Assembly (NCBI GenBank): GCA_045651525.1
Contig: JAZRSO010000032.1
Coordinates: 4,523-68,522, forward strand
Length of the DNA stretch: 64,000 nt
Direction of reading: 5' to 3'
Source: Candidatus Enterousia sp.
GTDB taxonomy: Bacteria; Pseudomonadota; Alphaproteobacteria; Rs-D84
Made by a program: the position numbers and the translations under genes
The notes under the pieces: generated by a model
The model's input: only the letters and a program-made list of their open reading frames with translations
The model's database searches: none
What the model was told of the DNA's origin: nothing
Shown here: positions 1 to 64,000 of the stretch, piece by piece
Layout of the letters: every line of letters begins with the position of its first letter
Position numbering within the stretch: position 1 is the stretch's first letter

Positions 1-20
1 TGAAATTTCAAGGTTAAAAT

Positions 21-45
21 AAAACACCCCAAACGGGGTGTTTTT
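21..45. terminator. Rho-independent terminator hairpin, 3' of the 44..463 minus-strand CDS
   Basis: ACACCCC-AAAC-GGGGTGT stem-loop flanked by an A-run and a T-run; overlaps the TAA stop at 44-46. Confidence 0.6.
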
Positions 46-463
46 ACATTTCTTTGGATGTGGTTTGTTTGTGTATAATTTCTTTTTGTTGCTCATAGCG
101 AATAGTAACAGATTCACAAACTTCTTGCATACTGCTGTCTGTAAAAACTATGCTGTCATAAAGTTCACCGCGTATTGGTTCTATGTTGCATCTAGCAATA
201 ATCTTGTCATTTTGTAATAGACGAACAGTATATGGGTTTATTAATACTTCGTATAAAATTTTACCGTTTGCATCAACCAGCTGATAGTGTCCTTCGTCAT
301 TGGTTTCGCTGATTGCATCTATTGCAACTATTTTTACATCTGGACGTCCAAGTGTTTGGTTAAATGCCCTTAATGCTTCGTGGGTTAGTAGTATTGGTTC
401 AAACCCCTTTTTTGTGATTTTATTTTTTGCGTCAATAAGTGATTTTGTTTTGTTATTAGCCAT
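44..463 (-). CDS. Hypothetical protein (139 aa)
   Basis: Intact ORF 11 nt downstream of the lpoA-like gene on the same strand, followed by a terminator. No recognisable motif; does not look like YraN. Confidence 0.5.
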   Translation of the reverse strand: MANNKTKSLIDAKNKITKKGFEPILLTHEALRAFNQTLGRPDVKIVAIDAISETNDEGHYQLVDANGKILYEVLINPYTVRLLQNDKIIARCNIEPIRGELYDSIVFTDSSMQEVCESVTIRYEQQKEIIHKQTTSKEM

Positions 464-474
464 TTTTATTCCTT

Positions 475-2070
475 TTATTCTTCAACAACATATTCGTCAA
501 TATATGTGCGTTTTACTGATTTTTGTTTCGCAGATTCAAATTCTGCTGGCTTTATAACAGTGTTATCAGATTCAACAGTTACAATATTTTCTTGGATTGG
601 TGTTGTTTTTGTTTTGATGTTTGCGCCGATTGTTTTGCTGCGATATTTATCACGAAATCTTTCTGGCAGGCGGATGTAATCATCGGGATCAATGCCAATT
701 GTTTCCAGTTCCATCGCAGATGCAGGTGTTATTTCTGTTGGATCTATGCTGTATATCGGTGTTATAAAATTGGTTTGTGCAGGTCTGATTTCAGATGGTG
801 TGCCGGAACCGTTTAACTGCATAATACGTAATGCGCGTTCGTTGGCGCCGTTTTGTTTAATTCTGAATATGCCGTCTGTGCCGATATAACCACTGGGCGA
901 TAACAAGTATTCTGTATTTGATTTGTTAGAACGTATCATTCCAATTGCAAAATTTGCTGCGTCATATCCAAATCCAGCCAAACGATTTGGCGCAACACCA
1001 TAAACCTGTTCATATGTGGTGGCAAATTCAGTATTTGTTGCAGGTAGTGTCGTGTATTTCGCACCGCTTAGCGTATAATCAGATGCGATATCAGAGCCGT
1101 CCCACATTGTTGTTCCATAAAACGCTGCATCGCGCGCACCAACGTTATAGTAACGCAAGAATGATGCCAATGCCTTGGTGTCATCGCCATTGCCCAGGAA
1201 CAATACACCATCAAACGGTACATTGCCGACTGTTTCTGTTTTTTCCAATTTTTCCAATTGGGTGTTCAGATTTGACTTTTCAATTGGGGATAATGTTTCA
1301 TTGGTCAAGACGTCTGATATAACCTGACGGGCGCGGGTGTGTGCGGCTGTGCGGGTGTTGTACATTGATGCAGACAATGCCGCGTTTTTAATTGAATCAG
1401 AATCTTTTTCGGTATAGTAAAATATTCCGATAAGTGGCATTTCATACGCGTTGGCAGCAATCTTGGCAGTGCCTGCCATCATACGGCCTGAATTTGTATC
1501 AGGTGCAATTATAATGAATCTTTTAATATCATCAGACTTGATTTGTTTAACGATTTCTTCAACCCCATTTGTTGGCATCAGTGCCATAGACATAACGCCA
1601 TCGCCAACTGCGTTTGCGTCAGATGTCAGTGATAAAACAGGTGTTTCAGATAACTTGTTTTTCTTTATAATATGTGCGTTTTGTGCAAACAATGGCCCAA
1701 TGATAATATCTGGATTTGTTGCCAATGCGTTTGTCGCAGCATCGTTCATATTTCCGTATGTGTCATAAAAAGATACAGATATGTCTGGGGTTTTGCGTTC
1801 CAATACCGCCAGTTCAACAGACTGACGTATTGATTTGCCAATCTGGGCGTTGGTACCAGACAGTGGTAACAGCACTGCAATACGATGATTTACATCGTCT
1901 TCGTATGTGCCATATACATTTGATGTTTGTATTTGTTTTAAGTCAGCAGGTGTACCAACAAATGTGTCGTCTGATACAGACCAATCACTGTCGCCAACAT
2001 AATTGCCAACGGTACAACCTGATAAAGCCAAAATAGCCAACAAATATGTAAAAAATTTATTTATATACAT
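475..2070 (-). CDS. lpoA: Penicillin-binding protein activator LpoA-like lipoprotein (periplasmic-binding-protein type I fold)
   Basis: Lipobox LAILALSGC near the N-terminus. Leu/Ile/Val-binding-protein-like body. Divergent from rsmI as in E. coli lpoA/rsmI. Start ambiguous (ATG at 2070, 2082, 2097 or 2124). Confidence 0.55.
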   Translation of the reverse strand: MYINKFFTYLLAILALSGCTVGNYVGDSDWSVSDDTFVGTPADLKQIQTSNVYGTYEDDVNHRIAVLLPLSGTNAQIGKSIRQSVELAVLERKTPDISVSFYDTYGNMNDAATNALATNPDIIIGPLFAQNAHIIKKNKLSETPVLSLTSDANAVGDGVMSMALMPTNGVEEIVKQIKSDDIKRFIIIAPDTNSGRMMAGTAKIAANAYEMPLIGIFYYTEKDSDSIKNAALSASMYNTRTAAHTRARQVISDVLTNETLSPIEKSNLNTQLEKLEKTETVGNVPFDGVLFLGNGDDTKALASFLRYYNVGARDAAFYGTTMWDGSDIASDYTLSGAKYTTLPATNTEFATTYEQVYGVAPNRLAGFGYDAANFAIGMIRSNKSNTEYLLSPSGYIGTDGIFRIKQNGANERALRIMQLNGSGTPSEIRPAQTNFITPIYSIDPTEITPASAMELETIGIDPDDYIRLPERFRDKYRSKTIGANIKTKTTPIQENIVTVESDNTVIKPAEFESAKQKSVKRTYIDEYVVEE

Positions 2071-2118
2071 TGAAAAATCCATTTTATTTTGTATCATTTT
2101 ACTATAAAAGGATTCTAA

Positions 2119-2913
2119 ATGCAATCAGGGCTTTATATTGTTGGTACTCCAATTGGAAATTTGTCTGATATGTCGCCACGCGCGATAGAGATTTTACAAT
2201 CTGTTGATTTAATCGCGGCCGAAGATACACGCGTGTTTGGTAAATTGGCGGCTCATTTTGAAATAAAAACAAAACGTATTTCTTGTCATGAGCATAACGA
2301 GCGTGATGTTGTGCCAGATTTGATTGAAAAAATCCAAAATGGTATGGCAATCGCGGCGGTCAGTGATGCAGGTATGCCGGGCATCAGTGACCCTGGATTC
2401 AGATTGGTGCGTGCTGCACGTGAAGCAGGGGTGCCTGTATTTGTTGTGCCAGGACCTGTGGCGGCAATTTCTGCATTGGTGTTATCTGGATTCCCAACAG
2501 ACAGGTTTACATTCTGTGGGTTCTTTGATGAAAAGAAGCTGCGTGATGATAATAAAATCCCACATACGATAATTTATTACGAAAGTCCAAATCGTGTTAT
2601 GAATACGATTTCGGCCTTGGCGCGTGTTATGCCAGAACGCAAAATTGCAATTGTTCGTGAAATTACAAAAATTCACGAAGAAACAATTATTGGATATCCG
2701 TCTGAATTGATGAACATAACACCGCCTCGTGGGGAAATAGTGATTGTTGTTGGACCGCGTCCTGAACATAAAATGACAGATGCAGAAATCAGCGATATTG
2801 TAAATGATATTGCAGCAACTTCTATGAAAAGTGCGGCGGCTGATTTAGCATTGCGTGCCGGTATCTCAAAAAAAGAAGCGTATAAACGATTGCTAGAAAC
2901 AGGGAATAAATAA
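2119..2913 (+). CDS. rsmI: 16S rRNA (cytidine1402-2'-O)-methyltransferase RsmI
   Basis: N-terminal LYIVGTPIGNLSDMSPRAIEILQSVDLIAAEDTR tetrapyrrole-methylase-type motif; AAGGA SD 5-10 nt upstream. Confidence 0.9.
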   Translation: MQSGLYIVGTPIGNLSDMSPRAIEILQSVDLIAAEDTRVFGKLAAHFEIKTKRISCHEHNERDVVPDLIEKIQNGMAIAAVSDAGMPGISDPGFRLVRAAREAGVPVFVVPGPVAAISALVLSGFPTDRFTFCGFFDEKKLRDDNKIPHTIIYYESPNRVMNTISALARVMPERKIAIVREITKIHEETIIGYPSELMNITPPRGEIVIVVGPRPEHKMTDAEISDIVNDIAATSMKSAAADLALRAGISKKEAYKRLLETGNK

Positions 2914-3467
2914 TGATTAAATTTGTGGGCAGTTTTGAAACTGTGAAATCTTTGCCAAAAACACAATTTGCAGAATATGCGTTTATCGGACGCAGTAATG
3001 TTGGTAAATCTTCATTGATAAATGCAGTTGTGGGAATGCCAATTGCGCGTACTTCTAATACGCCTGGGCGAACACAAAGTTTAAATCTGTTCAATCTGGA
3101 CGACAGGGTTATGATTGTAGATTTGCCGGGTTATGGTTATGCCAAGGTTTCCAAGATGGACGCAATGCGCTGGTTGCAAAGATTAGAAGATTATCTGTTG
3201 AATCGCAGTCAGTTAAAGCGTCTGTTTATTTTGATAGATTCGCGAATTGGGGCGCGTGATTCTGATTTAGATTTGATGGATTTTTGTGACGCAAATGCAA
3301 TTCCATATCAGATTGTTTATACGAAAAAAGACAAAAAAGTTCGTGAACAAAAACAAACTGAAATTGTGCATACTGACCATGGTGCAATGATTCCAGAAAT
3401 ATTATACACATCTGCAGAAAAGAAAACAGGTCTTGATAATATAAAGGCGACACTTGGCATCAAATAA
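2913..3467 (+). CDS. engB: Ribosome-biogenesis GTPase EngB/YihA
   Basis: G1 GRSNVGKSSLINA, G3 DLPGYG, G4 TKKD; start overlaps the rsmI stop (TAATG). Confidence 0.9.
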   Translation: MIKFVGSFETVKSLPKTQFAEYAFIGRSNVGKSSLINAVVGMPIARTSNTPGRTQSLNLFNLDDRVMIVDLPGYGYAKVSKMDAMRWLQRLEDYLLNRSQLKRLFILIDSRIGARDSDLDLMDFCDANAIPYQIVYTKKDKKVREQKQTEIVHTDHGAMIPEILYTSAEKKTGLDNIKATLGIK

Positions 3468-5955
3468 GAATGTTTTTTATGCGACAAATCCAGCGCGTAT
3501 TTCAGATGCGTTGTGGCAGGTTATGTCTGAATCTGGGGTTGATGTTGCCGATATGCTGATATTCTTGCCCAGCCGTCGCGCTGTTCGCAGTGTGGAAAAA
3601 ATGATTGCAGAAAAAAAGGGTGGGGTGGCAATATTGCCAACACTGGTACCGCTTGGTGATGGTGCAGATTTTGATGAATCCGATGATGATGTAACAGGTG
3701 AAATTTCTGATACAGAACGTGTTGTTGTCTTGGCAAAATTATTGGCTGCGGATGCAAGTGTTGGAAATTTATCAACAGGATTATTGTTGGCACATGATTT
3801 GGTGCGTATGCAGGATTATCTGGAAAATGAAGGCGTTGATGCAGCCAGTATTGATTGGGACAGTTTGGTTGATGAAAAATATGCAACACATTTTCAAAAC
3901 AAAGCGCGAATATTAAATATATTGTCTGGGTTTTCAAAATTGTATGCCAATGGTCGTATGACTGGGGTACAGGTCAGAAATCGTGATATTCGTAATTGGG
4001 TAAATCATTTTGATAAATATAAATTAGTTATTGTGTGCGCATCGACCGCCAGTGTGCCGGCGACGGCTGATTTAATGCGGGCGGTATATAATTTGCCACA
4101 TGGACGAATAATTTTGTCTGGTAAAATAGATGGTCGTGTTGCGGACTTTGAATTAGATACAAATCCATATAATTCTGAACATAAGTTTTTAAATAGTGTT
4201 GGTCTGACGCAGGCTGATGTTTTGCCAATTGATGTGGGCGCATCTGCAATTGACTTTATGAATTATGCGTTTGGTAATGATTGTTCTTCTTTAAGCGTTG
4301 ATACAGATTTATCGCATTGCCATCTGGTTGTCGCCCCAACTGAAGCGGTCGAGGCATCAGCCGTCGCGCATATCACAAGGCGCGCGTTGGATGAAAATAA
4401 ATCTGTTTTGATTATTACGCCAGACGCGGCCGGAAATCAACGTATCGCAAATGCGTTTGTGGCACATGGTATTGATGCAGATTTTTCATCTGCCACGTCT
4501 GGCACAATGACAAATACAGGACGCGCATTATTAAATTTGATGGACAGTTGGATTGAATCAGGCAGTGGTGTTTTTGATAAAATATATACTCAATCTGAGT
4601 TTAATTTGTTTGAGACGGTTGCAAAAATTGTTGATGAAAATGTGGCTGATTTTCGTCCTGCATTTATTGCGGATGATGATACAAGTGTGCAGATATGGAC
4701 TGAAATAAAGAAAGTGTCTGATGCGTTGGTTGCGGCTGATATAAAACTGACATTGGCAGATGCACGTGCTTTTATTGCAGATGCGTTATCAAATGTGTCT
4801 GAGCGTGGTGCAATGAAAACAGATGCGCGTGTTGTTGTGTTGGGTACTATTGAATCACGTATGCAGACCGCAGATGTTGTTATCTTAACAGGTTTAAATG
4901 ACGGGATGTTCCCAGCCCAAGGGTATGAAAACGCATGGTTGCCGACGCATGTGGCAAAAGATATTGGATTGCCATCACCAAACAGAAAAGTATCTTTGCA
5001 ATCACTGGACTTTATGAATTTGTCATGTGGTGGTGAAGTATATTGGTTGCGTTCCGCTGTGTCTGGTGGCGTGCAAACCAGTGAATCCAGATTTATATCA
5101 CGCGTAATCGCCAGACGTGCAAATGTTGATATAAAAACAGGTGAAAAAATTATCGCGGATGTTTTGTCCCAAGATGATGTACCGTATCATCCGTTGGATG
5201 AAAGTGTGCCAACACCACCGGCGGATTGGTCTGATGTGTTTGTGACAGAGTTAGAATTATTGATTCACAACCCATATGCTTTTTATGTTCGTCATATTTT
5301 AAAGTTGCGTGTGTTGGATGATTATTGGGTTGTTGCAGATGCGCGTAAGTTTGGCAATCTGGTGCATGGTGTTATTGAAAATGCAACAGATTTGCGACCT
5401 GATGTTTTGGTGGCACAAATGGATGCGGCAGCATTGGAAATTCTGGGACGTGGCAGTATTTTATTCCATTTCTGGCATAAAAGATTTTTGGAAATTGCAC
5501 CTGTGATCGCAAATGAATTGACCAAGATTCAAAATGCAAAATCTGAAATCGAAGGTGGTATAAAAATCGCAGGACGAAATGTTCGCGCCCGTGCAGACTT
5601 GGTTTGGGATGGTGGGGTTATGGATTTCAAGACTGGTGCCGCGCCAAATAAAAAACAATTGCTGGACGGTAATATGCCACAGTTACCATTAGAGGCATTT
5701 ATGTTGCAATCTGGTGGTTTTAAAATTCAAACAAGTCCGCTTTCAAATGCACCAATAATGAAATTTTTACAGTTAAAAAATAATGATGTTCGTGTGATTG
5801 AATATGACGCGACGACAACGCAACAAATGATAAATGCAGCTGTTGCCAAGACCACAGAATTGTTCAATATGTATTCTGCTGGTAATGCAGGTTATGAATA
5901 TCACGAAACAAATGAGGTCAGGTATAAAATTTATGATGATTTAAAACGGGTGTGA
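3454..5955 (+). CDS. addB: Double-strand break repair protein AddB (alphaproteobacterial type, PD-(D/E)XK C-terminal domain)
   Basis: 833-aa ORF. C-terminal GNLVHGVIE ... RADLVWDGGVMDFKTG nuclease-like motifs. TTG start at 3454 is uncertain. Confidence 0.7.
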   Translation: MASNKNVFYATNPARISDALWQVMSESGVDVADMLIFLPSRRAVRSVEKMIAEKKGGVAILPTLVPLGDGADFDESDDDVTGEISDTERVVVLAKLLAADASVGNLSTGLLLAHDLVRMQDYLENEGVDAASIDWDSLVDEKYATHFQNKARILNILSGFSKLYANGRMTGVQVRNRDIRNWVNHFDKYKLVIVCASTASVPATADLMRAVYNLPHGRIILSGKIDGRVADFELDTNPYNSEHKFLNSVGLTQADVLPIDVGASAIDFMNYAFGNDCSSLSVDTDLSHCHLVVAPTEAVEASAVAHITRRALDENKSVLIITPDAAGNQRIANAFVAHGIDADFSSATSGTMTNTGRALLNLMDSWIESGSGVFDKIYTQSEFNLFETVAKIVDENVADFRPAFIADDDTSVQIWTEIKKVSDALVAADIKLTLADARAFIADALSNVSERGAMKTDARVVVLGTIESRMQTADVVILTGLNDGMFPAQGYENAWLPTHVAKDIGLPSPNRKVSLQSLDFMNLSCGGEVYWLRSAVSGGVQTSESRFISRVIARRANVDIKTGEKIIADVLSQDDVPYHPLDESVPTPPADWSDVFVTELELLIHNPYAFYVRHILKLRVLDDYWVVADARKFGNLVHGVIENATDLRPDVLVAQMDAAALEILGRGSILFHFWHKRFLEIAPVIANELTKIQNAKSEIEGGIKIAGRNVRARADLVWDGGVMDFKTGAAPNKKQLLDGNMPQLPLEAFMLQSGGFKIQTSPLSNAPIMKFLQLKNNDVRVIEYDATTTQQMINAAVAKTTELFNMYSAGNAGYEYHETNEVRYKIYDDLKRV

Positions 5956-5956
5956 T

Positions 5957-6727
5957 TTATTTTATTTCAATCATCAGTCCACAATGGTCTGTTGGTTTTT
6001 CAGCCAGTCTTGGTTCAATGTCTATTTCACAATTTTTGACCATCTTTGCGGCCGATTTATTGCACAGAAAATAATCCAGTCGCAGACCTTGTTTATTTCC
6101 AACTGTATCACGGCCACGATAACCATACCATGTATAATCAATTTCGTCTGGGTGCAGGTTGCGCCATGCGTCTGTCCAACCAGAATCCAGCCATTCGTTC
6201 ATAATGGCGCGCGCCTGGGGGGCAGAAATTGCAACACCTTCGTAATTTTTTGGCTTCCATATATCCCTGTCTTCGATTGCGACATTAAAGTCGCCACCAA
6301 TAATAACGGGTTCTTCTGAGTTCAGATATTGTGCGATGTATTGTGTAAATGCACGCATCCATTCCAGTTTATATGGAAACTTTGGTGATGTAACCAAGTC
6401 GCCATTTGGCATATACACATTGATTACACGTACGCGACCATCAATCACGCATTCCAAGAATCGTGCGTTTGTATCTGGGTATGTTGGCATACCCATTGTT
6501 ACATCTTCGATAGAATATTTTGAAAATACAGCAACGCCATTCCATGACTTTTGACCAAAAACCTTTACATTATATCCGTATTCATCAAAGACCATATGTG
6601 GAAAGTTTGCGGTTTCAACCTTTAATTCCTGGACCAAGATTGTGTCGTATTCGCCGGCACGCAGAATGTCAATAAAACTTTCAATATGGGCGCGGATAGA
6701 GTTTATATTTAATGTCAGTATTTTCAT
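5957..6727 (-). CDS. xth: Exodeoxyribonuclease III
   Basis: MKILTLNINSIRA, GDFNVA and DHCGL motifs of the EEP/ExoIII family. Confidence 0.9.
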   Translation of the reverse strand: MKILTLNINSIRAHIESFIDILRAGEYDTILVQELKVETANFPHMVFDEYGYNVKVFGQKSWNGVAVFSKYSIEDVTMGMPTYPDTNARFLECVIDGRVRVINVYMPNGDLVTSPKFPYKLEWMRAFTQYIAQYLNSEEPVIIGGDFNVAIEDRDIWKPKNYEGVAISAPQARAIMNEWLDSGWTDAWRNLHPDEIDYTWYGYRGRDTVGNKQGLRLDYFLCNKSAAKMVKNCEIDIEPRLAEKPTDHCGLMIEIK

Positions 6728-6798
6728 ATTTGCAATCCTGTTTCTTGTTCTGTATAATACCCATTGTCCAATATAAAAACAACAAGGAAATTTTTACT

Positions 6799-8379
6799 AT
6801 GAATATGTATCAGTTACTGGAACGTACCGCACAAACATGGCCTGATAATTTGTATCTGGTCCGCGAAGGCGTTACATACAAAGAATTCATTAACTTGGTC
6901 AAGGCGCGCGCTGCATCGTTGGATGCCGCCGGTGTTAAAAAGGGCGATGTTGTCGGTATTTTGTCGCACAATATCCCAGAATTCCCAATTACTATGTTTG
7001 CAATTTGGTATTTGGGTGGAACTGTATTGTTGCTGGATACAAATCTGACACCATTTGAATATGACAATATGGCATCTATTACAAATTGTCATATGGTATG
7101 CGCTGAAAAGTCTTTTGTTTACAAGACCAGTAAATTTAAATTCTATGACATAACTAAAAAAGATGGCAAGGTAAAACCAGAGTTAAAGCCTGCAAATGTT
7201 GAATCATTGGATATTGCAACAATGTCATTTACATCTGGGTCAACAGGCGTACCAAAGGTTGTACCATTGACGCACTTTAATATTGTTGAGTGCACCAATT
7301 CATTAGAATCAATGGCAGAATGGATTAAACCTGGTGACTATCTGTATGGCTTTTTGCCAATGTATCACGTGTTTGGTTTTGCAGTTGAAGTTTTGGCAAC
7401 ACTGCATTATGGCGCAGGTGTGTTATTGCAGCCAACAATCAATCCAAAAGAAATTATGGCAGATTTCAAGAAATTCCGTCCACAGGTTATCCCAGCTGTG
7501 CCAAGATTATGGGAAGTTTTCCGTAATAAAATCATTGACAATGTCAAGGCACAAAAGAAATGGGGATTGGTATCTTTTGTATTAAAGTACGGTAAAACAT
7601 TGAATAAAATCGGGCTTGGATTCTTGGTACGCAAGGTACAAAAACCAATCTTGGATGTGTTTGGTGGTCGTGCACGCTTGCTGATTGCTGGTGGTGCTGC
7701 CACAAAGCCAGAGGTTGAAACATTCTATGAACGTTTGGGATTGACCTTTATTCAAGGGTATGGACTGACAGAAACTGTTGGGCCAATCTGTATTTCAAAG
7801 CCAACCAAGAAACGTTTCCCATTTGCGTTTGGTGCGCCAACATTGAACAACGAATGTGAAATTCGTGATAAAGACGAAGATGGTGTTGGTGTTCTGTGGT
7901 TGCGTGGTCATCAGGTTTTTGGTGGTTACTTGAATAACGAAGAAGCCAACAAAGAAATCTTTGATGAACGCGGCTTCTTTAATACAGGTGACATGGTTAC
8001 AATGGATAAAAATGGTGAATTGCACTTTGCGGGTCGCAAAAAGCAAGTTATCGTTTTGGACAGTGGTAAAAATGTTTATCCAGATGAGCTGGAAGGTATG
8101 TTTATCACAATCCCAGGTGTAAAAAATGTTGCTGTATTTGAACATGTTGTCAAAGACAAGACTGTTACATATGGTGTATTCAGTGTTGAACCAGATATGA
8201 CAATGGAAAAACTGGGGGCGGCGATTGCGGCGGCAAATAAAAAGGTTGCAAGTTACAAGTGGGTTACACACTATGCGATGACAACCGAAGATTTGCCACT
8301 GACAGGTACGCAAAAGGTTAAACATCATCAAGTTCGCAAGAATTTGATTGATGGGAAATATCCAAACCGCCACGAGTAA
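6799..8379 (+). CDS. AMP-dependent synthetase/ligase (long-chain acyl-CoA synthetase-like)
   Basis: AMP-binding motif SFTSGSTGVPKVV, plus YGLTE and TGD motifs. ATG at 6799 with AAGGAAA SD is preferred over the 6712 ORF start, which overlaps xth. Confidence 0.85.
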   Translation: MNMYQLLERTAQTWPDNLYLVREGVTYKEFINLVKARAASLDAAGVKKGDVVGILSHNIPEFPITMFAIWYLGGTVLLLDTNLTPFEYDNMASITNCHMVCAEKSFVYKTSKFKFYDITKKDGKVKPELKPANVESLDIATMSFTSGSTGVPKVVPLTHFNIVECTNSLESMAEWIKPGDYLYGFLPMYHVFGFAVEVLATLHYGAGVLLQPTINPKEIMADFKKFRPQVIPAVPRLWEVFRNKIIDNVKAQKKWGLVSFVLKYGKTLNKIGLGFLVRKVQKPILDVFGGRARLLIAGGAATKPEVETFYERLGLTFIQGYGLTETVGPICISKPTKKRFPFAFGAPTLNNECEIRDKDEDGVGVLWLRGHQVFGGYLNNEEANKEIFDERGFFNTGDMVTMDKNGELHFAGRKKQVIVLDSGKNVYPDELEGMFITIPGVKNVAVFEHVVKDKTVTYGVFSVEPDMTMEKLGAAIAAANKKVASYKWVTHYAMTTEDLPLTGTQKVKHHQVRKNLIDGKYPNRHE

Positions 8380-8674
8380 AAATTAAATCTAATAGTATAT
8401 CTACGAACAAACCCGAAACCTCATGTAACTTCTGTACACTACGGTTTCGGGTTTGTGCGTATCTACACTATTATCTTTTATTTTTTTACACTAATCACGG
8501 GTGGTTGGGGCAACTCATGTAACGTTATGTACACTACGCCATTGCCAACCCGTTTATCTATACCATTATCTTTAATTTTTTTACACTAATCACGGGTGGT
8601 TGGGGCACCTCATGTAACTTCTGTACACTACGGTTTCGGGTTTGTGCGTATCTACACTATTATCTTTAATTTTA
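8380..8674 (+). repeat. Three tandem ~100-bp palindromic repeat units (family P), starting right after the stop codon
   Basis: Loops TCATGTAACTTCTGTACACTAC at 8421-8442, 8515-8537 (variant) and 8610-8631. Flanking complementary GC-rich stems and AT-rich terminal inverted repeats AAATTAAA..TAAT / ATTATCTTTAATTT. Confidence 0.9.
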
Positions 8675-8706
8675 TAAAAAAATCCCCTATGTTTGGGGAT
8701 TTTTTA
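8675..8706. terminator. Bidirectional rho-independent terminator between the convergent ligase gene and mnmE
   Basis: A-run, ATCCCC-TATGTTT-GGGGAT hairpin, T-run; overlaps the mnmE stop. Confidence 0.7.
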
Positions 8707-10002
8707 TTTTCCTAAACAAAGTTGGCCGAATGTCATGTCCATAACCTCGGACGCGGTGATGGTGCCAAGTATTTTTCCAATGGCGTCTGCGGCGCGACGG
8801 GTGTGTTCTGCGAAAATGTCGTAATTGTCGCCGGCGTCAATCGCGTTTTCCAATTCGATGTATGCAGATTCCAGTAATGACTTTGTACGCGCGTTTACAG
8901 ATACAGTTGATTCTGCGCCGTCAAACATTTTATGAATTTGTTTGCGTAACGTATTCATCAAATCGCCCATCCCGTCGCCTGATTTTGCAGATGTATAAAT
9001 CGCATTTTTACAATCGTGGTTTTTGATTGTATCTGATTTGTTTATAACAACAATTTCGTTGTTGTCTGGATTGTTGCAAGCCACAGAATCTGGCCTATAG
9101 ACGTGAATTACAATATCTGCATTTTCAATTTCAGACATTGTGCGTTCAATGCCAATGTTTTCAATTGTGTCGTCTGTTTCACGAATGCCTGCGGTGTCAG
9201 ATAAATTTACCATAAATCCATCAATATCGATTGTGCTGGACACAACGTCGCGTGTTGTGCCGGCGATATCAGATACGATTGCACGATTTGTGCCAACCAT
9301 ATAATTAAAGATTGATGATTTTCCGACATTTGTTTCGCCGGCCAATACGACATTTATTCCGCCACGAATACTGCGTGCAGTTTTGTATTGTGTCAGTGCA
9401 TTTCCAATTTCGTTATATAATTGTTTTGCGCTGTTTTGGACTGTGTCGCATATGTTTGCAGGCAAATCATCTGGACTGTAATCAAGAATTGCGGCGGCGT
9501 ATGCAGAAACCTCTATCATCTTGTTGCGCCAGTTGTTGTATATTTTGCTGTCAAATCCCATCATTGAACGCAGGGCGTGTTTGCGTTGCATATCTGTCTG
9601 TGCGTCCAATAATGCCGCCAATCCATCAATATCTGCCAAATCCATTTTGTTGTTATAAAATGCACGTCTGGAAAATTCCCCAGGTGTTGCCATGCGCATA
9701 TTTTTTGTTTGTAAAAAATCGAAGACCTTGTTTATAACCGCAGGTGCACCGTGTGTATGCAATTCAATAACGTCTTCGCCTGTAAAAGAATTTGGGGCAG
9801 GGAAGTAAATTGCCAAACACTGGTCAATCAAGTCATTATTTTCATCACGCAGATTTGTAAAATACGCGTGGCGTGGTATTGAATCTGATTTGTTTATAAA
9901 TGTTGCAAATATATCAGATAAGTTTTCGCCAGAAATACGAATGACGGAAACACCAGATTTTCCATGTCCACTTGATAATGCGAAAATTGTGTCATTATTC
10001 AT
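8704..10002 (-). CDS. mnmE: tRNA modification GTPase MnmE (TrmE)
   Basis: G-domain GETNVGKSSIFN, DTAGIR, NKSD; C-terminal CLGK tetrapeptide. Confidence 0.92.
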   Translation of the reverse strand: MNNDTIFALSSGHGKSGVSVIRISGENLSDIFATFINKSDSIPRHAYFTNLRDENNDLIDQCLAIYFPAPNSFTGEDVIELHTHGAPAVINKVFDFLQTKNMRMATPGEFSRRAFYNNKMDLADIDGLAALLDAQTDMQRKHALRSMMGFDSKIYNNWRNKMIEVSAYAAAILDYSPDDLPANICDTVQNSAKQLYNEIGNALTQYKTARSIRGGINVVLAGETNVGKSSIFNYMVGTNRAIVSDIAGTTRDVVSSTIDIDGFMVNLSDTAGIRETDDTIENIGIERTMSEIENADIVIHVYRPDSVACNNPDNNEIVVINKSDTIKNHDCKNAIYTSAKSGDGMGDLMNTLRKQIHKMFDGAESTVSVNARTKSLLESAYIELENAIDAGDNYDIFAEHTRRAADAIGKILGTITASEVMDMTFGQLCLGK

Positions 10003-11107
10003 GTTGTGATGCCTGTTGTTTTAATAAATTTTGTTCCATTGCGCGTGCAATTTCTGATACGCGATTTTCAATGCCTGATGGATTGATGATTTTTCCGCCC
10101 AATGGGTGTTCTGTTGCAGTTTGTTGCATTATTTCAATCAATTCATCTTGCCAGTTTGGGCGTGTAAAGAATATTGTGTTGTCCTGTAATGCGCATGCAA
10201 ATATTCCAGCCAGATATGGATATGTAGAACTGGCACCACCAAGTCTGGTGTAATAATATCCGCCTTCGAAATATGGGGTTGTTTTTCCGTCTGTTGGAAT
10301 GCCGATTCTGTTTTTTAACCATGGGTTGGTTTCGTCAACACCAAAACGTTTGTCATAGCGACAAATTGAATTAAGTGTATGTTTATAAAAACCGCCTAAA
10401 ACCATAATGCCGTTTCTTTCACATTCTGCGAATAATTCATTTGACTCTTCTACAAATAGGTCATTAGAACGTCCCCAACTGCAAGATAAAAATCTGATTT
10501 TTTTATTTTCTGGCAACGTTTTATTTATTTCCAAAATGCGACGAATTGCCATGTTTTGGTATTTTCTGTGATATATTTCTTTTCTTTTTAATATCTCAAT
10601 CGCTTTTAAAAATGGATTTTTTATTACCCAATTGTTTGCAGCAAAATAATATATATCTGCATCTGGTGCGGTGCCTGTTGTTTTTCCGGCCGCACAACCG
10701 ACAACCAAACTGCCATGATAATCTGGGGTTGTTGTGTCGTTTTCTGGCCATGTGCCAACGGCTTCATAGTGTTTTATTCTGTCTGCGTATTCTGGGTGTT
10801 CGCGATACAGTCGTTGGTCAATAATTGCAATGCCAATATTTTTACCTGTTTTTCCAATGCTGTGTACAGATTTCATTTCTGTTGGCTGTTTTGCATTTTC
10901 CAACATTTGCTGTGGGTTTATTTTTTCAATGATATCGGTTGGCCAAATTACATTGTCGGTCCAGCTGACAATAATGCCGGTATCTTCAAAAGAAGTTGGT
11001 CCCGTCATAATTTCTGGTGAAATAGAAATGTCAGATAAATCACAATCGTGTATTTCTTGGAAAGAGGAACGTTTAGTATCAAATTCTTTTTGTGTAATTT
11101 TTTTCAT
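9995..11107 (-). CDS. Subtilase (S8)-like serine peptidase with no signal peptide
   Basis: Candidate triad contexts IAIIDQ (Asp), DYHGSLVVGCAAG (His), GGASSTYPYLAGIFA (Ser). Overlaps the mnmE start by 8 nt and begins 3 nt after ruvA. Confidence 0.5.
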   Translation of the reverse strand: MKKITQKEFDTKRSSFQEIHDCDLSDISISPEIMTGPTSFEDTGIIVSWTDNVIWPTDIIEKINPQQMLENAKQPTEMKSVHSIGKTGKNIGIAIIDQRLYREHPEYADRIKHYEAVGTWPENDTTTPDYHGSLVVGCAAGKTTGTAPDADIYYFAANNWVIKNPFLKAIEILKRKEIYHRKYQNMAIRRILEINKTLPENKKIRFLSCSWGRSNDLFVEESNELFAECERNGIMVLGGFYKHTLNSICRYDKRFGVDETNPWLKNRIGIPTDGKTTPYFEGGYYYTRLGGASSTYPYLAGIFACALQDNTIFFTRPNWQDELIEIMQQTATEHPLGGKIINPSGIENRVSEIARAMEQNLLKQQASQHE

Positions 11108-11110
11108 GTC

Positions 11111-11698
11111 TTATTTTCCCTTGCTGATTTCTTTTAATGCCATTGGGACCAGTTTTGATACGTCAGAATCTGGATTGTCGTTTACCAGTTTTTGTGCCAT
11201 TTCAATAATGTCCAGTCTGCGGTAACCCAATGATTCCAACGCCATCAATAAATCAGGCAGGGCAGAACCCGCCCCACTTGGCGTGGTTGTGGCAAATAAT
11301 GTCGCAGATACGCCGCCAACCTTGCCCTTTAATTCAACGATGATTTTTTCTGCCATCTTTTTGCCGACGCCTGGGGCGGTTGCGATTGTTTTTGCGTCGC
11401 CTGTTGCAATTGCAGATATCAGTGTGTCGGACTTTATCGTGCCCATTATTGCCAATGCAACCTTGGGACCAACGCCAGATACCCCCGTCAGCATATTAAA
11501 TAAATCCTGGGATTGAATGCTGGAAAAACCAAACAGGCGAATTGAATCTTCGCGGACAACTGTTTCAATCCACAGTTCCACAGTTGATTTGTGGGTCAGG
11601 TATTCAGGGGTAAAAACCTTGTATCCGACGCCATGAACCAATAAAATAATAAAACCATCGCCGATATAGTCAACAATGCCTTGCAATTTTCCAATCAT
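11111..11698 (-). CDS. ruvA: Holliday junction DNA helicase subunit RuvA
   Basis: MIGKLQG..GVGYKV OB domain and GVSGVGPKVALAI helix-hairpin-helix motifs. Confidence 0.9.
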   Translation of the reverse strand: MIGKLQGIVDYIGDGFIILLVHGVGYKVFTPEYLTHKSTVELWIETVVREDSIRLFGFSSIQSQDLFNMLTGVSGVGPKVALAIMGTIKSDTLISAIATGDAKTIATAPGVGKKMAEKIIVELKGKVGGVSATLFATTTPSGAGSALPDLLMALESLGYRRLDIIEMAQKLVNDNPDSDVSKLVPMALKEISKGK

Positions 11699-11749
11699 TT
11701 GTTATCCTTTTACAAGTAATTTTAATCTAAATAAATAAAAAGGTCAAAT

Positions 11750-12466
11750 ATGAGTGGACACAGTAAATGGCATAATATTCAACATAAAAAAGGCGCAGCC
11801 GATGCCGCACGCAGTGGTTTGTTTACAAAACTGGCACGTGAAATCACAATGGCTGCGAAATTGGGCGATAAAAACCCAGATAATAACCCAAGATTGCGCT
11901 TGGCAATTTTGACAGCACGCAAAAATTCAATGCCAAACGATAATATTAAACGCGCAATTGACAAGGCGTCAGGTTCAAATACAGAAAATTATGAATCTGT
12001 ACGTTACGAAGGTTATGGCCCAGGTGCTGTGCCTGTTATTGTAGAGGCGTTGACAGACAATCCACGTCGTACAGTGCCAGAAATTCGCAATATCTTTGGT
12101 AAAAATGGCGGTAATATGGGCGAAGAAGGTTCTGTTGTGTTCATGTTCACACGTGCAGGTCAAATTATGTATCCTGCATCAATCGGCAAAACCGAAGATG
12201 AAATGATGGAAATTATTATGGAGGCAAACGCAGACAATCTGGAAGCGTCCGAAGAGGGCTTTATCATCACAACCAAACCAGAAGATTTTGTAACCGCACA
12301 AAAATACCTGGCGGACGTCTTGGGTGAACCAGAACAAGCCGAACTGACCTGGTTGCCAAATATGCCAATGGACTTGGATGACGAAGCATATGCAAAACTG
12401 GAAAAGTTGGTTGATGCATTGGATGCGAACGACGATGTGCAGAAGGTGTTCACAGCCGCCGCCTAG
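11750..12466 (+). CDS. yebC: YebC/PmpR family DNA-binding transcriptional regulator
   Basis: N-terminal MSGHSKWHNIQHKKG signature. Confidence 0.9.
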   Translation: MSGHSKWHNIQHKKGAADAARSGLFTKLAREITMAAKLGDKNPDNNPRLRLAILTARKNSMPNDNIKRAIDKASGSNTENYESVRYEGYGPGAVPVIVEALTDNPRRTVPEIRNIFGKNGGNMGEEGSVVFMFTRAGQIMYPASIGKTEDEMMEIIMEANADNLEASEEGFIITTKPEDFVTAQKYLADVLGEPEQAELTWLPNMPMDLDDEAYAKLEKLVDALDANDDVQKVFTAAA

Positions 12467-12647
12467 TAAAAATAAATTATAATAATTCATCTGTGGGCGG
12501 TCCCGATGGCTCATGTAACTTCTGTACACTACGCCATCTGGACCGTTCCACATTTAAATCATTCTAATTTATTTTTACGCTAGTCACGGTCTATGATAGG
12601 TGCGTATCTAAACCATTATCTTTAATTTCTTCGCTAATTACGTGATG
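12467..12647 (+). repeat. Family P palindromic repeats: one full unit, one loop-less unit and a TCGCTAATTACG tail
   Basis: Loop TCATGTAACTTCTGTACACTAC at 12511-12532 with stems GGCGGTCCCGATGGC / GCCATCTGGACCGTTCC; second unit 12576-12628 lacks the loop. Confidence 0.85.
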
Positions 12648-12657
12648 TGGCATATTT

Positions 12658-13383
12658 GTGGTATTTGTTTTGAGATGGTATTTGGAAGATGTTGAAAGTG
12701 CAATTTGTCGGGCAAAAAAGAAAATTGCCCCTGTGGTTGATGGTGTGGTCAATGATTTAGATTTACCAAAAAATACAGATGTTTTTGCGGTGGGCGGATT
12801 TGTTCGTGATGCTGTTTTATGCGAACTGACAAATACACGCTTTGAACCAAAAGATATTGATTTAATATTATCAAAGAAGCCAGATTTGTCACAAAATCAA
12901 AATATTTTATGGAAACAGGAAAATTCTTTTGGTGGGATAAAGTTGTGGTTGAAAAATTTTCCAGAAGTTGACATTTTTGATAAAGAATTTGATTGGCCCG
13001 ATATAATTGTTGGGCAGTATTTTGATTTTAATGTAAATTCTTTGTTTTACCATAACAGGTCACAGCAAATTTTTGCTGCTGCGCCGTTTTATGCCTTTAC
13101 ATCAAATAAAATAATAGAATTGGAAAATTATCGGACGGCAAATAATAAATTTGAAACTTTGTATAAAGATTCTGCATTGGTTTCGCGTGCGTTAAAATTT
13201 CAAGTTTTGTTTCGTGAAAAATATGGTATAGATGCCAGACTGTCTTGGACAATTTTGCATGTGTTGTATGATATGAATAAACAGACAGAACAAAAAATGT
13301 TTGAATACACACAGCAAAAAGTAAAAGATGAAAATCTTAGAAATAAAATTATAGAAAATTATTATCGTATAAAATCTCACTAG
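12658..13383 (+). CDS. Minimal CCA-adding/poly(A) polymerase-family nucleotidyltransferase head domain (241 aa)
   Basis: VGGFVRDAVL...KDIDLIL (GGxVRD + DxD) and DFNVNSLFY (resembles the RDFTINAL motif). No in-frame ATG near the 5' end; GTG/TTG start inferred. Confidence 0.5.
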   Translation: MVFVLRWYLEDVESAICRAKKKIAPVVDGVVNDLDLPKNTDVFAVGGFVRDAVLCELTNTRFEPKDIDLILSKKPDLSQNQNILWKQENSFGGIKLWLKNFPEVDIFDKEFDWPDIIVGQYFDFNVNSLFYHNRSQQIFAAAPFYAFTSNKIIELENYRTANNKFETLYKDSALVSRALKFQVLFREKYGIDARLSWTILHVLYDMNKQTEQKMFEYTQQKVKDENLRNKIIENYYRIKSH

Positions 13384-13455
13384 AATGCGTGTGTTTTCCT
13401 GTTTGTTTTGATTCCTTTTTGTGATATAATTCAACACAGTTATGTGGAGAGGTTT

Positions 13456-14475
13456 ATGTTAAAGTTTTTATTATCATTTGTTTTTGTGTTTATAGCGATG
13501 AATTCGGTGTCTGCGGATGAAGTTTCTTTTACTGATGCGTTGCGTGCTGTTCGTAGTAATTGTAGTGGAATTTCTGAAAAATTATCAGAAGTAAAAAAAA
13601 TGGCTGGAATAACCACGGCTGTTTCCGCTGTTGGAACTGCTGTGGGGGTTGGTGCTGTTGCAACGGGTGCGACAAAGAGCAGAGTAGATAATGTTTCTGA
13701 TAATTTTGATCAGCAAATTCAGGTTTTGCAAAGGCTGGAATCAAATCCAACATCAGAAGATGTTTTGGAATTGGGAAAATTACAAAATGATCTGGCTGAT
13801 ATAACCCATAATAAAGAGTTAAAAGAAAAAGCGACGAATACTAATTGGGAAGATGTGGCGCCAGAAAAAATGTCTGAATCTGTCAAAAGTAAAGGTTTTA
13901 CTAAATCTGTGCAAGGTTTGAACGAACAAGCAGATGACATGTCTAAAAAAATTGGCGATGCTGAAACAGGGTTGATGGCGGCTGCGACCGCAACAAATAT
14001 CGCTAGTGCTGTTATGTCAGGGGTAAATAAAATAGACGCGGATTTTGCAACGCATATTGGCGCATGTGTTGGATCTGTGCAATTACTGGCTGGATTGAAA
14101 ATTCAGGCAAAAATGGATGGCAGTGTGTCAGATGAAGAAATTGCTGTTGCTGATAAAATTATTAATGCTTGCGATAACTTTAATGTTTCGGATATAGAAA
14201 AAATTAATAGTCGTGCAACTGGTGCGACTGTGGCAAGTTCTGTTGGTGCAACAACTGGATTGGCTGGTGCTATAACAGCTGGGGTTGCAAATTCAGATTC
14301 TGTAAATAATGGCGATACTAAAGACAAAGAAAGAAAATTAAATACAGCGTCTAATGTTTTATCAGGTGTTACAACGGCGGCTTCTTTGACTGCAACAGTA
14401 TTTAACGCAACGCAAATAGCTGCGGCAAAACGTGTTATTGAAACGGCTGAATTGTGCGAAGAATCTATAAAATAA
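13456..14475 (+). CDS. Secreted hypothetical protein with four Gly/Ala/Thr-rich segments
   Basis: Signal peptide MLKFLLSFVFVFIAMNSVSA|DE; GGAGAGG SD before ATG 13456; segments such as TTAVSAVGTAVGVGAVATGATK. Confidence 0.6.
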   Translation: MLKFLLSFVFVFIAMNSVSADEVSFTDALRAVRSNCSGISEKLSEVKKMAGITTAVSAVGTAVGVGAVATGATKSRVDNVSDNFDQQIQVLQRLESNPTSEDVLELGKLQNDLADITHNKELKEKATNTNWEDVAPEKMSESVKSKGFTKSVQGLNEQADDMSKKIGDAETGLMAAATATNIASAVMSGVNKIDADFATHIGACVGSVQLLAGLKIQAKMDGSVSDEEIAVADKIINACDNFNVSDIEKINSRATGATVASSVGATTGLAGAITAGVANSDSVNNGDTKDKERKLNTASNVLSGVTTAASLTATVFNATQIAAAKRVIETAELCEESIK

Positions 14476-14494
14476 TAAAATTTAAAGTTTTTTA

Positions 14495-14974
14495 TTAAAA
14501 CACACGCATCGTATTTGTATGGGACAGGGCGATTGCAATTGCATCTGCTTCGTCGGCTGTTTTTGGATGCGCGGTGGGCAGTAATATTTGCACCATTTTA
14601 TCAACAGCGCTTTTGTCTGCGTGACCTGCACCGGTCAGGGCTTTTTTTATTACATTTGGTTCGTATTCAAATATCGGAATATTTTGGTTTGCAACTGCAA
14701 CAATTGCAGCGGCGCGTGCCTGACCCAGAAGCAAAGTTGTCTTTGGGTTTTTGTTTACAAATATTATTTCAATACTGCATTCGTCGGGCGAAAATGTTTC
14801 ACACAGTTTTGTTACTTCGCGAAAAATTGTGACAAGTCTGTCAGCCATTTCCATCTTTGGATTTGGTAAAATTACACCGCTGGCAATATATTTGCGCGAA
14901 GAACCAGCGGTGTCAATAACCGCCCAACCTGTATGTAATAATCCTGGGTCAATGCCCAATATGCGCTTTGTCAT
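14495..14974 (-). CDS. ruvC: Crossover junction endodeoxyribonuclease RuvC
   Basis: ILGIDPGLLHTGWAVI N-terminal catalytic Asp context; C-terminal DEADAIAIAL. Confidence 0.9.
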   Translation of the reverse strand: MTKRILGIDPGLLHTGWAVIDTAGSSRKYIASGVILPNPKMEMADRLVTIFREVTKLCETFSPDECSIEIIFVNKNPKTTLLLGQARAAAIVAVANQNIPIFEYEPNVIKKALTGAGHADKSAVDKMVQILLPTAHPKTADEADAIAIALSHTNTMRVF

Positions 14975-15384
14975 TTCTTGGTTGCTTTGCGTTTTTGTGT
15001 TTTGATTTCTGTGGCAGATAATATATTGCGGTTGCCAAACAATAAACGATATGTTGTAATTTTGTATTTGTGTCCTGTATGTATTTGTTTATTTAATTTT
15101 TTTGCGTGCCATTGGATAAAAAGGTCGTTGTCGTTTGTAAATGTTTGTTTATTTGTTGTTATTACAATATTGTTTTTTGAATTTTTAAGGGGTGATGTTT
15201 TATGTAAAATTGTCACTATTTCTGTTTTTCTTGTAAATAAAAAATACAAAAAATCCAATGTAAAAAGCGTACCTAAAAAAACGATAGCGTCTAAAAAATT
15301 AGACAGGTGTAAAACGTCCTTTGATATAATAGATGTTGTTATAACTAATGTGGCCAGTAGTAAAAAATCTGTGATTTTTTGCAT
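14971..15384 (-). CDS. Hypothetical membrane protein (137 aa, two N-terminal TM helices)
   Basis: ATGA stop/start overlap with ruvC; hydrophobic segments LLLATLVITTSII and AIVFLGTLFTLDFLYFLF. Confidence 0.5.
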   Translation of the reverse strand: MQKITDFLLLATLVITTSIISKDVLHLSNFLDAIVFLGTLFTLDFLYFLFTRKTEIVTILHKTSPLKNSKNNIVITTNKQTFTNDNDLFIQWHAKKLNKQIHTGHKYKITTYRLLFGNRNILSATEIKTQKRKATKK

Positions 15385-15395
15385 TTTTTTTCTCC

Positions 15396-15725
15396 TTATT
15401 TTCTAAAACTTATTTTTCCAACTGCGTTATAACCAAAGTATTTATTTATGCGTTTTATAATTTCATCTGATTGATATGATAATTGCAGTGTATATGCCGG
15501 ATTTGTTGGACGAATTACAATGTTAAATGTGTTGTCGCGGTTCTTTTTTATTGCGGCAAGTTTTGCAATATTTGCAATATCGTCACCCATTATTTCATTC
15601 CAACGGTTCAGCAAATCAGAATCAGATGCACGAACACCAAAAATTTTTATCAGTCCACCCAACGCACCCGCAATTGTTTGCGGGCGTGCGATACGTGTGT
15701 TTAACTGTTTATCGTGGTTTGACAT
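15396..15725 (-). CDS. DUF721 domain protein (DciA-like)
   Basis: 109 aa. The pattern ..LLNRWNEIMGDDIA......FNIVIRPTNPAYTLQLSYQSDEIIKRIN fits the DUF721 family as I remember it. Confidence 0.6.
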   Translation of the reverse strand: MSNHDKQLNTRIARPQTIAGALGGLIKIFGVRASDSDLLNRWNEIMGDDIANIAKLAAIKKNRDNTFNIVIRPTNPAYTLQLSYQSDEIIKRINKYFGYNAVGKISFRK

Positions 15726-16809
15726 AACTGTATTCTTTTGGCATCAAGATAAACATTTTTCCCTTGGCGTGTTGTCCCTGGGCCAGTTTGTATGCATCGT
15801 CACCCTTGCCAAAGAAGATGTCTGCGCGAATAAATCCGCGGATTGCACTGCCTGTGTCTTGGGCGACCATCAATCGACGAAATGCGCGACCATCAGACAG
15901 GTTTGTACTGATATACACCGGCAACCCCAGTGTGTACAAACTGTCGTCCATGGCAATACTGCGGATTTTAGACAGTGGTGTTCCCAATTTTCCAACAACA
16001 TCTGGTGGGGTTGATTCATAGAAATATACATATCGTGGATTTTTGTAAATTACATCTTTGGCAAGTATCGGGTTCGCCTTCAGGTGTTGCCATACAGCCT
16101 CGGCCGAGAAGCCCCCAGCAGGGCGAATTCCACGATTACGCAGTTCTTCGCCGATTGATTTAAATGGCATATCGTTTACTGCACCGAAGTTTAATTTTAC
16201 ATCTGTGCCGTCCTCTAGTCTTAGATTACCACTGCCTTGGATTTGCAGGTTTTGTACGTCAACAATGTTTGCCCAGTACAATACGCGTCCGATTTTCTTT
16301 TCAACAATATCTTTCTTTGATACGCCCTTGTAGTTGCGGCCGTCATTAGGTACCGCCATTAATGGTTCGTTACATTGTGCGGTCTGTTTGCGACACGCAG
16401 GAATTATTGGGGAATAGTATCCTGTATATGTTCCTGTATCTGTGCCGTTTTCATTGAATATCTGATATGGTTGAAAGTGTGATTCAAACCATGCGCGTAC
16501 AGTTGCAATATCGGCAGATGCACTGGGTAACATGCGGCATTTTTCTGCAAATAATTCGCGGTCTGGGATTACGCGGCCAACAAATTGAATCTTGGCCTTG
16601 CAAGAATTACGGAATGCCTGCAGGGCATATCTGACGTCATCATCGCGCCACCCGGGCAGTTCGCTGTACGATACGCGTTTCAGGTTTGATGGAATTATTG
16701 CATGGTCGCCAGATACAGTTGGTGCAGACAGGTCGCACCCAGCCAAAATTAAACCACAAAAAGCAGCAATTAAACCACGCGTTATAAATGATTTGTTAAA
16801 AAAAGACAT
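15709..16809 (-). CDS. mltA: Membrane-bound lytic murein transglycosylase A (lipoprotein)
   Basis: Lipobox LILAGCD; MltA/3D-domain motif AQDTGSAIRG. ATG 16809 preferred over the 16896 ORF start. Confidence 0.85.
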   Translation of the reverse strand: MSFFNKSFITRGLIAAFCGLILAGCDLSAPTVSGDHAIIPSNLKRVSYSELPGWRDDDVRYALQAFRNSCKAKIQFVGRVIPDRELFAEKCRMLPSASADIATVRAWFESHFQPYQIFNENGTDTGTYTGYYSPIIPACRKQTAQCNEPLMAVPNDGRNYKGVSKKDIVEKKIGRVLYWANIVDVQNLQIQGSGNLRLEDGTDVKLNFGAVNDMPFKSIGEELRNRGIRPAGGFSAEAVWQHLKANPILAKDVIYKNPRYVYFYESTPPDVVGKLGTPLSKIRSIAMDDSLYTLGLPVYISTNLSDGRAFRRLMVAQDTGSAIRGFIRADIFFGKGDDAYKLAQGQHAKGKMFILMPKEYSYVKPR

Positions 16810-16919
16810 TTTTATAATCCCCCCACTTGTAAAATCTTTTAATAATGCTATATTATCATAAAACAGGGACGCAAGTCCAGACATTAAGGTCGCCACAATT
16901 ACACCAAGGAGAAATTATA

Positions 16920-17345
16920 ATGGCAAAATTTAATATTATATCCCAATTCTTGAAAGACATTTCTTTTGAAAGCCCAAATGTTCCAGAATTGTTCTTTAAA
17001 AACGACAACAGTCCTGCAAAGATGGAAATCAATATTGATTTACAGGTCAAGGGTGCAGAAAACAACTTGTTCATGGTTGACTTGATTGTAAAAGCACATT
17101 CAAAATTGGAAAATGGCGACAAAACAATCTTTTTGATTGAATCAACATATTCTGGCCTGGTTCAAATGGAAGAAGAAAAAGACGAAGAAGCAAAAAAACG
17201 TACATTGTTGATTGATGTTCCAACATTGTTATTCCCAGCTGTTCGTGGCTTGATTACACGTTTGACATCAGAATCAGGATTCCCAACATTCGCGATGCAG
17301 CCTGTGGACTTTGCTGCGTTGTATGCCCAAAAACAGGCAAAATAA
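16920..17345 (+). CDS. secB: Protein-export chaperone SecB
   Basis: FNIISQFLKDISFESPN start region typical of SecB; AAGGAGAAA SD before ATG 16920. Confidence 0.85.
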   Translation: MAKFNIISQFLKDISFESPNVPELFFKNDNSPAKMEINIDLQVKGAENNLFMVDLIVKAHSKLENGDKTIFLIESTYSGLVQMEEEKDEEAKKRTLLIDVPTLLFPAVRGLITRLTSESGFPTFAMQPVDFAALYAQKQAK

Positions 17346-17552
17346 ATTATAATAATTCATCTACGAACGAACCCGAAACCTCATGTAGCATCTGTTCACT
17401 ACGGTTTCGGGTTCGTGCGTATCTAAATCATTCTAATTTATTTTATATATTTGCTGATAATAATTCATCTGTGGACGGTCCCGATGGTTCATGTAGCGTC
17501 TGTACACTACACCATCAGGACCGTTTCACATCTAAATCATTCTAATTTATTT
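17343..17552 (+). repeat. Two tandem family P palindromic repeat units beginning at the secB stop codon
   Basis: Loops TCATGTAGCATCTGTTCACTAC (17381-17402) and TCATGTAGCGTCTGTACACTAC (17489-17510), each with its own complementary GC-rich stems. Confidence 0.9.
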
Positions 17553-17557
17553 TTACG

Positions 17558-17589
17558 CTAATCATGAATTTGTGATTAGTGTTTTTTTA
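17558..17589 (+). terminator. Rho-independent terminator built from the TACGCTAATCA repeat tail
   Basis: CTAATCA-TGAATTTG-TGATTAG hairpin followed by TGTTTTTTT. Confidence 0.6.
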
Positions 17590-17607
17590 TGATATAATAT
17601 TCAAACT

Positions 17608-18795
17608 ATGGGAAGAGAGAAATATATTTCAGTTGGAAACAAAGTAAACGGTTTTTCGTTTGCAAATCTGGGGTTGTTTACCGGATTTGCAGATGGTATT
17701 TATAATGCTGTTTATTCGCTGGTGATTCTGGAAATATTTCGCAGCAGCGCAATTGTCGGTGTTTATGTCGCAATTTATTCTGTTTTCTGTTTAATTGTTG
17801 GGCTGTTTGCAAATGAAATATTTCGTGCTTTTTCCAAGGTGCGTGTCTTTTACTTTGCAATGCTTATGGTGGCGATTTGTTATGCGATGATGAGTTTTTC
17901 AATCCTGCCACGGACATTTGTTATTTTGGACTATACCACTGGTTTTGCGACGACATTGATTACTGTATTAATACCATTGTTTATGTCTGACTTTTCCAAG
18001 AATATTGGAATGGCGCGTTTAAATTCACGATATCATTTGTGGTTAAATATCGGTGCGTTGTTTGCACCGTTTGTTGCGGTCGCAATCGCAAATCATTTTG
18101 ATAACAGGGCGGCTTTCTTTGGGTCAGCGGTAATTTATCTGTTGGGTTGGACAATGTTCAAGCTGTTTAAAATTGTTCAAGAAAATAAACAGATTAAACC
18201 CGTCAGCCCGCGCAAGACATATCGTGCGCTGGTCAGAAATGCGGTTGCGTTCTTTAAAATGCCGGGGATGTTACGTGCGTATTTGGTAAACTTTGGGTAC
18301 TATTCTTTGCGTGCGTTGCGTGTTTTGTACGTGCCAATCTTGGTTATTGAAAACGGGTTTACAAAAGATACATTGGCGTGGGTTTTAACATTGGGAATCG
18401 TTCCTTATTTAATTTTAAGCGAAATTATGGGGCGTGCTGTGCGCAGATTTGGTAAAACAATTTGGCTGATGATGGGGTTTGGGTCTTTTGCGGTGTTGTC
18501 GGCAATTGCGGCCTTTGCAACGGGTATGCCGTTGTTGGCGATATTCGTATTGTGGCAGATTTCAGGTGCACTGATGGAGCCTGTACACGATTTGTTATTC
18601 TTTGACGATGTGCCAAAGTCACAGCAATCACGATTCTATGGTGTGTTCAGAACCAGTGCTAATTTGCCCAGTGTTATTATTCCAATGATTGGCGCTGGGG
18701 TGATTGTGTTGTTTGGCGCAACAGCGGCGGTTTGGACTGTTTCTGCGTTTGTTGGCGCTTTTGTTATGTTGATTTTAGTGCCAAATAAAAAATAA
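17608..18795 (+). CDS. MFS transporter
   Basis: 395 aa with about 12 hydrophobic segments in two halves separated by a basic loop. Confidence 0.7.
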   Translation: MGREKYISVGNKVNGFSFANLGLFTGFADGIYNAVYSLVILEIFRSSAIVGVYVAIYSVFCLIVGLFANEIFRAFSKVRVFYFAMLMVAICYAMMSFSILPRTFVILDYTTGFATTLITVLIPLFMSDFSKNIGMARLNSRYHLWLNIGALFAPFVAVAIANHFDNRAAFFGSAVIYLLGWTMFKLFKIVQENKQIKPVSPRKTYRALVRNAVAFFKMPGMLRAYLVNFGYYSLRALRVLYVPILVIENGFTKDTLAWVLTLGIVPYLILSEIMGRAVRRFGKTIWLMMGFGSFAVLSAIAAFATGMPLLAIFVLWQISGALMEPVHDLLFFDDVPKSQQSRFYGVFRTSANLPSVIIPMIGAGVIVLFGATAAVWTVSAFVGAFVMLILVPNKK

Positions 18796-18859
18796 CTATT
18801 TTGATTGCTTTTTGCCAATGTTCCTTGTATGATTTTGTTAAGAAAAAAAGGGGAAAAAT

Positions 18860-19942
18860 ATGGCAAAAAAAGAAGCTAGCAAAGATGTGGCAACGCCTGC
18901 AAAAAATCCGGCGTTGGAATCTGCATTGGCACAAATTCAAAAGCAATTTGGTAAAGAAGCAATTATGAAAATGGGCGATGGTTCCCAACAAAATATAGAG
19001 GCAATATCAAGTGGTTCATTGGGATTAGATATTGCACTTGGGGTTGGTGGATATCCAAAGGGTAGAATTGTTGAAATTTATGGGCCGGAAAGTTCTGGTA
19101 AAACGACATTGGCATTGCATGCGGTTGCAGAATCGCAGAAAAAAGGCGGCACATGTGCATATATTGATGCGGAAAATGCGCTAGATCCAAGTTATGCAAA
19201 AAAATTAGGCGTTGATGTTTCTAATTTAATTATTTCACAACCTGATTCTGGTGAACAGGCGTTGGAAATCGCAGATACTTTGATTAAATCTGGTGCGGTT
19301 GATGTTGTTGTTATTGATTCTGTTGCTGCATTGGTGCCCAAGGCAGAACTGGAAGGTAATATCGGCGATTCATTTGTTGGTACAACAGCGCGCTTGATGT
19401 CACAGTCTTTAAAGAAATTGGCGGGTTCTGTATCACGCAGTAATACATTGCTGATATTTATCAATCAAATTCGTATGAAGATTGGTGTTATGTTTGGAAA
19501 TCCAGAAACAACATCTGGTGGTAATGCGTTAAAGTTCTATGCGTCTGTACGTCTTGATATTCGCCGTACAGGACAAATCAAAGACAAAGAAAATATTGTC
19601 GGTAATGAAACAAGGGTCAAGGTTGTAAAGAATAAAGTTGCGCCACCATTCCGTACTGTTGACTTCAAGATTATGTATGGCGAAGGAATTTCCAGAATCA
19701 GCGAAATCTTGGATATGGGTGTGAAATACGACCTGATTGAAAAGGCTGGTAGCTTCTATTCTTATAACAGCGAACGTATGGGGCAGGGCGAAGCTAATGC
19801 TCGTCAATGGTTAAAAGACCATCCAGATGTTCAAGAGGCGTTGTTGGAAAAAATTATGGCGCGTGCATCTGGTATCGCCGAAGAAATGACAACAGGGCCG
19901 ATTGATGACGATGAAGATACAATCGGATTGTCAGAAGAATAA
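18860..19942 (+). CDS. recA: Recombinase RecA
   Basis: Walker [13 protein letters not shown]; highly conserved RecA sequence throughout. Confidence 0.97.
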
Positions 19943-19949
19943 ATTTGTT

Positions 19950-19980
19950 CCCCAGTCGTCTGGCTGGGGTTGTTTGTTTT
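19950..19980 (+). terminator. recA rho-independent terminator
   Basis: CCCCAG-TCGTCTGG-CTGGGG hairpin followed by TTGTTTGTTTT. Confidence 0.65.
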
Positions 19981-20000
19981 ATAACCAAGGGGGTGTGATT

Positions 20001-20897
20001 ATGAATATAAAACGTATGTGGGCAATGACACAAATTGTTGTGCAAGGGCATATTTTAAACTGGTTTTGGCGACCACGTGTTAAACGCCGCGAAGTTCGCA
20101 GTAATGTTATATCACGCGTGATTCCAAAATATTTTGAACGTTATTTGCCGGCTGCTGCCGCAATCCCAGAACGCAAGGTTGAAAACAACGACAAAAACGA
20201 CAAGATTTTTACATTATGGTTACAGGGCGAAGATAATGCACCACCATTGGTTCAAGCATGTTTTCGCAGTGTCAGAAAACATTGTAAGCAAGAATTGATT
20301 GTCTTGGACGAAAAGACGGTATTTGATTATATTTCTTTGCCGGAAAAAATTATGGAAAAGCGTCGTGCTGGTAAAATCTCGCACGCACATTTTGCTGATA
20401 TTTGTCGTGTTGAATTGTTGTATAACCATGGTGGGTATTGGTTGGATTCAACGGGATTTGTAACATCGCCAATTCCAGATTGGATTGCAGACGAGGACTT
20501 TTTCGTTTATATGGCGGGGCAAACCGTTGGCAGTCCGTATAGCTATATGCAAAATTGCTTTATCCGTTCACGCAAGGGTGCGTACTTGCTGGACGCATGG
20601 CGCGCAATGATGCTGGATTATTGGATGAATGAAAATGGTCCTTTTGACTACTTTATGCATCAGTTGTTATTTAAAACAATGGTACATAATGACCCACGTG
20701 CAATAAAATACTTTGCAAAAATGCCACATGTTGACCAAGATCCAACACACGCATTATGGTGGGATTATCATGATAAACCATTTGATAAAAAGACTTTTGA
20801 TAAGGTTACCAGCGGTTCTTTCTTTCAAAAGACAACATATCGTCAGGCAAAAAATCCAAAACCTGGGTCTGTTGCCGCAGAAATGTTGAAAATGTAA
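20001..20897 (+). CDS. Capsular polysaccharide synthesis protein / DXD-type glycosyltransferase (Caps_synth-like)
   Basis: IFTLWLQGEDNAPPLVQACFRSVRKHC and FADICRVELLYNHGGYWLDS patterns; AAGGGGG SD before ATG 20001. Confidence 0.6.
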   Translation: MNIKRMWAMTQIVVQGHILNWFWRPRVKRREVRSNVISRVIPKYFERYLPAAAAIPERKVENNDKNDKIFTLWLQGEDNAPPLVQACFRSVRKHCKQELIVLDEKTVFDYISLPEKIMEKRRAGKISHAHFADICRVELLYNHGGYWLDSTGFVTSPIPDWIADEDFFVYMAGQTVGSPYSYMQNCFIRSRKGAYLLDAWRAMMLDYWMNENGPFDYFMHQLLFKTMVHNDPRAIKYFAKMPHVDQDPTHALWWDYHDKPFDKKTFDKVTSGSFFQKTTYRQAKNPKPGSVAAEMLKM

Positions 20898-20910
20898 CAA
20901 GGAAATTTAC

Positions 20911-21684
20911 ATGGCGACTGTATCTGTGATTATTCCTGTGTACAAGGGCGAAAAATATCTGAACAGATGTTTGGATTCTTTGTTGGCACAGACATTTGAA
21001 AACTGGAATGCAATCTGCATTGATGACGGCAGTCCTGATAATTCTGGGGCGATTCTTGATTCTTATGCAGACAAAGATGACAGGTTTATTGTCGTGCATA
21101 AAAAAAATGCAGGTGTGTCTGCGGCACGTAATGACGGTATTAAAAAGGCCGATGGGGAATATATTTTCTTTATGGATGCGGATGACTGGATTGATGTTGA
21201 TTACCTGCAACATATGGTCGCCACAGCAGGGGACGCAAATGCGGATATGGTTGTGTCTGGCTTTGTCAGTGACAATAAGTATACCAAGCCAATAAAGTAC
21301 AAAAAAAAACGGGTTTTAAATAGTGTTTCACAAAAAGTTTCAGGTTCTTATGCGTTGACTGATTCTTATGTTTGGCGGTATTTGTTTTCAGTGAAATTTA
21401 TCAAAAAACATAAAATGAAATTTGATACAAAACTGATTGCCCAAGAAGATACAATCTTTGTTTTAAATGCAATTGCGTTGGCAAATAAAATTGTAACTGT
21501 GCCTTATGTTTATTATCACTATATGTTTAATCAAGATTCTGCATTAAATAATCGTGATGCGGCACATCATGCACGGGTAAAACAGCAATATAAAATCGGA
21601 AAACAATATCGTCGTGATTTTGCAAAAAAGCATAAAATTATGCGTTTGTGGAAATTGCGTAAATTGATAAATCTGTTTAGATAA
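20911..21684 (+). CDS. Glycosyltransferase family 2
   Basis: VSVIIPVYKGEKYLNRCLDSLLAQT, DDGSPDNS, FMDADD. Confidence 0.85.
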   Translation: MATVSVIIPVYKGEKYLNRCLDSLLAQTFENWNAICIDDGSPDNSGAILDSYADKDDRFIVVHKKNAGVSAARNDGIKKADGEYIFFMDADDWIDVDYLQHMVATAGDANADMVVSGFVSDNKYTKPIKYKKKRVLNSVSQKVSGSYALTDSYVWRYLFSVKFIKKHKMKFDTKLIAQEDTIFVLNAIALANKIVTVPYVYYHYMFNQDSALNNRDAAHHARVKQQYKIGKQYRRDFAKKHKIMRLWKLRKLINLFR

Positions 21685-21697
21685 TCTGGGGGTAAAT

Positions 21698-22723
21698 ATG
21701 CCAAAAATATCAGTAATTATTCCAATGTATGGGGTTGAAAAATATATACGCAGATGTCTGGACAGTATGTTAAATCAGACTTTTACAGACTGGCAGGCGA
21801 TTTGTGTTGATGATGGCAGTCCTGATAAATCTGGTGACATTGCAGAAGAGTTTGCAAAAAAAGACAAGCGTTTTACGGTTATTCACAAACAAAATGGCGG
21901 GCTGTCAGATGCCAGAAATGCGGGTTTTGAATATGCCAAGGGCGATTATATTCTGTATATAGACAGTGATGATTTTATTCATCCCCAGACATTAGAATTG
22001 GCGTATAATTGTGCTTTGCGTGATGGTTCTGATATTGTGTCTTTTCGGTATGACAGATTTTATCGTCCGCAATTGATGGTGCGTCACAAGTTAGGGCTGG
22101 ATACAGATAATGTTGTGCCGCGCAGTATAACGAAAAAATACAATCTTGAAAAAGTTAAAACGCGTGTAACAGATGATATTTTTGAATACGCCACAGAACG
22201 CACGCATAATAAATTTAATCCAAATCGTCGGTGGTTGATTAAACACTGTCAGGTATGGAAAAATTTATACAAGCGTGATTTGATTGCAGATATTCCATAT
22301 ATCAAAGGAATTATTTTTGAAGATTTCCCGTGGTGGAGCAGGGTTATGCTAAAAAATCCGCGCACGACAATTTTGCCGTTGCCATTGTATTATTATATAC
22401 CAAACTTTGGCGGGATTGTTTTGGCGGCCAAGCAATTGCGTATTATAAAAAGTCTATGTACCGGTATTGCAGATGCTTTTTGTGCGTATAAAGAATCTGG
22501 AACCGAATATCAGATGAAAAAATGGCAAGAAAATTTCTTGTGGTTTTTTGTGGACAAGGCGTTCTATAAAACAAAATATTTGTCTGATAAAAAAGATATT
22601 GATGAGGTAAAAGTGTGTTTTGAAAATCTAAAAAATATCGGCTTGTTTGACTGTTACCCGAATGAGTGGTATGATTTGGTATGTAATATTCAAACATTCT
22701 TGGGCAAAGGTGATGATAAATGA
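21698..22723 (+). CDS. Glycosyltransferase family 2
   Basis: ISVIIPMYGVEKYIRRCLDSMLNQT, DDGSPDKS, YIDSDD. Confidence 0.85.
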   Translation: MPKISVIIPMYGVEKYIRRCLDSMLNQTFTDWQAICVDDGSPDKSGDIAEEFAKKDKRFTVIHKQNGGLSDARNAGFEYAKGDYILYIDSDDFIHPQTLELAYNCALRDGSDIVSFRYDRFYRPQLMVRHKLGLDTDNVVPRSITKKYNLEKVKTRVTDDIFEYATERTHNKFNPNRRWLIKHCQVWKNLYKRDLIADIPYIKGIIFEDFPWWSRVMLKNPRTTILPLPLYYYIPNFGGIVLAAKQLRIIKSLCTGIADAFCAYKESGTEYQMKKWQENFLWFFVDKAFYKTKYLSDKKDIDEVKVCFENLKNIGLFDCYPNEWYDLVCNIQTFLGKGDDK

Positions 22724-23613
22724 AAAAAAGATTATTCTTGTTTGCGGCATATAACAAAGGCGCAGAAATCAGTCAAACACTGATAGATTATTTAAACTTT
22801 TTATCACCATTGGGTGATATTGTTTTGTGCTTTGATTGTGATGTATCAAAATCAGAATTGAAAAAGTTAAATTCAATCAAGAATATTTTACATATTTCAT
22901 CTGTTCGTCATGGCGAATATGACTTTGGTTCTTATAAAAGGGCGTTTTCGTGGGCGCAGAAGAATAAACTGTTGTCAAAATACGATTGGACATATTTGGT
23001 AAATGATTCTGTGTATTGTTTGGCATCGCCAGAATATCTGTTACATGATTTAGAATCAAGAAATGTCGGATTGACAGGAATTGCGTCTTATTCTGATTTT
23101 CAGACACCAGAACACGTTCAATCTTGGTTTGTGGGATTAAGCAAAAAGGTTGTAAACGAAAAATTTATGACCGATTTTATGTCTGGTATAAAAACACAAG
23201 GTTCAAAAAACGATATTTTCTTGAATTACGAAGTGGGGCTTAGCTCTACAATAATAAGACATGGGTTTAAGACGTCTGTTTTTATCGCAGAACCAATGAC
23301 GTCTTGTGTTCAGGTTTATCAAAGACCATTAATAATGTTAAATAAATTTGTTCCTTTTGTAAAAAAGAAAGCAATCGCAAGTTTTGGTAATTTAGATAGG
23401 TTAAATTTATATGCAGATAGTAAAAATATTGTTGAAAATGTAAAATCAGATGTTTTGAAAATGGGTATCACGCCAGTTTCACAAAAGTATATCGTAGAAT
23501 ATAAATTGGCGGTGTTCGGAATTCCTGTGTATAAAAAATTGGCAACACCTGATAACATCTGCCACAAAGGCGTTTTGTTCGGTGTGCCAATTTACAAATC
23601 AATATCAAATTAA
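22720..23613 (+). CDS. Rhamnan-synthesis-F (RgpF)-like polysaccharide biosynthesis protein
   Basis: KRLFLFAAY..., HGEYDFGSYKRAF, YLVNDSVY; paralogue of 25515..26360. Confidence 0.55.
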   Translation: MKKRLFLFAAYNKGAEISQTLIDYLNFLSPLGDIVLCFDCDVSKSELKKLNSIKNILHISSVRHGEYDFGSYKRAFSWAQKNKLLSKYDWTYLVNDSVYCLASPEYLLHDLESRNVGLTGIASYSDFQTPEHVQSWFVGLSKKVVNEKFMTDFMSGIKTQGSKNDIFLNYEVGLSSTIIRHGFKTSVFIAEPMTSCVQVYQRPLIMLNKFVPFVKKKAIASFGNLDRLNLYADSKNIVENVKSDVLKMGITPVSQKYIVEYKLAVFGIPVYKKLATPDNICHKGVLFGVPIYKSISN

Positions 23614-24644
23614 ATATTTAATATTTTAGCCAGGTTTTTCAAAGATTCCGATTTGATTCCTGTGGCTGTCTTTTTCATTTCAAATATATGATTGTCATAA
23701 TCTGAATTTGACATCAATATTGCTTGTTCCATACCGGCGACCAGGTTTTTATATGGTACGGAATTTTTGGTGTCAAAACGATAAAACTTTGCAAATTGTT
23801 TGTGGATAACCGGTATTTTTGTAAATCCATAAATTAATTGCGCAGAACCAGTAACCTGGGTTTTTATGTAACGTTCGTGATCTGGATTGTTTTCGTCCAG
23901 TAATGGTAAAAAGAAGTGTGCGTGTTCAACAGCGTCATACATTTTATCGTAATTCAAATGCCCTAATATTTTTAAATGTTGCTTTATTTTATTGTTCAAG
24001 TTTTTTATAGAACCACTGCCCACAACCAGTATTTGAAAATTGTAATTTTTATCATGTAATTCTTCGATTGCATTTAACAGCATTGTGTGATTTTTTCTGC
24101 GTGGATTTATGCCACCAACAGATACGAATATTGTTGGTTCTGATTTAGATGGAATTGTGTATTCGCCAAATAAATGTGGATTCAGATAAACGGTATCTGG
24201 AAATTGGCCTAACATAATGTTGTGTGATTTATCTGTGTTTTGAAAGTATTTTTCAATATACGCCATGTTATGGTGTACATAAAATACAGATTTATGTTGT
24301 TGTAAATCAGGATACAGTTCTGTTACAGGCTTTTCGCCGAATGTATAGTTTACGGAACTCATAACAAATATATGGTCGTAACGATTCAAGTATTCTGATT
24401 TTAAAATCTTTGCAAAGTTTTTAAATTTGGAATAAAACAGATTTTTTATATTTAATCTGCAAAATGGATTTTCTTTTTTTATAACATTGCTGGCCAGAAC
24501 ATATACATTAAAATTTAATTGTTCAAAGTATTTGATGTATGCAGAAATAACCTCGCCATGGCAACCATTTGTTTCAATTAATAATACATTGTTTTGCGTT
24601 GGAATGTGGTTGGTAAATGTGTTTCTGTTAAAAAATTTAAACAT
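23610..24644 (-). CDS. Putative GT-B-fold glycosyltransferase
   Basis: 344 aa. C-terminal half IFVSVGGINPRRKNHTMLLNAIEEL...QILVVGSGS resembles GT1/GT4 C-domains; weak. Confidence 0.4.
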   Translation of the reverse strand: MFKFFNRNTFTNHIPTQNNVLLIETNGCHGEVISAYIKYFEQLNFNVYVLASNVIKKENPFCRLNIKNLFYSKFKNFAKILKSEYLNRYDHIFVMSSVNYTFGEKPVTELYPDLQQHKSVFYVHHNMAYIEKYFQNTDKSHNIMLGQFPDTVYLNPHLFGEYTIPSKSEPTIFVSVGGINPRRKNHTMLLNAIEELHDKNYNFQILVVGSGSIKNLNNKIKQHLKILGHLNYDKMYDAVEHAHFFLPLLDENNPDHERYIKTQVTGSAQLIYGFTKIPVIHKQFAKFYRFDTKNSVPYKNLVAGMEQAILMSNSDYDNHIFEMKKTATGIKSESLKNLAKILNI

Positions 24645-24666
24645 AATTTGTTCCTTTTTTATATTA

Positions 24667-25518
24667 TCAAACGCCAGATTTTTTAAAGCGTTCTGGAATT
24701 CTTACAACAATTTTTAGCCCCAGCATATTGGGTTTGTTTATCGCGTATGGTGCACGAATATAGGTCTGAATTGCGCGTGCGATTTTTATCCATCTTTCAC
24801 CACGGGCAGGGCGATTTGTTACATTGTTTATTGTGCCGTTGCCACGACGACGTAAATGATTTACCCAGTCTGTGCCACGGGCAGTGGCCTTGGTCACCAG
24901 CATATCCATATCAACTGCACCAAAGTGCAATAAATATAAGTTCTTGTCTATATGGAAGTTGTGATTTTTTATTCTGTGAAAGCCAGAACCCCAACGTACA
25001 GGTTTGTTTATAACAACTGGTTTGGTGTATCGGGTGGATAACAGGGCGTGGTGACGCTGGGATAGAAATGGTTTGGATGTATCAAGTGTTTTTTCGTGTG
25101 TCATATGTTGGCCAACGTCAAGACCCAATCCAGATAGTGTTGTTTTGATTTTTTTTGATGATAAATATTCGTGTAAATTTGTATTTAGTTTTGGGTCGAC
25201 AATTAGAAATTCATCACAATCACAGCCAATTACAATATCGTATTCTTTTAATAGTTTATTTGCCAAGTCTGATATTAAATTGATTCTGTATTTGTCGCCT
25301 GACGAACGTGACATATCTGTATGTGGCAGTTTTGTTATATGTGCATTTTGTGCGTTTTCTGGTATATGTTGGTCTGTGCCGTCCAGATATATATACAGAT
25401 TTTCTGTGCCAAACAGGTCGCCATAATATTTAATCCAGCGTGACAGGAAAAAATCATCATTGCGTGCCATTGTGATAACAGCAATTCGTTTAAGATTTTT
25501 TTTGATGTGTTTTGTCAT
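24667..25518 (-). CDS. Glycosyltransferase (GT2/GT92-like)
   Basis: IAVITMARNDDFFLSRWIKYYGDLFG...LYIYLDGTD and GCDCDEFL (DxD-like). Confidence 0.5.
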   Translation of the reverse strand: MTKHIKKNLKRIAVITMARNDDFFLSRWIKYYGDLFGTENLYIYLDGTDQHIPENAQNAHITKLPHTDMSRSSGDKYRINLISDLANKLLKEYDIVIGCDCDEFLIVDPKLNTNLHEYLSSKKIKTTLSGLGLDVGQHMTHEKTLDTSKPFLSQRHHALLSTRYTKPVVINKPVRWGSGFHRIKNHNFHIDKNLYLLHFGAVDMDMLVTKATARGTDWVNHLRRRGNGTINNVTNRPARGERWIKIARAIQTYIRAPYAINKPNMLGLKIVVRIPERFKKSGV

Positions 25519-26360
25519 ATTCCCTCTATAAACAGTTTATATAACGCGTGTTTTATCTTTCTGTATGTGACAGTAATTGGGTTGCGTGTTAAAAACCAAT
25601 CTATGTGTGTGTCCCCATATTGACATTTTGCAGATGACAGAATTTTTTCTGACAGTGTCGGGTCTGTATGTTTTAATACATATAAAACCTGACGACCCAG
25701 ACCGCCATGATTGCGCGTAAATGCGACTTTCTTCATAAAAGGCATACCGGATTTATATAACTTTTTAATTTTGTTATATACACCGCGATTATGTACAGAA
25801 TACAAACAAGACCATGTGTGTCCGTTATCTGTGACCAATTTGGAAAATCCGTTTTCGTATTTACTGGTTATCTGACCCTTGTCAGGCAGTTTTGTGATTT
25901 GTTTCATAAATTCATCAAACCATACAGATAGAAATATGTTCTTGTTCGTGCCGATAAACCAAGACTGAATATGTGGTTTTATTTTATGTCGCTTTGATAC
26001 AATGCCAAACGCGTCGTGTCCCATATTTTCCATGGCGTTGAAATATTTGGTCATATCATAAAATGGACCATATACAGAATCATTTACCAAATACACAAAG
26101 TCATAATCAGAAATGTTAAGGTTTTCCAATGCCCATAAATATGCGCGCTTGTACGAACCAAAGTCGTATTCGCCATGACGAATAGCCATAGTGTGTTTTG
26201 TAAACTTTTCAATTTTTGATAATTCAGCAGCAGGGCAGTCAGAATCCATACACAATACAACATCACCAAACTTTGAAAGTGATTGTACATAATACACCAA
26301 TGCATCATCAACGATGTTTTTTGGGTGGTAACCTGCAAATAAAAATAGACGCTTTGTCAT
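25515..26360 (-). CDS. Rhamnan-synthesis-F (RgpF)-like polysaccharide biosynthesis protein
   Basis: KRLFLFAGY..., HGEYDFGSYKRAY, YLVNDSVYGP; paralogue of 22720..23613 on the opposite strand. Confidence 0.55.
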   Translation of the reverse strand: MTKRLFLFAGYHPKNIVDDALVYYVQSLSKFGDVVLCMDSDCPAAELSKIEKFTKHTMAIRHGEYDFGSYKRAYLWALENLNISDYDFVYLVNDSVYGPFYDMTKYFNAMENMGHDAFGIVSKRHKIKPHIQSWFIGTNKNIFLSVWFDEFMKQITKLPDKGQITSKYENGFSKLVTDNGHTWSCLYSVHNRGVYNKIKKLYKSGMPFMKKVAFTRNHGGLGRQVLYVLKHTDPTLSEKILSSAKCQYGDTHIDWFLTRNPITVTYRKIKHALYKLFIEGI

Positions 26361-26383
26361 GCAGGTATTGTTGCATATTTAAA

Positions 26384-26428
26384 TAAAAAAAGCCATGTTT
26401 TTTTATGTTCATGGCTTTTTTGTTTTTT
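26384..26428 (-). terminator. typA rho-independent terminator
   Basis: AGCCATG ... CATGGCT hairpin flanked by A-run and T-run immediately 3' of the typA stop. Confidence 0.7.
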
Positions 26429-28259
26429 ATTCTTCGGTATGCTTTTTTAGTTTTTTACGCGTATTGCTGTCCAGTTCTTTCTTGCGCAGGCGAATTGTGT
26501 CCGGGGTAATTTCAACCAATTCGTCGTCCAAGATATATGACAGGGCTTCTTCCAAAGATATACGGCGTGGTGGTGCCAAGAACAATTTTTCGTCTGCTGT
26601 AACAGAACGCATATTGGTCAGTTCTTTACCCTTGATTGGGTTGACTTCTAAATCGTTTTCTTTGCTGTGTTCGCCGATAATCATACCTGAATATACTTCG
26701 GTTTGTGGGTCTATAAACAATGTGCCACGTGGTTGCAGGTTAAACAGGGCGTATGTTGCCGCGCTGCCTTTTTCCATAGAAACCAGTACACCTGGGCGAT
26801 ATTGTTGAATTGCACCACGATATGTATCGTACTTATCAAATACACGGTTCATAATACCAGTGCCACGTGTGTCTGTGCGGAATTCTGATAAATAACCAAT
26901 CAAACCGCGTGATGGTGCAGAAAATACAATACGTGTTTTGCCGCCACCAGATGCTTTCATTTCTGTAATTGTTGCCTTGCGTTTTGTCATTTTTTCAATA
27001 ACAACACCGCTGAATTCGTCGTCAACGTCAATTACAACATCTTCGATTGGTTCCAGTTTTTCGCCATTTTCATTTTCAATCATAACAACACGTGGACGTG
27101 ATACAGACAGTTCAAAACCTTCGCGACGCATTGTTTCAATCAAAATTCCCAGTTGTAATTCGCCACGGCCAGAAACCTCAAACGCTTCGTTGTTTTCGCT
27201 TTGTTCAACTTTTAATGCGATGTTTGTTTCTGCTTCTTTGAACAGTCTTTCACCAATCATACGTGATGTCAGTTTTTTACCAGACTTACCCGCCAATGGT
27301 GATGTGTTTACAAAGAATGTCATCGTCAATGTTGGTGGATCAATTGGCATCGCAGGAATTGGTTCGTTGACACTTGGGTCACATAATGTGTCTGCCACAG
27401 TTGCCTTGGAAAAACCAGCCACAACAACAATGTCGCCAGCAGATGCTGTGTCACGAGAAATCTTTTCAACACCACGATGTTCAATGATTTTTGTGATTTT
27501 TGCGTTTTCAATAAATTCGCCATTGCGGTTGATTGCCTTGACAGATTGACCAACACGAACAGTGCCTGATTCAATTTTGCCGGTCAGTATTCGTCCGACG
27601 TATGGGTCTGCTTCCAATGTTGTGGCCAGCATTGTAAATGGTGCGTCCAGTTGGCAACGTTCGCCATTACAATCTGGGGCAGGTACATGGTCAACAATCA
27701 ATTGGAACAGGGGGGTTAAATCTTTTCTTTCGTCGTTCAAATCGCGTACAGCCCAACCATCACGGCCAACAGAATATAAATATGGGAAATCAAGTTGTGA
27801 ATCTGTTGCGCCCAGTTTATCAAACAGGTCAAATGTTTCTGATAAAACTTCGTCTGGTCGTGCGTCAGAACGGTCAACTTTGTTGATGCATACAATTGGA
27901 CGCAGCCCCAGTTTTAATGCCTTGGATAATACGAATTTCGTTTGGGGCAGGGGACCTTCGGCACTGTCAACCAACAATACCACGCCATCAACCATTGACA
28001 GAATACGTTCAACTTCGCCGCCAAAGTCTGCGTGCCCAGGTGTGTCAACGATATTGATTTTGTATTCGCCCCACTGAATTGATGTAGGTTTTGCAGAAAT
28101 TGTAATTCCGCGTTCGCGTTCAATGTCGCCACTGTCCATAACGCGGTCTTCGACCTTTTCGTTGGCACGGAATGTTCCGGCTTGCTTTAACATATTGTCA
28201 ACCAGTGTAGTCTTGCCATGGTCAACGTGTGCAATAATTGCAATATTGCGTATTTTCAT
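26427..28259 (-). CDS. typA: Translational GTPase TypA/BipA
   Basis: IRNIAIIAHVDHGKTTLVD, DTPGHADFGGEV, NKVD. ATG 28259 preferred over the 28304 ORF start. Confidence 0.93.
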   Translation of the reverse strand: MKIRNIAIIAHVDHGKTTLVDNMLKQAGTFRANEKVEDRVMDSGDIERERGITISAKPTSIQWGEYKINIVDTPGHADFGGEVERILSMVDGVVLLVDSAEGPLPQTKFVLSKALKLGLRPIVCINKVDRSDARPDEVLSETFDLFDKLGATDSQLDFPYLYSVGRDGWAVRDLNDERKDLTPLFQLIVDHVPAPDCNGERCQLDAPFTMLATTLEADPYVGRILTGKIESGTVRVGQSVKAINRNGEFIENAKITKIIEHRGVEKISRDTASAGDIVVVAGFSKATVADTLCDPSVNEPIPAMPIDPPTLTMTFFVNTSPLAGKSGKKLTSRMIGERLFKEAETNIALKVEQSENNEAFEVSGRGELQLGILIETMRREGFELSVSRPRVVMIENENGEKLEPIEDVVIDVDDEFSGVVIEKMTKRKATITEMKASGGGKTRIVFSAPSRGLIGYLSEFRTDTRGTGIMNRVFDKYDTYRGAIQQYRPGVLVSMEKGSAATYALFNLQPRGTLFIDPQTEVYSGMIIGEHSKENDLEVNPIKGKELTNMRSVTADEKLFLAPPRRISLEEALSYILDDELVEITPDTIRLRKKELDSNTRKKLKKHTEE

Positions 28260-28397
28260 AAGATTACCCCATATTTTTGTTTTGCCAGTACAGGGTATAC
28301 CCATTTTTTATAGATTTCAAGAAATATTAGATATGTGTTGACATTTTGTGTTTTAGGTCTATTATTTTTGTGTGAAATAATTAAAGGGTATTGATTT

Positions 28398-28916
28398 ATG
28401 TCTAAAAAATATAAAGAAGCAGATGTCCGCAATGCGATTAAACAGGGATTAAAAAACTATGCTGGGTTGGCGCGTGTTCGTATGAAACGTTGTTGGAAAA
28501 ATATGAATTTACAGCAGCGTTGTAATGCAGCTCGCAGCCTGGTATTTATGGAAAATGTTGCAAAAAATCCTGATGCTTATTTTTCACGTGAAACAACGGA
28601 AAAATCGTGGCATGAACGTGCAGAAGAATATGGACGTAAAAATCGTATGGCAGATTTTAGCGAGGGTTATGAAAGGGTTGAAAATCCAACACAGATTGTT
28701 ATGAAACGTGCAAATGCAGCACTTGTGGCAGGAAGCGGTAAAGAATATGAACGTTTTTGTATGGCTGTACAATGTTGGATGTATGATGGTCACAGTGATA
28801 CTTTTTCAAAAATTATTCTTGATGCTACCAAAAATTTGGAAGAGGATTTAGAATATGAATCTGCGAAATGTTTAATACGTCCGTTTATAGGCTTTACGCA
28901 ATCTTTTTGTAGATAA
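28398..28916 (+). CDS. Hypothetical protein (172 aa)
   Basis: Intact ORF followed by a strong terminator; no recognisable motif. Confidence 0.5.
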   Translation: MSKKYKEADVRNAIKQGLKNYAGLARVRMKRCWKNMNLQQRCNAARSLVFMENVAKNPDAYFSRETTEKSWHERAEEYGRKNRMADFSEGYERVENPTQIVMKRANAALVAGSGKEYERFCMAVQCWMYDGHSDTFSKIILDATKNLEEDLEYESAKCLIRPFIGFTQSFCR

Positions 28917-28943
28917 AAAAAACGCCCAAACGGGCGTTTTTTA
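28915..28943. terminator. Bidirectional terminator between 28398..28916 and serS
   Basis: A-run, ACGCCC-AAAC-GGGCGT hairpin, T-run. Confidence 0.75.
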
Positions 28944-30221
28944 TTAGTGTTTTCCACCGATTTTTGTGCGTCCACCCATCAGGGGTTGTAATGCCCGTGG
29001 AATATTTACAGAACCGTCTGGGTTTTGGTGGTTTTCAATAACTGGTACAATTGCGCGTGGCAGGGCAATGCCAGTGTTATTCAATGTTGCACAGAATTGC
29101 ATGCTGCCGTCTGTTGCACGATATCTGGTATTTGTTCTACGGGCTTGGAATTGACCAATTGACGAACATGAACCCAATTCACGATATGTGTTTTCGCTGG
29201 GGAACCAGGCTTCAACATCATGCATTTTAACTTTGTTAAATCCCATGTCGCCTGTGCATGCCATAATAACGCGGTATGGTAATTCCAAATCTTCCATAAT
29301 TTCACACAGGTTGTTTAACAAATGTTCGTGCATTTCATCGGATTGTTCAGGTGTGCAGTATATATATTGTTCAACCTTGTTAAATTGATGTATGCGAACA
29401 ATTCCGCGGGTGTCACGACCGGCGGCACCTGCTTCTTTGCGGAAACATGGTGAAAAACCAGCATATTTAATTGGCAGGTCTTTTTCATTTAACACTTCGT
29501 CACTGTGCAGTGAATTCAAGATAATTTCTGCTGTTCCTGCCAAACATCTGTCTGTGTCTGTCAGCATAAATACATCGTTCGCCATAACAGATGTGTCTGT
29601 TCCCTTGAAGTGGCCCGCGTTAAATATTGTTTGTGGTTTTGTTATCGCAGGACAGTTCACAAATGTAAAGCCCTTGGCAATCAGTTTTTGAATTACATAT
29701 GTTTGAATTGCCAGTTCCAGTTCTGCGGCTTCACCAAACAGGGCGTATGTGCGTGTGCCACAAACAGATGCGATTTTTTCTGGCCTGTACCAATCGTTCA
29801 TTTCCAGCAATTCCCATTGTGGACGTGGTGTAAAGTCAAATTCACGTGGTGTGCCGACACGACGAACTTCGACATTTTCAGAATCGTCGCGACCAAATGG
29901 TGTGTCTGCGCTGGGGATTTGTGGAACACAATGCAGTAATTCATCCAGTTGTTTTTCACGCTCTGCCAGTTCTGCCATATCATTTGCAATTTCCATATTT
30001 ATTTCTTTGGATTTTGCAATCAAAGACGCCTTGTCTGTGGCGGTTGGAATTTCACGTGTGATTTTATTTTTTTCTGCTGTCTTGCTTTGAGTAATAGTTT
30101 TCAATTCGCGAACGCGTGCGTCCAGTTTTATTATTTCATCTGTGTAATCTGTCATGCCTCTTAGTTCGAATGCTTTTTTAACCACGTCTGGGTTTTCGCG
30201 AATAAATTTCATATCCAACAT
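28944..30221 (-). CDS. serS: Serine--tRNA ligase
   Basis: N-terminal coiled-coil arm; class II motif 2 FRKEAGAAGRDTRGIVRIHQFNKVE. Confidence 0.95.
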   Translation of the reverse strand: MLDMKFIRENPDVVKKAFELRGMTDYTDEIIKLDARVRELKTITQSKTAEKNKITREIPTATDKASLIAKSKEINMEIANDMAELAEREKQLDELLHCVPQIPSADTPFGRDDSENVEVRRVGTPREFDFTPRPQWELLEMNDWYRPEKIASVCGTRTYALFGEAAELELAIQTYVIQKLIAKGFTFVNCPAITKPQTIFNAGHFKGTDTSVMANDVFMLTDTDRCLAGTAEIILNSLHSDEVLNEKDLPIKYAGFSPCFRKEAGAAGRDTRGIVRIHQFNKVEQYIYCTPEQSDEMHEHLLNNLCEIMEDLELPYRVIMACTGDMGFNKVKMHDVEAWFPSENTYRELGSCSSIGQFQARRTNTRYRATDGSMQFCATLNNTGIALPRAIVPVIENHQNPDGSVNIPRALQPLMGGRTKIGGKH

Positions 30222-30465
30222 TTTTTATTATCCTTTGTTCATAAATTTGGATTCTATTCTATAACGGTTTATAATATTTGTAAAGAAAATGCGTGATAAA
30301 TTATTCCCCCAACGGGGATGAGATAGAACTAAAAAATACAAAATTCAATGTCATATCACGATAAATTATAGAATAAATTTAACTGTTGTTCAACAGAATT
30401 ATTTTGGTTGTATGAAATACTTTATTTTGTTATATTTAGCGCAGTAAAAAAAGGAAGAAAAGCAA

Positions 30466-31362
30466 ATGTATGATGTAATTATCTTGGGTTCTGGGCCTGC
30501 GGGTTTGACGGCAGCATTATATGCAGCCCGCGCAAATAAAAAAACAATCGTGTTGGGTGGTGACAGACTGGGTGGTCAAATGGCAGGAATCGCCACATTG
30601 GAAAATTATCCTGGATGGGAAGGCAGTGGTATTGCGCTGGCTGAATTTATGAAAAATCAGGCGGAAACATTTGGTGCGTCTGTTGAATTTGTAAGCGCTA
30701 CAAATGTTTCAAAGAACGCAGATAATGATTTTGTTGTATTGGCTGGCGACAAAGAATATATTGGCAAAACAGTTATCGTTGCCACAGGTGCCAGCCCACG
30801 AAAACTTGAAATTGCCGGCGCGCGTGAATTGATGGGGCGGGGCGTTTCGTACTGTGCGACATGTGATGGATTCTTTTATAGTGGTAAAACAGTTATTGTT
30901 ATGGGGGGCGGAAACAGTGCGTTAAACGATGCTTTGTATCTGGCTGATTTGGCAAAAGAAGTCAAAATCGTGTACCGCAAATCTGAATTCTTTCGTGCCG
31001 AAGCGGTCTTGCGTGAACGTGTGGCAGGGCGTGAAAATATCGAATGCTTGTTTAATACAGACCTGGCAAAAATCGAAGAAAAACCAGATTCCACAGATGG
31101 CGAACTGATTGTTACAACAACATCTGGCGAACAGTTGGTTGTTGATGGTGTGTTCGTTGCAATCGGACACGAAGCCAATACAGACTATCTGTCCGAAGAT
31201 ATTAAACGCGATGCGCTGGGGCGTCTTGCGCCATCTGCATTACCCGCAGGTATGTTTGTTGCCGGTGATGTTCATTCTGATTTGAAAATGCAAATTGCAA
31301 CTGCGGTTGGAACTGGATGTACGGCAGGGATGGATGCAATCGCCTATCTAAATAAATTATAA
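30466..31362 (+). CDS. trxB: Thioredoxin-disulfide reductase
   Basis: GSGPAG FAD motif, redox-active CATCDG, GGGNSA NADPH motif. Confidence 0.93.
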   Translation: MYDVIILGSGPAGLTAALYAARANKKTIVLGGDRLGGQMAGIATLENYPGWEGSGIALAEFMKNQAETFGASVEFVSATNVSKNADNDFVVLAGDKEYIGKTVIVATGASPRKLEIAGARELMGRGVSYCATCDGFFYSGKTVIVMGGGNSALNDALYLADLAKEVKIVYRKSEFFRAEAVLRERVAGRENIECLFNTDLAKIEEKPDSTDGELIVTTTSGEQLVVDGVFVAIGHEANTDYLSEDIKRDALGRLAPSALPAGMFVAGDVHSDLKMQIATAVGTGCTAGMDAIAYLNKL

Positions 31363-31470
31363 ATTAAATCTAATGGTATATCTGCAAGCGGTGCCGGCAA
31401 TTCATGTAGCGTTTGTACACTACATTGCCGGCACTACTTGCATCTAAACCATTATCTTTAATTTCTGCGC
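31360..31470 (+). repeat. Single family P palindromic repeat unit beginning at the trxB stop codon
   Basis: Loop TCATGTAGCGTTTGTACACTAC (31402-31423) with stems GCGGTGCCGGCAAT / ATTGCCGGCACTAC. Confidence 0.9.
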
Positions 31471-31476
31471 TTCCCA

Positions 31477-32214
31477 CTAGAACACAATATTTACTTTGCC
31501 GCCGAATTGTATTTCATCGCTTTCAAATTCATAGTCAATATGACCAATGTATTGTGTGCGACCATATTGGCGTATCATTTTTGTGTGTAACCATTCTTGG
31601 TCATAATCGTCGCCCGTTGCTTGGTCTTTGTTTGTTGCTTTGCGGATTGTAAAGCCTCCACCAACGCGCCATTCAGGGGCAATTCTAAAATATGCTTCGG
31701 GCATAAAGTCAATAAATGACATGCCACGTTCATCATCAAATACCCAACTGGATTTGATTGTTGCAGCCAATGTCATGCCTGCCCATTGGCGACCAAAACG
31801 AATTCCTGCATAATATGTTGAATCTGCATAATATGGTGTGCGGGCATGTGAACTGCCACCAAATTTGAATCCGAACAACAGGTCAGATATAACATGTGAT
31901 TCTGTGTCACTGGCGCGCGTCATACGATAAACCGCGCCCAAGTCAATTGCAGAAAATCCGTCCAGTTCACCGTTAAAGTGGTGTTGATAATGTACATTTG
32001 CGCCCAGTGCCAGACGTGGATTCATACCGTATGAAAAACCCTGACCGATACGTAACATATGATTCCAGTATGAAATGTAAGTCTGACTAAGCAGTTCTTC
32101 GGCGTTTTGTAAATATAATGGGTCAGATGAATCGTGTTCCAGTACATTTGCATGTGATGAAACGGGCAGGGCAAAAAAAGCGCAAGCCAAGATAGTAGAT
32201 AAAATTTTACGCAT
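31477..32214 (-). CDS. Outer-membrane beta-barrel protein (245 aa)
   Basis: Signal peptide MRKILSTILACAFFALPVSSHA; alternating-hydrophobic strands; C-terminal ...GKVNIVF. Confidence 0.6.
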   Translation of the reverse strand: MRKILSTILACAFFALPVSSHANVLEHDSSDPLYLQNAEELLSQTYISYWNHMLRIGQGFSYGMNPRLALGANVHYQHHFNGELDGFSAIDLGAVYRMTRASDTESHVISDLLFGFKFGGSSHARTPYYADSTYYAGIRFGRQWAGMTLAATIKSSWVFDDERGMSFIDFMPEAYFRIAPEWRVGGGFTIRKATNKDQATGDDYDQEWLHTKMIRQYGRTQYIGHIDYEFESDEIQFGGKVNIVF

Positions 32215-32235
32215 GATGATTTTCTCTCTCCTGTG

Positions 32236-32263
32236 ATATTCCTGTGAAAAAACACAGGAATAT
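32236..32263 (-). other. Perfect 11-bp stem hairpin between the two OMP genes
   Basis: ATATTCCTGTG-AAAAAA-CACAGGAATAT. No U-run after it on the minus strand, so possibly an mRNA processing/stability element rather than a terminator. Confidence 0.4.
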
Positions 32264-32275
32264 CGGTTTGTTTAT

Positions 32276-33562
32276 TTAGAATTGGAATATTGCTTGCAGA
32301 CCGATTGTCATTTCAGAATATTTATCCAAGTCTGCTGTTCCAATTGGGTACAAGGCGTCAATTGGTGTTGCGCCACCCATACCGTTGCCAATATAAGCGG
32401 TTGAATCTTGGTAATATAAATCTAATGTTTTATCGTCTGCATTGTCAAAGATGGATGTTTTTGCGTATAAGTTCAATGCCATCCAATCATTTGGTTGCCA
32501 CCCAATAGCAGCGCGTACAGATGCCTGATTATGCCAATCATAGTTGCCAAATGTTGCTTCGACATTCAGTGTCCAGTCTTGGTTTAAAACACTAAATACG
32601 CCAAGTCCACCTTCGATATATGTGGCGCTGCTGTCGCCCAGTTGGTATGGCAAATAGAACATTGTCGTATCGCCGTTGGCATTTTTGCCGACAATCGCGT
32701 TGCCGTATGTGTTGCCATCTAAATCAATATACCATGCGCGTGCCAAGCCATAGATTGTTGATTTTTGTATTTTGTAGCCGGCTTTGGCCTCTAATAAGAA
32801 ATTATTAGAAATATCTTTTTGATGTTGGAAATATGCAGATGCCATTGCAATCCATTGGTCGTTGTCAACAAAACGCCATTGCAGGCCCAATCCATACATA
32901 TTCAGACCGCTGTCATCCATTTTATCTGTTGGTGAACCGTCAGAATATTTTATTTCGTAATCAGAAGAATCATATTGCAACATTCCCAAGATTGCAACAC
33001 GGTCAGATATACCGTAACTAAAATCTTCTTTGATTGCGAACATATCTGTTTCCCATGTGCCAACAATTCCTGTAAATGAATTAGACAATGGTGTGCCAGT
33101 CGAATCAACAAAAGGTACTGTTTGATTTATCGTAAAATCATAAGAACTGTTTGTGAAAGACACGTCTGTTATAGAACCAAATTTCCCGCCCAACGGTTGA
33201 AAGAACGGATGCGCCAAGAAATATTTACGTTTGGCGGTTGTGCGTGCTGTTTCAGAACGTGTTCTGTGAACAGTGGTTTTTGTTTCTGTTGCAGATGCAG
33301 ACCTGGTGCCACTGTATTGTTTGTACAGCGCACTGCGGTTTGTTGGTTGTGTGTAATATAAATCACCTGAATTGGATGATTTGTATGTGCTGGTGTTTGT
33401 TTTATATTTTTTGTAATTTATGCTTTCACGTGTTCGTGTTGATGGTGTGCCACTAAGATTTGCACTGGAACCAGCGCGTGTTCCCCAATTGGTTGCAGCA
33501 GGTGCGTCATTTGCAGATAAAATTGCCAATGCACCAATGATAACAGACAATTGCTTTTTCAT
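32276..33562 (-). CDS. Outer-membrane beta-barrel protein with a basic Ser/Thr-rich N-terminal extension (428 aa)
   Basis: Signal peptide MKKQLSVIIGALAILSANDAPA; about 100-aa S/T/R/K/Y-rich region; C-terminal ...GLQAIFQF. Confidence 0.6.
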   Translation of the reverse strand: MKKQLSVIIGALAILSANDAPAATNWGTRAGSSANLSGTPSTRTRESINYKKYKTNTSTYKSSNSGDLYYTQPTNRSALYKQYSGTRSASATETKTTVHRTRSETARTTAKRKYFLAHPFFQPLGGKFGSITDVSFTNSSYDFTINQTVPFVDSTGTPLSNSFTGIVGTWETDMFAIKEDFSYGISDRVAILGMLQYDSSDYEIKYSDGSPTDKMDDSGLNMYGLGLQWRFVDNDQWIAMASAYFQHQKDISNNFLLEAKAGYKIQKSTIYGLARAWYIDLDGNTYGNAIVGKNANGDTTMFYLPYQLGDSSATYIEGGLGVFSVLNQDWTLNVEATFGNYDWHNQASVRAAIGWQPNDWMALNLYAKTSIFDNADDKTLDLYYQDSTAYIGNGMGGATPIDALYPIGTADLDKYSEMTIGLQAIFQF

Positions 33563-33607
33563 AAATAATCTCCTTTTGGATAAAATTATATCATAAAAAG
33601 ATCTTTT

Positions 33608-33640
33608 AAAAAAGAATAAAAAACCGCAATTGCGGTTTAT
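33608..33640 (-). terminator. Terminator of the Stealth-family gene
   Basis: AAACCGCAATTGCGGTTT palindrome overlapping the stop, followed on the minus strand by a T-run. Confidence 0.65.
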
Positions 33641-34629
33641 TTTTCAAATTCTGATTTATTTGGAAAACGTGTTTCTAGATAGTTTATATTGGCGCGCAAC
33701 ATTTCAGGTGTATTTTCATCGGAATCGTTGATGCAGAATATAGCGCATTTTTTTAATGATTTTTCATGTCCCAATACACATGGGCACACATACGATGATT
33801 TGCCAGTTTTATACCAATGTAGGGTATTGTAAATAAAATCTAGGATTTTATGGCGACTGCTTTTGTGCGGGCGTGAACGATATAGTTTACCACGTTTATT
33901 TACCGCGGCGTACAATGTAAATAACCAACGTTGTAATTCTGTGCTGCTTCTGAATTTATTATGAATGTTTTTATCAATATATTTTTTTATCAATGGATGA
34001 TTGCGACATTCAATCCATGATGATTTTATATATGGATCGATACCATGTGACGGCGAATATTTATACATTTTTTTCCCATAAATATCATCAATCAGTTTTG
34101 CACTGCGAATAATTGTTGATGTATAGTTGTCGCTGCTTTCTAGCCATTTATCAATGTTTTTTTGTGGATGTTTGCTGCAAAACATTGTGCGTGTACGTCC
34201 GCGTTTATCAAAAAAGAACCGTGGTGATAACGGACGATTACAAAACATATCATCGTTGATTAATAAAAAACGTTCTGATAAATTTGGAATATTGTGCAGA
34301 CACATTTCAATAGTGTTTGAATTAAATGTTGGGCGGATTTTAGCTGGCATTATGTCGCTGTGTTGAATAATTGTAATTTTTTTATTTTTTGTATTCAGCC
34401 ATTTCGGTACTTGATTAAAATCTGTGATTATATAAATATGATTTACCCATGGAATGTATTTTTCAATGCTGCGCAGGGAATATTTCAATTCACCATTGTC
34501 GCGATATCGTTCTGCATCAGTGTTTGTGTTTGTTATGTTAAATAATTTTTTCAACCACTTATTTTTTTCTGCCAGCCATTTTTTGTCAGAACCATCAACC
34601 CATAAATAAACGATATCAATTTTCTGCAT
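33637..34629 (-). CDS. Stealth-family capsular polysaccharide (hexose-1-phosphate) phosphotransferase
   Basis: CR1 IDIVYLWVDGSD, CR2 RYRDNGELKYSLRSIEKY, LINDDMF. Confidence 0.75.
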   Translation of the reverse strand: MQKIDIVYLWVDGSDKKWLAEKNKWLKKLFNITNTNTDAERYRDNGELKYSLRSIEKYIPWVNHIYIITDFNQVPKWLNTKNKKITIIQHSDIMPAKIRPTFNSNTIEMCLHNIPNLSERFLLINDDMFCNRPLSPRFFFDKRGRTRTMFCSKHPQKNIDKWLESSDNYTSTIIRSAKLIDDIYGKKMYKYSPSHGIDPYIKSSWIECRNHPLIKKYIDKNIHNKFRSSTELQRWLFTLYAAVNKRGKLYRSRPHKSSRHKILDFIYNTLHWYKTGKSSYVCPCVLGHEKSLKKCAIFCINDSDENTPEMLRANINYLETRFPNKSEFEK

Positions 34630-34650
34630 ATGTAGTTCCTTTTTTATTAA

Positions 34651-35154
34651 TTATTTTTTACCAAAGTGTTTTTTTAATATGTCGTATGCGGCAGAAATAC
34701 GTGCAAATTCTGTGGCGGCATTTTTCTTGTCTGATGCAGTGTCTGGGTGGTATTTTTTTGCCAGTGCGCGGTATTTTGCACCAACTTCACGCCATGTGGC
34801 AGAAATACCCAAATCAAAAACTTTTAATGCAGAAACAACATTTGTTGGCAGTTTGCTTTTTACGGGCATACGGTCAAATTTACTACGACCTGTGATAAAG
34901 TCATTTATAAAATTTGCGTAATCAGACGCGTCTTGATTGGCGTCCTTGGCGTCTTTTAATGGCGCGCCAAATGTTTGGCGTTCCCAATCGTCTTCGATTT
35001 CTTCGGGGGTCATATCGGCGTAAAAATTCCAATTTTTATTATATTCTGCGGCGTGTTCACGGCAGAAAAACCAGTACTCTTTTAAATCACGTGTTTTTGG
35101 TGCGCGGCATGTGCCGGCCTTGGTGCAACCCTTGTAATCACATTTTTTTATCAT
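34651..35154 (-). CDS. J-domain protein with an N-terminal Cys-rich segment
   Basis: C-terminal J domain with HPD (AKKYHPDTASD); N-terminal CDYKGCTKAGTCRAP...FCREH. Confidence 0.75.
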   Translation of the reverse strand: MIKKCDYKGCTKAGTCRAPKTRDLKEYWFFCREHAAEYNKNWNFYADMTPEEIEDDWERQTFGAPLKDAKDANQDASDYANFINDFITGRSKFDRMPVKSKLPTNVVSALKVFDLGISATWREVGAKYRALAKKYHPDTASDKKNAATEFARISAAYDILKKHFGKK

Positions 35155-35159
35155 TTTTT

Positions 35160-36020
35160 TTACTTACCTTTCTTGTTCGCCAATGGATGATGATTCGATA
35201 TTGTTTCCTTTAATTTTTCAGGCATTACATGTGTATAAATTTGCGTTGTAGAAATGTCTTCGTGCCCCAGCATGGTTTGTATCGCGCGCAGGTTTGCGCC
35301 ACCCGCCAACAGGTGTGACGCAAAAGAATGGCGCAGTACGTGCGGACTGACACGGTTTTGTTCAATGCCCGATAACATTGCGCATCTTTTTAATATTTTG
35401 AAAAAACCGTCGCGTGTTATGTGGCCTGTTTTTCCGTTTGATGGAAATACATATTTGGAATTTATGTCACCACGTGCATCCAGCCATTTATTTAGTGCGT
35501 GTATGGCAGCATCATGCATTGGTACCAGTCTTTCCTTGGCACCTTTGCCATGAATCAGCAGTTTGTTACCCAAAATGCCAGACATTGGTAATTCGCATAA
35601 TTCAGATACACGTAAACCAGACGCATATAATAATTCAATCATTGCGCGCAGACGAAGTGAATTGCGTACATCGCCCGCAGATGATATTAATAATTCTATT
35701 TCTTCGACAGTTAGAAATTTTGGCAGCGCGCGATTTCTTTTTGGTAATTCAAGATTTGCAGTTGGATTTACCGTGATGATTTTTTCCAGCATTAAAAATT
35801 TATAAAAACCACGCAGGGCAGATGCCTTGCGTGCAACCGATGATGGCTTGTCCGGCAGTGATGATAAATATTGCTGTACGGCAGATTCTGTGGCGTTCAT
35901 CAATCCGCCATCAATTGCGGCGTTTGCCAGATTTAAATCAGATGCATACGATGTCAGTGTTTTTTCACTGCGTCCTTTTTCCGCGGATAATGCTTCTAAA
36001 AAAATATCTATGTAATTCAT
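35160..36020 (-). CDS. xerD: Site-specific tyrosine recombinase XerD
   Basis: ARGD..., HVLRHSFASHLL, LGHEDISTTQIYTHV catalytic-Tyr box. ATG 36020 (MNYIDIFLEAL...) preferred over the 36104 ORF start. Confidence 0.85.
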   Translation of the reverse strand: MNYIDIFLEALSAEKGRSEKTLTSYASDLNLANAAIDGGLMNATESAVQQYLSSLPDKPSSVARKASALRGFYKFLMLEKIITVNPTANLELPKRNRALPKFLTVEEIELLISSAGDVRNSLRLRAMIELLYASGLRVSELCELPMSGILGNKLLIHGKGAKERLVPMHDAAIHALNKWLDARGDINSKYVFPSNGKTGHITRDGFFKILKRCAMLSGIEQNRVSPHVLRHSFASHLLAGGANLRAIQTMLGHEDISTTQIYTHVMPEKLKETISNHHPLANKKGK

Positions 36021-36151
36021 GGGTATACCACAATTTCTGTCATGTGTTGTGTTGCAGGGAATGATATAATCATCAGTGTTACAAGTGTAATAATCAGCGC
36101 CCATATTATAATTGTGTTAATTTTTGTTTTCTTTTTGCGTTTAAGTGGCAT
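36017..36151 (-). CDS. Small membrane protein (44 aa), not in the supplied ORF track
   Basis: My translation is MPLKRKKKTKINTIIIWALIITLVTLMIISFPATQHMTEIVVYP. Basic N-terminus plus one TM helix; GGGGGA SD 10 nt upstream; ATGA overlap with the xerD start. Confidence 0.35.
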   Translation of the reverse strand: MPLKRKKKTKINTIIIWALIITLVTLMIISFPATQHMTEIVVYP

Positions 36152-36168
36152 ATCTTTATAATCCCCCG

Positions 36169-37245
36169 TTAAATATTATCAAATGTATTTATAAATATTC
36201 CTGCACCTGCGATGATTATCAGTGGTGGGGCAATAATGGATAATATTGGTGGCAACGTACCTGTGGAACCCAGTGCATTAAACAGGTTTATCAAAAAGTA
36301 TAACGCAAAGCATGCAATTATTCCCATACTAAATTTTATACCAAAACTGTAATTTCTGCGTTGCTTTGTTTGTGAAAACGCAACCCCCAGTGTTGCCATT
36401 GCAATCATGGTAAGTGGTAAAAATATCAATGTCCATAATTGTACCAAGTGTGGACGTACAGGTACGCCAATACTTTGCATCTTTTTTATGAACGCAGGTA
36501 ATTGCCAAAATGAAATTTGATCTGGTTGCAGATATCTGTCCAGTACTGTTTGTGGTGTCAGTAATGTATGCGTTTCCCAATTTGATGTTTTTGTTGTGCC
36601 GTCCGCATACCAGATGGTTGCATCTTGTGCAGATATATTATTATCAGACAGTTTTACGTTGTCTGCATCAATGCGCATTTTTAGTTTGAAATTTGCACCT
36701 TGGACATAAATAGTAGAATCTTTGAATATCAATGCGTTATCTTGTTTTTCAATGTCTTGGGCGCGCATAGTTATAAACTGATTGTCTGTATTTTCGCGCA
36801 ACCAAATTTTATTGTCAACCAATTGCAATTTATCAGATGATATGTTTTTTGTGCTAAGACTGACAGAATAAGGATTTACAACAGTTGTAGCAAGCAGCCC
36901 AATAAAAAAAGCACCAATAAAAAACGGCTTGGTTGATTGAAACGGTGACATCCCCGCGCCAGATATAATAATACCTTCGCTGGATTTGGTAAGTTTATAT
37001 GATGTTAGCAATGTTCCCATAAATACAGACATTGGTAAAAACATTGGCATATATTCCAACAGTCGTATCCATGAATCAAACAATGCACCCATTGCAGTTG
37101 CGTTTGATGGCAGGCGTTCTACAAATGTCACAGCCAATATAATTCCACACACAACCAATAATACCAAACCAACGCCGGAAAAAAATCGGCGTAATAAAAA
37201 TCGATTTAAGATACTTGGTCTAAACATATCTATGAAATTATACAT
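36169..37245 (-). CDS. lptG: LPS export ABC transporter permease LptG (YjgP/YjgQ family)
   Basis: 358 aa. Three N-terminal TM helices, a periplasmic beta-jellyroll-sized loop, then three C-terminal TM helices. Confidence 0.75.
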   Translation of the reverse strand: MYNFIDMFRPSILNRFLLRRFFSGVGLVLLVVCGIILAVTFVERLPSNATAMGALFDSWIRLLEYMPMFLPMSVFMGTLLTSYKLTKSSEGIIISGAGMSPFQSTKPFFIGAFFIGLLATTVVNPYSVSLSTKNISSDKLQLVDNKIWLRENTDNQFITMRAQDIEKQDNALIFKDSTIYVQGANFKLKMRIDADNVKLSDNNISAQDATIWYADGTTKTSNWETHTLLTPQTVLDRYLQPDQISFWQLPAFIKKMQSIGVPVRPHLVQLWTLIFLPLTMIAMATLGVAFSQTKQRRNYSFGIKFSMGIIACFALYFLINLFNALGSTGTLPPILSIIAPPLIIIAGAGIFINTFDNI

Positions 37246-37320
37246 TTTTCATTTGATAATTGCAAAATTAAAATGATTGCGTATAATTCTCAGAATAAAA
37301 TGTAATTATAAGGTAGAAAA

Positions 37321-37791
37321 ATGGAAAAAAGACCAATTTCACGCGCAGGTTTTGATAACTTGTTGAAAGAACTGAAAGATTTAAAGGAAAATCAAAGACC
37401 TGAAATTCTGGAAACTGTACAATGGGCACGTTCTTTGGGTGATTTATCTGAAAACGCAGATTACAGCGCGGCCAAGGAAAAACAGCGTCAAATTGACAGT
37501 CGTATCAGATTCTTAGAAGATTTAATTCAAAATGCTGCGGTAATTGATATTGATTCGTTAAGTGGTAATCGTGTTGTCTTTGGTGCGCGTGTTGTCGCCG
37601 AAGATGAAGATGGTAACAAAATGCAATGCAGAATATTATCTGATATTGAATCAGATGGTCGTACTGTTATTTCATGTACGTCGCCTGTGGGGCGTGCAAT
37701 GATTGGACGATGCGTGGGTGATACATGTATTGTAAAATTGCCAAGTGGTGAAAAAGAATATGAAATCTTGGAAGTAACGTTTAAAGAGTAA
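37321..37791 (+). CDS. greA: Transcription elongation factor GreA
   Basis: GDLSENADYSAAKEKQ coiled-coil tip motif; 156 aa. Confidence 0.93.
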   Translation: MEKRPISRAGFDNLLKELKDLKENQRPEILETVQWARSLGDLSENADYSAAKEKQRQIDSRIRFLEDLIQNAAVIDIDSLSGNRVVFGARVVAEDEDGNKMQCRILSDIESDGRTVISCTSPVGRAMIGRCVGDTCIVKLPSGEKEYEILEVTFKE

Positions 37792-37798
37792 GTTTGTT

Positions 37799-39535
37799 AT
37801 GTCGGTTCGTGTTCTGCCTGATTATCTGATAAATCAAATCGCCGCAGGCGAGGTGGTAGAACGTCCAGCCAGTGTTGTCAAAGAATTGGTTGAAAATGCG
37901 CTGGATGCGGGTGCAGACCAGATTGTTATTGATGTAACTGACGGTGGCCGCACAATGATAAGTGTCATAGATAACGGTGGGGGTATGTCGCGTGAAGATT
38001 TGGCAAAATCAATAACACGGCACGCAACATCAAAATTGCCTGATGATGATTTGTTAAATATCAATTTTATGGGATTTCGTGGTGAAGCGTTACCGTCAAT
38101 CGCATCTGTATCTGATATGACAATTGATACACATAAAATGTCTGATGAAAATGGATGGCAGATTGATTGTAATACAGGCGCAGTGCGCCCATCGGATTGG
38201 GAAAACGGTACACGAATTCGTGTTAAAAATCTATTTGCAAAAACGCCTGCGCGTCTTAAATTCTTGCGCGGGGACAAGGCAGAATTGATGTCTGTGTTGG
38301 AAGTAGTCAAAAGACTTGCAATGGCACGGACAGATGTTGGTTTTGTGTTGAACGATAAATGGATTTATCCAAAAAATCAGGATTTGTTATCGCGTATTTC
38401 TGATGTTATGGGCGAAGATGTTGTTGGTCGTATGTTACAGGTTGATGCAGAATCTGGGTCAACTGTTGGTATGAAATTAACAGGATATATTTCAGAGCCA
38501 ACATTGCGACGCGCGTCATCTGTTGACCAATTCCTGTATGTAAATGGGCGGCCAGTAAAAGACAAAATATTGGTTGGTGCGTTGCGCGCGGCATATATGG
38601 ATGTTATGCATGCGCGTGAATTCCCGTTGTGTGCATTGTATTTGACATTGCCAACAAATGCAGTTGATGTAAATGTGTCGCCTGCCAAGACAGAGGTGCA
38701 TTTCTTGGAACCGACACATGTGCGTTCTTTTATAATAAAAACTTTGCGAGATAGATTGTCGCAAACAATGACGCAAACTGTTCCTGAAAAGACATTAAAT
38801 TTTGTGTCAAGCGTATCGCCAACTGTTGCGGCGCCACGATTTGATTTTGGTATCAGAAAAGAATCTTTTCAGGTGCGTGATGATATTCGTCCTGTTGTGC
38901 AAAATCCATTTGCGTCGCCTGTATCTGTGCCACAGCACAGTGAAGAAAAAATAGAAACTATTTTTGTTGATTTGCCATTGGGGCGTGTTGTGGGGCAGGT
39001 GGCAAATAAATATATAATCGCACAAAAAGATGACAATATGGTTGTTGTTGATCAGCATGCTGCACATGAACGTATTACATATGAAAAATTGCGTCAGTAT
39101 AAAATTAAATCACAACCGTTATTGACACCAATCGTTGTAAATCTGCGTGATGAAGATGTTGTGGCTGTTATGATGGTGGCAGATGAATTAAAACGTTCTG
39201 GATTGCATATCGATACATTTGGTGATGCGTCAATTGCGATATTTGAAAAGCCAGCCGACTGGGATTTGAACTGGGGTGATGTTTTACATAATATCGCGGA
39301 CGAGGTTCGTGAACACGGACATTCGTCGCAATTAAATGAACGTTTGCATTTAAAATTGGCAAACTATGCGTGTCATCATTCTGTGCGGGCAGGGCAAAAA
39401 CTGGACTTGATTCAGATGGATACTTTGTTGCGTGATATTGAAAAGACCGAACGTGCAGGGCAATGTAACCACGGGCGACCTGTATATAAAATCATTCCAA
39501 TTGCGGAAATTGATACTTGGTTTGAAAGATTGTAA
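37799..39535 (+). CDS. mutL: DNA mismatch repair endonuclease MutL
   Basis: GHKL ATPase motifs GEVVERPASVVKELVENALDAG and DNGGGM; C-terminal endonuclease motif DQHAAHERITYE. Confidence 0.93.
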   Translation: MSVRVLPDYLINQIAAGEVVERPASVVKELVENALDAGADQIVIDVTDGGRTMISVIDNGGGMSREDLAKSITRHATSKLPDDDLLNINFMGFRGEALPSIASVSDMTIDTHKMSDENGWQIDCNTGAVRPSDWENGTRIRVKNLFAKTPARLKFLRGDKAELMSVLEVVKRLAMARTDVGFVLNDKWIYPKNQDLLSRISDVMGEDVVGRMLQVDAESGSTVGMKLTGYISEPTLRRASSVDQFLYVNGRPVKDKILVGALRAAYMDVMHAREFPLCALYLTLPTNAVDVNVSPAKTEVHFLEPTHVRSFIIKTLRDRLSQTMTQTVPEKTLNFVSSVSPTVAAPRFDFGIRKESFQVRDDIRPVVQNPFASPVSVPQHSEEKIETIFVDLPLGRVVGQVANKYIIAQKDDNMVVVDQHAAHERITYEKLRQYKIKSQPLLTPIVVNLRDEDVVAVMMVADELKRSGLHIDTFGDASIAIFEKPADWDLNWGDVLHNIADEVREHGHSSQLNERLHLKLANYACHHSVRAGQKLDLIQMDTLLRDIEKTERAGQCNHGRPVYKIIPIAEIDTWFERL

Positions 39536-39607
39536 TTTTTCTTATTTTTACTTTACAAATCGGGCTTTTTTTACTAATGTGCCTGTATTAAATCAAGGAG
39601 AAAATAT

Positions 39608-39919
39608 ATGGAACAAGCAGAACAAGTTGTTGATACGGTTGTGCAAACAACTGCGGCCACACCACAAAATAGTTTTTGGGGGATGGTTTTGTATTGCGTT
39701 GTGGTGTTTGGAATTATCTATTTGTTAATGATACGTCCAAATAAAAAACGTATGGCAGAATACCAAAAAATGCTGGATTCTTTGCAGGTTGGTAATCGTG
39801 TAATGGCGGCTGGCATTTATGGAACAATTAAAAAAATCAATGAAAAAACAATAGAAGTAGAAGTTGCCAAGGGCGTTGTTATCGAAGTGGTAAAAAACGC
39901 TGTGGCAAGTGTTGAATAA
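39608..39919 (+). CDS. yajC: Preprotein translocase subunit YajC
   Basis: One TM helix followed by LQVGNRVMAAGIYGTIKKI. Confidence 0.85.
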   Translation: MEQAEQVVDTVVQTTAATPQNSFWGMVLYCVVVFGIIYLLMIRPNKKRMAEYQKMLDSLQVGNRVMAAGIYGTIKKINEKTIEVEVAKGVVIEVVKNAVASVE

Positions 39920-39938
39920 AAGGTAAAAGGGTAAAGAT

Positions 39939-41492
39939 ATGTTTAAAAAATTGGCGATAATTTTTGTTGCGGTATTTTGTGTATTGCTGGCTGTGCCAAC
40001 AATGTCGCCAAAACTGGCGCCGTATTTTCCATCTTGGATTGGGCCAGTGCCGCTGGGGTTGGATTTAAAAGGTGGTGCGCAATTACTGTTAGAGGTTGAC
40101 ACCAACACAATGTTCACAGAAAAAACACAGCAGCTGTACGAAGAAACACGCAGTACGCTGATTGACAGAAACAAGGGTGTTATTCGTTTTTCTAATTTGC
40201 GTAATCATGATGGCGTTGTGTCATTGGTTGTTCGTGATGAAAAACAGGTTTCTGATGCCAAAGGACGCTTGAAGGCTGCGTTTGGTAATACTGTGGATAT
40301 TGAATCTGATGATAAGACAATAACTTTGTCTTATTCTGATGTGCAAAAACAAGAAATGATCAAAGATGCATTGGCACGCAGTATTGAAATTGTTCGTCGT
40401 CGTATTGATGCGCTGGGTACCAAGGAGCCATCAATTCAAAGTCAGGGTGGTAAATATATCTTGGTTCAATTGCCTGGTGTTGATAATCCAGAACATATTA
40501 AAAACTTGATTGGTCAGACTGCAAAAATGACTTTCCATTTGGTAAATGAAAACGTTACAAATGAACAGATGGCGTCTGGTCGTGCGCCAAATGGTACAGA
40601 ATTTTTGCCTTATATGGATATGGGTGGGTTGCCAATCGCTGTGTATTCCAGGGTAGAGGTTTCAGGCGAATCGTTAAAAGATTCACAGGCGGAATTTGAT
40701 CAGAATAATATGCCTGTTGTTTCAACTGTGTTTGATGCGTCTGGTGCGCGCAGATTTGCAAAACTGACAACAGAACATGTAAATGAACGTTTTGCAATCG
40801 TTTTGGACGGCAAGGTATTGTCTGCACCTGTTATTCGTGAACCAATTCCTGGTGGTCGCGGTCAGATTTCTGGTGGCTTTACATTACAAGGTGCCAAAGA
40901 TTTAGCTGTGCTGTTGCGTTCTGGTGCGTTGCCTGCGCCATTGCAAGTAATCGAAGAACGTGTTGTTGGTGCAGGGCTTGGGGCTGATACGATTGAGGCT
41001 GGTAAAATCGGTGCAATCGCAGGTGTATTGTTTATCTTTATATTCTTGTTCTATGTTTATCGTGCGTTCGGTGTTATTGCGGGTATCGCATTGATGGTAA
41101 ATTTGGGAATGATTGTTGGCTTGACTGCATTGTTTGGTGCAACGCTGACATTGCCGGGTATCGCAGGTATCGTACTGACATTAGGTATGGCGGTTGACGC
41201 AAACGTATTGCCGTTTGAACGCATTAGGGATGAAGTAAAATCTGGTACACCAAGCCTGCGCGCGGTAAATATGGGATTTGATCGTTCTATGAAGACTGTT
41301 TTGGACGGAAACTTGACCACATTGATTTGTGCGTTGGTGTTGTTCCAATTCGGTGCTGGTCCAATTCGTGGATTTGCAGTTACGTTATCAATCGGTATTC
41401 TGACAACACTGTTTACATGTGTCTGGTTGTCCAAGGTTATGATAGACTGGTACATGAACGGTAAAAATAAAAAAATTGGTTATGCAAAATAA
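39939..41492 (+). CDS. secD: Protein translocase subunit SecD
   Basis: LGLDLKGGAQLLLEVD and the C-terminal six-TM SecD/F domain. Confidence 0.92.
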   Translation: MFKKLAIIFVAVFCVLLAVPTMSPKLAPYFPSWIGPVPLGLDLKGGAQLLLEVDTNTMFTEKTQQLYEETRSTLIDRNKGVIRFSNLRNHDGVVSLVVRDEKQVSDAKGRLKAAFGNTVDIESDDKTITLSYSDVQKQEMIKDALARSIEIVRRRIDALGTKEPSIQSQGGKYILVQLPGVDNPEHIKNLIGQTAKMTFHLVNENVTNEQMASGRAPNGTEFLPYMDMGGLPIAVYSRVEVSGESLKDSQAEFDQNNMPVVSTVFDASGARRFAKLTTEHVNERFAIVLDGKVLSAPVIREPIPGGRGQISGGFTLQGAKDLAVLLRSGALPAPLQVIEERVVGAGLGADTIEAGKIGAIAGVLFIFIFLFYVYRAFGVIAGIALMVNLGMIVGLTALFGATLTLPGIAGIVLTLGMAVDANVLPFERIRDEVKSGTPSLRAVNMGFDRSMKTVLDGNLTTLICALVLFQFGAGPIRGFAVTLSIGILTTLFTCVWLSKVMIDWYMNGKNKKIGYAK

Positions 41493-41510
41493 AGTTTGGG
41501 GGTAATAGAT

Positions 41511-42374
41511 ATGACTTTACATATTATGAAATATCGCAAAATCGCATACATCATTTCTGGTGCTTTGGTTTTGTTATCTGTGTTATCACTGTTATTTCGT
41601 GGGTTGAATTATGGTATTGACTTTTCTGGTGGTATTTCGATGGAGGTAACGCCAGTCGAAGAATCATACACCATTGATAAAATGCGCGCAGATTTGGAAG
41701 CTTTTAAACCAGAATTGCAACAGGTTGATGGCAAGGCTATCTTAATCCGTCTGGGACTGCCAAAGGGCGCAACAGATGCACAACAAAACGAACGTGTGTC
41801 TGAAATCAAAGAAATCTTGGGTAACAAGGTAGAATATGCACAGGTTCAAATCGTTGGTCCAAAAATTGGTGGCGAATTGATTCGTGGCGGTATCTTGGCG
41901 ATATTGTTTGCCTTTATCATGATGGCTGTTTATGTTTGGATTCGATACAAAGGTGGTTATGCGATTGGTGCATTTTGCTCGCTATTCTTGGACTTTGTGT
42001 TGATGTTTGGGTTCTTTTCAATTACTGGTTTGGAATTCAATCAGACTGCAATTGCAATTATTTTGACAGGTATTGGTTATTCAATCAATGATAAGGTTGT
42101 AAACTATGACCGAATTGATGAAAATGTTAAAAAATACCACAAAATGCCAATGGGTGATTTGATTGATTTGTCGGTCAGTGAGATGTTCAGACGTACAATG
42201 TTGACCAGTGTTTCAACACTGTTGGCAATGATAGGTTTGTATCTGTTCGGCGGCCAGATGCTGCGTGAATTTGCGATTGCAATGGGATTTTCGGTCGTGA
42301 TGGGAACATTTACAAGTATCTTTATTTCAAATATGATTCTGTATAACTTTAATTTGCGTGATACAGATAAATAA
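41511..42374 (+). CDS. secF: Protein translocase subunit SecF
   Basis: GIDFSGGISMEV and a six-TM domain. ATG 41511 preferred over TTG 41496. Confidence 0.9.
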   Translation: MTLHIMKYRKIAYIISGALVLLSVLSLLFRGLNYGIDFSGGISMEVTPVEESYTIDKMRADLEAFKPELQQVDGKAILIRLGLPKGATDAQQNERVSEIKEILGNKVEYAQVQIVGPKIGGELIRGGILAILFAFIMMAVYVWIRYKGGYAIGAFCSLFLDFVLMFGFFSITGLEFNQTAIAIILTGIGYSINDKVVNYDRIDENVKKYHKMPMGDLIDLSVSEMFRRTMLTSVSTLLAMIGLYLFGGQMLREFAIAMGFSVVMGTFTSIFISNMILYNFNLRDTDK

Positions 42375-42404
42375 AGTATATGTCATACCAATGGGGGGTG
42401 TAAT

Positions 42405-43910
42405 ATGAGAATTGTAAAAATATTTTTTATGTTGGCGTTTTTCATTGGTATGACACCGTGTCTTGCGGATGGTTTGTTTTTTGAAGACGAACCAATCCAA
42501 GATGGTTTGCCTGTAATTGAAATGTCACAAAACTTTGCAGATGTTTATGAAAAATTAAATGGTGTAAAGTGGGGCGGAAAGAATTTAAATCTGGCAATTG
42601 AAAGTCTGGAAAATTTAAATAAATCTGCACATATTGCGGCCACTGATGAACGTGTTGTTTTGGTTTGGAATGATGCAATTATTGGAAATTATCCGCGTCC
42701 ATCTGCAAATGATTGGAATGCATTTGGTGAAATTACAACTGCGCTTGTTTTAAAAATGCGTGCAAATGACGCGTATATGAAGTCGTTATCTGAAAATGAA
42801 ATATATCAATATGTTGTTGATGCGATTATTCGTGGATTGGATGAAAATGGTAGATATGTTTTTTCCAAGACTGCGCAAATTACCGAAGACGGCAGATTGC
42901 TGACCAGTGTTGGTATGGAAGGTGTGCGTGACGAACGTGGAAACTTTCGTGTTGATGGGGTGTTTAAGGGCGCGCCTGCGGATACAGCGGGGATAAGTTC
43001 TGGTGATTTAATTGTTCAGATAAATGGAAAATTGGTGCGCAATATGTCTGATGCAGAACTGGCATCTGTTATCAGTGGTTTTAATTCCGGTACGGCAAAG
43101 ATAAAAATATTATCCCCACGTGGCAGTAAAGATGTTGTTTTGCGTCGTGCGACTGTGGTTGTGGCAGATGCAGATGTGGTTCATCGTTCAAATCCTGATA
43201 ATGGCGGATTGCTTGAAATTGTTGTGCATCAGGTTTCTGATGGCGCAGTTGATATTATTAAAAACGCATTAAATAAATACTCTGGTGTTGATGGTGTTAT
43301 TCTTGATTTGCGTGCGTCCAGTGGTGATGATGAACGCGCGGCTGCAAAGCTGGCAGGGTTGTTTATTGGTGCAAAACCTGTAATGCGTATTATTGAAACT
43401 TCTTTTGATGAGGTAGAGGTTTTGCCAAATGCAGATGCAATTACAGATGTGCCTGTGGTTGTGTTGATGTCTGATCAAACACGTGGCACAGCCGAGGCGA
43501 TAGCCGCCGCGTTCTATGAAAACAATCGTGGCGTTTTGGTTGGAACACCTACTGCGGGCAATGCCAGAATTGCAACTGAAATTGATTTGGATAATGGCGG
43601 TATGTTGGAACTGCTGAATAAATCTATCAAGACAGGGCAGGGAAATATTATTGATGGTCGTGGCGTTTTCCCAATTGTATGTCTGTCTAATATTCGTTCA
43701 AGTCAGCAACAAAATGCGTTCTTTTTAAATGTTATAAATGGTGACTTTAATGCGCGTGATTTTAACAAAGAACCAGATACAGATGTCAATGCAATTCGTC
43801 GTGGTTGCCCAACAATCGCCAGTGGTGCCGATGAAGACGCGTTGTCAATGGCTGTATCTGTTCAGATTTTAACAGATAAAAAAATCTATAATCGTTTAAT
43901 GGATTTATAA
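42405..43910 (+). CDS. S41 (C-terminal processing peptidase)-like protein with PDZ domain; catalytic dyad apparently substituted
   Basis: Signal peptide; PDZ GVFKGAPADTAGISSGDLIVQING; S41 core VVVLMSDQTRGTAEAIAAAF...VGTPTAGNA. Confidence 0.65.
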   Translation: MRIVKIFFMLAFFIGMTPCLADGLFFEDEPIQDGLPVIEMSQNFADVYEKLNGVKWGGKNLNLAIESLENLNKSAHIAATDERVVLVWNDAIIGNYPRPSANDWNAFGEITTALVLKMRANDAYMKSLSENEIYQYVVDAIIRGLDENGRYVFSKTAQITEDGRLLTSVGMEGVRDERGNFRVDGVFKGAPADTAGISSGDLIVQINGKLVRNMSDAELASVISGFNSGTAKIKILSPRGSKDVVLRRATVVVADADVVHRSNPDNGGLLEIVVHQVSDGAVDIIKNALNKYSGVDGVILDLRASSGDDERAAAKLAGLFIGAKPVMRIIETSFDEVEVLPNADAITDVPVVVLMSDQTRGTAEAIAAAFYENNRGVLVGTPTAGNARIATEIDLDNGGMLELLNKSIKTGQGNIIDGRGVFPIVCLSNIRSSQQQNAFFLNVINGDFNARDFNKEPDTDVNAIRRGCPTIASGADEDALSMAVSVQILTDKKIYNRLMDL

Positions 43911-43931
43911 TTCTTATATAAGGGATGTGAA

Positions 43932-44588
43932 ATGTTTTTAACCAAAGATAATCAAATCAAATGGAAGAAAATGGGTGTGGCAGCAGCCATAACGCTTGTG
44001 TTAGTGTTGCTGGGGATTTTCTGGTTTGATAAGCCATTGTTTACATTTATTCGTGAATTTGATTGTGGATTATGGCGTCTGTTTGATGTGTTCTTTTCTG
44101 CCAAGATGTGGTTTATCGTATCTTTTGTTGCGGCCGCGTTATTGTGCGTAAAGAAATATTTAAAATCAGAAATATCTGGTATTCGTGATTTATTTGTAAA
44201 AACAAAGAGTAGTCATGCGTTTTTGATATTTTACAGCATTTTGTCAGCAGGTGTTGTTGTTAAAGTTTTAAAGACGATTATCGGGCGTGCTAGACCTATA
44301 TTTTTTGAAGCTCTTGATATGACAGGATTTTTCCCGCCATCATTTGATTGGGCGTTTAATTCAATGCCATCTGGTCATACTATAATCAGTTTTGCAGGTT
44401 TGGTTATGATTGGTATGTTGGCGCCAAAGTATAAATGGTTTACATGGACATTGGCGATTTTGGTTGGTTTTTCGCGTATTGCATTTGGTGCGCATTGGCC
44501 ATCAGATGTAATTTTGGGCGCGTTCTTGGGTATGGCGATTGCAGATATTATTAAATGGTATATGTTAAAAAAGTCAGAACAAAAATAA
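43932..44588 (+). CDS. PAP2-family lipid phosphatase
   Basis: KTIIGRARP, PSGHT, SRIAFGAHWPSDV acid-phosphatase motifs; multiple TM helices. Confidence 0.85.
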   Translation: MFLTKDNQIKWKKMGVAAAITLVLVLLGIFWFDKPLFTFIREFDCGLWRLFDVFFSAKMWFIVSFVAAALLCVKKYLKSEISGIRDLFVKTKSSHAFLIFYSILSAGVVVKVLKTIIGRARPIFFEALDMTGFFPPSFDWAFNSMPSGHTIISFAGLVMIGMLAPKYKWFTWTLAILVGFSRIAFGAHWPSDVILGAFLGMAIADIIKWYMLKKSEQK

Positions 44589-44595
44589 AAAAAGG

Positions 44596-44624
44596 CAGGC
44601 GATAAAAAATCGTCTGTTTTTTTT
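44596..44624 (+). terminator. Rho-independent terminator after the PAP2 gene
   Basis: CAGGCGAT-AAAAA-ATCGTCTG hairpin (one G-U pair) followed by T8. Confidence 0.65.
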
Positions 44625-44652
44625 GTCTTTTTTATGATAAAATATTTGCGTT

Positions 44653-46893
44653 ATGGCAGGGAATAGAAAGTCTAATTTTTTACCAGAACGCATGTCTGGC
44701 GCATTAAAAAGTTTGGCACAGCGCATAATTGGTGCGGGTATTTTTTGTGTCTGTATTTGGGCTGTGATTGCGATGTTGTTTTATAATCCATATCTAGATG
44801 GTGTGGCTGTATCCAGTGGTTTTGGCGGTCAGTCTGTCATGGGATACATTGTTGGTTCTGTGCGTTATGTGGTTGGTGTCATACCTGGATTGTTTTTATT
44901 TTTATCGTTGGCGCGTTGGGGTGCTGCCAAGATGTTTGGTTTTGAATATGAACATTTGCCGGAATATAATTTCTTGCGTGGGTTTATTGCGCTGTGTTTG
45001 GGGGCGGTTGGTTTTGGTTTGATTGCGCCCAGCGCGACATATGGGGGATTGTTTGGTGCGATTGCTGCGACTGATTTGACTTATTTATTGGGTGGCGTGT
45101 CTGTAATTGTTGGTATTTTGTGTATGGTTGGTTTCTTTATTATGGCGGCGATGCTATTGCATGTAAGAATTCAGCATTTACGCTGGGTATATCGTGTTCT
45201 TGTTCGTTGGGTTCGTTGGTTGGCATCTGCGTTTGGTCTGACAAAATACGTTCCACAGCCCGATGAAGAAGAGATAGAAGAAGCCGAAGAAGCAGAAGAA
45301 ACAGAAGAAGAAACAGACGCAGAAGAGGAAAAACCAAAACGTAAACGCAGTTCAAAAAAGGCGGTCACCGCTGTTGCAGTCGCAAAGCCACGCAAACAGG
45401 CGGCGGCATATGAATTGCCAGATACCAGATTCTTGGAACGTTCTAATTTTAGTAAATATTCTGTGACGCCTGAATTAAAGCAAAACGCTCGCAGTATGGA
45501 GGTTAAGTTCTCGCAATACGGTGTTCATGGCAAGGTTGTTGGAATTAAGCCGGGTCCCATTGTTACATTATATGAATTTATGCCAGACGAAGGTACGCGT
45601 ATGGCAGATGTCAATAAAACTGTTACCGATATGACACGTGCGATGGCAACAGAAAGTATTCGTATTGCACATATCCCAAAGACCCAGTTGATTGGTGTTG
45701 AAATGGTAAATCTGAAACGTCAGACTGTGCGCTATCGTGGTCTGATGGAAGACGAAACATTTGTTGAATCAAAATACAAGATTCCATTGGCACTGGGTGT
45801 TGATATTGGCGGAAATCCGATGTATTTTGACTTGGCCAAAATGCCACATATGTTGGTTGCAGGGCGTACTGGGTCTGGTAAGTCTGTATTTGTTCAATCA
45901 ATTATTACATCAATTGTTTATCACTTTACGCCTGATAAATGTAAACTGATAATCATTGACCCAAAGGGTGTTGATTTTGGTTTCTGGGATGATATTCCAC
46001 ATCTTATCACGCCAATTGTAAAACTGGAACCAGAACCGGCGGTAAATGCGCTGAAATGGGCGGTGCGCGAAATGGAAGAAAGATATAAACAGTTACAGGT
46101 ATTAAACGCGCGCAATATTGAAAGTTATAATGAAATTGCGGCACAGAAACGCGAAAGTGGCGAAAAAATTACAAAGCAAGTTGCTGTTGGTACGGACGAG
46201 GAAACAGGCGAACTGCTGTTTGAAACCCAAGAAGTCGATTTGTCTGATATGCCATATATGGTAATCATTATTGACGAGGTGGCCGACCTGATGAGTCTTG
46301 CCCGCAAAGATGTTGAGGCATGTGTTCAACGTATCGCACAAAAGGCACGTGCCGCCGGTATTCACCTGGTTATGGCGACCCAGCGTCCAGATGCAACAAC
46401 CATTACAGGTGTTATCAAGGCGAATTTCCCAACACGTATTTCATTCCAGGCGCGCAGCCGTATCGACAGTGTAACATGCCTGGGCGAAGGCGGGGCAGAA
46501 CAGTTGTTGGCTATGGGCGACATGCTGTTTAGCGAGGCAGGTCGTGTCCCTGTCCGTATCCACGGTGCCTTTATCGACGATAAAGAATTAAAACGCATTG
46601 GGGATTTCTTGCGTTCCCAGGGCGAACCAGAATATGCCGATGGCGTAACAGATTCTGCGGACGCATCTGGTGGTGATGCGATGGGCGGATTTGGTGGTGG
46701 CGGTGGCGACAAAGATGGCGACCTGTACGCACGCGCCAAAGAATGTGTAATTCGTGATAAAAAACCAACAATTTCATACATTCAACGTCGCCTGCAAATT
46801 GGATATAACAAGGCTGCGGGCTTTATGGAACGTATGGAGGCAGATGGTATTGTGTCTGCGCCGGACGCCAACAACAAACGCCACATCCTATAA
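44653..46893 (+). CDS. ftsK: DNA translocase FtsK
   Basis: N-terminal TM helices, acidic linker, Walker A VAGRTGSGKSV, IIDEVADL, gamma domain YIQRRLQIGYNKAAGFMERME. Confidence 0.95.
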   Translation: MAGNRKSNFLPERMSGALKSLAQRIIGAGIFCVCIWAVIAMLFYNPYLDGVAVSSGFGGQSVMGYIVGSVRYVVGVIPGLFLFLSLARWGAAKMFGFEYEHLPEYNFLRGFIALCLGAVGFGLIAPSATYGGLFGAIAATDLTYLLGGVSVIVGILCMVGFFIMAAMLLHVRIQHLRWVYRVLVRWVRWLASAFGLTKYVPQPDEEEIEEAEEAEETEEETDAEEEKPKRKRSSKKAVTAVAVAKPRKQAAAYELPDTRFLERSNFSKYSVTPELKQNARSMEVKFSQYGVHGKVVGIKPGPIVTLYEFMPDEGTRMADVNKTVTDMTRAMATESIRIAHIPKTQLIGVEMVNLKRQTVRYRGLMEDETFVESKYKIPLALGVDIGGNPMYFDLAKMPHMLVAGRTGSGKSVFVQSIITSIVYHFTPDKCKLIIIDPKGVDFGFWDDIPHLITPIVKLEPEPAVNALKWAVREMEERYKQLQVLNARNIESYNEIAAQKRESGEKITKQVAVGTDEETGELLFETQEVDLSDMPYMVIIIDEVADLMSLARKDVEACVQRIAQKARAAGIHLVMATQRPDATTITGVIKANFPTRISFQARSRIDSVTCLGEGGAEQLLAMGDMLFSEAGRVPVRIHGAFIDDKELKRIGDFLRSQGEPEYADGVTDSADASGGDAMGGFGGGGGDKDGDLYARAKECVIRDKKPTISYIQRRLQIGYNKAAGFMERMEADGIVSAPDANNKRHIL

Positions 46894-47108
46894 ATTAAAT
46901 CTAATAATTCATCTACCCGCGGTGCCGGCAATTCATGTAGCGTCTGTACACTACATTGCCGGCACTACATGTATCTAAATTATTATCTTTAATTTCTACG
47001 CTAATCACGGGCAGGGGTGTGAAACCTCATGTAACTTCTGTACACTACGGTTTCGGGTTTGTGCGTATCTACACTATTATCTTTAATTTCTACGCTAATC
47101 ACGGGTGG
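46891..47108 (+). repeat. Two tandem family P palindromic repeat units plus tail, beginning at the ftsK stop codon
   Basis: Loops TCATGTAGCGTCTGTACACTAC (46933-46954) and TCATGTAACTTCTGTACACTAC (47027-47048); tail TACGCTAATCACGGGTGG. Confidence 0.9.
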
Positions 47109-47179
47109 TAATAAAAGTTTTTCATTTTTCACTTTTATATTATTTCAAAATATGATAAAATTTTATTTATAGAGAGAAT

Positions 47180-49150
47180 ATGAAACACTTTAAGCGCTTT
47201 TTTATATTGGTTTTGTGCGTCCTGCCATGGGTTGCGGGGGCGAATGTTGCGACCACCGCGGGCAGTAATTTAACCGCATGGAACAGTAATGGTGGTTCGG
47301 CCAATAACAATAATTGGAATACCATGATGAACAGCCGTTCACAAACAGGCAGCAAGGCCAAGGCTGATTTTGGTAATTGTAATTCACTGATACTGCGTTG
47401 TGCGCAACCAAAGTGTGCGGCATGTACCACAATGGAATTGGCCAAGCCTGTGGTTTCTGGTTGTGTAAATTCCAGCAAGGATTGTAAAAAACACGGTGAT
47501 GATTTAGTTGAATTTATTGCTGCCCAGATTGTGGCCAGTGCTGCTGAAAAGGTTCAGGCGCAACAGTTGGCACAACAACAGGCTGCGGCGCAGGCTGCCG
47601 CTGCACAAAGCAGTCAGCAAATGGCCCAAATGCAACAGCAAATGGCCCAGATGCAGCAACAAATGCAACAACAAAATGCCCAACAAATGGCACAAATGCA
47701 GGCGGCACTGGATGAACAAAAGGCGTTGGCTGCCCAGGCACAGGCCCAGGCCGTCGCCGCACAACAGGCCAAGGCAGAGGCGGCCGCACAAACGGCATCT
47801 GGAATTACTGTTGCACAACAGGCGGCAGCCCAGGCTGGAATAAACCCAGATCTGTTGGTTCGTGAACAGGCGGGTGGTGAAATATTGTCTGCGTTGGAAG
47901 ATGCCGAACAGAATCTGAAAAATCTGAAAAACACGATGAAAGATGTGTTTGATTATGCCGGGTGTGATGCGCGTGGTAATAATTGTTCGGGGCCAAAACG
48001 CGTAAAAATATTCAAGGACAAGGCCAGAAGTTTTTTTGAACCATATGATGAAATTGCAGACGAATTATATACAGCATTGGATACCGCACTGTTGTTGGGT
48101 GTTGATGTAAATGATATTTTGATGATGTTAAACGGTTCGTGTAATCGTTGGGGACGATACATGTGTCATTCAAATGGAACGGATGGCAATGATAATCCAA
48201 TTCATAAAGTTGCAAGATATGGTGATTCAAACTCAGAGTGCAAAAATGGTGTGGTAAAGGACAGTTGTATAAACGGCAAATCGCAAAATATATCATGCAC
48301 AGATAACGGTGTAACGTACAGTGTCAAAGGTGGTTTTGATTGTACGGTTGGCATGGTTGTTCCACCCCAGGACGATGCGTTATGTACCCTGATTGGATAC
48401 CTGTCGGATGAAGAAAAAGACGGCGTGTATCGTGAATGGGTTGATGAAAATTATGACGGCGATCGCATGGTACGTTTGGGATGCGTATCATCTGTTTTGG
48501 ATTCTGTAAAAACGTTCAGTCGTCGTTCCAATAAAAAGGCCAGCACATTGGATATTGATACACTGGAACGTATTTTGGAACAAGATTCATCTGATATGGC
48601 GGGCAGTCGATATGATGCCAAAGTACGCGATATGGAACGTTTGCAGTATTGTGGTTTGACGGTTGACGGATATCGCAAATTGAACAAGGCGGTCAGCACA
48701 CAAAAATTTAGCCAAAACGACGTTTGTATCGATTCCGCAAAATTGCGCAAGGACGCAATTAATGCAGACTGGGTTCGTTCTGTAAAGGGCAACAGCGCCA
48801 GTTTCTTGGATCATATACCAGAGGCATATGATCAGACATCTTGCACAGATTTGGGGGCCGGCAATGCATGTTGGTATGACAGTGATAAAAAATGTTATGT
48901 GCGTGGTAAAAAACACACAGATGGTGTATGTATAGATAATGGTGGTACTGTTCTTGGTGAATTTAAATACTGGAATGGGGCGTCGGTGACAGAGGCTACA
49001 TCAGGCGAAGACAAATGTCGACTTCGTGGTGGCAGTTGGGTGACCAAGGATGATGCGTCCCAGAAGAAGTACACGTTTGAAGCAAATGACACCGGTTGTT
49101 GTGATTCAGACGACAGTAAAGTGAACGACTTAAAGTGTAAAAAAAAGTGA
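47180..49150 (+). CDS. Secreted Cys-rich protein with a Gln/Ala/Met-rich repeat region (656 aa)
   Basis: Signal peptide MKHFKRFFILVLCVLPWVAGA; QQMAQMQQQMAQMQQQMQQQNAQQMAQMQ tract; many Cys residues. Confidence 0.65.
   Translation: MKHFKRFFILVLCVLPWVAGANVATTAGSNLTAWNSNGGSANNNNWNTMMNSRSQTGSKAKADFGNCNSLILRCAQPKCAACTTMELAKPVVSGCVNSSKDCKKHGDDLVEFIAAQIVASAAEKVQAQQLAQQQAAAQAAAAQSSQQMAQMQQQMAQMQQQMQQQNAQQMAQMQAALDEQKALAAQAQAQAVAAQQAKAEAAAQTASGITVAQQAAAQAGINPDLLVREQAGGEILSALEDAEQNLKNLKNTMKDVFDYAGCDARGNNCSGPKRVKIFKDKARSFFEPYDEIADELYTALDTALLLGVDVNDILMMLNGSCNRWGRYMCHSNGTDGNDNPIHKVARYGDSNSECKNGVVKDSCINGKSQNISCTDNGVTYSVKGGFDCTVGMVVPPQDDALCTLIGYLSDEEKDGVYREWVDENYDGDRMVRLGCVSSVLDSVKTFSRRSNKKASTLDIDTLERILEQDSSDMAGSRYDAKVRDMERLQYCGLTVDGYRKLNKAVSTQKFSQNDVCIDSAKLRKDAINADWVRSVKGNSASFLDHIPEAYDQTSCTDLGAGNACWYDSDKKCYVRGKKHTDGVCIDNGGTVLGEFKYWNGASVTEATSGEDKCRLRGGSWVTKDDASQKKYTFEANDTGCCDSDDSKVNDLKCKKK
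47540..47830 (+). repeat. Low-complexity CAR/GCN/ATG coding repeat (imperfect ~21-bp periodicity)
   Basis: CAGCAAATGGCCCAAATGCAA / CAGCAAATGGCCCAGATGCAG tandem units at about 47614-47655; generates spurious mirror ORFs on both strands. Confidence 0.7.
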
Positions 49151-49159
49151 CGACCAACA

Positions 49160-49933
49160 GTGAGGGATAAGTTGAAACAGGTAATTAAAAGATTTTTGGT
49201 TTGTATGTGTGCGTTGTTCCTGACGTGCGTTGGTGTTGTGCCATCGTGGGGGGCAGATGATGCATGTATGTCCGAAGATAATGATATGATTGGCGCGCCA
49301 TTTGTTTTGTGTTCAACGCATGCGTATAATATCGGTATGACAGAAAACCCAAATGCATCAGATCGTGAACTGATGCGGGAAGTTGTGGGGTTGAAAACAA
49401 CATTCTTTACACAACAAATGTATAAACAATACGAACAGATGGAATTGATGGTGCGACGCTTGAAAACACAGCTGCAAAAGGCGGTGTTGCATGATAAATT
49501 ACAGGTCGCCAGTGGTGCCACAGGTAACAGTGATGATGATAATGACGATTCTGCGCCAAGTAACAGATATATTAAATTGTCTGGTGCCCAGGATTGTACA
49601 GATTTCTGGTCCAAGGCGGATAAGTTTAAATGCCTTAGTGAAAATTATAATCTGGTAAAAAATCAGGTCAGAACAGGAAATCCGTCGGCTGATCACAGAA
49701 AACAAGTGGCAAATGATTACGGAATTGCATGTGGTGGTGTAAAAGAGTGTTCAAAGATCGAAAAATGTACAAAAACAACCAAAAATAAAAAAGATTTTGA
49801 TGAATGTTTCCAAGCGTTACAAACGCTGATAAGTACAGGTATGTCAGAGGCACAACAAGATGCCGCCAGACTTAATAATCCATTTGCAGGATGGGGCCCA
49901 CAAACACAGAAAGAATCACAAACACAGAAATAA
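49160..49933 (+). CDS. Secreted Cys-containing hypothetical protein (257 aa)
   Basis: Hydrophobic N-terminus FLVCMCALFLTCVGVVPSWGA|DD. GTG start 9 nt after the preceding stop; start uncertain. Confidence 0.55.
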   Translation: MRDKLKQVIKRFLVCMCALFLTCVGVVPSWGADDACMSEDNDMIGAPFVLCSTHAYNIGMTENPNASDRELMREVVGLKTTFFTQQMYKQYEQMELMVRRLKTQLQKAVLHDKLQVASGATGNSDDDNDDSAPSNRYIKLSGAQDCTDFWSKADKFKCLSENYNLVKNQVRTGNPSADHRKQVANDYGIACGGVKECSKIEKCTKTTKNKKDFDECFQALQTLISTGMSEAQQDAARLNNPFAGWGPQTQKESQTQK

Positions 49934-49935
49934 TA

Positions 49936-49960
49936 ATCCCGCCCCGCGGGATTTTTTTTT
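49936..49960 (+). terminator. Rho-independent terminator
   Basis: ATCCCGC-CCC-GCGGGAT hairpin followed by T9. Confidence 0.75.
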
Positions 49961-49975
49961 ATGTTTTTTGTCATT

Positions 49976-50143
49976 GTGTTGTTTCCCCGCCCCCATTGTG
50001 GGGCGGGTCGGAATCGCCGACAATTTATTGTCGCTGTGATTCCGGGGTGGGGGCGAGTGTTCAAGAATAAAATCCCCCCACCCAAGTTTCCGTAATTGCA
50101 TACGCAATAACGTTCACTATCCCGCCCCACACGGGGGCAGGTG
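49976..50143 (+). repeat. GC-rich structured direct repeat, copy 1 (family G)
   Basis: Differs from 50584..50749 by one substitution and one C-run indel by eye. Contains hairpins CCCGCCCC/GGGGCGGG, GGAATC..CGACAAT/ATTGTCG..GATTCC and GGGTGGGGG/CCCCCACCC. Confidence 0.9.
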
Positions 50144-50202
50144 GTAAATGTGCTTGATTTATATTTTTCTTGTTTCATACTTAGCAAAAAGGGTTTCTTG
50201 TA

Positions 50203-50580
50203 ATGAATAATCCAAAAACATTGCGTGCCAGAAATTTGCGACAAAATATGTCTGAGATGGAAAAAAGATTTTGGTATCGGATAAACCGAAATCAGATTGG
50301 GGTAAAGTTTCGCAGGCAACAACCAATTGGACCCTATTTTGTAGATTTTATTTGTTTCCCATTAAAATTGGTGATTGAACTCGATGGAGAACAACATGCG
50401 AAAAATATAGAATACGATAATCGCCGAACTACATATATAGAATCACAAGGATTTAAATTGATACGTATACCGAATTCATGGCTGATTGGAAACGGTATTG
50501 ATGACGTTGTGTTTTCATTACAACGTTGCATAAATGAAGATATTGATATTCATGAATATTTTATGTCCAAGTATCAGTAA
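50203..50580 (+). CDS. DUF559 (Vsr-like endonuclease fold) domain protein
   Basis: ARNLRQNMSEMEKRFWYRI...GVKFRRQQPIGPYFVDFICFPLKLVIELDGEQH...GFKLIRIPN matches the DUF559 pattern. Confidence 0.8.
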   Translation: MNNPKTLRARNLRQNMSEMEKRFWYRINRNQIGVKFRRQQPIGPYFVDFICFPLKLVIELDGEQHAKNIEYDNRRTTYIESQGFKLIRIPNSWLIGNGIDDVVFSLQRCINEDIDIHEYFMSKYQ

Positions 50581-50583
50581 ATA

Positions 50584-50749
50584 GTGTTTTCCCCGCCCAC
50601 ATTGTGGGGCGGGTCGGAATCGCCGACAATTTATTGTCGCTGTGATTCCGGGGTGGGGGCGAGTGTTCAAGAATAAAATCCCCCCCACCCAAGTTTCCGT
50701 AATTGCATACGCAATAACGTTCACTATCCCGCCCCACACGGGGGCAGGG
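50584..50749 (+). repeat. GC-rich structured direct repeat, copy 2 (family G)
   Basis: Same orientation as, and near-identical to, 49976..50143. Confidence 0.9.
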
Positions 50750-50779
50750 GGGCTTCGCAAAATGGGAACGTGGGAATTT

Positions 50780-52048
50780 TTATTCTTTCTTTAATTGTTC
50801 GCGCAGTTTGTCCCAATATTCAAGGCGCTTTTTAATTTCGCGTTCAAACCCGCGTTCAACGGGAAAATAATATTTCTGGCGACCCATGGATTCGGGAAAA
50901 CAATTCTGGCCGGAAAATCCGTTTGCTGTATCGGGGTCGTAAATGTATCCGTCGTTATAGCCCAAATCTTTCATCATTTTTGTTGGTGCGTTCAAAATGT
51001 TTTTTGGTGGCATCAGTGAACCGGTGGCGCGCGCCGCGGCGTATGCCGCCTTTTGTGCCTTGTAATTGCCAATGCTTTTTGGCGCGGTGCCCAAATATAT
51101 CACCAGTTGTGTCAGGGCCAAGTCCCCCTCTGGACTGCCCAGGCGTTCGTACGCGTTCCATGCTGCAATCGCAACCTGTAATGCGTTCGGGTCGGCCAGA
51201 CCAACATCTTCGACCGCAAAGCGGGTCAATCTGCGAAACAGGTACATTGGATCCTGGCCAGATGTCATCATGCGCGCCGCCCAATACAGTGCCGCATCTG
51301 TGTCACTGGCACGCAGGGATTTATGCACCGCAGATATTAAATTATAATGTTCGTCGCCATGTTTGTCTGATAATGGTGCACGTTTCTGTACGGCGGAATC
51401 CAAGGTGTCTGGCGTTAAAGGTTCTTTGAATTTTGCGTTTGATAAATATTCAACAGTGTTTAATAAAAAGCGTGCGTCGCCATCTGCCATCTGTGCCAGA
51501 TGGGTGCGGGCATCGTCTGTCAGTGGTAATTTTATACCCAAGAATTTTTCCGCGCGTCCTATCAATTCCATTAAATCTTCGGTGGAAAGTCCCGACAGTA
51601 CACCAACGTGGCAACGTGACAGCAATGCGTTGTTCAAATTAAAACTGGGGTTTTCTGTTGTTGCGCCCATAAATACAACGGTGCCATCTTCTAAATATGG
51701 TAATAGTGTATCCTGTTGGGTTTTATTAAATCGATGAATTTCATCAATAAACAGTAATGTGTTGCGGCCAATGTCGCAATTCATACGCGCGGCATCCATC
51801 GCCTTTTTTATATCTGCTGTGCCAGAAAACACCGCAGACATTGGAACAAAATCCATATCAACAGAATTTGCCAATGCACGCGCAATCGTTGTCTTGCCAC
51901 ATCCGGGCGGGCCCCATAAAATCAAATTTGATAATTTCTGACCGTCAACCATACGACGAACCAGACCGTTTTCACCCAATAATGTCTTTTGACCCACAAT
52001 GTCATCTATTGTGTTCGGACGCATTAAATCTGCAAGCGGTCGTGTCAT
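50780..52048 (-). CDS. rarA: Replication-associated recombination protein A (RarA/MgsA AAA+ ATPase)
   Basis: Walker A LILWGPPGCGKTT, Walker B LFIDEIHRF, C-terminal MgsA domain. Confidence 0.92.
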   Translation of the reverse strand: MTRPLADLMRPNTIDDIVGQKTLLGENGLVRRMVDGQKLSNLILWGPPGCGKTTIARALANSVDMDFVPMSAVFSGTADIKKAMDAARMNCDIGRNTLLFIDEIHRFNKTQQDTLLPYLEDGTVVFMGATTENPSFNLNNALLSRCHVGVLSGLSTEDLMELIGRAEKFLGIKLPLTDDARTHLAQMADGDARFLLNTVEYLSNAKFKEPLTPDTLDSAVQKRAPLSDKHGDEHYNLISAVHKSLRASDTDAALYWAARMMTSGQDPMYLFRRLTRFAVEDVGLADPNALQVAIAAWNAYERLGSPEGDLALTQLVIYLGTAPKSIGNYKAQKAAYAAARATGSLMPPKNILNAPTKMMKDLGYNDGYIYDPDTANGFSGQNCFPESMGRQKYYFPVERGFEREIKKRLEYWDKLREQLKKE

Positions 52049-52118
52049 TTTACTTGGCTTTTATTTAGGGTTTATTTGTGATATAATAATTGTATTAAAA
52101 TATAAGGGAAATGGCAAG

Positions 52119-52475
52119 TTGGTAAATAAAAATTCTGATTTTACTTTGGCTGTGGCAAATCTGGCGGCGGCGGCAATCGCTGCGAATCCAAAACTGACAA
52201 TGGAAGAGGCCGTAAAAAACGCACGAAAAATTCTGCGTGGAACGTCTGTTACAGACGAACAAATTCAAGATTCTGTGCATCCTGATAAAATCCAATGTTT
52301 GGAAGATGGTACCTGGCACATTATGCTGCGACGCTATTTAAAACGAAAATTTGATTTAACCCCACAAGAATATCGGGAAAAATGGGGGTTGCCAAATGAC
52401 TATCCGTTTGTGGCACCGGCATATTCGCGCAAGCGTTCTAAAATCGCCAAGAAAACAGGGTTGGGGAGGAAATAA
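52119..52475 (+). CDS. Ros/MucR-family transcriptional regulator (zinc ligands apparently not conserved)
   Basis: C-terminal LTPQEYREKWGLPNDYPFVAPAYSRKRSKIAKKTGLG. TTG 52119 with AAGGGAA SD is proposed because the 51999 ORF start overlaps rarA; start uncertain. Confidence 0.7.
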   Translation: MVNKNSDFTLAVANLAAAAIAANPKLTMEEAVKNARKILRGTSVTDEQIQDSVHPDKIQCLEDGTWHIMLRRYLKRKFDLTPQEYREKWGLPNDYPFVAPAYSRKRSKIAKKTGLGRK

Positions 52476-52477
52476 AC

Positions 52478-54424
52478 ATGCCTGATAAAACTGTTGCACA
52501 AAAACGTGGTGATGATGTGCGGGCTGCCGTAGATAAACTGAAAAAAGTACGTTTGAATTTACAAAATAAACAAATACCAGATACTGTGCATTTGCCGGAT
52601 GTTTTTACGCGCGTCAAAAATAAAAATGGTGAATCTGTGCTGCAAGTCAATCAATCTAAATTAAAAGTTTGGGCAGAAGAGGTCTTGAAACAAACAGGTA
52701 AACTATCTGGTGTGTCTGCGTTGTGGCTGGCAGAATATATTGTGCGTGGATTAAATGCACTGTTTGTTGATAATGCGTTAATCAGAAATATGGAAAGTGC
52801 ATCAAAAAACAGCGCGTTTACTAAGATTGGTGCAAAATATCCATGGTTAAAAAACTATGTGTTGTATTATATGATGGTTGGAACAATGGCTGTTTCTGGT
52901 GGGCAATTAGCCGCAAATGGATTTAGTAAAGACAATGATAACGATGATAAAAAAGAAAATATTTATAACCCACAAGATAATCAAAAAAAATTTGAAGACT
53001 TTGTTTTAAATCCAAATGCGAATGATGCAGAATGGAAAAAGCAAATAGATGCAATTCAGCCTTATGTTGTTGCACATATCTTTTCAACCGAAGGTTTTAT
53101 AGAAGCTGCGTATTATGATAATGGCAGTAATAGGGGAACCTTGACCATCGGTGCTGGATTTACAATCAAAGATGAATTGCATCGTAATTTTGCTGCGAAA
53201 ATACTGGGGCGCAAAGTTGGAAATATGGCGCGCATTACAAAAACAGAAGCGAGAATTCTGGGCGACGCATGGTTAAGAGAAATGATATATCCCAAGATGC
53301 GCCAAGAATTTAAGAAACCAATGTCTGCGCGCATTTTTGTAAGTCTTGCTGTTGCTGCGTATAATGCCGGAGAAAATGTTTACATGAATGGTAATTCTGG
53401 GCGACCTGTGGTTGATGCTGTGAATGCTGGAAAAAGTGTTGAAAAAATCGCAGATGCCTATGTTCGTGCGTTTGGTAAAATTCGTGGTACGGGGTGGGGT
53501 GGTATGCCAAATAAATATGGTGTGTGTGCGTTGTATATGCAGGGAAAGCTTTCAGATAATGCAATATTGAATTCAATTTGCGAAGCGCCATATGGTATCG
53601 AAGATTTTGTACGTGCAGCACAAAAAGAAGATAAAAAATTTGACCCTGAAAAAATGGTGTTGGGGCGCTTGCTGATATATGATGGTAATAATCATAGCGC
53701 TAAACCAAATGATGTCTTGGAATACGATGTTGATAATATGTTATTAAGTGTGAAAAATAGAACTACAAAAGGTACAAAACAAGTGCCTGTGCGTGATTTT
53801 TTTAGTAACACAGAAATAGAAACAATGAAACAAGGATTATTGTTCCAAACGCCTGTTGCAGACTTTATGCAAGAATATGAACAGCAGGTTATTGCACAAC
53901 AATCAGAGTCTGAAAAATTAAATGAAGAAGGCGAGTTGTTGTTCTTTGCAAATAAACATGATCAGGCAGAAAAAAAGTTTATGCAAGCGTTGGAAAAAGA
54001 TGACAGGAATTATATCGTATATAGTAATCTGTCAATCTTGTATTACCATAAGGGCGAATATCAGAAAGGTTTGGAAGTTGTACAGAAACTGATAAGTTCA
54101 GAAAAAATAAAATCTATGCCAAAAGAGATGAGGTCTTATGCGTATTATAATGCTGCCCTGTGTCGCGAAGGGTTGGGTAATAACGCCAAGACAAATAAAG
54201 AAAAACTGGAACATTATAATGCTGCAAAAGAAAATTTGAAACTGTCAGAACGATTCGGTGATGATACACATGGACAATTAAGAAGTAGGCTTGATGAAAA
54301 AATAAAAAATCTGTCTGTTCGACAGGTAACTGCATTCCATAATAGTATCAAGCAAATAAGACAAAAAAATGCCAAGCATGATTTGTTGCTGTACGGAACA
54401 GAACGTAAAGTTGATTTAACTTAA
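52478..54424 (+). CDS. Membrane-anchored GH24 (phage-type) lysozyme-like domain protein with C-terminal TPR repeats (648 aa)
   Basis: STEGFIEAAYYDNGSNRGTLTIGAGF ... ITKTEA ... FVSLAVAAYNAG resembles EGxxxxaYxDxxGxxTIGyG ... fNxG of GH24. One TM helix YVLYYMMVGTMAVSGG. TPR-like C-terminus. Confidence 0.55.
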   Translation: MPDKTVAQKRGDDVRAAVDKLKKVRLNLQNKQIPDTVHLPDVFTRVKNKNGESVLQVNQSKLKVWAEEVLKQTGKLSGVSALWLAEYIVRGLNALFVDNALIRNMESASKNSAFTKIGAKYPWLKNYVLYYMMVGTMAVSGGQLAANGFSKDNDNDDKKENIYNPQDNQKKFEDFVLNPNANDAEWKKQIDAIQPYVVAHIFSTEGFIEAAYYDNGSNRGTLTIGAGFTIKDELHRNFAAKILGRKVGNMARITKTEARILGDAWLREMIYPKMRQEFKKPMSARIFVSLAVAAYNAGENVYMNGNSGRPVVDAVNAGKSVEKIADAYVRAFGKIRGTGWGGMPNKYGVCALYMQGKLSDNAILNSICEAPYGIEDFVRAAQKEDKKFDPEKMVLGRLLIYDGNNHSAKPNDVLEYDVDNMLLSVKNRTTKGTKQVPVRDFFSNTEIETMKQGLLFQTPVADFMQEYEQQVIAQQSESEKLNEEGELLFFANKHDQAEKKFMQALEKDDRNYIVYSNLSILYYHKGEYQKGLEVVQKLISSEKIKSMPKEMRSYAYYNAALCREGLGNNAKTNKEKLEHYNAAKENLKLSERFGDDTHGQLRSRLDEKIKNLSVRQVTAFHNSIKQIRQKNAKHDLLLYGTERKVDLT

Positions 54425-54436
54425 AGGAATATATTT

Positions 54437-56437
54437 ATGAAAGTTTATGTTGATATACATGATAATCGCTGGAAAAAATATAAAATCGATTTTGCAAAAA
54501 TCGCAAATGCGGTCGTTGGAAAAAAATATAAAAATTCCGAAGTGTCAATCGTATTGGTCGATGATAAAGAGATAAAAAAAATCAATCGTGAATATCGTAA
54601 TATCAATAAACCTACAAATGTTTTGTCTTTTGAATTGGGTGACGATGAATTGCTGGGCGATATTTATATATCGCTGGATACAGTTATAAAAGAAGCAGAA
54701 CAAGAAAATATCTCTGTTGAACATCATACGGCACATATGGTTGTACATGGTGTTTTACATCTGTTAGGGTATGACCATATCAATGATAATGACGCAGTTG
54801 TTATGGAAAACAAAGAAACAAAAATACTGGAAAAAATGGGAATAAAAAATCCTTATGCAAGCACTTGTGAAATATCTTGTGTGGATGGTTCTTGTTGCCC
54901 AGGTGCAAAAACAATTGCGTTTTTAAAAAGACTAAAAGTTACAGATAATAGTTTTGTTCAATATCTTCTATACGGCGTGTTTGGTGCGTTTGCAGCGTTT
55001 GGGTTTGCACCATTCTATCAATGGTGGTTGACTGTCTTGGGTGTCGGTGGCGCGTATTGGTTGACTGTAAGTAATAAAAATATTGGTGGTTTTTGGCGTT
55101 CGTTTGTTCGTGTTGCACCATTCGGTGCAATGTATGGTTTGTTTATGTTTTGGTGGGTCTTACATTCTATATATGTTGTGCCAGAAATCGCAGATGTTTA
55201 TGCAATATGGACAATACCAGGTGCGATTGGATTGATGTTGGCGGGATGGTTGATTTTTTCATGGCCATTTGTTGCTGTGGCGAACAAGAAAACGTCTGCG
55301 GCATCCAGAATATTTTTATTCGCGGGTGTTTGGGTATGCGTTTTATGGGCGCGTGAATGGATGTTTACCGGATTCCCATGGAACCCAATTGCAAATATAA
55401 CAATGCCGTATCCTGTGTTGGCAAATTCTATGTCGCTGTGGGGTGCGTTGGGTTTAAGTTTTATAATTGTTGGGCTAATCGCAGGTTTGGTTGAATTATT
55501 CAGGAATTATAAAAATATATGTGTTTGGATTGTAAATATTGTGTTTGTTGGAATCGCTGTATACGGCGGATTTTATGGTGTGCATAATATTGAGTTGTCT
55601 GATGTTGGAGCAGATTCAACGGCGGTTATGCTGCGAATTGTTCAGCCTGCGTCATCGCAAATGCAAAAGGCAACTCATAACAGGGTAGCGGCAATGCAAT
55701 ATGCAGAATATAATGTACGTAATTTAATAAATATGGCATCTGCCGAGGGAATTTTTGACATTATAATTATGCCAGAAACATCGTATCCATTTGTTGTTCT
55801 GAATACTGATACTGTTGATATGGCATCTTATTTGCAAAAGCCACTTGTTTTTGGTGCGAATACGTTTGATGCGGGTGGTGTTTTTAATTCAATGGTTGTA
55901 TCCCAAGAAAACGGCCGTATAGAACGTATTTATAGTAAATCTCATTTGGTGCCTTTTGGCGAATATTCGCCACTGGGTATTTTGCCGTCACCTGCAAATT
56001 TAACTGCGGGTAATGGCCCAGAAGTCATAGATTTAAATGGTTTTAAATTTGTGCCGGCAGTATGCTATGAAATTATTTTTTCTGATTCTTTGGTGCCAGA
56101 CGGGGCAGGTGACATAAATGCAATTATAAATATTACAAATGATAACTGGTTTGGCAAAACCCCAGGTATTTATCAACATCTTGATATGGTGCGCAGATAT
56201 GCGATTGAATCAGGATTGCCAGTTGTGCGTGCAAATTATTCTGGGATAAGCGCGTTTGTTGCGTCTGATGGTGAAATTATTTCATCGTTGCCGGTCGGTA
56301 TGTCGGGTGTCTTGGACGGTTTTGTTTGGGGGGCGCATAATACGCCATATCGTGAAATAGGCTTGAATTATTGGATGATTATAGTGTTGATTGTGTCGAT
56401 ATTTGGATCGGCTGTATTTTCAAAAACACGCGAATAA
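54437..56437 (+). CDS. lnt: Fusion protein: rRNA maturation RNase YbeY (N-terminal ~150 aa) + apolipoprotein N-acyltransferase Lnt
   Basis: YbeY H-box HMVVHGVLHLLGYDH. Lnt motifs IIIMPETSYPF, YSKSHLVPFGEY, VCYEIIF. One uninterrupted 666-codon frame. Confidence 0.85.
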   Translation: MKVYVDIHDNRWKKYKIDFAKIANAVVGKKYKNSEVSIVLVDDKEIKKINREYRNINKPTNVLSFELGDDELLGDIYISLDTVIKEAEQENISVEHHTAHMVVHGVLHLLGYDHINDNDAVVMENKETKILEKMGIKNPYASTCEISCVDGSCCPGAKTIAFLKRLKVTDNSFVQYLLYGVFGAFAAFGFAPFYQWWLTVLGVGGAYWLTVSNKNIGGFWRSFVRVAPFGAMYGLFMFWWVLHSIYVVPEIADVYAIWTIPGAIGLMLAGWLIFSWPFVAVANKKTSAASRIFLFAGVWVCVLWAREWMFTGFPWNPIANITMPYPVLANSMSLWGALGLSFIIVGLIAGLVELFRNYKNICVWIVNIVFVGIAVYGGFYGVHNIELSDVGADSTAVMLRIVQPASSQMQKATHNRVAAMQYAEYNVRNLINMASAEGIFDIIIMPETSYPFVVLNTDTVDMASYLQKPLVFGANTFDAGGVFNSMVVSQENGRIERIYSKSHLVPFGEYSPLGILPSPANLTAGNGPEVIDLNGFKFVPAVCYEIIFSDSLVPDGAGDINAIINITNDNWFGKTPGIYQHLDMVRRYAIESGLPVVRANYSGISAFVASDGEIISSLPVGMSGVLDGFVWGAHNTPYREIGLNYWMIIVLIVSIFGSAVFSKTRE

Positions 56438-56439
56438 AT

Positions 56440-56658
56440 CTAGTTTTTATAAGTCTGTAAAATTGCTTGTTGTAAAATCCAAACACGTACTGCAGATGAT
56501 AAATTTCTGTCGCGTGGACGTGTAGAATCTATGTCATTTATAATTGCTGCGATTGAACGATTCTGCCGTATAGCAAGTTTTTGTAATGCGTCAATAAACT
56601 CTGATTCCAGTGTAATACTTGTTTGGTGTCCAGATAAAGAAACGGATATTTTTTTCAT
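56440..56658 (-). CDS. Ribbon-helix-helix (RHH_4-like) DNA-binding protein
   Basis: KKISVSLSGHQTSITLESEFIDALQKLAIRQNRSIAAIINDID...RNLSSAVRVWIL fits the RHH_4 pattern. Confidence 0.65.
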   Translation of the reverse strand: MKKISVSLSGHQTSITLESEFIDALQKLAIRQNRSIAAIINDIDSTRPRDRNLSSAVRVWILQQAILQTYKN

Positions 56659-56659
56659 G

Positions 56660-57094
56660 TTAAATTTTCCCTGATATTAAACAGTCTGTCATCGCACGGT
56701 ATGGGTCATCATAACGACGCAATGGTGTTAAATTCAAGTTGTCTAGCATATAGAATGTTCCAAACGCATCAAATGCAAACCAAAATAAATCATTGCGACC
56801 AAATATGGTTTTGCCGACTGTCTTGCCCAGAACAGATATATCATCATTTATTTTTAATATACTGGGTATCGGGTAATTTTTCTCACGTGCTATTTCATTA
56901 GGGCCAAATATGTAACCAGTATCCATACAAATTGCGCCGGTGTTTTCATATAATTCACGAAGTGCATTTGGTAACATGGCGTATCTGCGTTGCTGTAATG
57001 CACCATTTAATAATTGTATTTGATATTGTCCGGTTGGGGAAAATATGACGGCACCACGTGATTTAATTGTTTCTATGAATTCAGCAGTATTCAT
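56660..57094 (-). CDS. SUKH (SMI1/KNR4)-like putative immunity protein
   Basis: LPNALRELYENTG ... IFGRNDLFWFAFDAFGTFYMLD ... pattern. ATG 57094 with AAGGAA SD; 1-nt gap to the RHH gene. Confidence 0.45.
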   Translation of the reverse strand: MNTAEFIETIKSRGAVIFSPTGQYQIQLLNGALQQRRYAMLPNALRELYENTGAICMDTGYIFGPNEIAREKNYPIPSILKINDDISVLGKTVGKTIFGRNDLFWFAFDAFGTFYMLDNLNLTPLRRYDDPYRAMTDCLISGKI

Positions 57095-57110
57095 ATTCGT
57101 TCCTTTGTGT

Positions 57111-57617
57111 TTACATATCTCTATCAGCTGCAATTTGTGATGCGATTGTTTCTGTCAATCTGTCTTCGGTGCCATTCCCACCATCGCCACCGCTGATGTT
57201 GCCAATTGGTAAATAGATTTTTTTCGCTGGATTTGGCAACCATATTAAATCATTTCCAGATTGTGATATTATAAATCTGTCCATGTTATAAGAATGTGGA
57301 AATGTTTTACATAAAAACATATTTTCAATGCTTAGCTCGCCACCCCATACCAATGGTATTCTAAAACGTATTGATAAATTTTCTGCGATTTTTTTCCCGG
57401 TAATTAAATCAATAAATTCTTCTTGGGAAAGGTTTATCAATGCAATTTCTTCGATACAATCAGACAGCGTTGTCATAAATTCATGGCACAGTTTTTTATA
57501 TCTGGCAAACCAGTCGTTTGGAATATTTGCACGTATTGGTTTGATTTCCATAATTGGTAAATCTTTGAGTCCAAGTTCGGCGATTTTCTTTTCAGCAAGA
57601 CTGGCGTTTAAATACAT
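57111..57617 (-). CDS. Hypothetical protein (168 aa) with a degenerate HNH/colicin-DNase-like motif
   Basis: RFRIPLVWGGELSIENMFLCKTFPH has the P-x3-GG-x5-N-x8-H spacing of beta-beta-alpha-Me nucleases, but RF replaces the HH dyad. TAATG overlap with the upstream gene. Confidence 0.4.
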   Translation of the reverse strand: MYLNASLAEKKIAELGLKDLPIMEIKPIRANIPNDWFARYKKLCHEFMTTLSDCIEEIALINLSQEEFIDLITGKKIAENLSIRFRIPLVWGGELSIENMFLCKTFPHSYNMDRFIISQSGNDLIWLPNPAKKIYLPIGNISGGDGGNGTEDRLTETIASQIAADRDM

Positions 57618-58507
57618 TACAAGTGTCCTATGTAATCAATTACTGTTGATATATAGCCAGAAAAGGCATCAAAATTTTCAGCCATGTCTGGATCTGTTGG
57701 TGGATTTGGGTTTTGTGATATATATGCACGTAATTCGTCTGTGTCTTTGAAATTAAGTATTTCTGGGGCAGGTGGGTTTGTTACGTCATTGGCTGCTATT
57801 ACAAATCCGGTTATTTTAATTTCTACGTCTTCTAATGTGTCAGAAAATACTTGCTGAAATGCGTCAATAATGCTTTGCATCGTAGATGTTTCAATGTTTC
57901 GTCCGCCAATCCATACGGTTTCATTACTGCCAATTGCAAATAAAGGAATCCTGTACCCATGTACACGTGGTGACTTTTTTATAACGTATCCGGCAGATGA
58001 GAATATTTCTTGCAGTTCTGTGTCTTCTTGTTCTGGTGTTGCAGAACTGGTTGGTGTTGGTGGCGATAAAACAGGTGCGGTTGAAGGGGCGCCTGCAACA
58101 GGGGCGGTCATTATTTCTATGTGTGTTGTTGGTGTGTTGGTATGCATGCCGTTTAGTCTTTTTGGACGCGCCAGTGCAAATACATCGGGGTCGTTTGTAT
58201 TGCTGTTGTGTGTTACGGGTTGTGTTTGTTCGTTTGTTTTTTTAGATTGTGGTAACTTTATTTTTCTAAAACGTGGGCGAATTAATAAATACAGACCAAA
58301 CACAATACAAAATACAGCAATAATCATAGAGATATAAAACAATGGTTTTATCTGTGTCTGGGTGACCTGCATATATGCAAGGTGGCGCCAATGTGTGCCT
58401 GATAATATATTAAATCCGAATTGAGTGTTAAACCAAAAACATGCACCCAGGGTTGATAACAGCAACCACAATGTTCCCAGTAAAATATTATCAAATTTAT
58501 TTCTCAT
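57617..58507 (-). CDS. Membrane protein: two TM helices, Pro/Thr-rich linker, uncharacterised C-terminal domain (296 aa)
   Basis: TM helices ILLGTLWLLLSTLGACFWF and LFYISMIIAVFCIVFGLYLLI; linker APVAGAPSTAPVLSPPTPTSSATP. Confidence 0.55.
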   Translation of the reverse strand: MRNKFDNILLGTLWLLLSTLGACFWFNTQFGFNILSGTHWRHLAYMQVTQTQIKPLFYISMIIAVFCIVFGLYLLIRPRFRKIKLPQSKKTNEQTQPVTHNSNTNDPDVFALARPKRLNGMHTNTPTTHIEIMTAPVAGAPSTAPVLSPPTPTSSATPEQEDTELQEIFSSAGYVIKKSPRVHGYRIPLFAIGSNETVWIGGRNIETSTMQSIIDAFQQVFSDTLEDVEIKITGFVIAANDVTNPPAPEILNFKDTDELRAYISQNPNPPTDPDMAENFDAFSGYISTVIDYIGHL

Positions 58508-58521
58508 TACGGTTTTTATTG

Positions 58522-58537
58522 TATCATATTTATGATA
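58522..58537. promoter_or_regulatory. Perfect 7-2-7 palindrome TATCATA-TT-TATGATA in a 44-bp divergent intergenic region (candidate operator)
   Basis: Centred between the starts at 58507 (-) and 58552 (+). A third TATGATA half-site overlaps ATG 58552. Confidence 0.35.
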
Positions 58538-58551
58538 AAGTAGGAAGAGTT

Positions 58552-59226
58552 ATGATAGAAAAAAATATTATTTTTGATGATTTATCAGATGTTGCGGCTG
58601 TTTGGTGTGATGCGGCAATTGATTCTGGCGAATTGGCACGTGTAGCTGGCGTTATTATGGACAGAAATATATCTTTTGTTTCTGTTGTGCCAGAATGTGT
58701 GCCTGTTATTTGGCCGTGGCTGGAAAACAAGGGTGTTAAAATATTGTCGCGTTTCGTTCTGCCAGATAAAAAGGTTACAGAACAGCAGATTTCTGATGTG
58801 ACAATGGCGATAAATACTGCGTTCAAGCATGGTGCACATGGCGCACAGATTTTCCTGCCGTATGGTGCGCTGGGCGAATTGGTTGAACAAACGCACGTTA
58901 TCAGGGATGATTTGTTCTTTAACAAGGATTTATCAATCGCAATTGATATAAATCAAATCGATTCGTCTGATTGGGAAAATTTGTTTGAAAATTTACGCAA
59001 GATAAATGCAACGTCTTTGCTGGTAACATTGTCAAAAGATACAGGGGACAAATCTGATTTTGTTGGGCGTTTATATGGAATGCTGGATGTGTGGGAAAAT
59101 GAAAATAATTTTGACGTTCATTTTGCGTTTGGCCAGAATTTCCAACGTATAGAGCAGGCATTGCGTCTGATAAAAAGTGTACGTCCAGAACTGATTAAAA
59201 CAACCAAGGTATTTATAAATTATTAG
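58552..59226 (+). CDS. Hypothetical protein (224 aa); weak DeoC-like aldolase/TIM-barrel resemblance
   Basis: AGGAAGAG SD before ATG 58552. ISFVSVVPECVPVIWPWLENKGVKILSRFVLP loosely resembles the DeoC N-terminal strands; low confidence. Confidence 0.3.
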   Translation: MIEKNIIFDDLSDVAAVWCDAAIDSGELARVAGVIMDRNISFVSVVPECVPVIWPWLENKGVKILSRFVLPDKKVTEQQISDVTMAINTAFKHGAHGAQIFLPYGALGELVEQTHVIRDDLFFNKDLSIAIDINQIDSSDWENLFENLRKINATSLLVTLSKDTGDKSDFVGRLYGMLDVWENENNFDVHFAFGQNFQRIEQALRLIKSVRPELIKTTKVFINY

Positions 59227-59843
59227 TTGTGTAATACCAAATATTTTGGTGCGGCGGTTCCTGCCTTGTTTTTATGCTGATAACGTGTTTGAACAATTTC
59301 CATATCTGGAACTGTTGCAGATAAATTTGTCTTTTTGATTTGTTCCAGTATCCAATCGAAATATTCCCAGTGGTCTGTACCAATAATAATTTCGCCATTT
59401 TTAGACAAGTATTTGGATAACATATTCAAGAATTCAGCAGACAACAGGCGGCGTTTTTCGTGTCTTGCCTTGGGCCATGGGTCGGGATGCAATACCCAAA
59501 TTTGCGAAAATTTTGATTCGGTTTTACGCAAGAAATCACGAACGTCATCTGCCCAGATGCGAATGTTTTTGTATTCATCCAGTACCCGATTCGATTTTTC
59601 GTCGGTAATTGCAGACAGCAAACTGGCCACGCCGTTCATAAATGGTTCGGCACCAATGATGATTTTGTCTGGATTATTGTGTGCCAAATCGCCTACGTGT
59701 TCGCCCGCACCAAATCCAATTTCCAATATATCGCCCATTTCTGGGGCAAGGGTGGGTAACAATTCGTCAATCAGTGTTTGTTGACGGGTGGATAATTTTT
59801 TGCCGTGACGACGGCCAAATGTTCTTATTTCTTGTTTTTCCAT
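59223..59843 (-). CDS. trmB: tRNA (guanine46-N7)-methyltransferase TrmB
   Basis: SAM motif LEIGFGAGEH and HPDPWPKARHEKRRL. ATG 59843 preferred over 59876. Confidence 0.88.
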   Translation of the reverse strand: MEKQEIRTFGRRHGKKLSTRQQTLIDELLPTLAPEMGDILEIGFGAGEHVGDLAHNNPDKIIIGAEPFMNGVASLLSAITDEKSNRVLDEYKNIRIWADDVRDFLRKTESKFSQIWVLHPDPWPKARHEKRRLLSAEFLNMLSKYLSKNGEIIIGTDHWEYFDWILEQIKKTNLSATVPDMEIVQTRYQHKNKAGTAAPKYLVLHN

Positions 59844-59889
59844 ATATTTAGTATAGAATTGAGTTTTATAAAACACAAGGAATATATAG

Positions 59890-61464
59890 ATGAGAAATGG
59901 TTTGTCAAAAGATTTAATCGCACGCGTTTTGGGCGCGGCACCAAAATATACATTGGATGAATTAGAAGCAAAATTCCCAGTACGTAATCTGGGCGAAGGG
60001 GTTAAAGTGACACGATTCGCCCCCAGTCCAACAGGCTATATGCATTTGGGTAATTTGTATAGCGCACTGATTAGTTATAAGTTGGCACAACAGTCAGGTG
60101 GTGTGTTCTTGTTACGTATTGAAAATACAGATACAAAGCGTGAAAATAAAGATGCAGTTGATATTATCATAAATTCGTTGGCTGAATTTGGAATTACGTA
60201 TGAAAACGATCCGGTGTATGGACCATATTATCAATCAGAACGTAAAGATATTTATCATTCTGTGGCGGCAGATTTATTGGCACGTGGGTTGGCATATCCG
60301 TGCTTTTTAACCCAGGAAGAAATGGACGAAATTCGTGAAAATCAAAAAGCGGCAGGTTTTGCAACGGGGATTTATGGTGAATGGGCACGTGATCGTGATT
60401 TAACCGAAGAAGAAATTATTGCATATCTGGATAAGGGGTTGGTGCCGTCAATTCGTTTGTATTCAATGGGTAATCCAGAACAGCGTATTTTCTGCAAAGA
60501 TGCGGTGCGTGGGTCGCTGTCTGTGCCAGAACATAATGAAGATACTGTTTTAATTAAATCTACGGATGGGTTGCCAACGTATCATTTTGCACACTTGTGT
60601 GATGATCACTTTATGCACACAACACATGTTGTTCGTGATGAGTCTTATTTTGGAACGTTTGCAATGCATGTTCAGATGTTTCGTATGATGGGCTGGGAAT
60701 TGCCTGCATATGTTCATATTGCGACATTGGATAAGATTGATGAAGAAACAGGCAAGCAAAGAAAATTGTCAAAGCGTAAAGATCCAGAGGCAAATGTTGC
60801 ATTTTTCTTGGAAGCGGGTTGGCCAGTTGAATCTGTGATTGAATATCTGGGAAATATTTTGGCGCCGGGATATGAAGAAGCAAAAGTAAAGGGCCAGGTT
60901 AAATCGTTCTGGGATTACGAAATGCGTCCAAAGAAAATGCCGGTATCTGGGTCGTTGTTTGATATGAAAAAACTGGAATGGTGGGCCAAAGAATTTATTG
61001 GTTCGTTGCCTGTGCCAGAATTGGTTAGTCGTGTCGTTACATGGGCAAATGAATATGGAACAGATGTTAACAAAATGCAGGTTGCAGATGTTCAATATCT
61101 GACAGGTGTCTTGGGTATTGAACGCGATAATCCAAAGCGTGTACGCAAAGACTTTATCACTTGGTCACAGACGTTGGAAAATGTTGCGTTTTTCTGGGAT
61201 GAGTTATTTGTCCCAAATACAGAATATGAATTTAACAAGGACGCGTTGCGCGCGTTTTTGGAAACATACGATGCCGCAGATGATAAAGATACTTGGTGGG
61301 CAAAAATTGTCGCGGTCGCCGAAAAATGTGGTATTAAAAATGGCGATGTTGCAATGAATCTGCGTGTGGCGTTATCGGGCCGTACAAACACCCCAGACCT
61401 GTATTCAATAATGACAGTTATGGGTGGCGAACGTGTTAAACAAAGGGTGCAAAATGCAATTTAA
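59890..61464 (+). CDS. gltX: Glutamate--tRNA ligase
   Basis: HIGH-type PSPTGYMHLGN and KMSKS-type KLSKRK. Confidence 0.9.
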   Translation: MRNGLSKDLIARVLGAAPKYTLDELEAKFPVRNLGEGVKVTRFAPSPTGYMHLGNLYSALISYKLAQQSGGVFLLRIENTDTKRENKDAVDIIINSLAEFGITYENDPVYGPYYQSERKDIYHSVAADLLARGLAYPCFLTQEEMDEIRENQKAAGFATGIYGEWARDRDLTEEEIIAYLDKGLVPSIRLYSMGNPEQRIFCKDAVRGSLSVPEHNEDTVLIKSTDGLPTYHFAHLCDDHFMHTTHVVRDESYFGTFAMHVQMFRMMGWELPAYVHIATLDKIDEETGKQRKLSKRKDPEANVAFFLEAGWPVESVIEYLGNILAPGYEEAKVKGQVKSFWDYEMRPKKMPVSGSLFDMKKLEWWAKEFIGSLPVPELVSRVVTWANEYGTDVNKMQVADVQYLTGVLGIERDNPKRVRKDFITWSQTLENVAFFWDELFVPNTEYEFNKDALRAFLETYDAADDKDTWWAKIVAVAEKCGIKNGDVAMNLRVALSGRTNTPDLYSIMTVMGGERVKQRVQNAI

Positions 61465-62131
61465 GCCAAATTTTGATTTGTTAGAAGCCTGGGAAGACGC
61501 ACAACGTATGTATCCTGGTGCGTATGTCGCATTGTTTGAAAAAAATGATAAAACACTGGTGTATATGTGTGATATACATGGCGAAAACGAATCGTTTGAT
61601 ATGGTGGATTTTTGCTTTAAATCTGGAAAATTTAAGCAGCCCGATATCTTGATTACGGAATTTGAAAATGCAGGTCGTGAAATCGGTAAGCATGCGTCAC
61701 AAACAAATACGTTGATTTATGCGGCGGCTGTGGCAACAAAACAAAATATACCGGTTGTGTTTGCTGATTTGTCGCATAAAGAAAAACAGGATGTGTTGCA
61801 AGCGCATTATCCAAATTATGTTTTTGATGAAAATGTTGTACGTAAAATTTTAGGAACAGAACCTATGCGTTCAGCAGGTGTATTGGGCGAAATGGGTGGT
61901 ACATTAAATAAGTTTGGCCGTGATAAATTTATGCTAGAAAATATTGCAACAGCATTAAATAAGTATGATACCGTATTCGCAATTTTTGGTTCTGGACACT
62001 ATGAATCGCAACGTTTGGCGTTGGTTGATATGTTGGGCGAACCAAAATATATCGGAAAGATACCGAATGTTCGTGGTGAATTTGATGAAAAAGATATAAA
62101 ACCGATAAAATTGGTTGATTTTAGAATATAA
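61454..62131 (+). CDS. Hypothetical protein, possibly TraB/GumN/Tiki-superfamily
   Basis: DIHGENES, ITEFE, RDKFMLENI and FAIFGSGHYES loosely match the GxxH/E/RDxxM/GxGH pattern. Overlaps the gltX end by 11 nt. Confidence 0.35.
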   Translation: MQFKPNFDLLEAWEDAQRMYPGAYVALFEKNDKTLVYMCDIHGENESFDMVDFCFKSGKFKQPDILITEFENAGREIGKHASQTNTLIYAAAVATKQNIPVVFADLSHKEKQDVLQAHYPNYVFDENVVRKILGTEPMRSAGVLGEMGGTLNKFGRDKFMLENIATALNKYDTVFAIFGSGHYESQRLALVDMLGEPKYIGKIPNVRGEFDEKDIKPIKLVDFRI

Positions 62132-62144
62132 AGGGGGCAATAAA

Positions 62145-62882
62145 ATGACCAAGGAAAAACGTGCCAGAATTCGGGCGGTTAAAAAAGATTCGCATGGGTC
62201 ACAATTATTAAAGGTTCTGCGGGCAACTGGGTTGTTCCGTTGGGAAAAACCGTCAACACATGGCGAAGAAGTTGTAAATATTTTAACGCATGGTATTGGA
62301 ATTGGGTTGGCGATTGCTGCATTGACATTGTTGGTTGTGTTCGCAGGACTAAAAGGCGACCCGTGGGCGATTGTGTCTTGTGCAATCTTTGGCGTGACAA
62401 TGATTACCCTGTATTTTGGTTCAACAATGTGTCATGCGACAATTGGTAAAAAGCACGAATGTTTCTTTGAAGTTTGGGACAGTGTTGCAATTTATGCGTT
62501 GATTGCAGGGACTTATACACCATTTTTATTGGTAAATTTGCGCGGGCTGGTCGGGTGGATTGTGTTCGCGATTTTATGGGGAATTGTTTTGTTCGGTTCG
62601 TATATGAAAATTCGTAATCCAAAACAACAACCACGTTGGATGGTTGCGTTATATGTTGCGATGGGATGGACATTGTTATTTATATTGCCGGCAATGATTC
62701 GTAATATCCCAGTACGCGGTCTGTGGTTTATATTGGCGGGCGGATTGTCTTATACGATTGGAGTGATATTCTATTTGTGGCGTCGTATGAAGTTTTCGCA
62801 CGCAGTATGGCACCTGTTTGTAATCGGCGGCAGCGTGTGTTTCTTTTTTGCTGTTCTGTTCGGTTGTATTTTGGATAAATAA
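62145..62882 (+). CDS. Hemolysin III / PAQR family membrane protein
   Basis: Seven TM helices; conserved His positions (NILTHGIG, STMCHAT, FSHAVWHLFV); AAGGGGG SD before ATG 62145. Confidence 0.85.
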   Translation: MTKEKRARIRAVKKDSHGSQLLKVLRATGLFRWEKPSTHGEEVVNILTHGIGIGLAIAALTLLVVFAGLKGDPWAIVSCAIFGVTMITLYFGSTMCHATIGKKHECFFEVWDSVAIYALIAGTYTPFLLVNLRGLVGWIVFAILWGIVLFGSYMKIRNPKQQPRWMVALYVAMGWTLLFILPAMIRNIPVRGLWFILAGGLSYTIGVIFYLWRRMKFSHAVWHLFVIGGSVCFFFAVLFGCILDK

Positions 62883-62884
62883 AA

Positions 62885-62919
62885 TCCCCCTTGTGGAATG
62901 GGGGAATTTGTTGGTTTTA
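62885..62919. terminator. Terminator between convergent genes
   Basis: TCCCCC-TTGTGGAAT-GGGGGA hairpin followed by a T-rich tract. Confidence 0.5.
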
Positions 62920-62934
62920 TGATAGCGTCAATAT

Positions 62935-63450
62935 TTATTTAGATTTCTGTATAGGGTATTGAATAGTTGAATTATTTTTTTGTTGTTCTTGTTTAAACTG
63001 TTTCAGTGCTTCGTTTATAATTTCTTGCTTAAATTGTTCCTTGCTGCGTTTGGAATAATCGCTTGTTTTTTTTGCACCTACGAAAATACCAGCCATAGCA
63101 CATGTCAACAATGTCACAATCAATACTTTATCATAATAATTTTCCCACCATTCTTTTGCTTTGGTTTTAAATGGCAGCAACTTATGTTGCATTTTGTAAT
63201 ATAAATCATATGCTTCATCAAACGGACATATATAAGAAACTTCTGCAAAGAAATGTTTATTATTTATTTCTACTGCAGAACATTTCATTGTTTTGTTATG
63301 TGTATACGCAATGTTGGCGACATTGCCAATGTGTATAACCTTGTTTTCGTCCATAGTTATTTTGTATTTATAGCTGTGTTTATCTAAGTAAGCGATATAT
63401 TTTAATGCTTCTTCATCTGATATCTTAGACCAATCTGTTGGTATATTCAT
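62935..63450 (-). CDS. Hypothetical protein with one TM helix (171 aa)
   Basis: TM helix VLIVTLLTCAMAGIFVGA followed by a Lys/Gln/Glu-rich tail. Confidence 0.5.
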   Translation of the reverse strand: MNIPTDWSKISDEEALKYIAYLDKHSYKYKITMDENKVIHIGNVANIAYTHNKTMKCSAVEINNKHFFAEVSYICPFDEAYDLYYKMQHKLLPFKTKAKEWWENYYDKVLIVTLLTCAMAGIFVGAKKTSDYSKRSKEQFKQEIINEALKQFKQEQQKNNSTIQYPIQKSK

Positions 63451-63596
63451 TCTGGAACCTTTTTTATTTAGTTTTTGTGTTTACATTATAAGACGATATT
63501 TGTGTTTGTCAAGATTTTGTTCAAAAAACGGCTAAATATAGAAAAGTCTAAAATTGATTGGTTTAAAATCTGTATAAATTAGATAAATAACAGTAA

Positions 63597-63619
63597 ATCC
63601 GCCGTATGGCGGGTTTTTT
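63597..63619 (+). terminator. Orphan plus-strand rho-independent terminator
   Basis: ATCCGCC-GTAT-GGCGGGT hairpin followed by T6; no annotated plus-strand gene ends here. Confidence 0.55.
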
Positions 63620-63620
63620 A

Positions 63621-63649
63621 TTGACTTTTATTATATATAAGAATAGAAT
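63621..63649 (+). promoter_or_regulatory. Candidate sigma70-type promoter for the thrS leader
   Basis: TTGACT (63621-63626), 17-nt spacer, TAGAAT (63644-63649). Confidence 0.4.
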
Positions 63650-63656
63650 AAGAGGC

Positions 63657-63713
63657 ATGAAATTATTTAATTTGTTCTTTACTACAACAACTACAACCCC
63701 TTTGGGGGTGTAA
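63657..63713 (+). promoter_or_regulatory. Thr-rich leader peptide ORF (MKLFNLFFTTTTTTPLGV) upstream of thrS
   Basis: Six consecutive Thr codons ACT ACA ACA ACT ACA ACC at 63681-63698. Hairpin ACAACCCC-TTT-GGGGGTGT overlaps the ORF end. Confidence 0.5.
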
Positions 63714-63791
63714 TTTCTATTGCGATAAATCGCACAAGTTTCTATAATTAATCTGTTTGAAAAAATAAATAAAAAGTAAAGGTATTTTATT

Positions 63792-64000
63792 ATGTCTTAT
63801 GATATTGAAATAATTCGTCATTCGTTGGCACACGTAATGGCGGCGGCAGTTAAAAAATTGCACCCTGATGTTAAATTCGCAGGGGGACCAGCAATTGAAA
63901 ACGGATTCTATTATGACTTTGATACAGAATATCGCTTTTCCGAAGATGATTTTGCAAAAATTGAAAAGGAAATGCGCGATTTAATCAAGTCTAATGGTCG
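63792..64000 (+). CDS. thrS: Threonine--tRNA ligase, 5' partial (runs off the window)
   Basis: [23 protein letters not shown]...[13 protein letters not shown] matches the ThrS second-additional-domain HxxxH region; AAAGG SD 9 nt upstream. Confidence 0.8.

Follow-up and report, generated by a model that had tools for sequence, protein, structure and literature searches.

A short open reading frame upstream of thrS, the gene for threonyl-tRNA synthetase (ThrRS), carries six Thr codons in a row, and the question raised by this locus is whether a ribosome reading those codons could tell the synthetase gene how much charged tRNA-Thr is at hand. Outside E. coli and Firmicutes, the means by which bacteria adjust each tRNA synthetase to need are poorly understood. 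The locus lies at the end of the window, meaning the whole stretch of 64,000 nucleotides that was analysed, in an assembly of 1.05 Mb, 39 contigs and 40% GC. The public records nearest to it, from ruminant, horse, bird and human gut, are labelled Candidatus Enterousia or uncultured Alphaproteobacteria. A sequence-only reading of the window had marked the leader ORF (63657-63713), its hairpin, a promoter (63621-63649) and the thrS ATG (63792), and all of these coordinates were found correct when the sequence was re-read. The features of the locus are as follows.

63595..63622, plus strand: strong intrinsic terminator, AAATCCGCC-GTAT-GGCGGGTTT and a T run; hairpin 63595-63616 with 9 pairs, T6 (consensus scan)
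63621..63649, plus strand: promoter P1, TTGACT-17-TAGAAT; 10/12 in the consensus scan
63657..63713, plus strand: leader ORF of 18 codons, MKLFNLFFTTTTTTPLGV* (asterisk, stop); ATG at 63657, stop codon TAA at 63711-63713
63681..63698, plus strand: six consecutive Thr codons, ACT ACA ACA ACT ACA ACC
63696..63709, plus strand: hairpin 1, ACCCC-TTTG-GGGGT; terminator-like in the consensus scan, followed by GTAATTTCTATT
63710..63722, plus strand: U-rich tail GTAATTTCTATTG; an imperfect U tract (GUAAUUUCUAUU, not a clean U run) that includes the leader stop codon
63720..63748, plus strand: promoter P2, TTGCGA-17-TATAAT, between leader and thrS; 10/12 in the consensus scan
63721..63734, plus strand: hairpin 2, TGCGA-TAAA-TCGCA, within the P2 -35/spacer; 8-10 nt past the leader stop
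63778..63782, plus strand: thrS Shine-Dalgarno sequence AAAGG, read from the sequence, with an A-rich stretch before it; AAGG/AGG is kept in the genus alignment
63792..64000, plus strand: 5' end of thrS, ATG at 63792, 78 nt past the leader stop; the gene extends beyond the window

The full thrS gene lies at G000 C32:68314-70047 on the contig (G000 being this genome) and encodes a ThrRS of 577 amino acids without the N-terminal TGS domain. The six-Thr run is real, and in the whole 1.05-Mb genome this is the sole short upstream ORF with at least 5 Thr per 6-residue window. Its sixth Thr codon, ACC, is also the start of the hairpin 1 stem.

Conservation was assessed on thrS loci taken from 40 related genomes and 80 public records, which after removal of duplicates gave 59 distinct versions of the leader before thrS, from Candidatus Enterousia, from sister families of its order and from two other alphaproteobacterial families. 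All Enterousia-type thrS genes but one (72-97% ThrRS identity) have the mini-ORF. Each of the 59 orthologues has an in-frame ATG, no earlier stop and a length of 15-25 codons, and in each (59/59) the 8 codons that precede Pro include 3-8 for Thr. These Thr codons differ from version to version at synonymous sites (ACA 148, ACT 77, ACG 20, ACC 20), so what is selected is Thr and not the nucleotides. Hairpin 1 has an unchanged stem in 22/22 genus sequences; over the 59 versions its loop is free, with 16 variants, and the ACCCC/GGGG(T) stem is constant. Synonymous sites in the paired arms (ACC, GGG) do not vary, ACC serves as the last Thr codon throughout, and the U-rich tail is near-invariant (T60, T62, T64 and T65 invariant; T59, A57, T55 and T53 at least 90% conserved in genus alignment A1). 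The position of the leader stop codon varies, either in the hairpin loop (TTTP*) or past the stem, so that the peptide has a variable C-terminus (PLGV*, PAGV*, TTTP*) over a constant RNA stem. In the sister families (L025, L026) and the other alphaproteobacterial families (L277, L278; small genomes), the ORF reads ..TTTTP*, with its stop in the hairpin loop and a TGS-less thrS downstream.

Because the codons vary synonymously while stem and tail are near-invariant and the loop is free, selection holds the Thr codons, the RNA stem and their adjacency. Judged from the alignments, what stays fixed is that the Thr run adjoins the hairpin 5' arm, and the leader is not a chance feature. It accompanies only those ThrRS genes that lack the TGS domain; where a relative's ThrRS has this domain (57-59% identity), the leader is missing and the 5' UTR is short and plain. 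In large GC-rich Alphaproteobacteria, matches to the Thr-run/hairpin pattern were rejected as chance, being situated within coding regions away from any thrS and about as frequent as matches to a reversed-pattern control.

The start of the leader was examined in the same set. A TAnnnT hexamer stands 5-10 nt before the leader ATG in 58/59 versions, with a mode of 7 nt, which is also the distance from the end of the P1 -10 box to the ATG here, and no conserved Shine-Dalgarno sequence precedes the leader ATG across the 59 versions. The leader ORF is therefore probably leaderless, with the P1 transcription start predicted at the leader ATG or 1 nt before it, in keeping with the leaderless or nearly leaderless start that the sequence-only reading had proposed. 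That reading had also discounted the AAGAGG beside the ATG as a Shine-Dalgarno sequence, and rightly so, since it is not conserved in relatives, where the 7-nt spacer varies freely.

The P1 -35 (TTGACT/CTTGAT) is kept in relatives, and the strong terminator at 63595..63622 adjoins it directly. The same arrangement recurs in at least nine relatives, where the terminator closes a co-directional upstream gene and has a T run that blends into the P1 -35. Here the terminator is an orphan, with no plus-strand gene upstream and a neighbour gene on the other strand. It is probably an insulator that makes leader transcripts start exactly at P1 and the leader AUG.

Cognate twins were sought by scanning this genome for short upstream ORFs. 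The same design was found before five further synthetase genes, serS, hisS, trpS, cysS and ileS, of which the first lies in the same window.

30301..30354, minus strand: serS leader MTLNFVFFSSISSPLGE*, with SSISS; 79 nt before the serS ATG at 30221
30306-30317, minus strand: serS hairpin CCCC-GTTG-GGGG, of the same CCCC..GGGG type as thrS hairpin 1
G000 C4:12104-12240 (L032/L135), plus strand: hisS leader MIKFLNIFSVFHHTQLGGY*, with HH; the hairpin begins at the second His codon
G000 C31:28303-28441 (L033/L075), plus strand: trpS leader MFNSKFIFSVNKCWRVAA*, with UGG in the 5' arm of the terminator hairpin, then T6
G000 C5:16465-16589 (L034/L165), plus strand: cysS leader MTIKYINFYCCC*, ending CCC*; hairpins downstream of the stop
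G000 C36:61079-61192 (L035/L105), plus strand: ileS leader MKTATIIIIK*; GC hairpin GGGCGT-ATGG-ACGCCC and T7, 30 nt before ileS

With thrS included, the codon run matches the downstream enzyme in 6/6 leaders, and a Phe-rich N-terminal motif is common to them. This match is the strongest argument that the ORFs are likely to be read by ribosomes and to report the supply of the cognate charged tRNA. The twins are conserved as well. The serS leader, whose Ser runs draw on UCN as well as AGY codons, is kept in two sister families and in 11 genomes of the genus; the hisS leader is kept in about 20/22, with CAC within a covarying stem; the trpS leader, with a single UGG codon or a pair in every case, is kept in about 10 genomes; and the ileS leader is kept in 23/24 genus loci. 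The cysS leader is present even where the CysRS downstream shares just 37% identity. Between this genome and most congeners, CysRS identity is a mere 35-38% (L165 vs L171, G016), so the gene type appears to have been replaced, and near-identical Cys leaders, MTIKYINFYCCC* and MTIRFINFYCCC*, stand before both types.

Some further features of these upstream regions were recorded. Between leader and gene, serS has a promoter-like TTTACA-17-TAGAAT, and in several relatives the promoter at this place contains a TTGCGA..TCGCA hairpin, as at thrS. At hisS, a conserved extended -10 (TGATATAAT) lies between leader and gene and is followed by a covarying hairpin at the predicted mRNA 5' end.

In this genome, no cognate leader was seen before valS, tyrS, argS, gltX, proS or glyS, and leuS has only an unconvincing ORF upstream. 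A strong intrinsic terminator stands 30-40 nt before the start codon of metS (G000 C36 minus strand, L036) and of the putative lysS (C15 minus strand, L037). No convincing cognate-codon ORF was found upstream of these two genes, only MRMQI* and MTHNIKRFN*, and their terminators may be attenuators of another type. The gene aspS (G000 C31 minus strand, L038; 438 aa, non-discriminating type) has about 200 nt of GC-rich, visibly structured 5' region, in which AAGGTGGCACCACG recalls a T-box sequence, with no Rfam match at E up to 0.1.

Known RNA families were searched for in the thrS leader. At gathering thresholds no Rfam family is found in the leader region. A T-box (RF00230) has no match in the leader region at E up to 10, in the window at the gathering threshold or in the genome at E up to 0.001, and Thr_leader (RF00506) is not among the leader-region matches at E up to 10. 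Weak Trp/Phe-leader matches upstream of thrS cover only the upstream terminator hairpin (63595..63622), and a T-box or other known family was rejected as an identity for the leader. An operator of the E. coli thrS type, with a 7-nt anticodon-like loop containing NGU next to the Shine-Dalgarno sequence, was likewise set aside; hairpins 1 and 2 have short loops of variable sequence and lie 45-95 nt from the thrS Shine-Dalgarno sequence.

T-boxes are unusual in Alphaproteobacteria. One relative from a sister family (G032, locus L275) has a T-box match at C19:3851-4083 (90.4 bits against a gathering score of 93, E 6e-21), directly upstream of a gene for a 403-aa class I synthetase (HIGH/KMSKS, TyrRS/TrpRS-like), and weaker matches occur in other relatives.

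The sequence-only reading suggested that the Thr codons sense Thr-tRNA for thrS and that a stalled ribosome could occlude the left arm of the hairpin. Conservation and the cognate twins at five other synthetase genes support both, and we are led to conclude that the leader is very probably a cis-acting Thr-tRNA sensor for thrS. Because the same design, with matching codons, stands before matching synthetase genes, we propose that the lineage runs parallel ribosome-read feedback loops for Thr, Ser, His, Trp, Cys and Ile where Firmicutes use T-boxes.

How the sensor would act is a separate matter, and here we lean, with less assurance, toward a specific model in which a ribosome that stalls within the Thr run would mask the 5' arm of a weak terminator and so let P1 transcription enter thrS. 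P1 RNA would start at or next to the AUG, and a 70S ribosome could load on the emerging 5' end. The only conserved content of the ORF it would then read is Thr codons, the last of them within the 5' arm of a GC hairpin that is followed by a U-rich tail. Under scarcity of Thr-tRNA, the ribosome would stall with a Thr codon in its A site, and from about the third Thr codon on its footprint would cover the ACCCC arm, so that hairpin 1 could not form. With hairpin 1 blocked, RNA polymerase would continue through P2 into thrS, on top of the basal output of P2. With ample Thr-tRNA, or with no ribosome on the leader, hairpin 1 would form and most P1 transcripts would end there. The sequences themselves show the elements, their conservation and nucleotide-level constraint, the agreement between codon run and synthetase, and the promoter geometry; the promoters as such, translation and the leaderless start of the ORF, the stalling, the termination at hairpin 1 and the sign of the response are all inferred from the sequence and its comparison with relatives.

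The canonical terminators of this genome have the form aaaaCCCC(C)-N3-4-GGGG(G)ttttt, and hairpin 1 resembles them with a weaker tail; it is the proposed attenuator hairpin, a candidate weak intrinsic terminator. Several points count against the model. A ribosome reaching the stop codon would cover hairpin 1 just as a stalled one does, so termination in the replete state would depend on the timing of ribosome and RNA polymerase. A ribosome held up as early as the first or second Thr codon, for its part, would leave hairpin 1 free. The U tract is imperfect, P2 is conserved, hairpin 2 has no role in the model, and there is no antiterminator: no antiterminator pairing was found at thrS, where RNAalifold on 22 thrS leaders finds hairpin 1 only. 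Attenuation of the textbook four-segment form is therefore not supported at thrS, and the sequence-only reading had overlooked both P2 (63720-63748) and the covarying hairpin 2 embedded in it, each of which complicates a simple model of attenuation.

The ileS leader comes closer to the textbook arrangement. There, RNAalifold predicts an antiterminator, UGCGCUUUG:CUGGGGCGCA, that overlaps the terminator 5' arm, with one pair compensated and with a 5' arm that begins about 8-13 nt past the leader stop. Constrained folding of single sequences had been tried for the same purpose and abandoned, because the terminator always won; it was the alignment-based fold that did show an antiterminator. A ribosome at the ileS leader stop codon would mask the antiterminator arm and the terminator would form, and a ribosome held on the Ile codons would leave the antiterminator free and give read-through. 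This logic would be that of classical attenuation, and it predicts the expected sign, with starvation leading to read-through. The thrS, serS and hisS design is simpler than that of ileS, with one hairpin overlapping the end of the ORF and no alternative pairing.

P2 seems to be a second source of thrS transcripts. Across the genus its TTG is invariant, its TATAAT is near-invariant and its spacing is 16-17 nt. Promoters equivalent to P2 stand between leader and gene at serS, hisS and cysS, and no P2-like promoter was found at trpS or ileS. In one record named as a Rickettsiales bacterium (L228, ThrRS 72% identical), the leader ORF has been lost and the TTGCGA..TCGC hairpin and TATAAT are retained. 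P2 is probably a real promoter and the basal one for thrS; it could, on this evidence, express thrS without the leader, and read-through from P1 would add to the basal P2 level.

Hairpin 2 is independent of hairpin 1. Its complementary 3' arm is present in 54/59 versions, its loop is 4-9 nt long, and its arms covary at three positions (TGCGA/TCGCA, TGCGG/CCGCG, TGCGC/GCGCG, TGCAC/GTGCG, TGTGC/GCACG). The covariation and the variable loop argue for a structure formed in the P1 RNA and against a protein operator, which is unlikely given arms that covary across a spacing of varying length. No partner structure for hairpin 2 was found. Promoters with a hairpin in the spacer were also considered as a genome-wide class and dropped, as the genome has only 5 pattern matches and only the one at thrS precedes a gene.

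The unlikely alternative that survives best is Rho-dependent attenuation of the tna type, in which the C-rich, G-free Thr run (ACUACAACAACUACAACCCC) would be a Rho loading site, blocked by a stalled ribosome and exposed by one that has finished and departed, with termination before thrS as the result. Rho is encoded in this genome and in 24/24 relatives tested, the Ser and His runs are likewise C-rich and G-poor, and both the weak U tract of hairpin 1 and the missing antiterminator at thrS fit this account. The Trp, Cys and Ile leaders, however, are not C-rich, the untranslated stretch is short and A/U-rich, and Rho would leave the invariant GC hairpin and the conserved U-rich tail unexplained.

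It is quite unlikely, though consistent with the placement of P2, that hairpin 1 pauses the P1 polymerase over the P2 -35, 11-16 nt downstream, without releasing it. The position of the ribosome would then set how long P2 is blocked, whether the polymerase resumes and whether hairpin 2 forms, the 5' arm of hairpin 2 being masked when a ribosome stands on the stop codon. P2 and hairpin 2 are both conserved, and their spacing from the leader stop stays at 8-10 nt, a distance that matches the one from stop to antiterminator at ileS, and the order of leader and P2 recurs at serS, hisS and cysS. Against this stand the locus that has hairpin 2 and P2 without a leader (L228) and the absence of a P2-like promoter at trpS and ileS; the account is an inference from geometry alone, and the sign of regulation that it would give is ambiguous.

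A wider form of this idea, which has a small chance of being right, is a lineage-wide 'ribulon' of at least six synthetase genes, each under a leaderless sensor ORF with cognate codons that precedes the promoter of the gene itself. Control would be by ribosome-gated promoter occlusion or read-through, with hairpin 2 involved, and the position of the ribosome would decide whether the P1 polymerase pauses over P2, terminates before it or reads through it. If true, this would be distinct both from classical attenuation and from Shine-Dalgarno sequestration.

Sequestration itself, in the form of translational attenuation of the mycobacterial poly-Cys type, is highly improbable here. In that scheme base pairing would tie the thrS Shine-Dalgarno sequence to the U-rich Phe codons just before the Thr run, and a stalled ribosome, by covering these codons, would free it. 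The mechanism is established in mycobacteria (bioRxiv 10.1101/834739), and RNAfold minimum-energy structures do pair UCUUUACU with AGUAAAGG at thrS and show similar pairing at trpS, hisS and serS. The duplex is weak, however (mean -6.9 kcal/mol), its positions are inconsistent over the 59 versions, and transcripts from P2 would not carry the leader. It is also no better than composition-matched shuffles (mean z -0.37; 9/59 below -1.64), and sequestration by the Phe-codon stretch was rejected as the main mechanism on this shuffle test over the 59 versions.

That the ORF makes a functional small hydrophobic peptide, or that P1 yields a free-standing small RNA, in either case with no part in thrS control, is barely credible: the shared Phe-rich N-terminal motif and the possibility that P2 frees thrS from P1 would allow it, but the amino-acid run matches the downstream synthetase in every leader, and it is the peptide C-terminus that varies and not the RNA stem.

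The reading preferred here, a ribosome-read Thr-tRNA sensor before thrS, corrects a view of thrS control as either the E. coli operator or the T-box only. A 1-Mb uncultured gut alphaproteobacterium appears to rely on a minimal module consisting of a promoter, a leaderless codon run and one hairpin, copied, each time with another codon run, before at least six synthetase genes. Since the amino acid that a copy reads is evident from its codon run, such modules are easy to annotate, and they may be useful as compact amino-acid-specific sensors. The thrS, serS and hisS versions raise the question of how a single hairpin tells a stalled ribosome from a passing one.

The sequence-only reading implied that synthetase control by such leaders lacked precedent, which is not the case. 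E. coli pheST is controlled via pheM by classical leader-peptide attenuation of a synthetase operon, a case cited in PMC1262725. The likeness to thrS here is a cognate-rich leader peptide, which in pheM-pheST controls transcription read-through into the operon. The E. coli pheM is led by a Shine-Dalgarno sequence and comes with a full terminator/antiterminator set, whereas the thrS element here is a single hairpin overlapping the end of the ORF.

Further precedents come from Streptomyces, where attenuators before trpS and leuS have been predicted (PMC1262725). For Streptomyces lividans, a dRNA-seq study reports leaderless leader peptides before thrS, alaS, trpS and leuS (thrL, alaL, trpL2 and leuL2), of which thrL reads MKRVRPFLETTPGFVPAR* and has one hairpin and no U run (PMC8079986). 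The S. lividans thrL-thrS pair is like the one here in having an 18-codon ORF, leaderless there and probably so here, directly before thrS, with Thr codons and then Pro-Gly (..ETTPGFV.. in S. lividans), one hairpin and no clear U tract, and several synthetase genes per genome carry cognate leaders in both. The hosts differ, being high-GC Actinobacteria there and a reduced-genome gut alphaproteobacterium here. S. lividans thrL has two Thr codons only, against 3-8 here, and no internal promoter P2 or second hairpin has been described for it.

In mycobacteria, leaderless poly-Cys ORFs act as attenuators (bioRxiv 10.1101/834739). They share with the present leaders a sensor ORF that here too is probably leaderless, the codon run and the occurrence at several loci, and there the read-out is by a stalled ribosome; here, unlike in mycobacteria, the test for Shine-Dalgarno sequestration failed and the targets are synthetase genes.

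The thrS T-box of Firmicutes (Bacillus) resembles the proposed system in outcome, with low charged tRNA-Thr giving higher thrS expression. A T-box reads uncharged tRNA directly, without a ribosome, and none is present here. The E. coli thrL-thrABC leader (RF00506) also has a Thr-codon run in its leader peptide, but it controls biosynthesis genes and not a synthetase, and it has Ile codons and a four-segment structure as well. Leader-peptide control of synthetase genes is already known, and the novelty here lies in the lineage, gut Alphaproteobacteria with reduced genomes, in the breadth across six synthetases and in the arrangement of P2 and hairpin 2.
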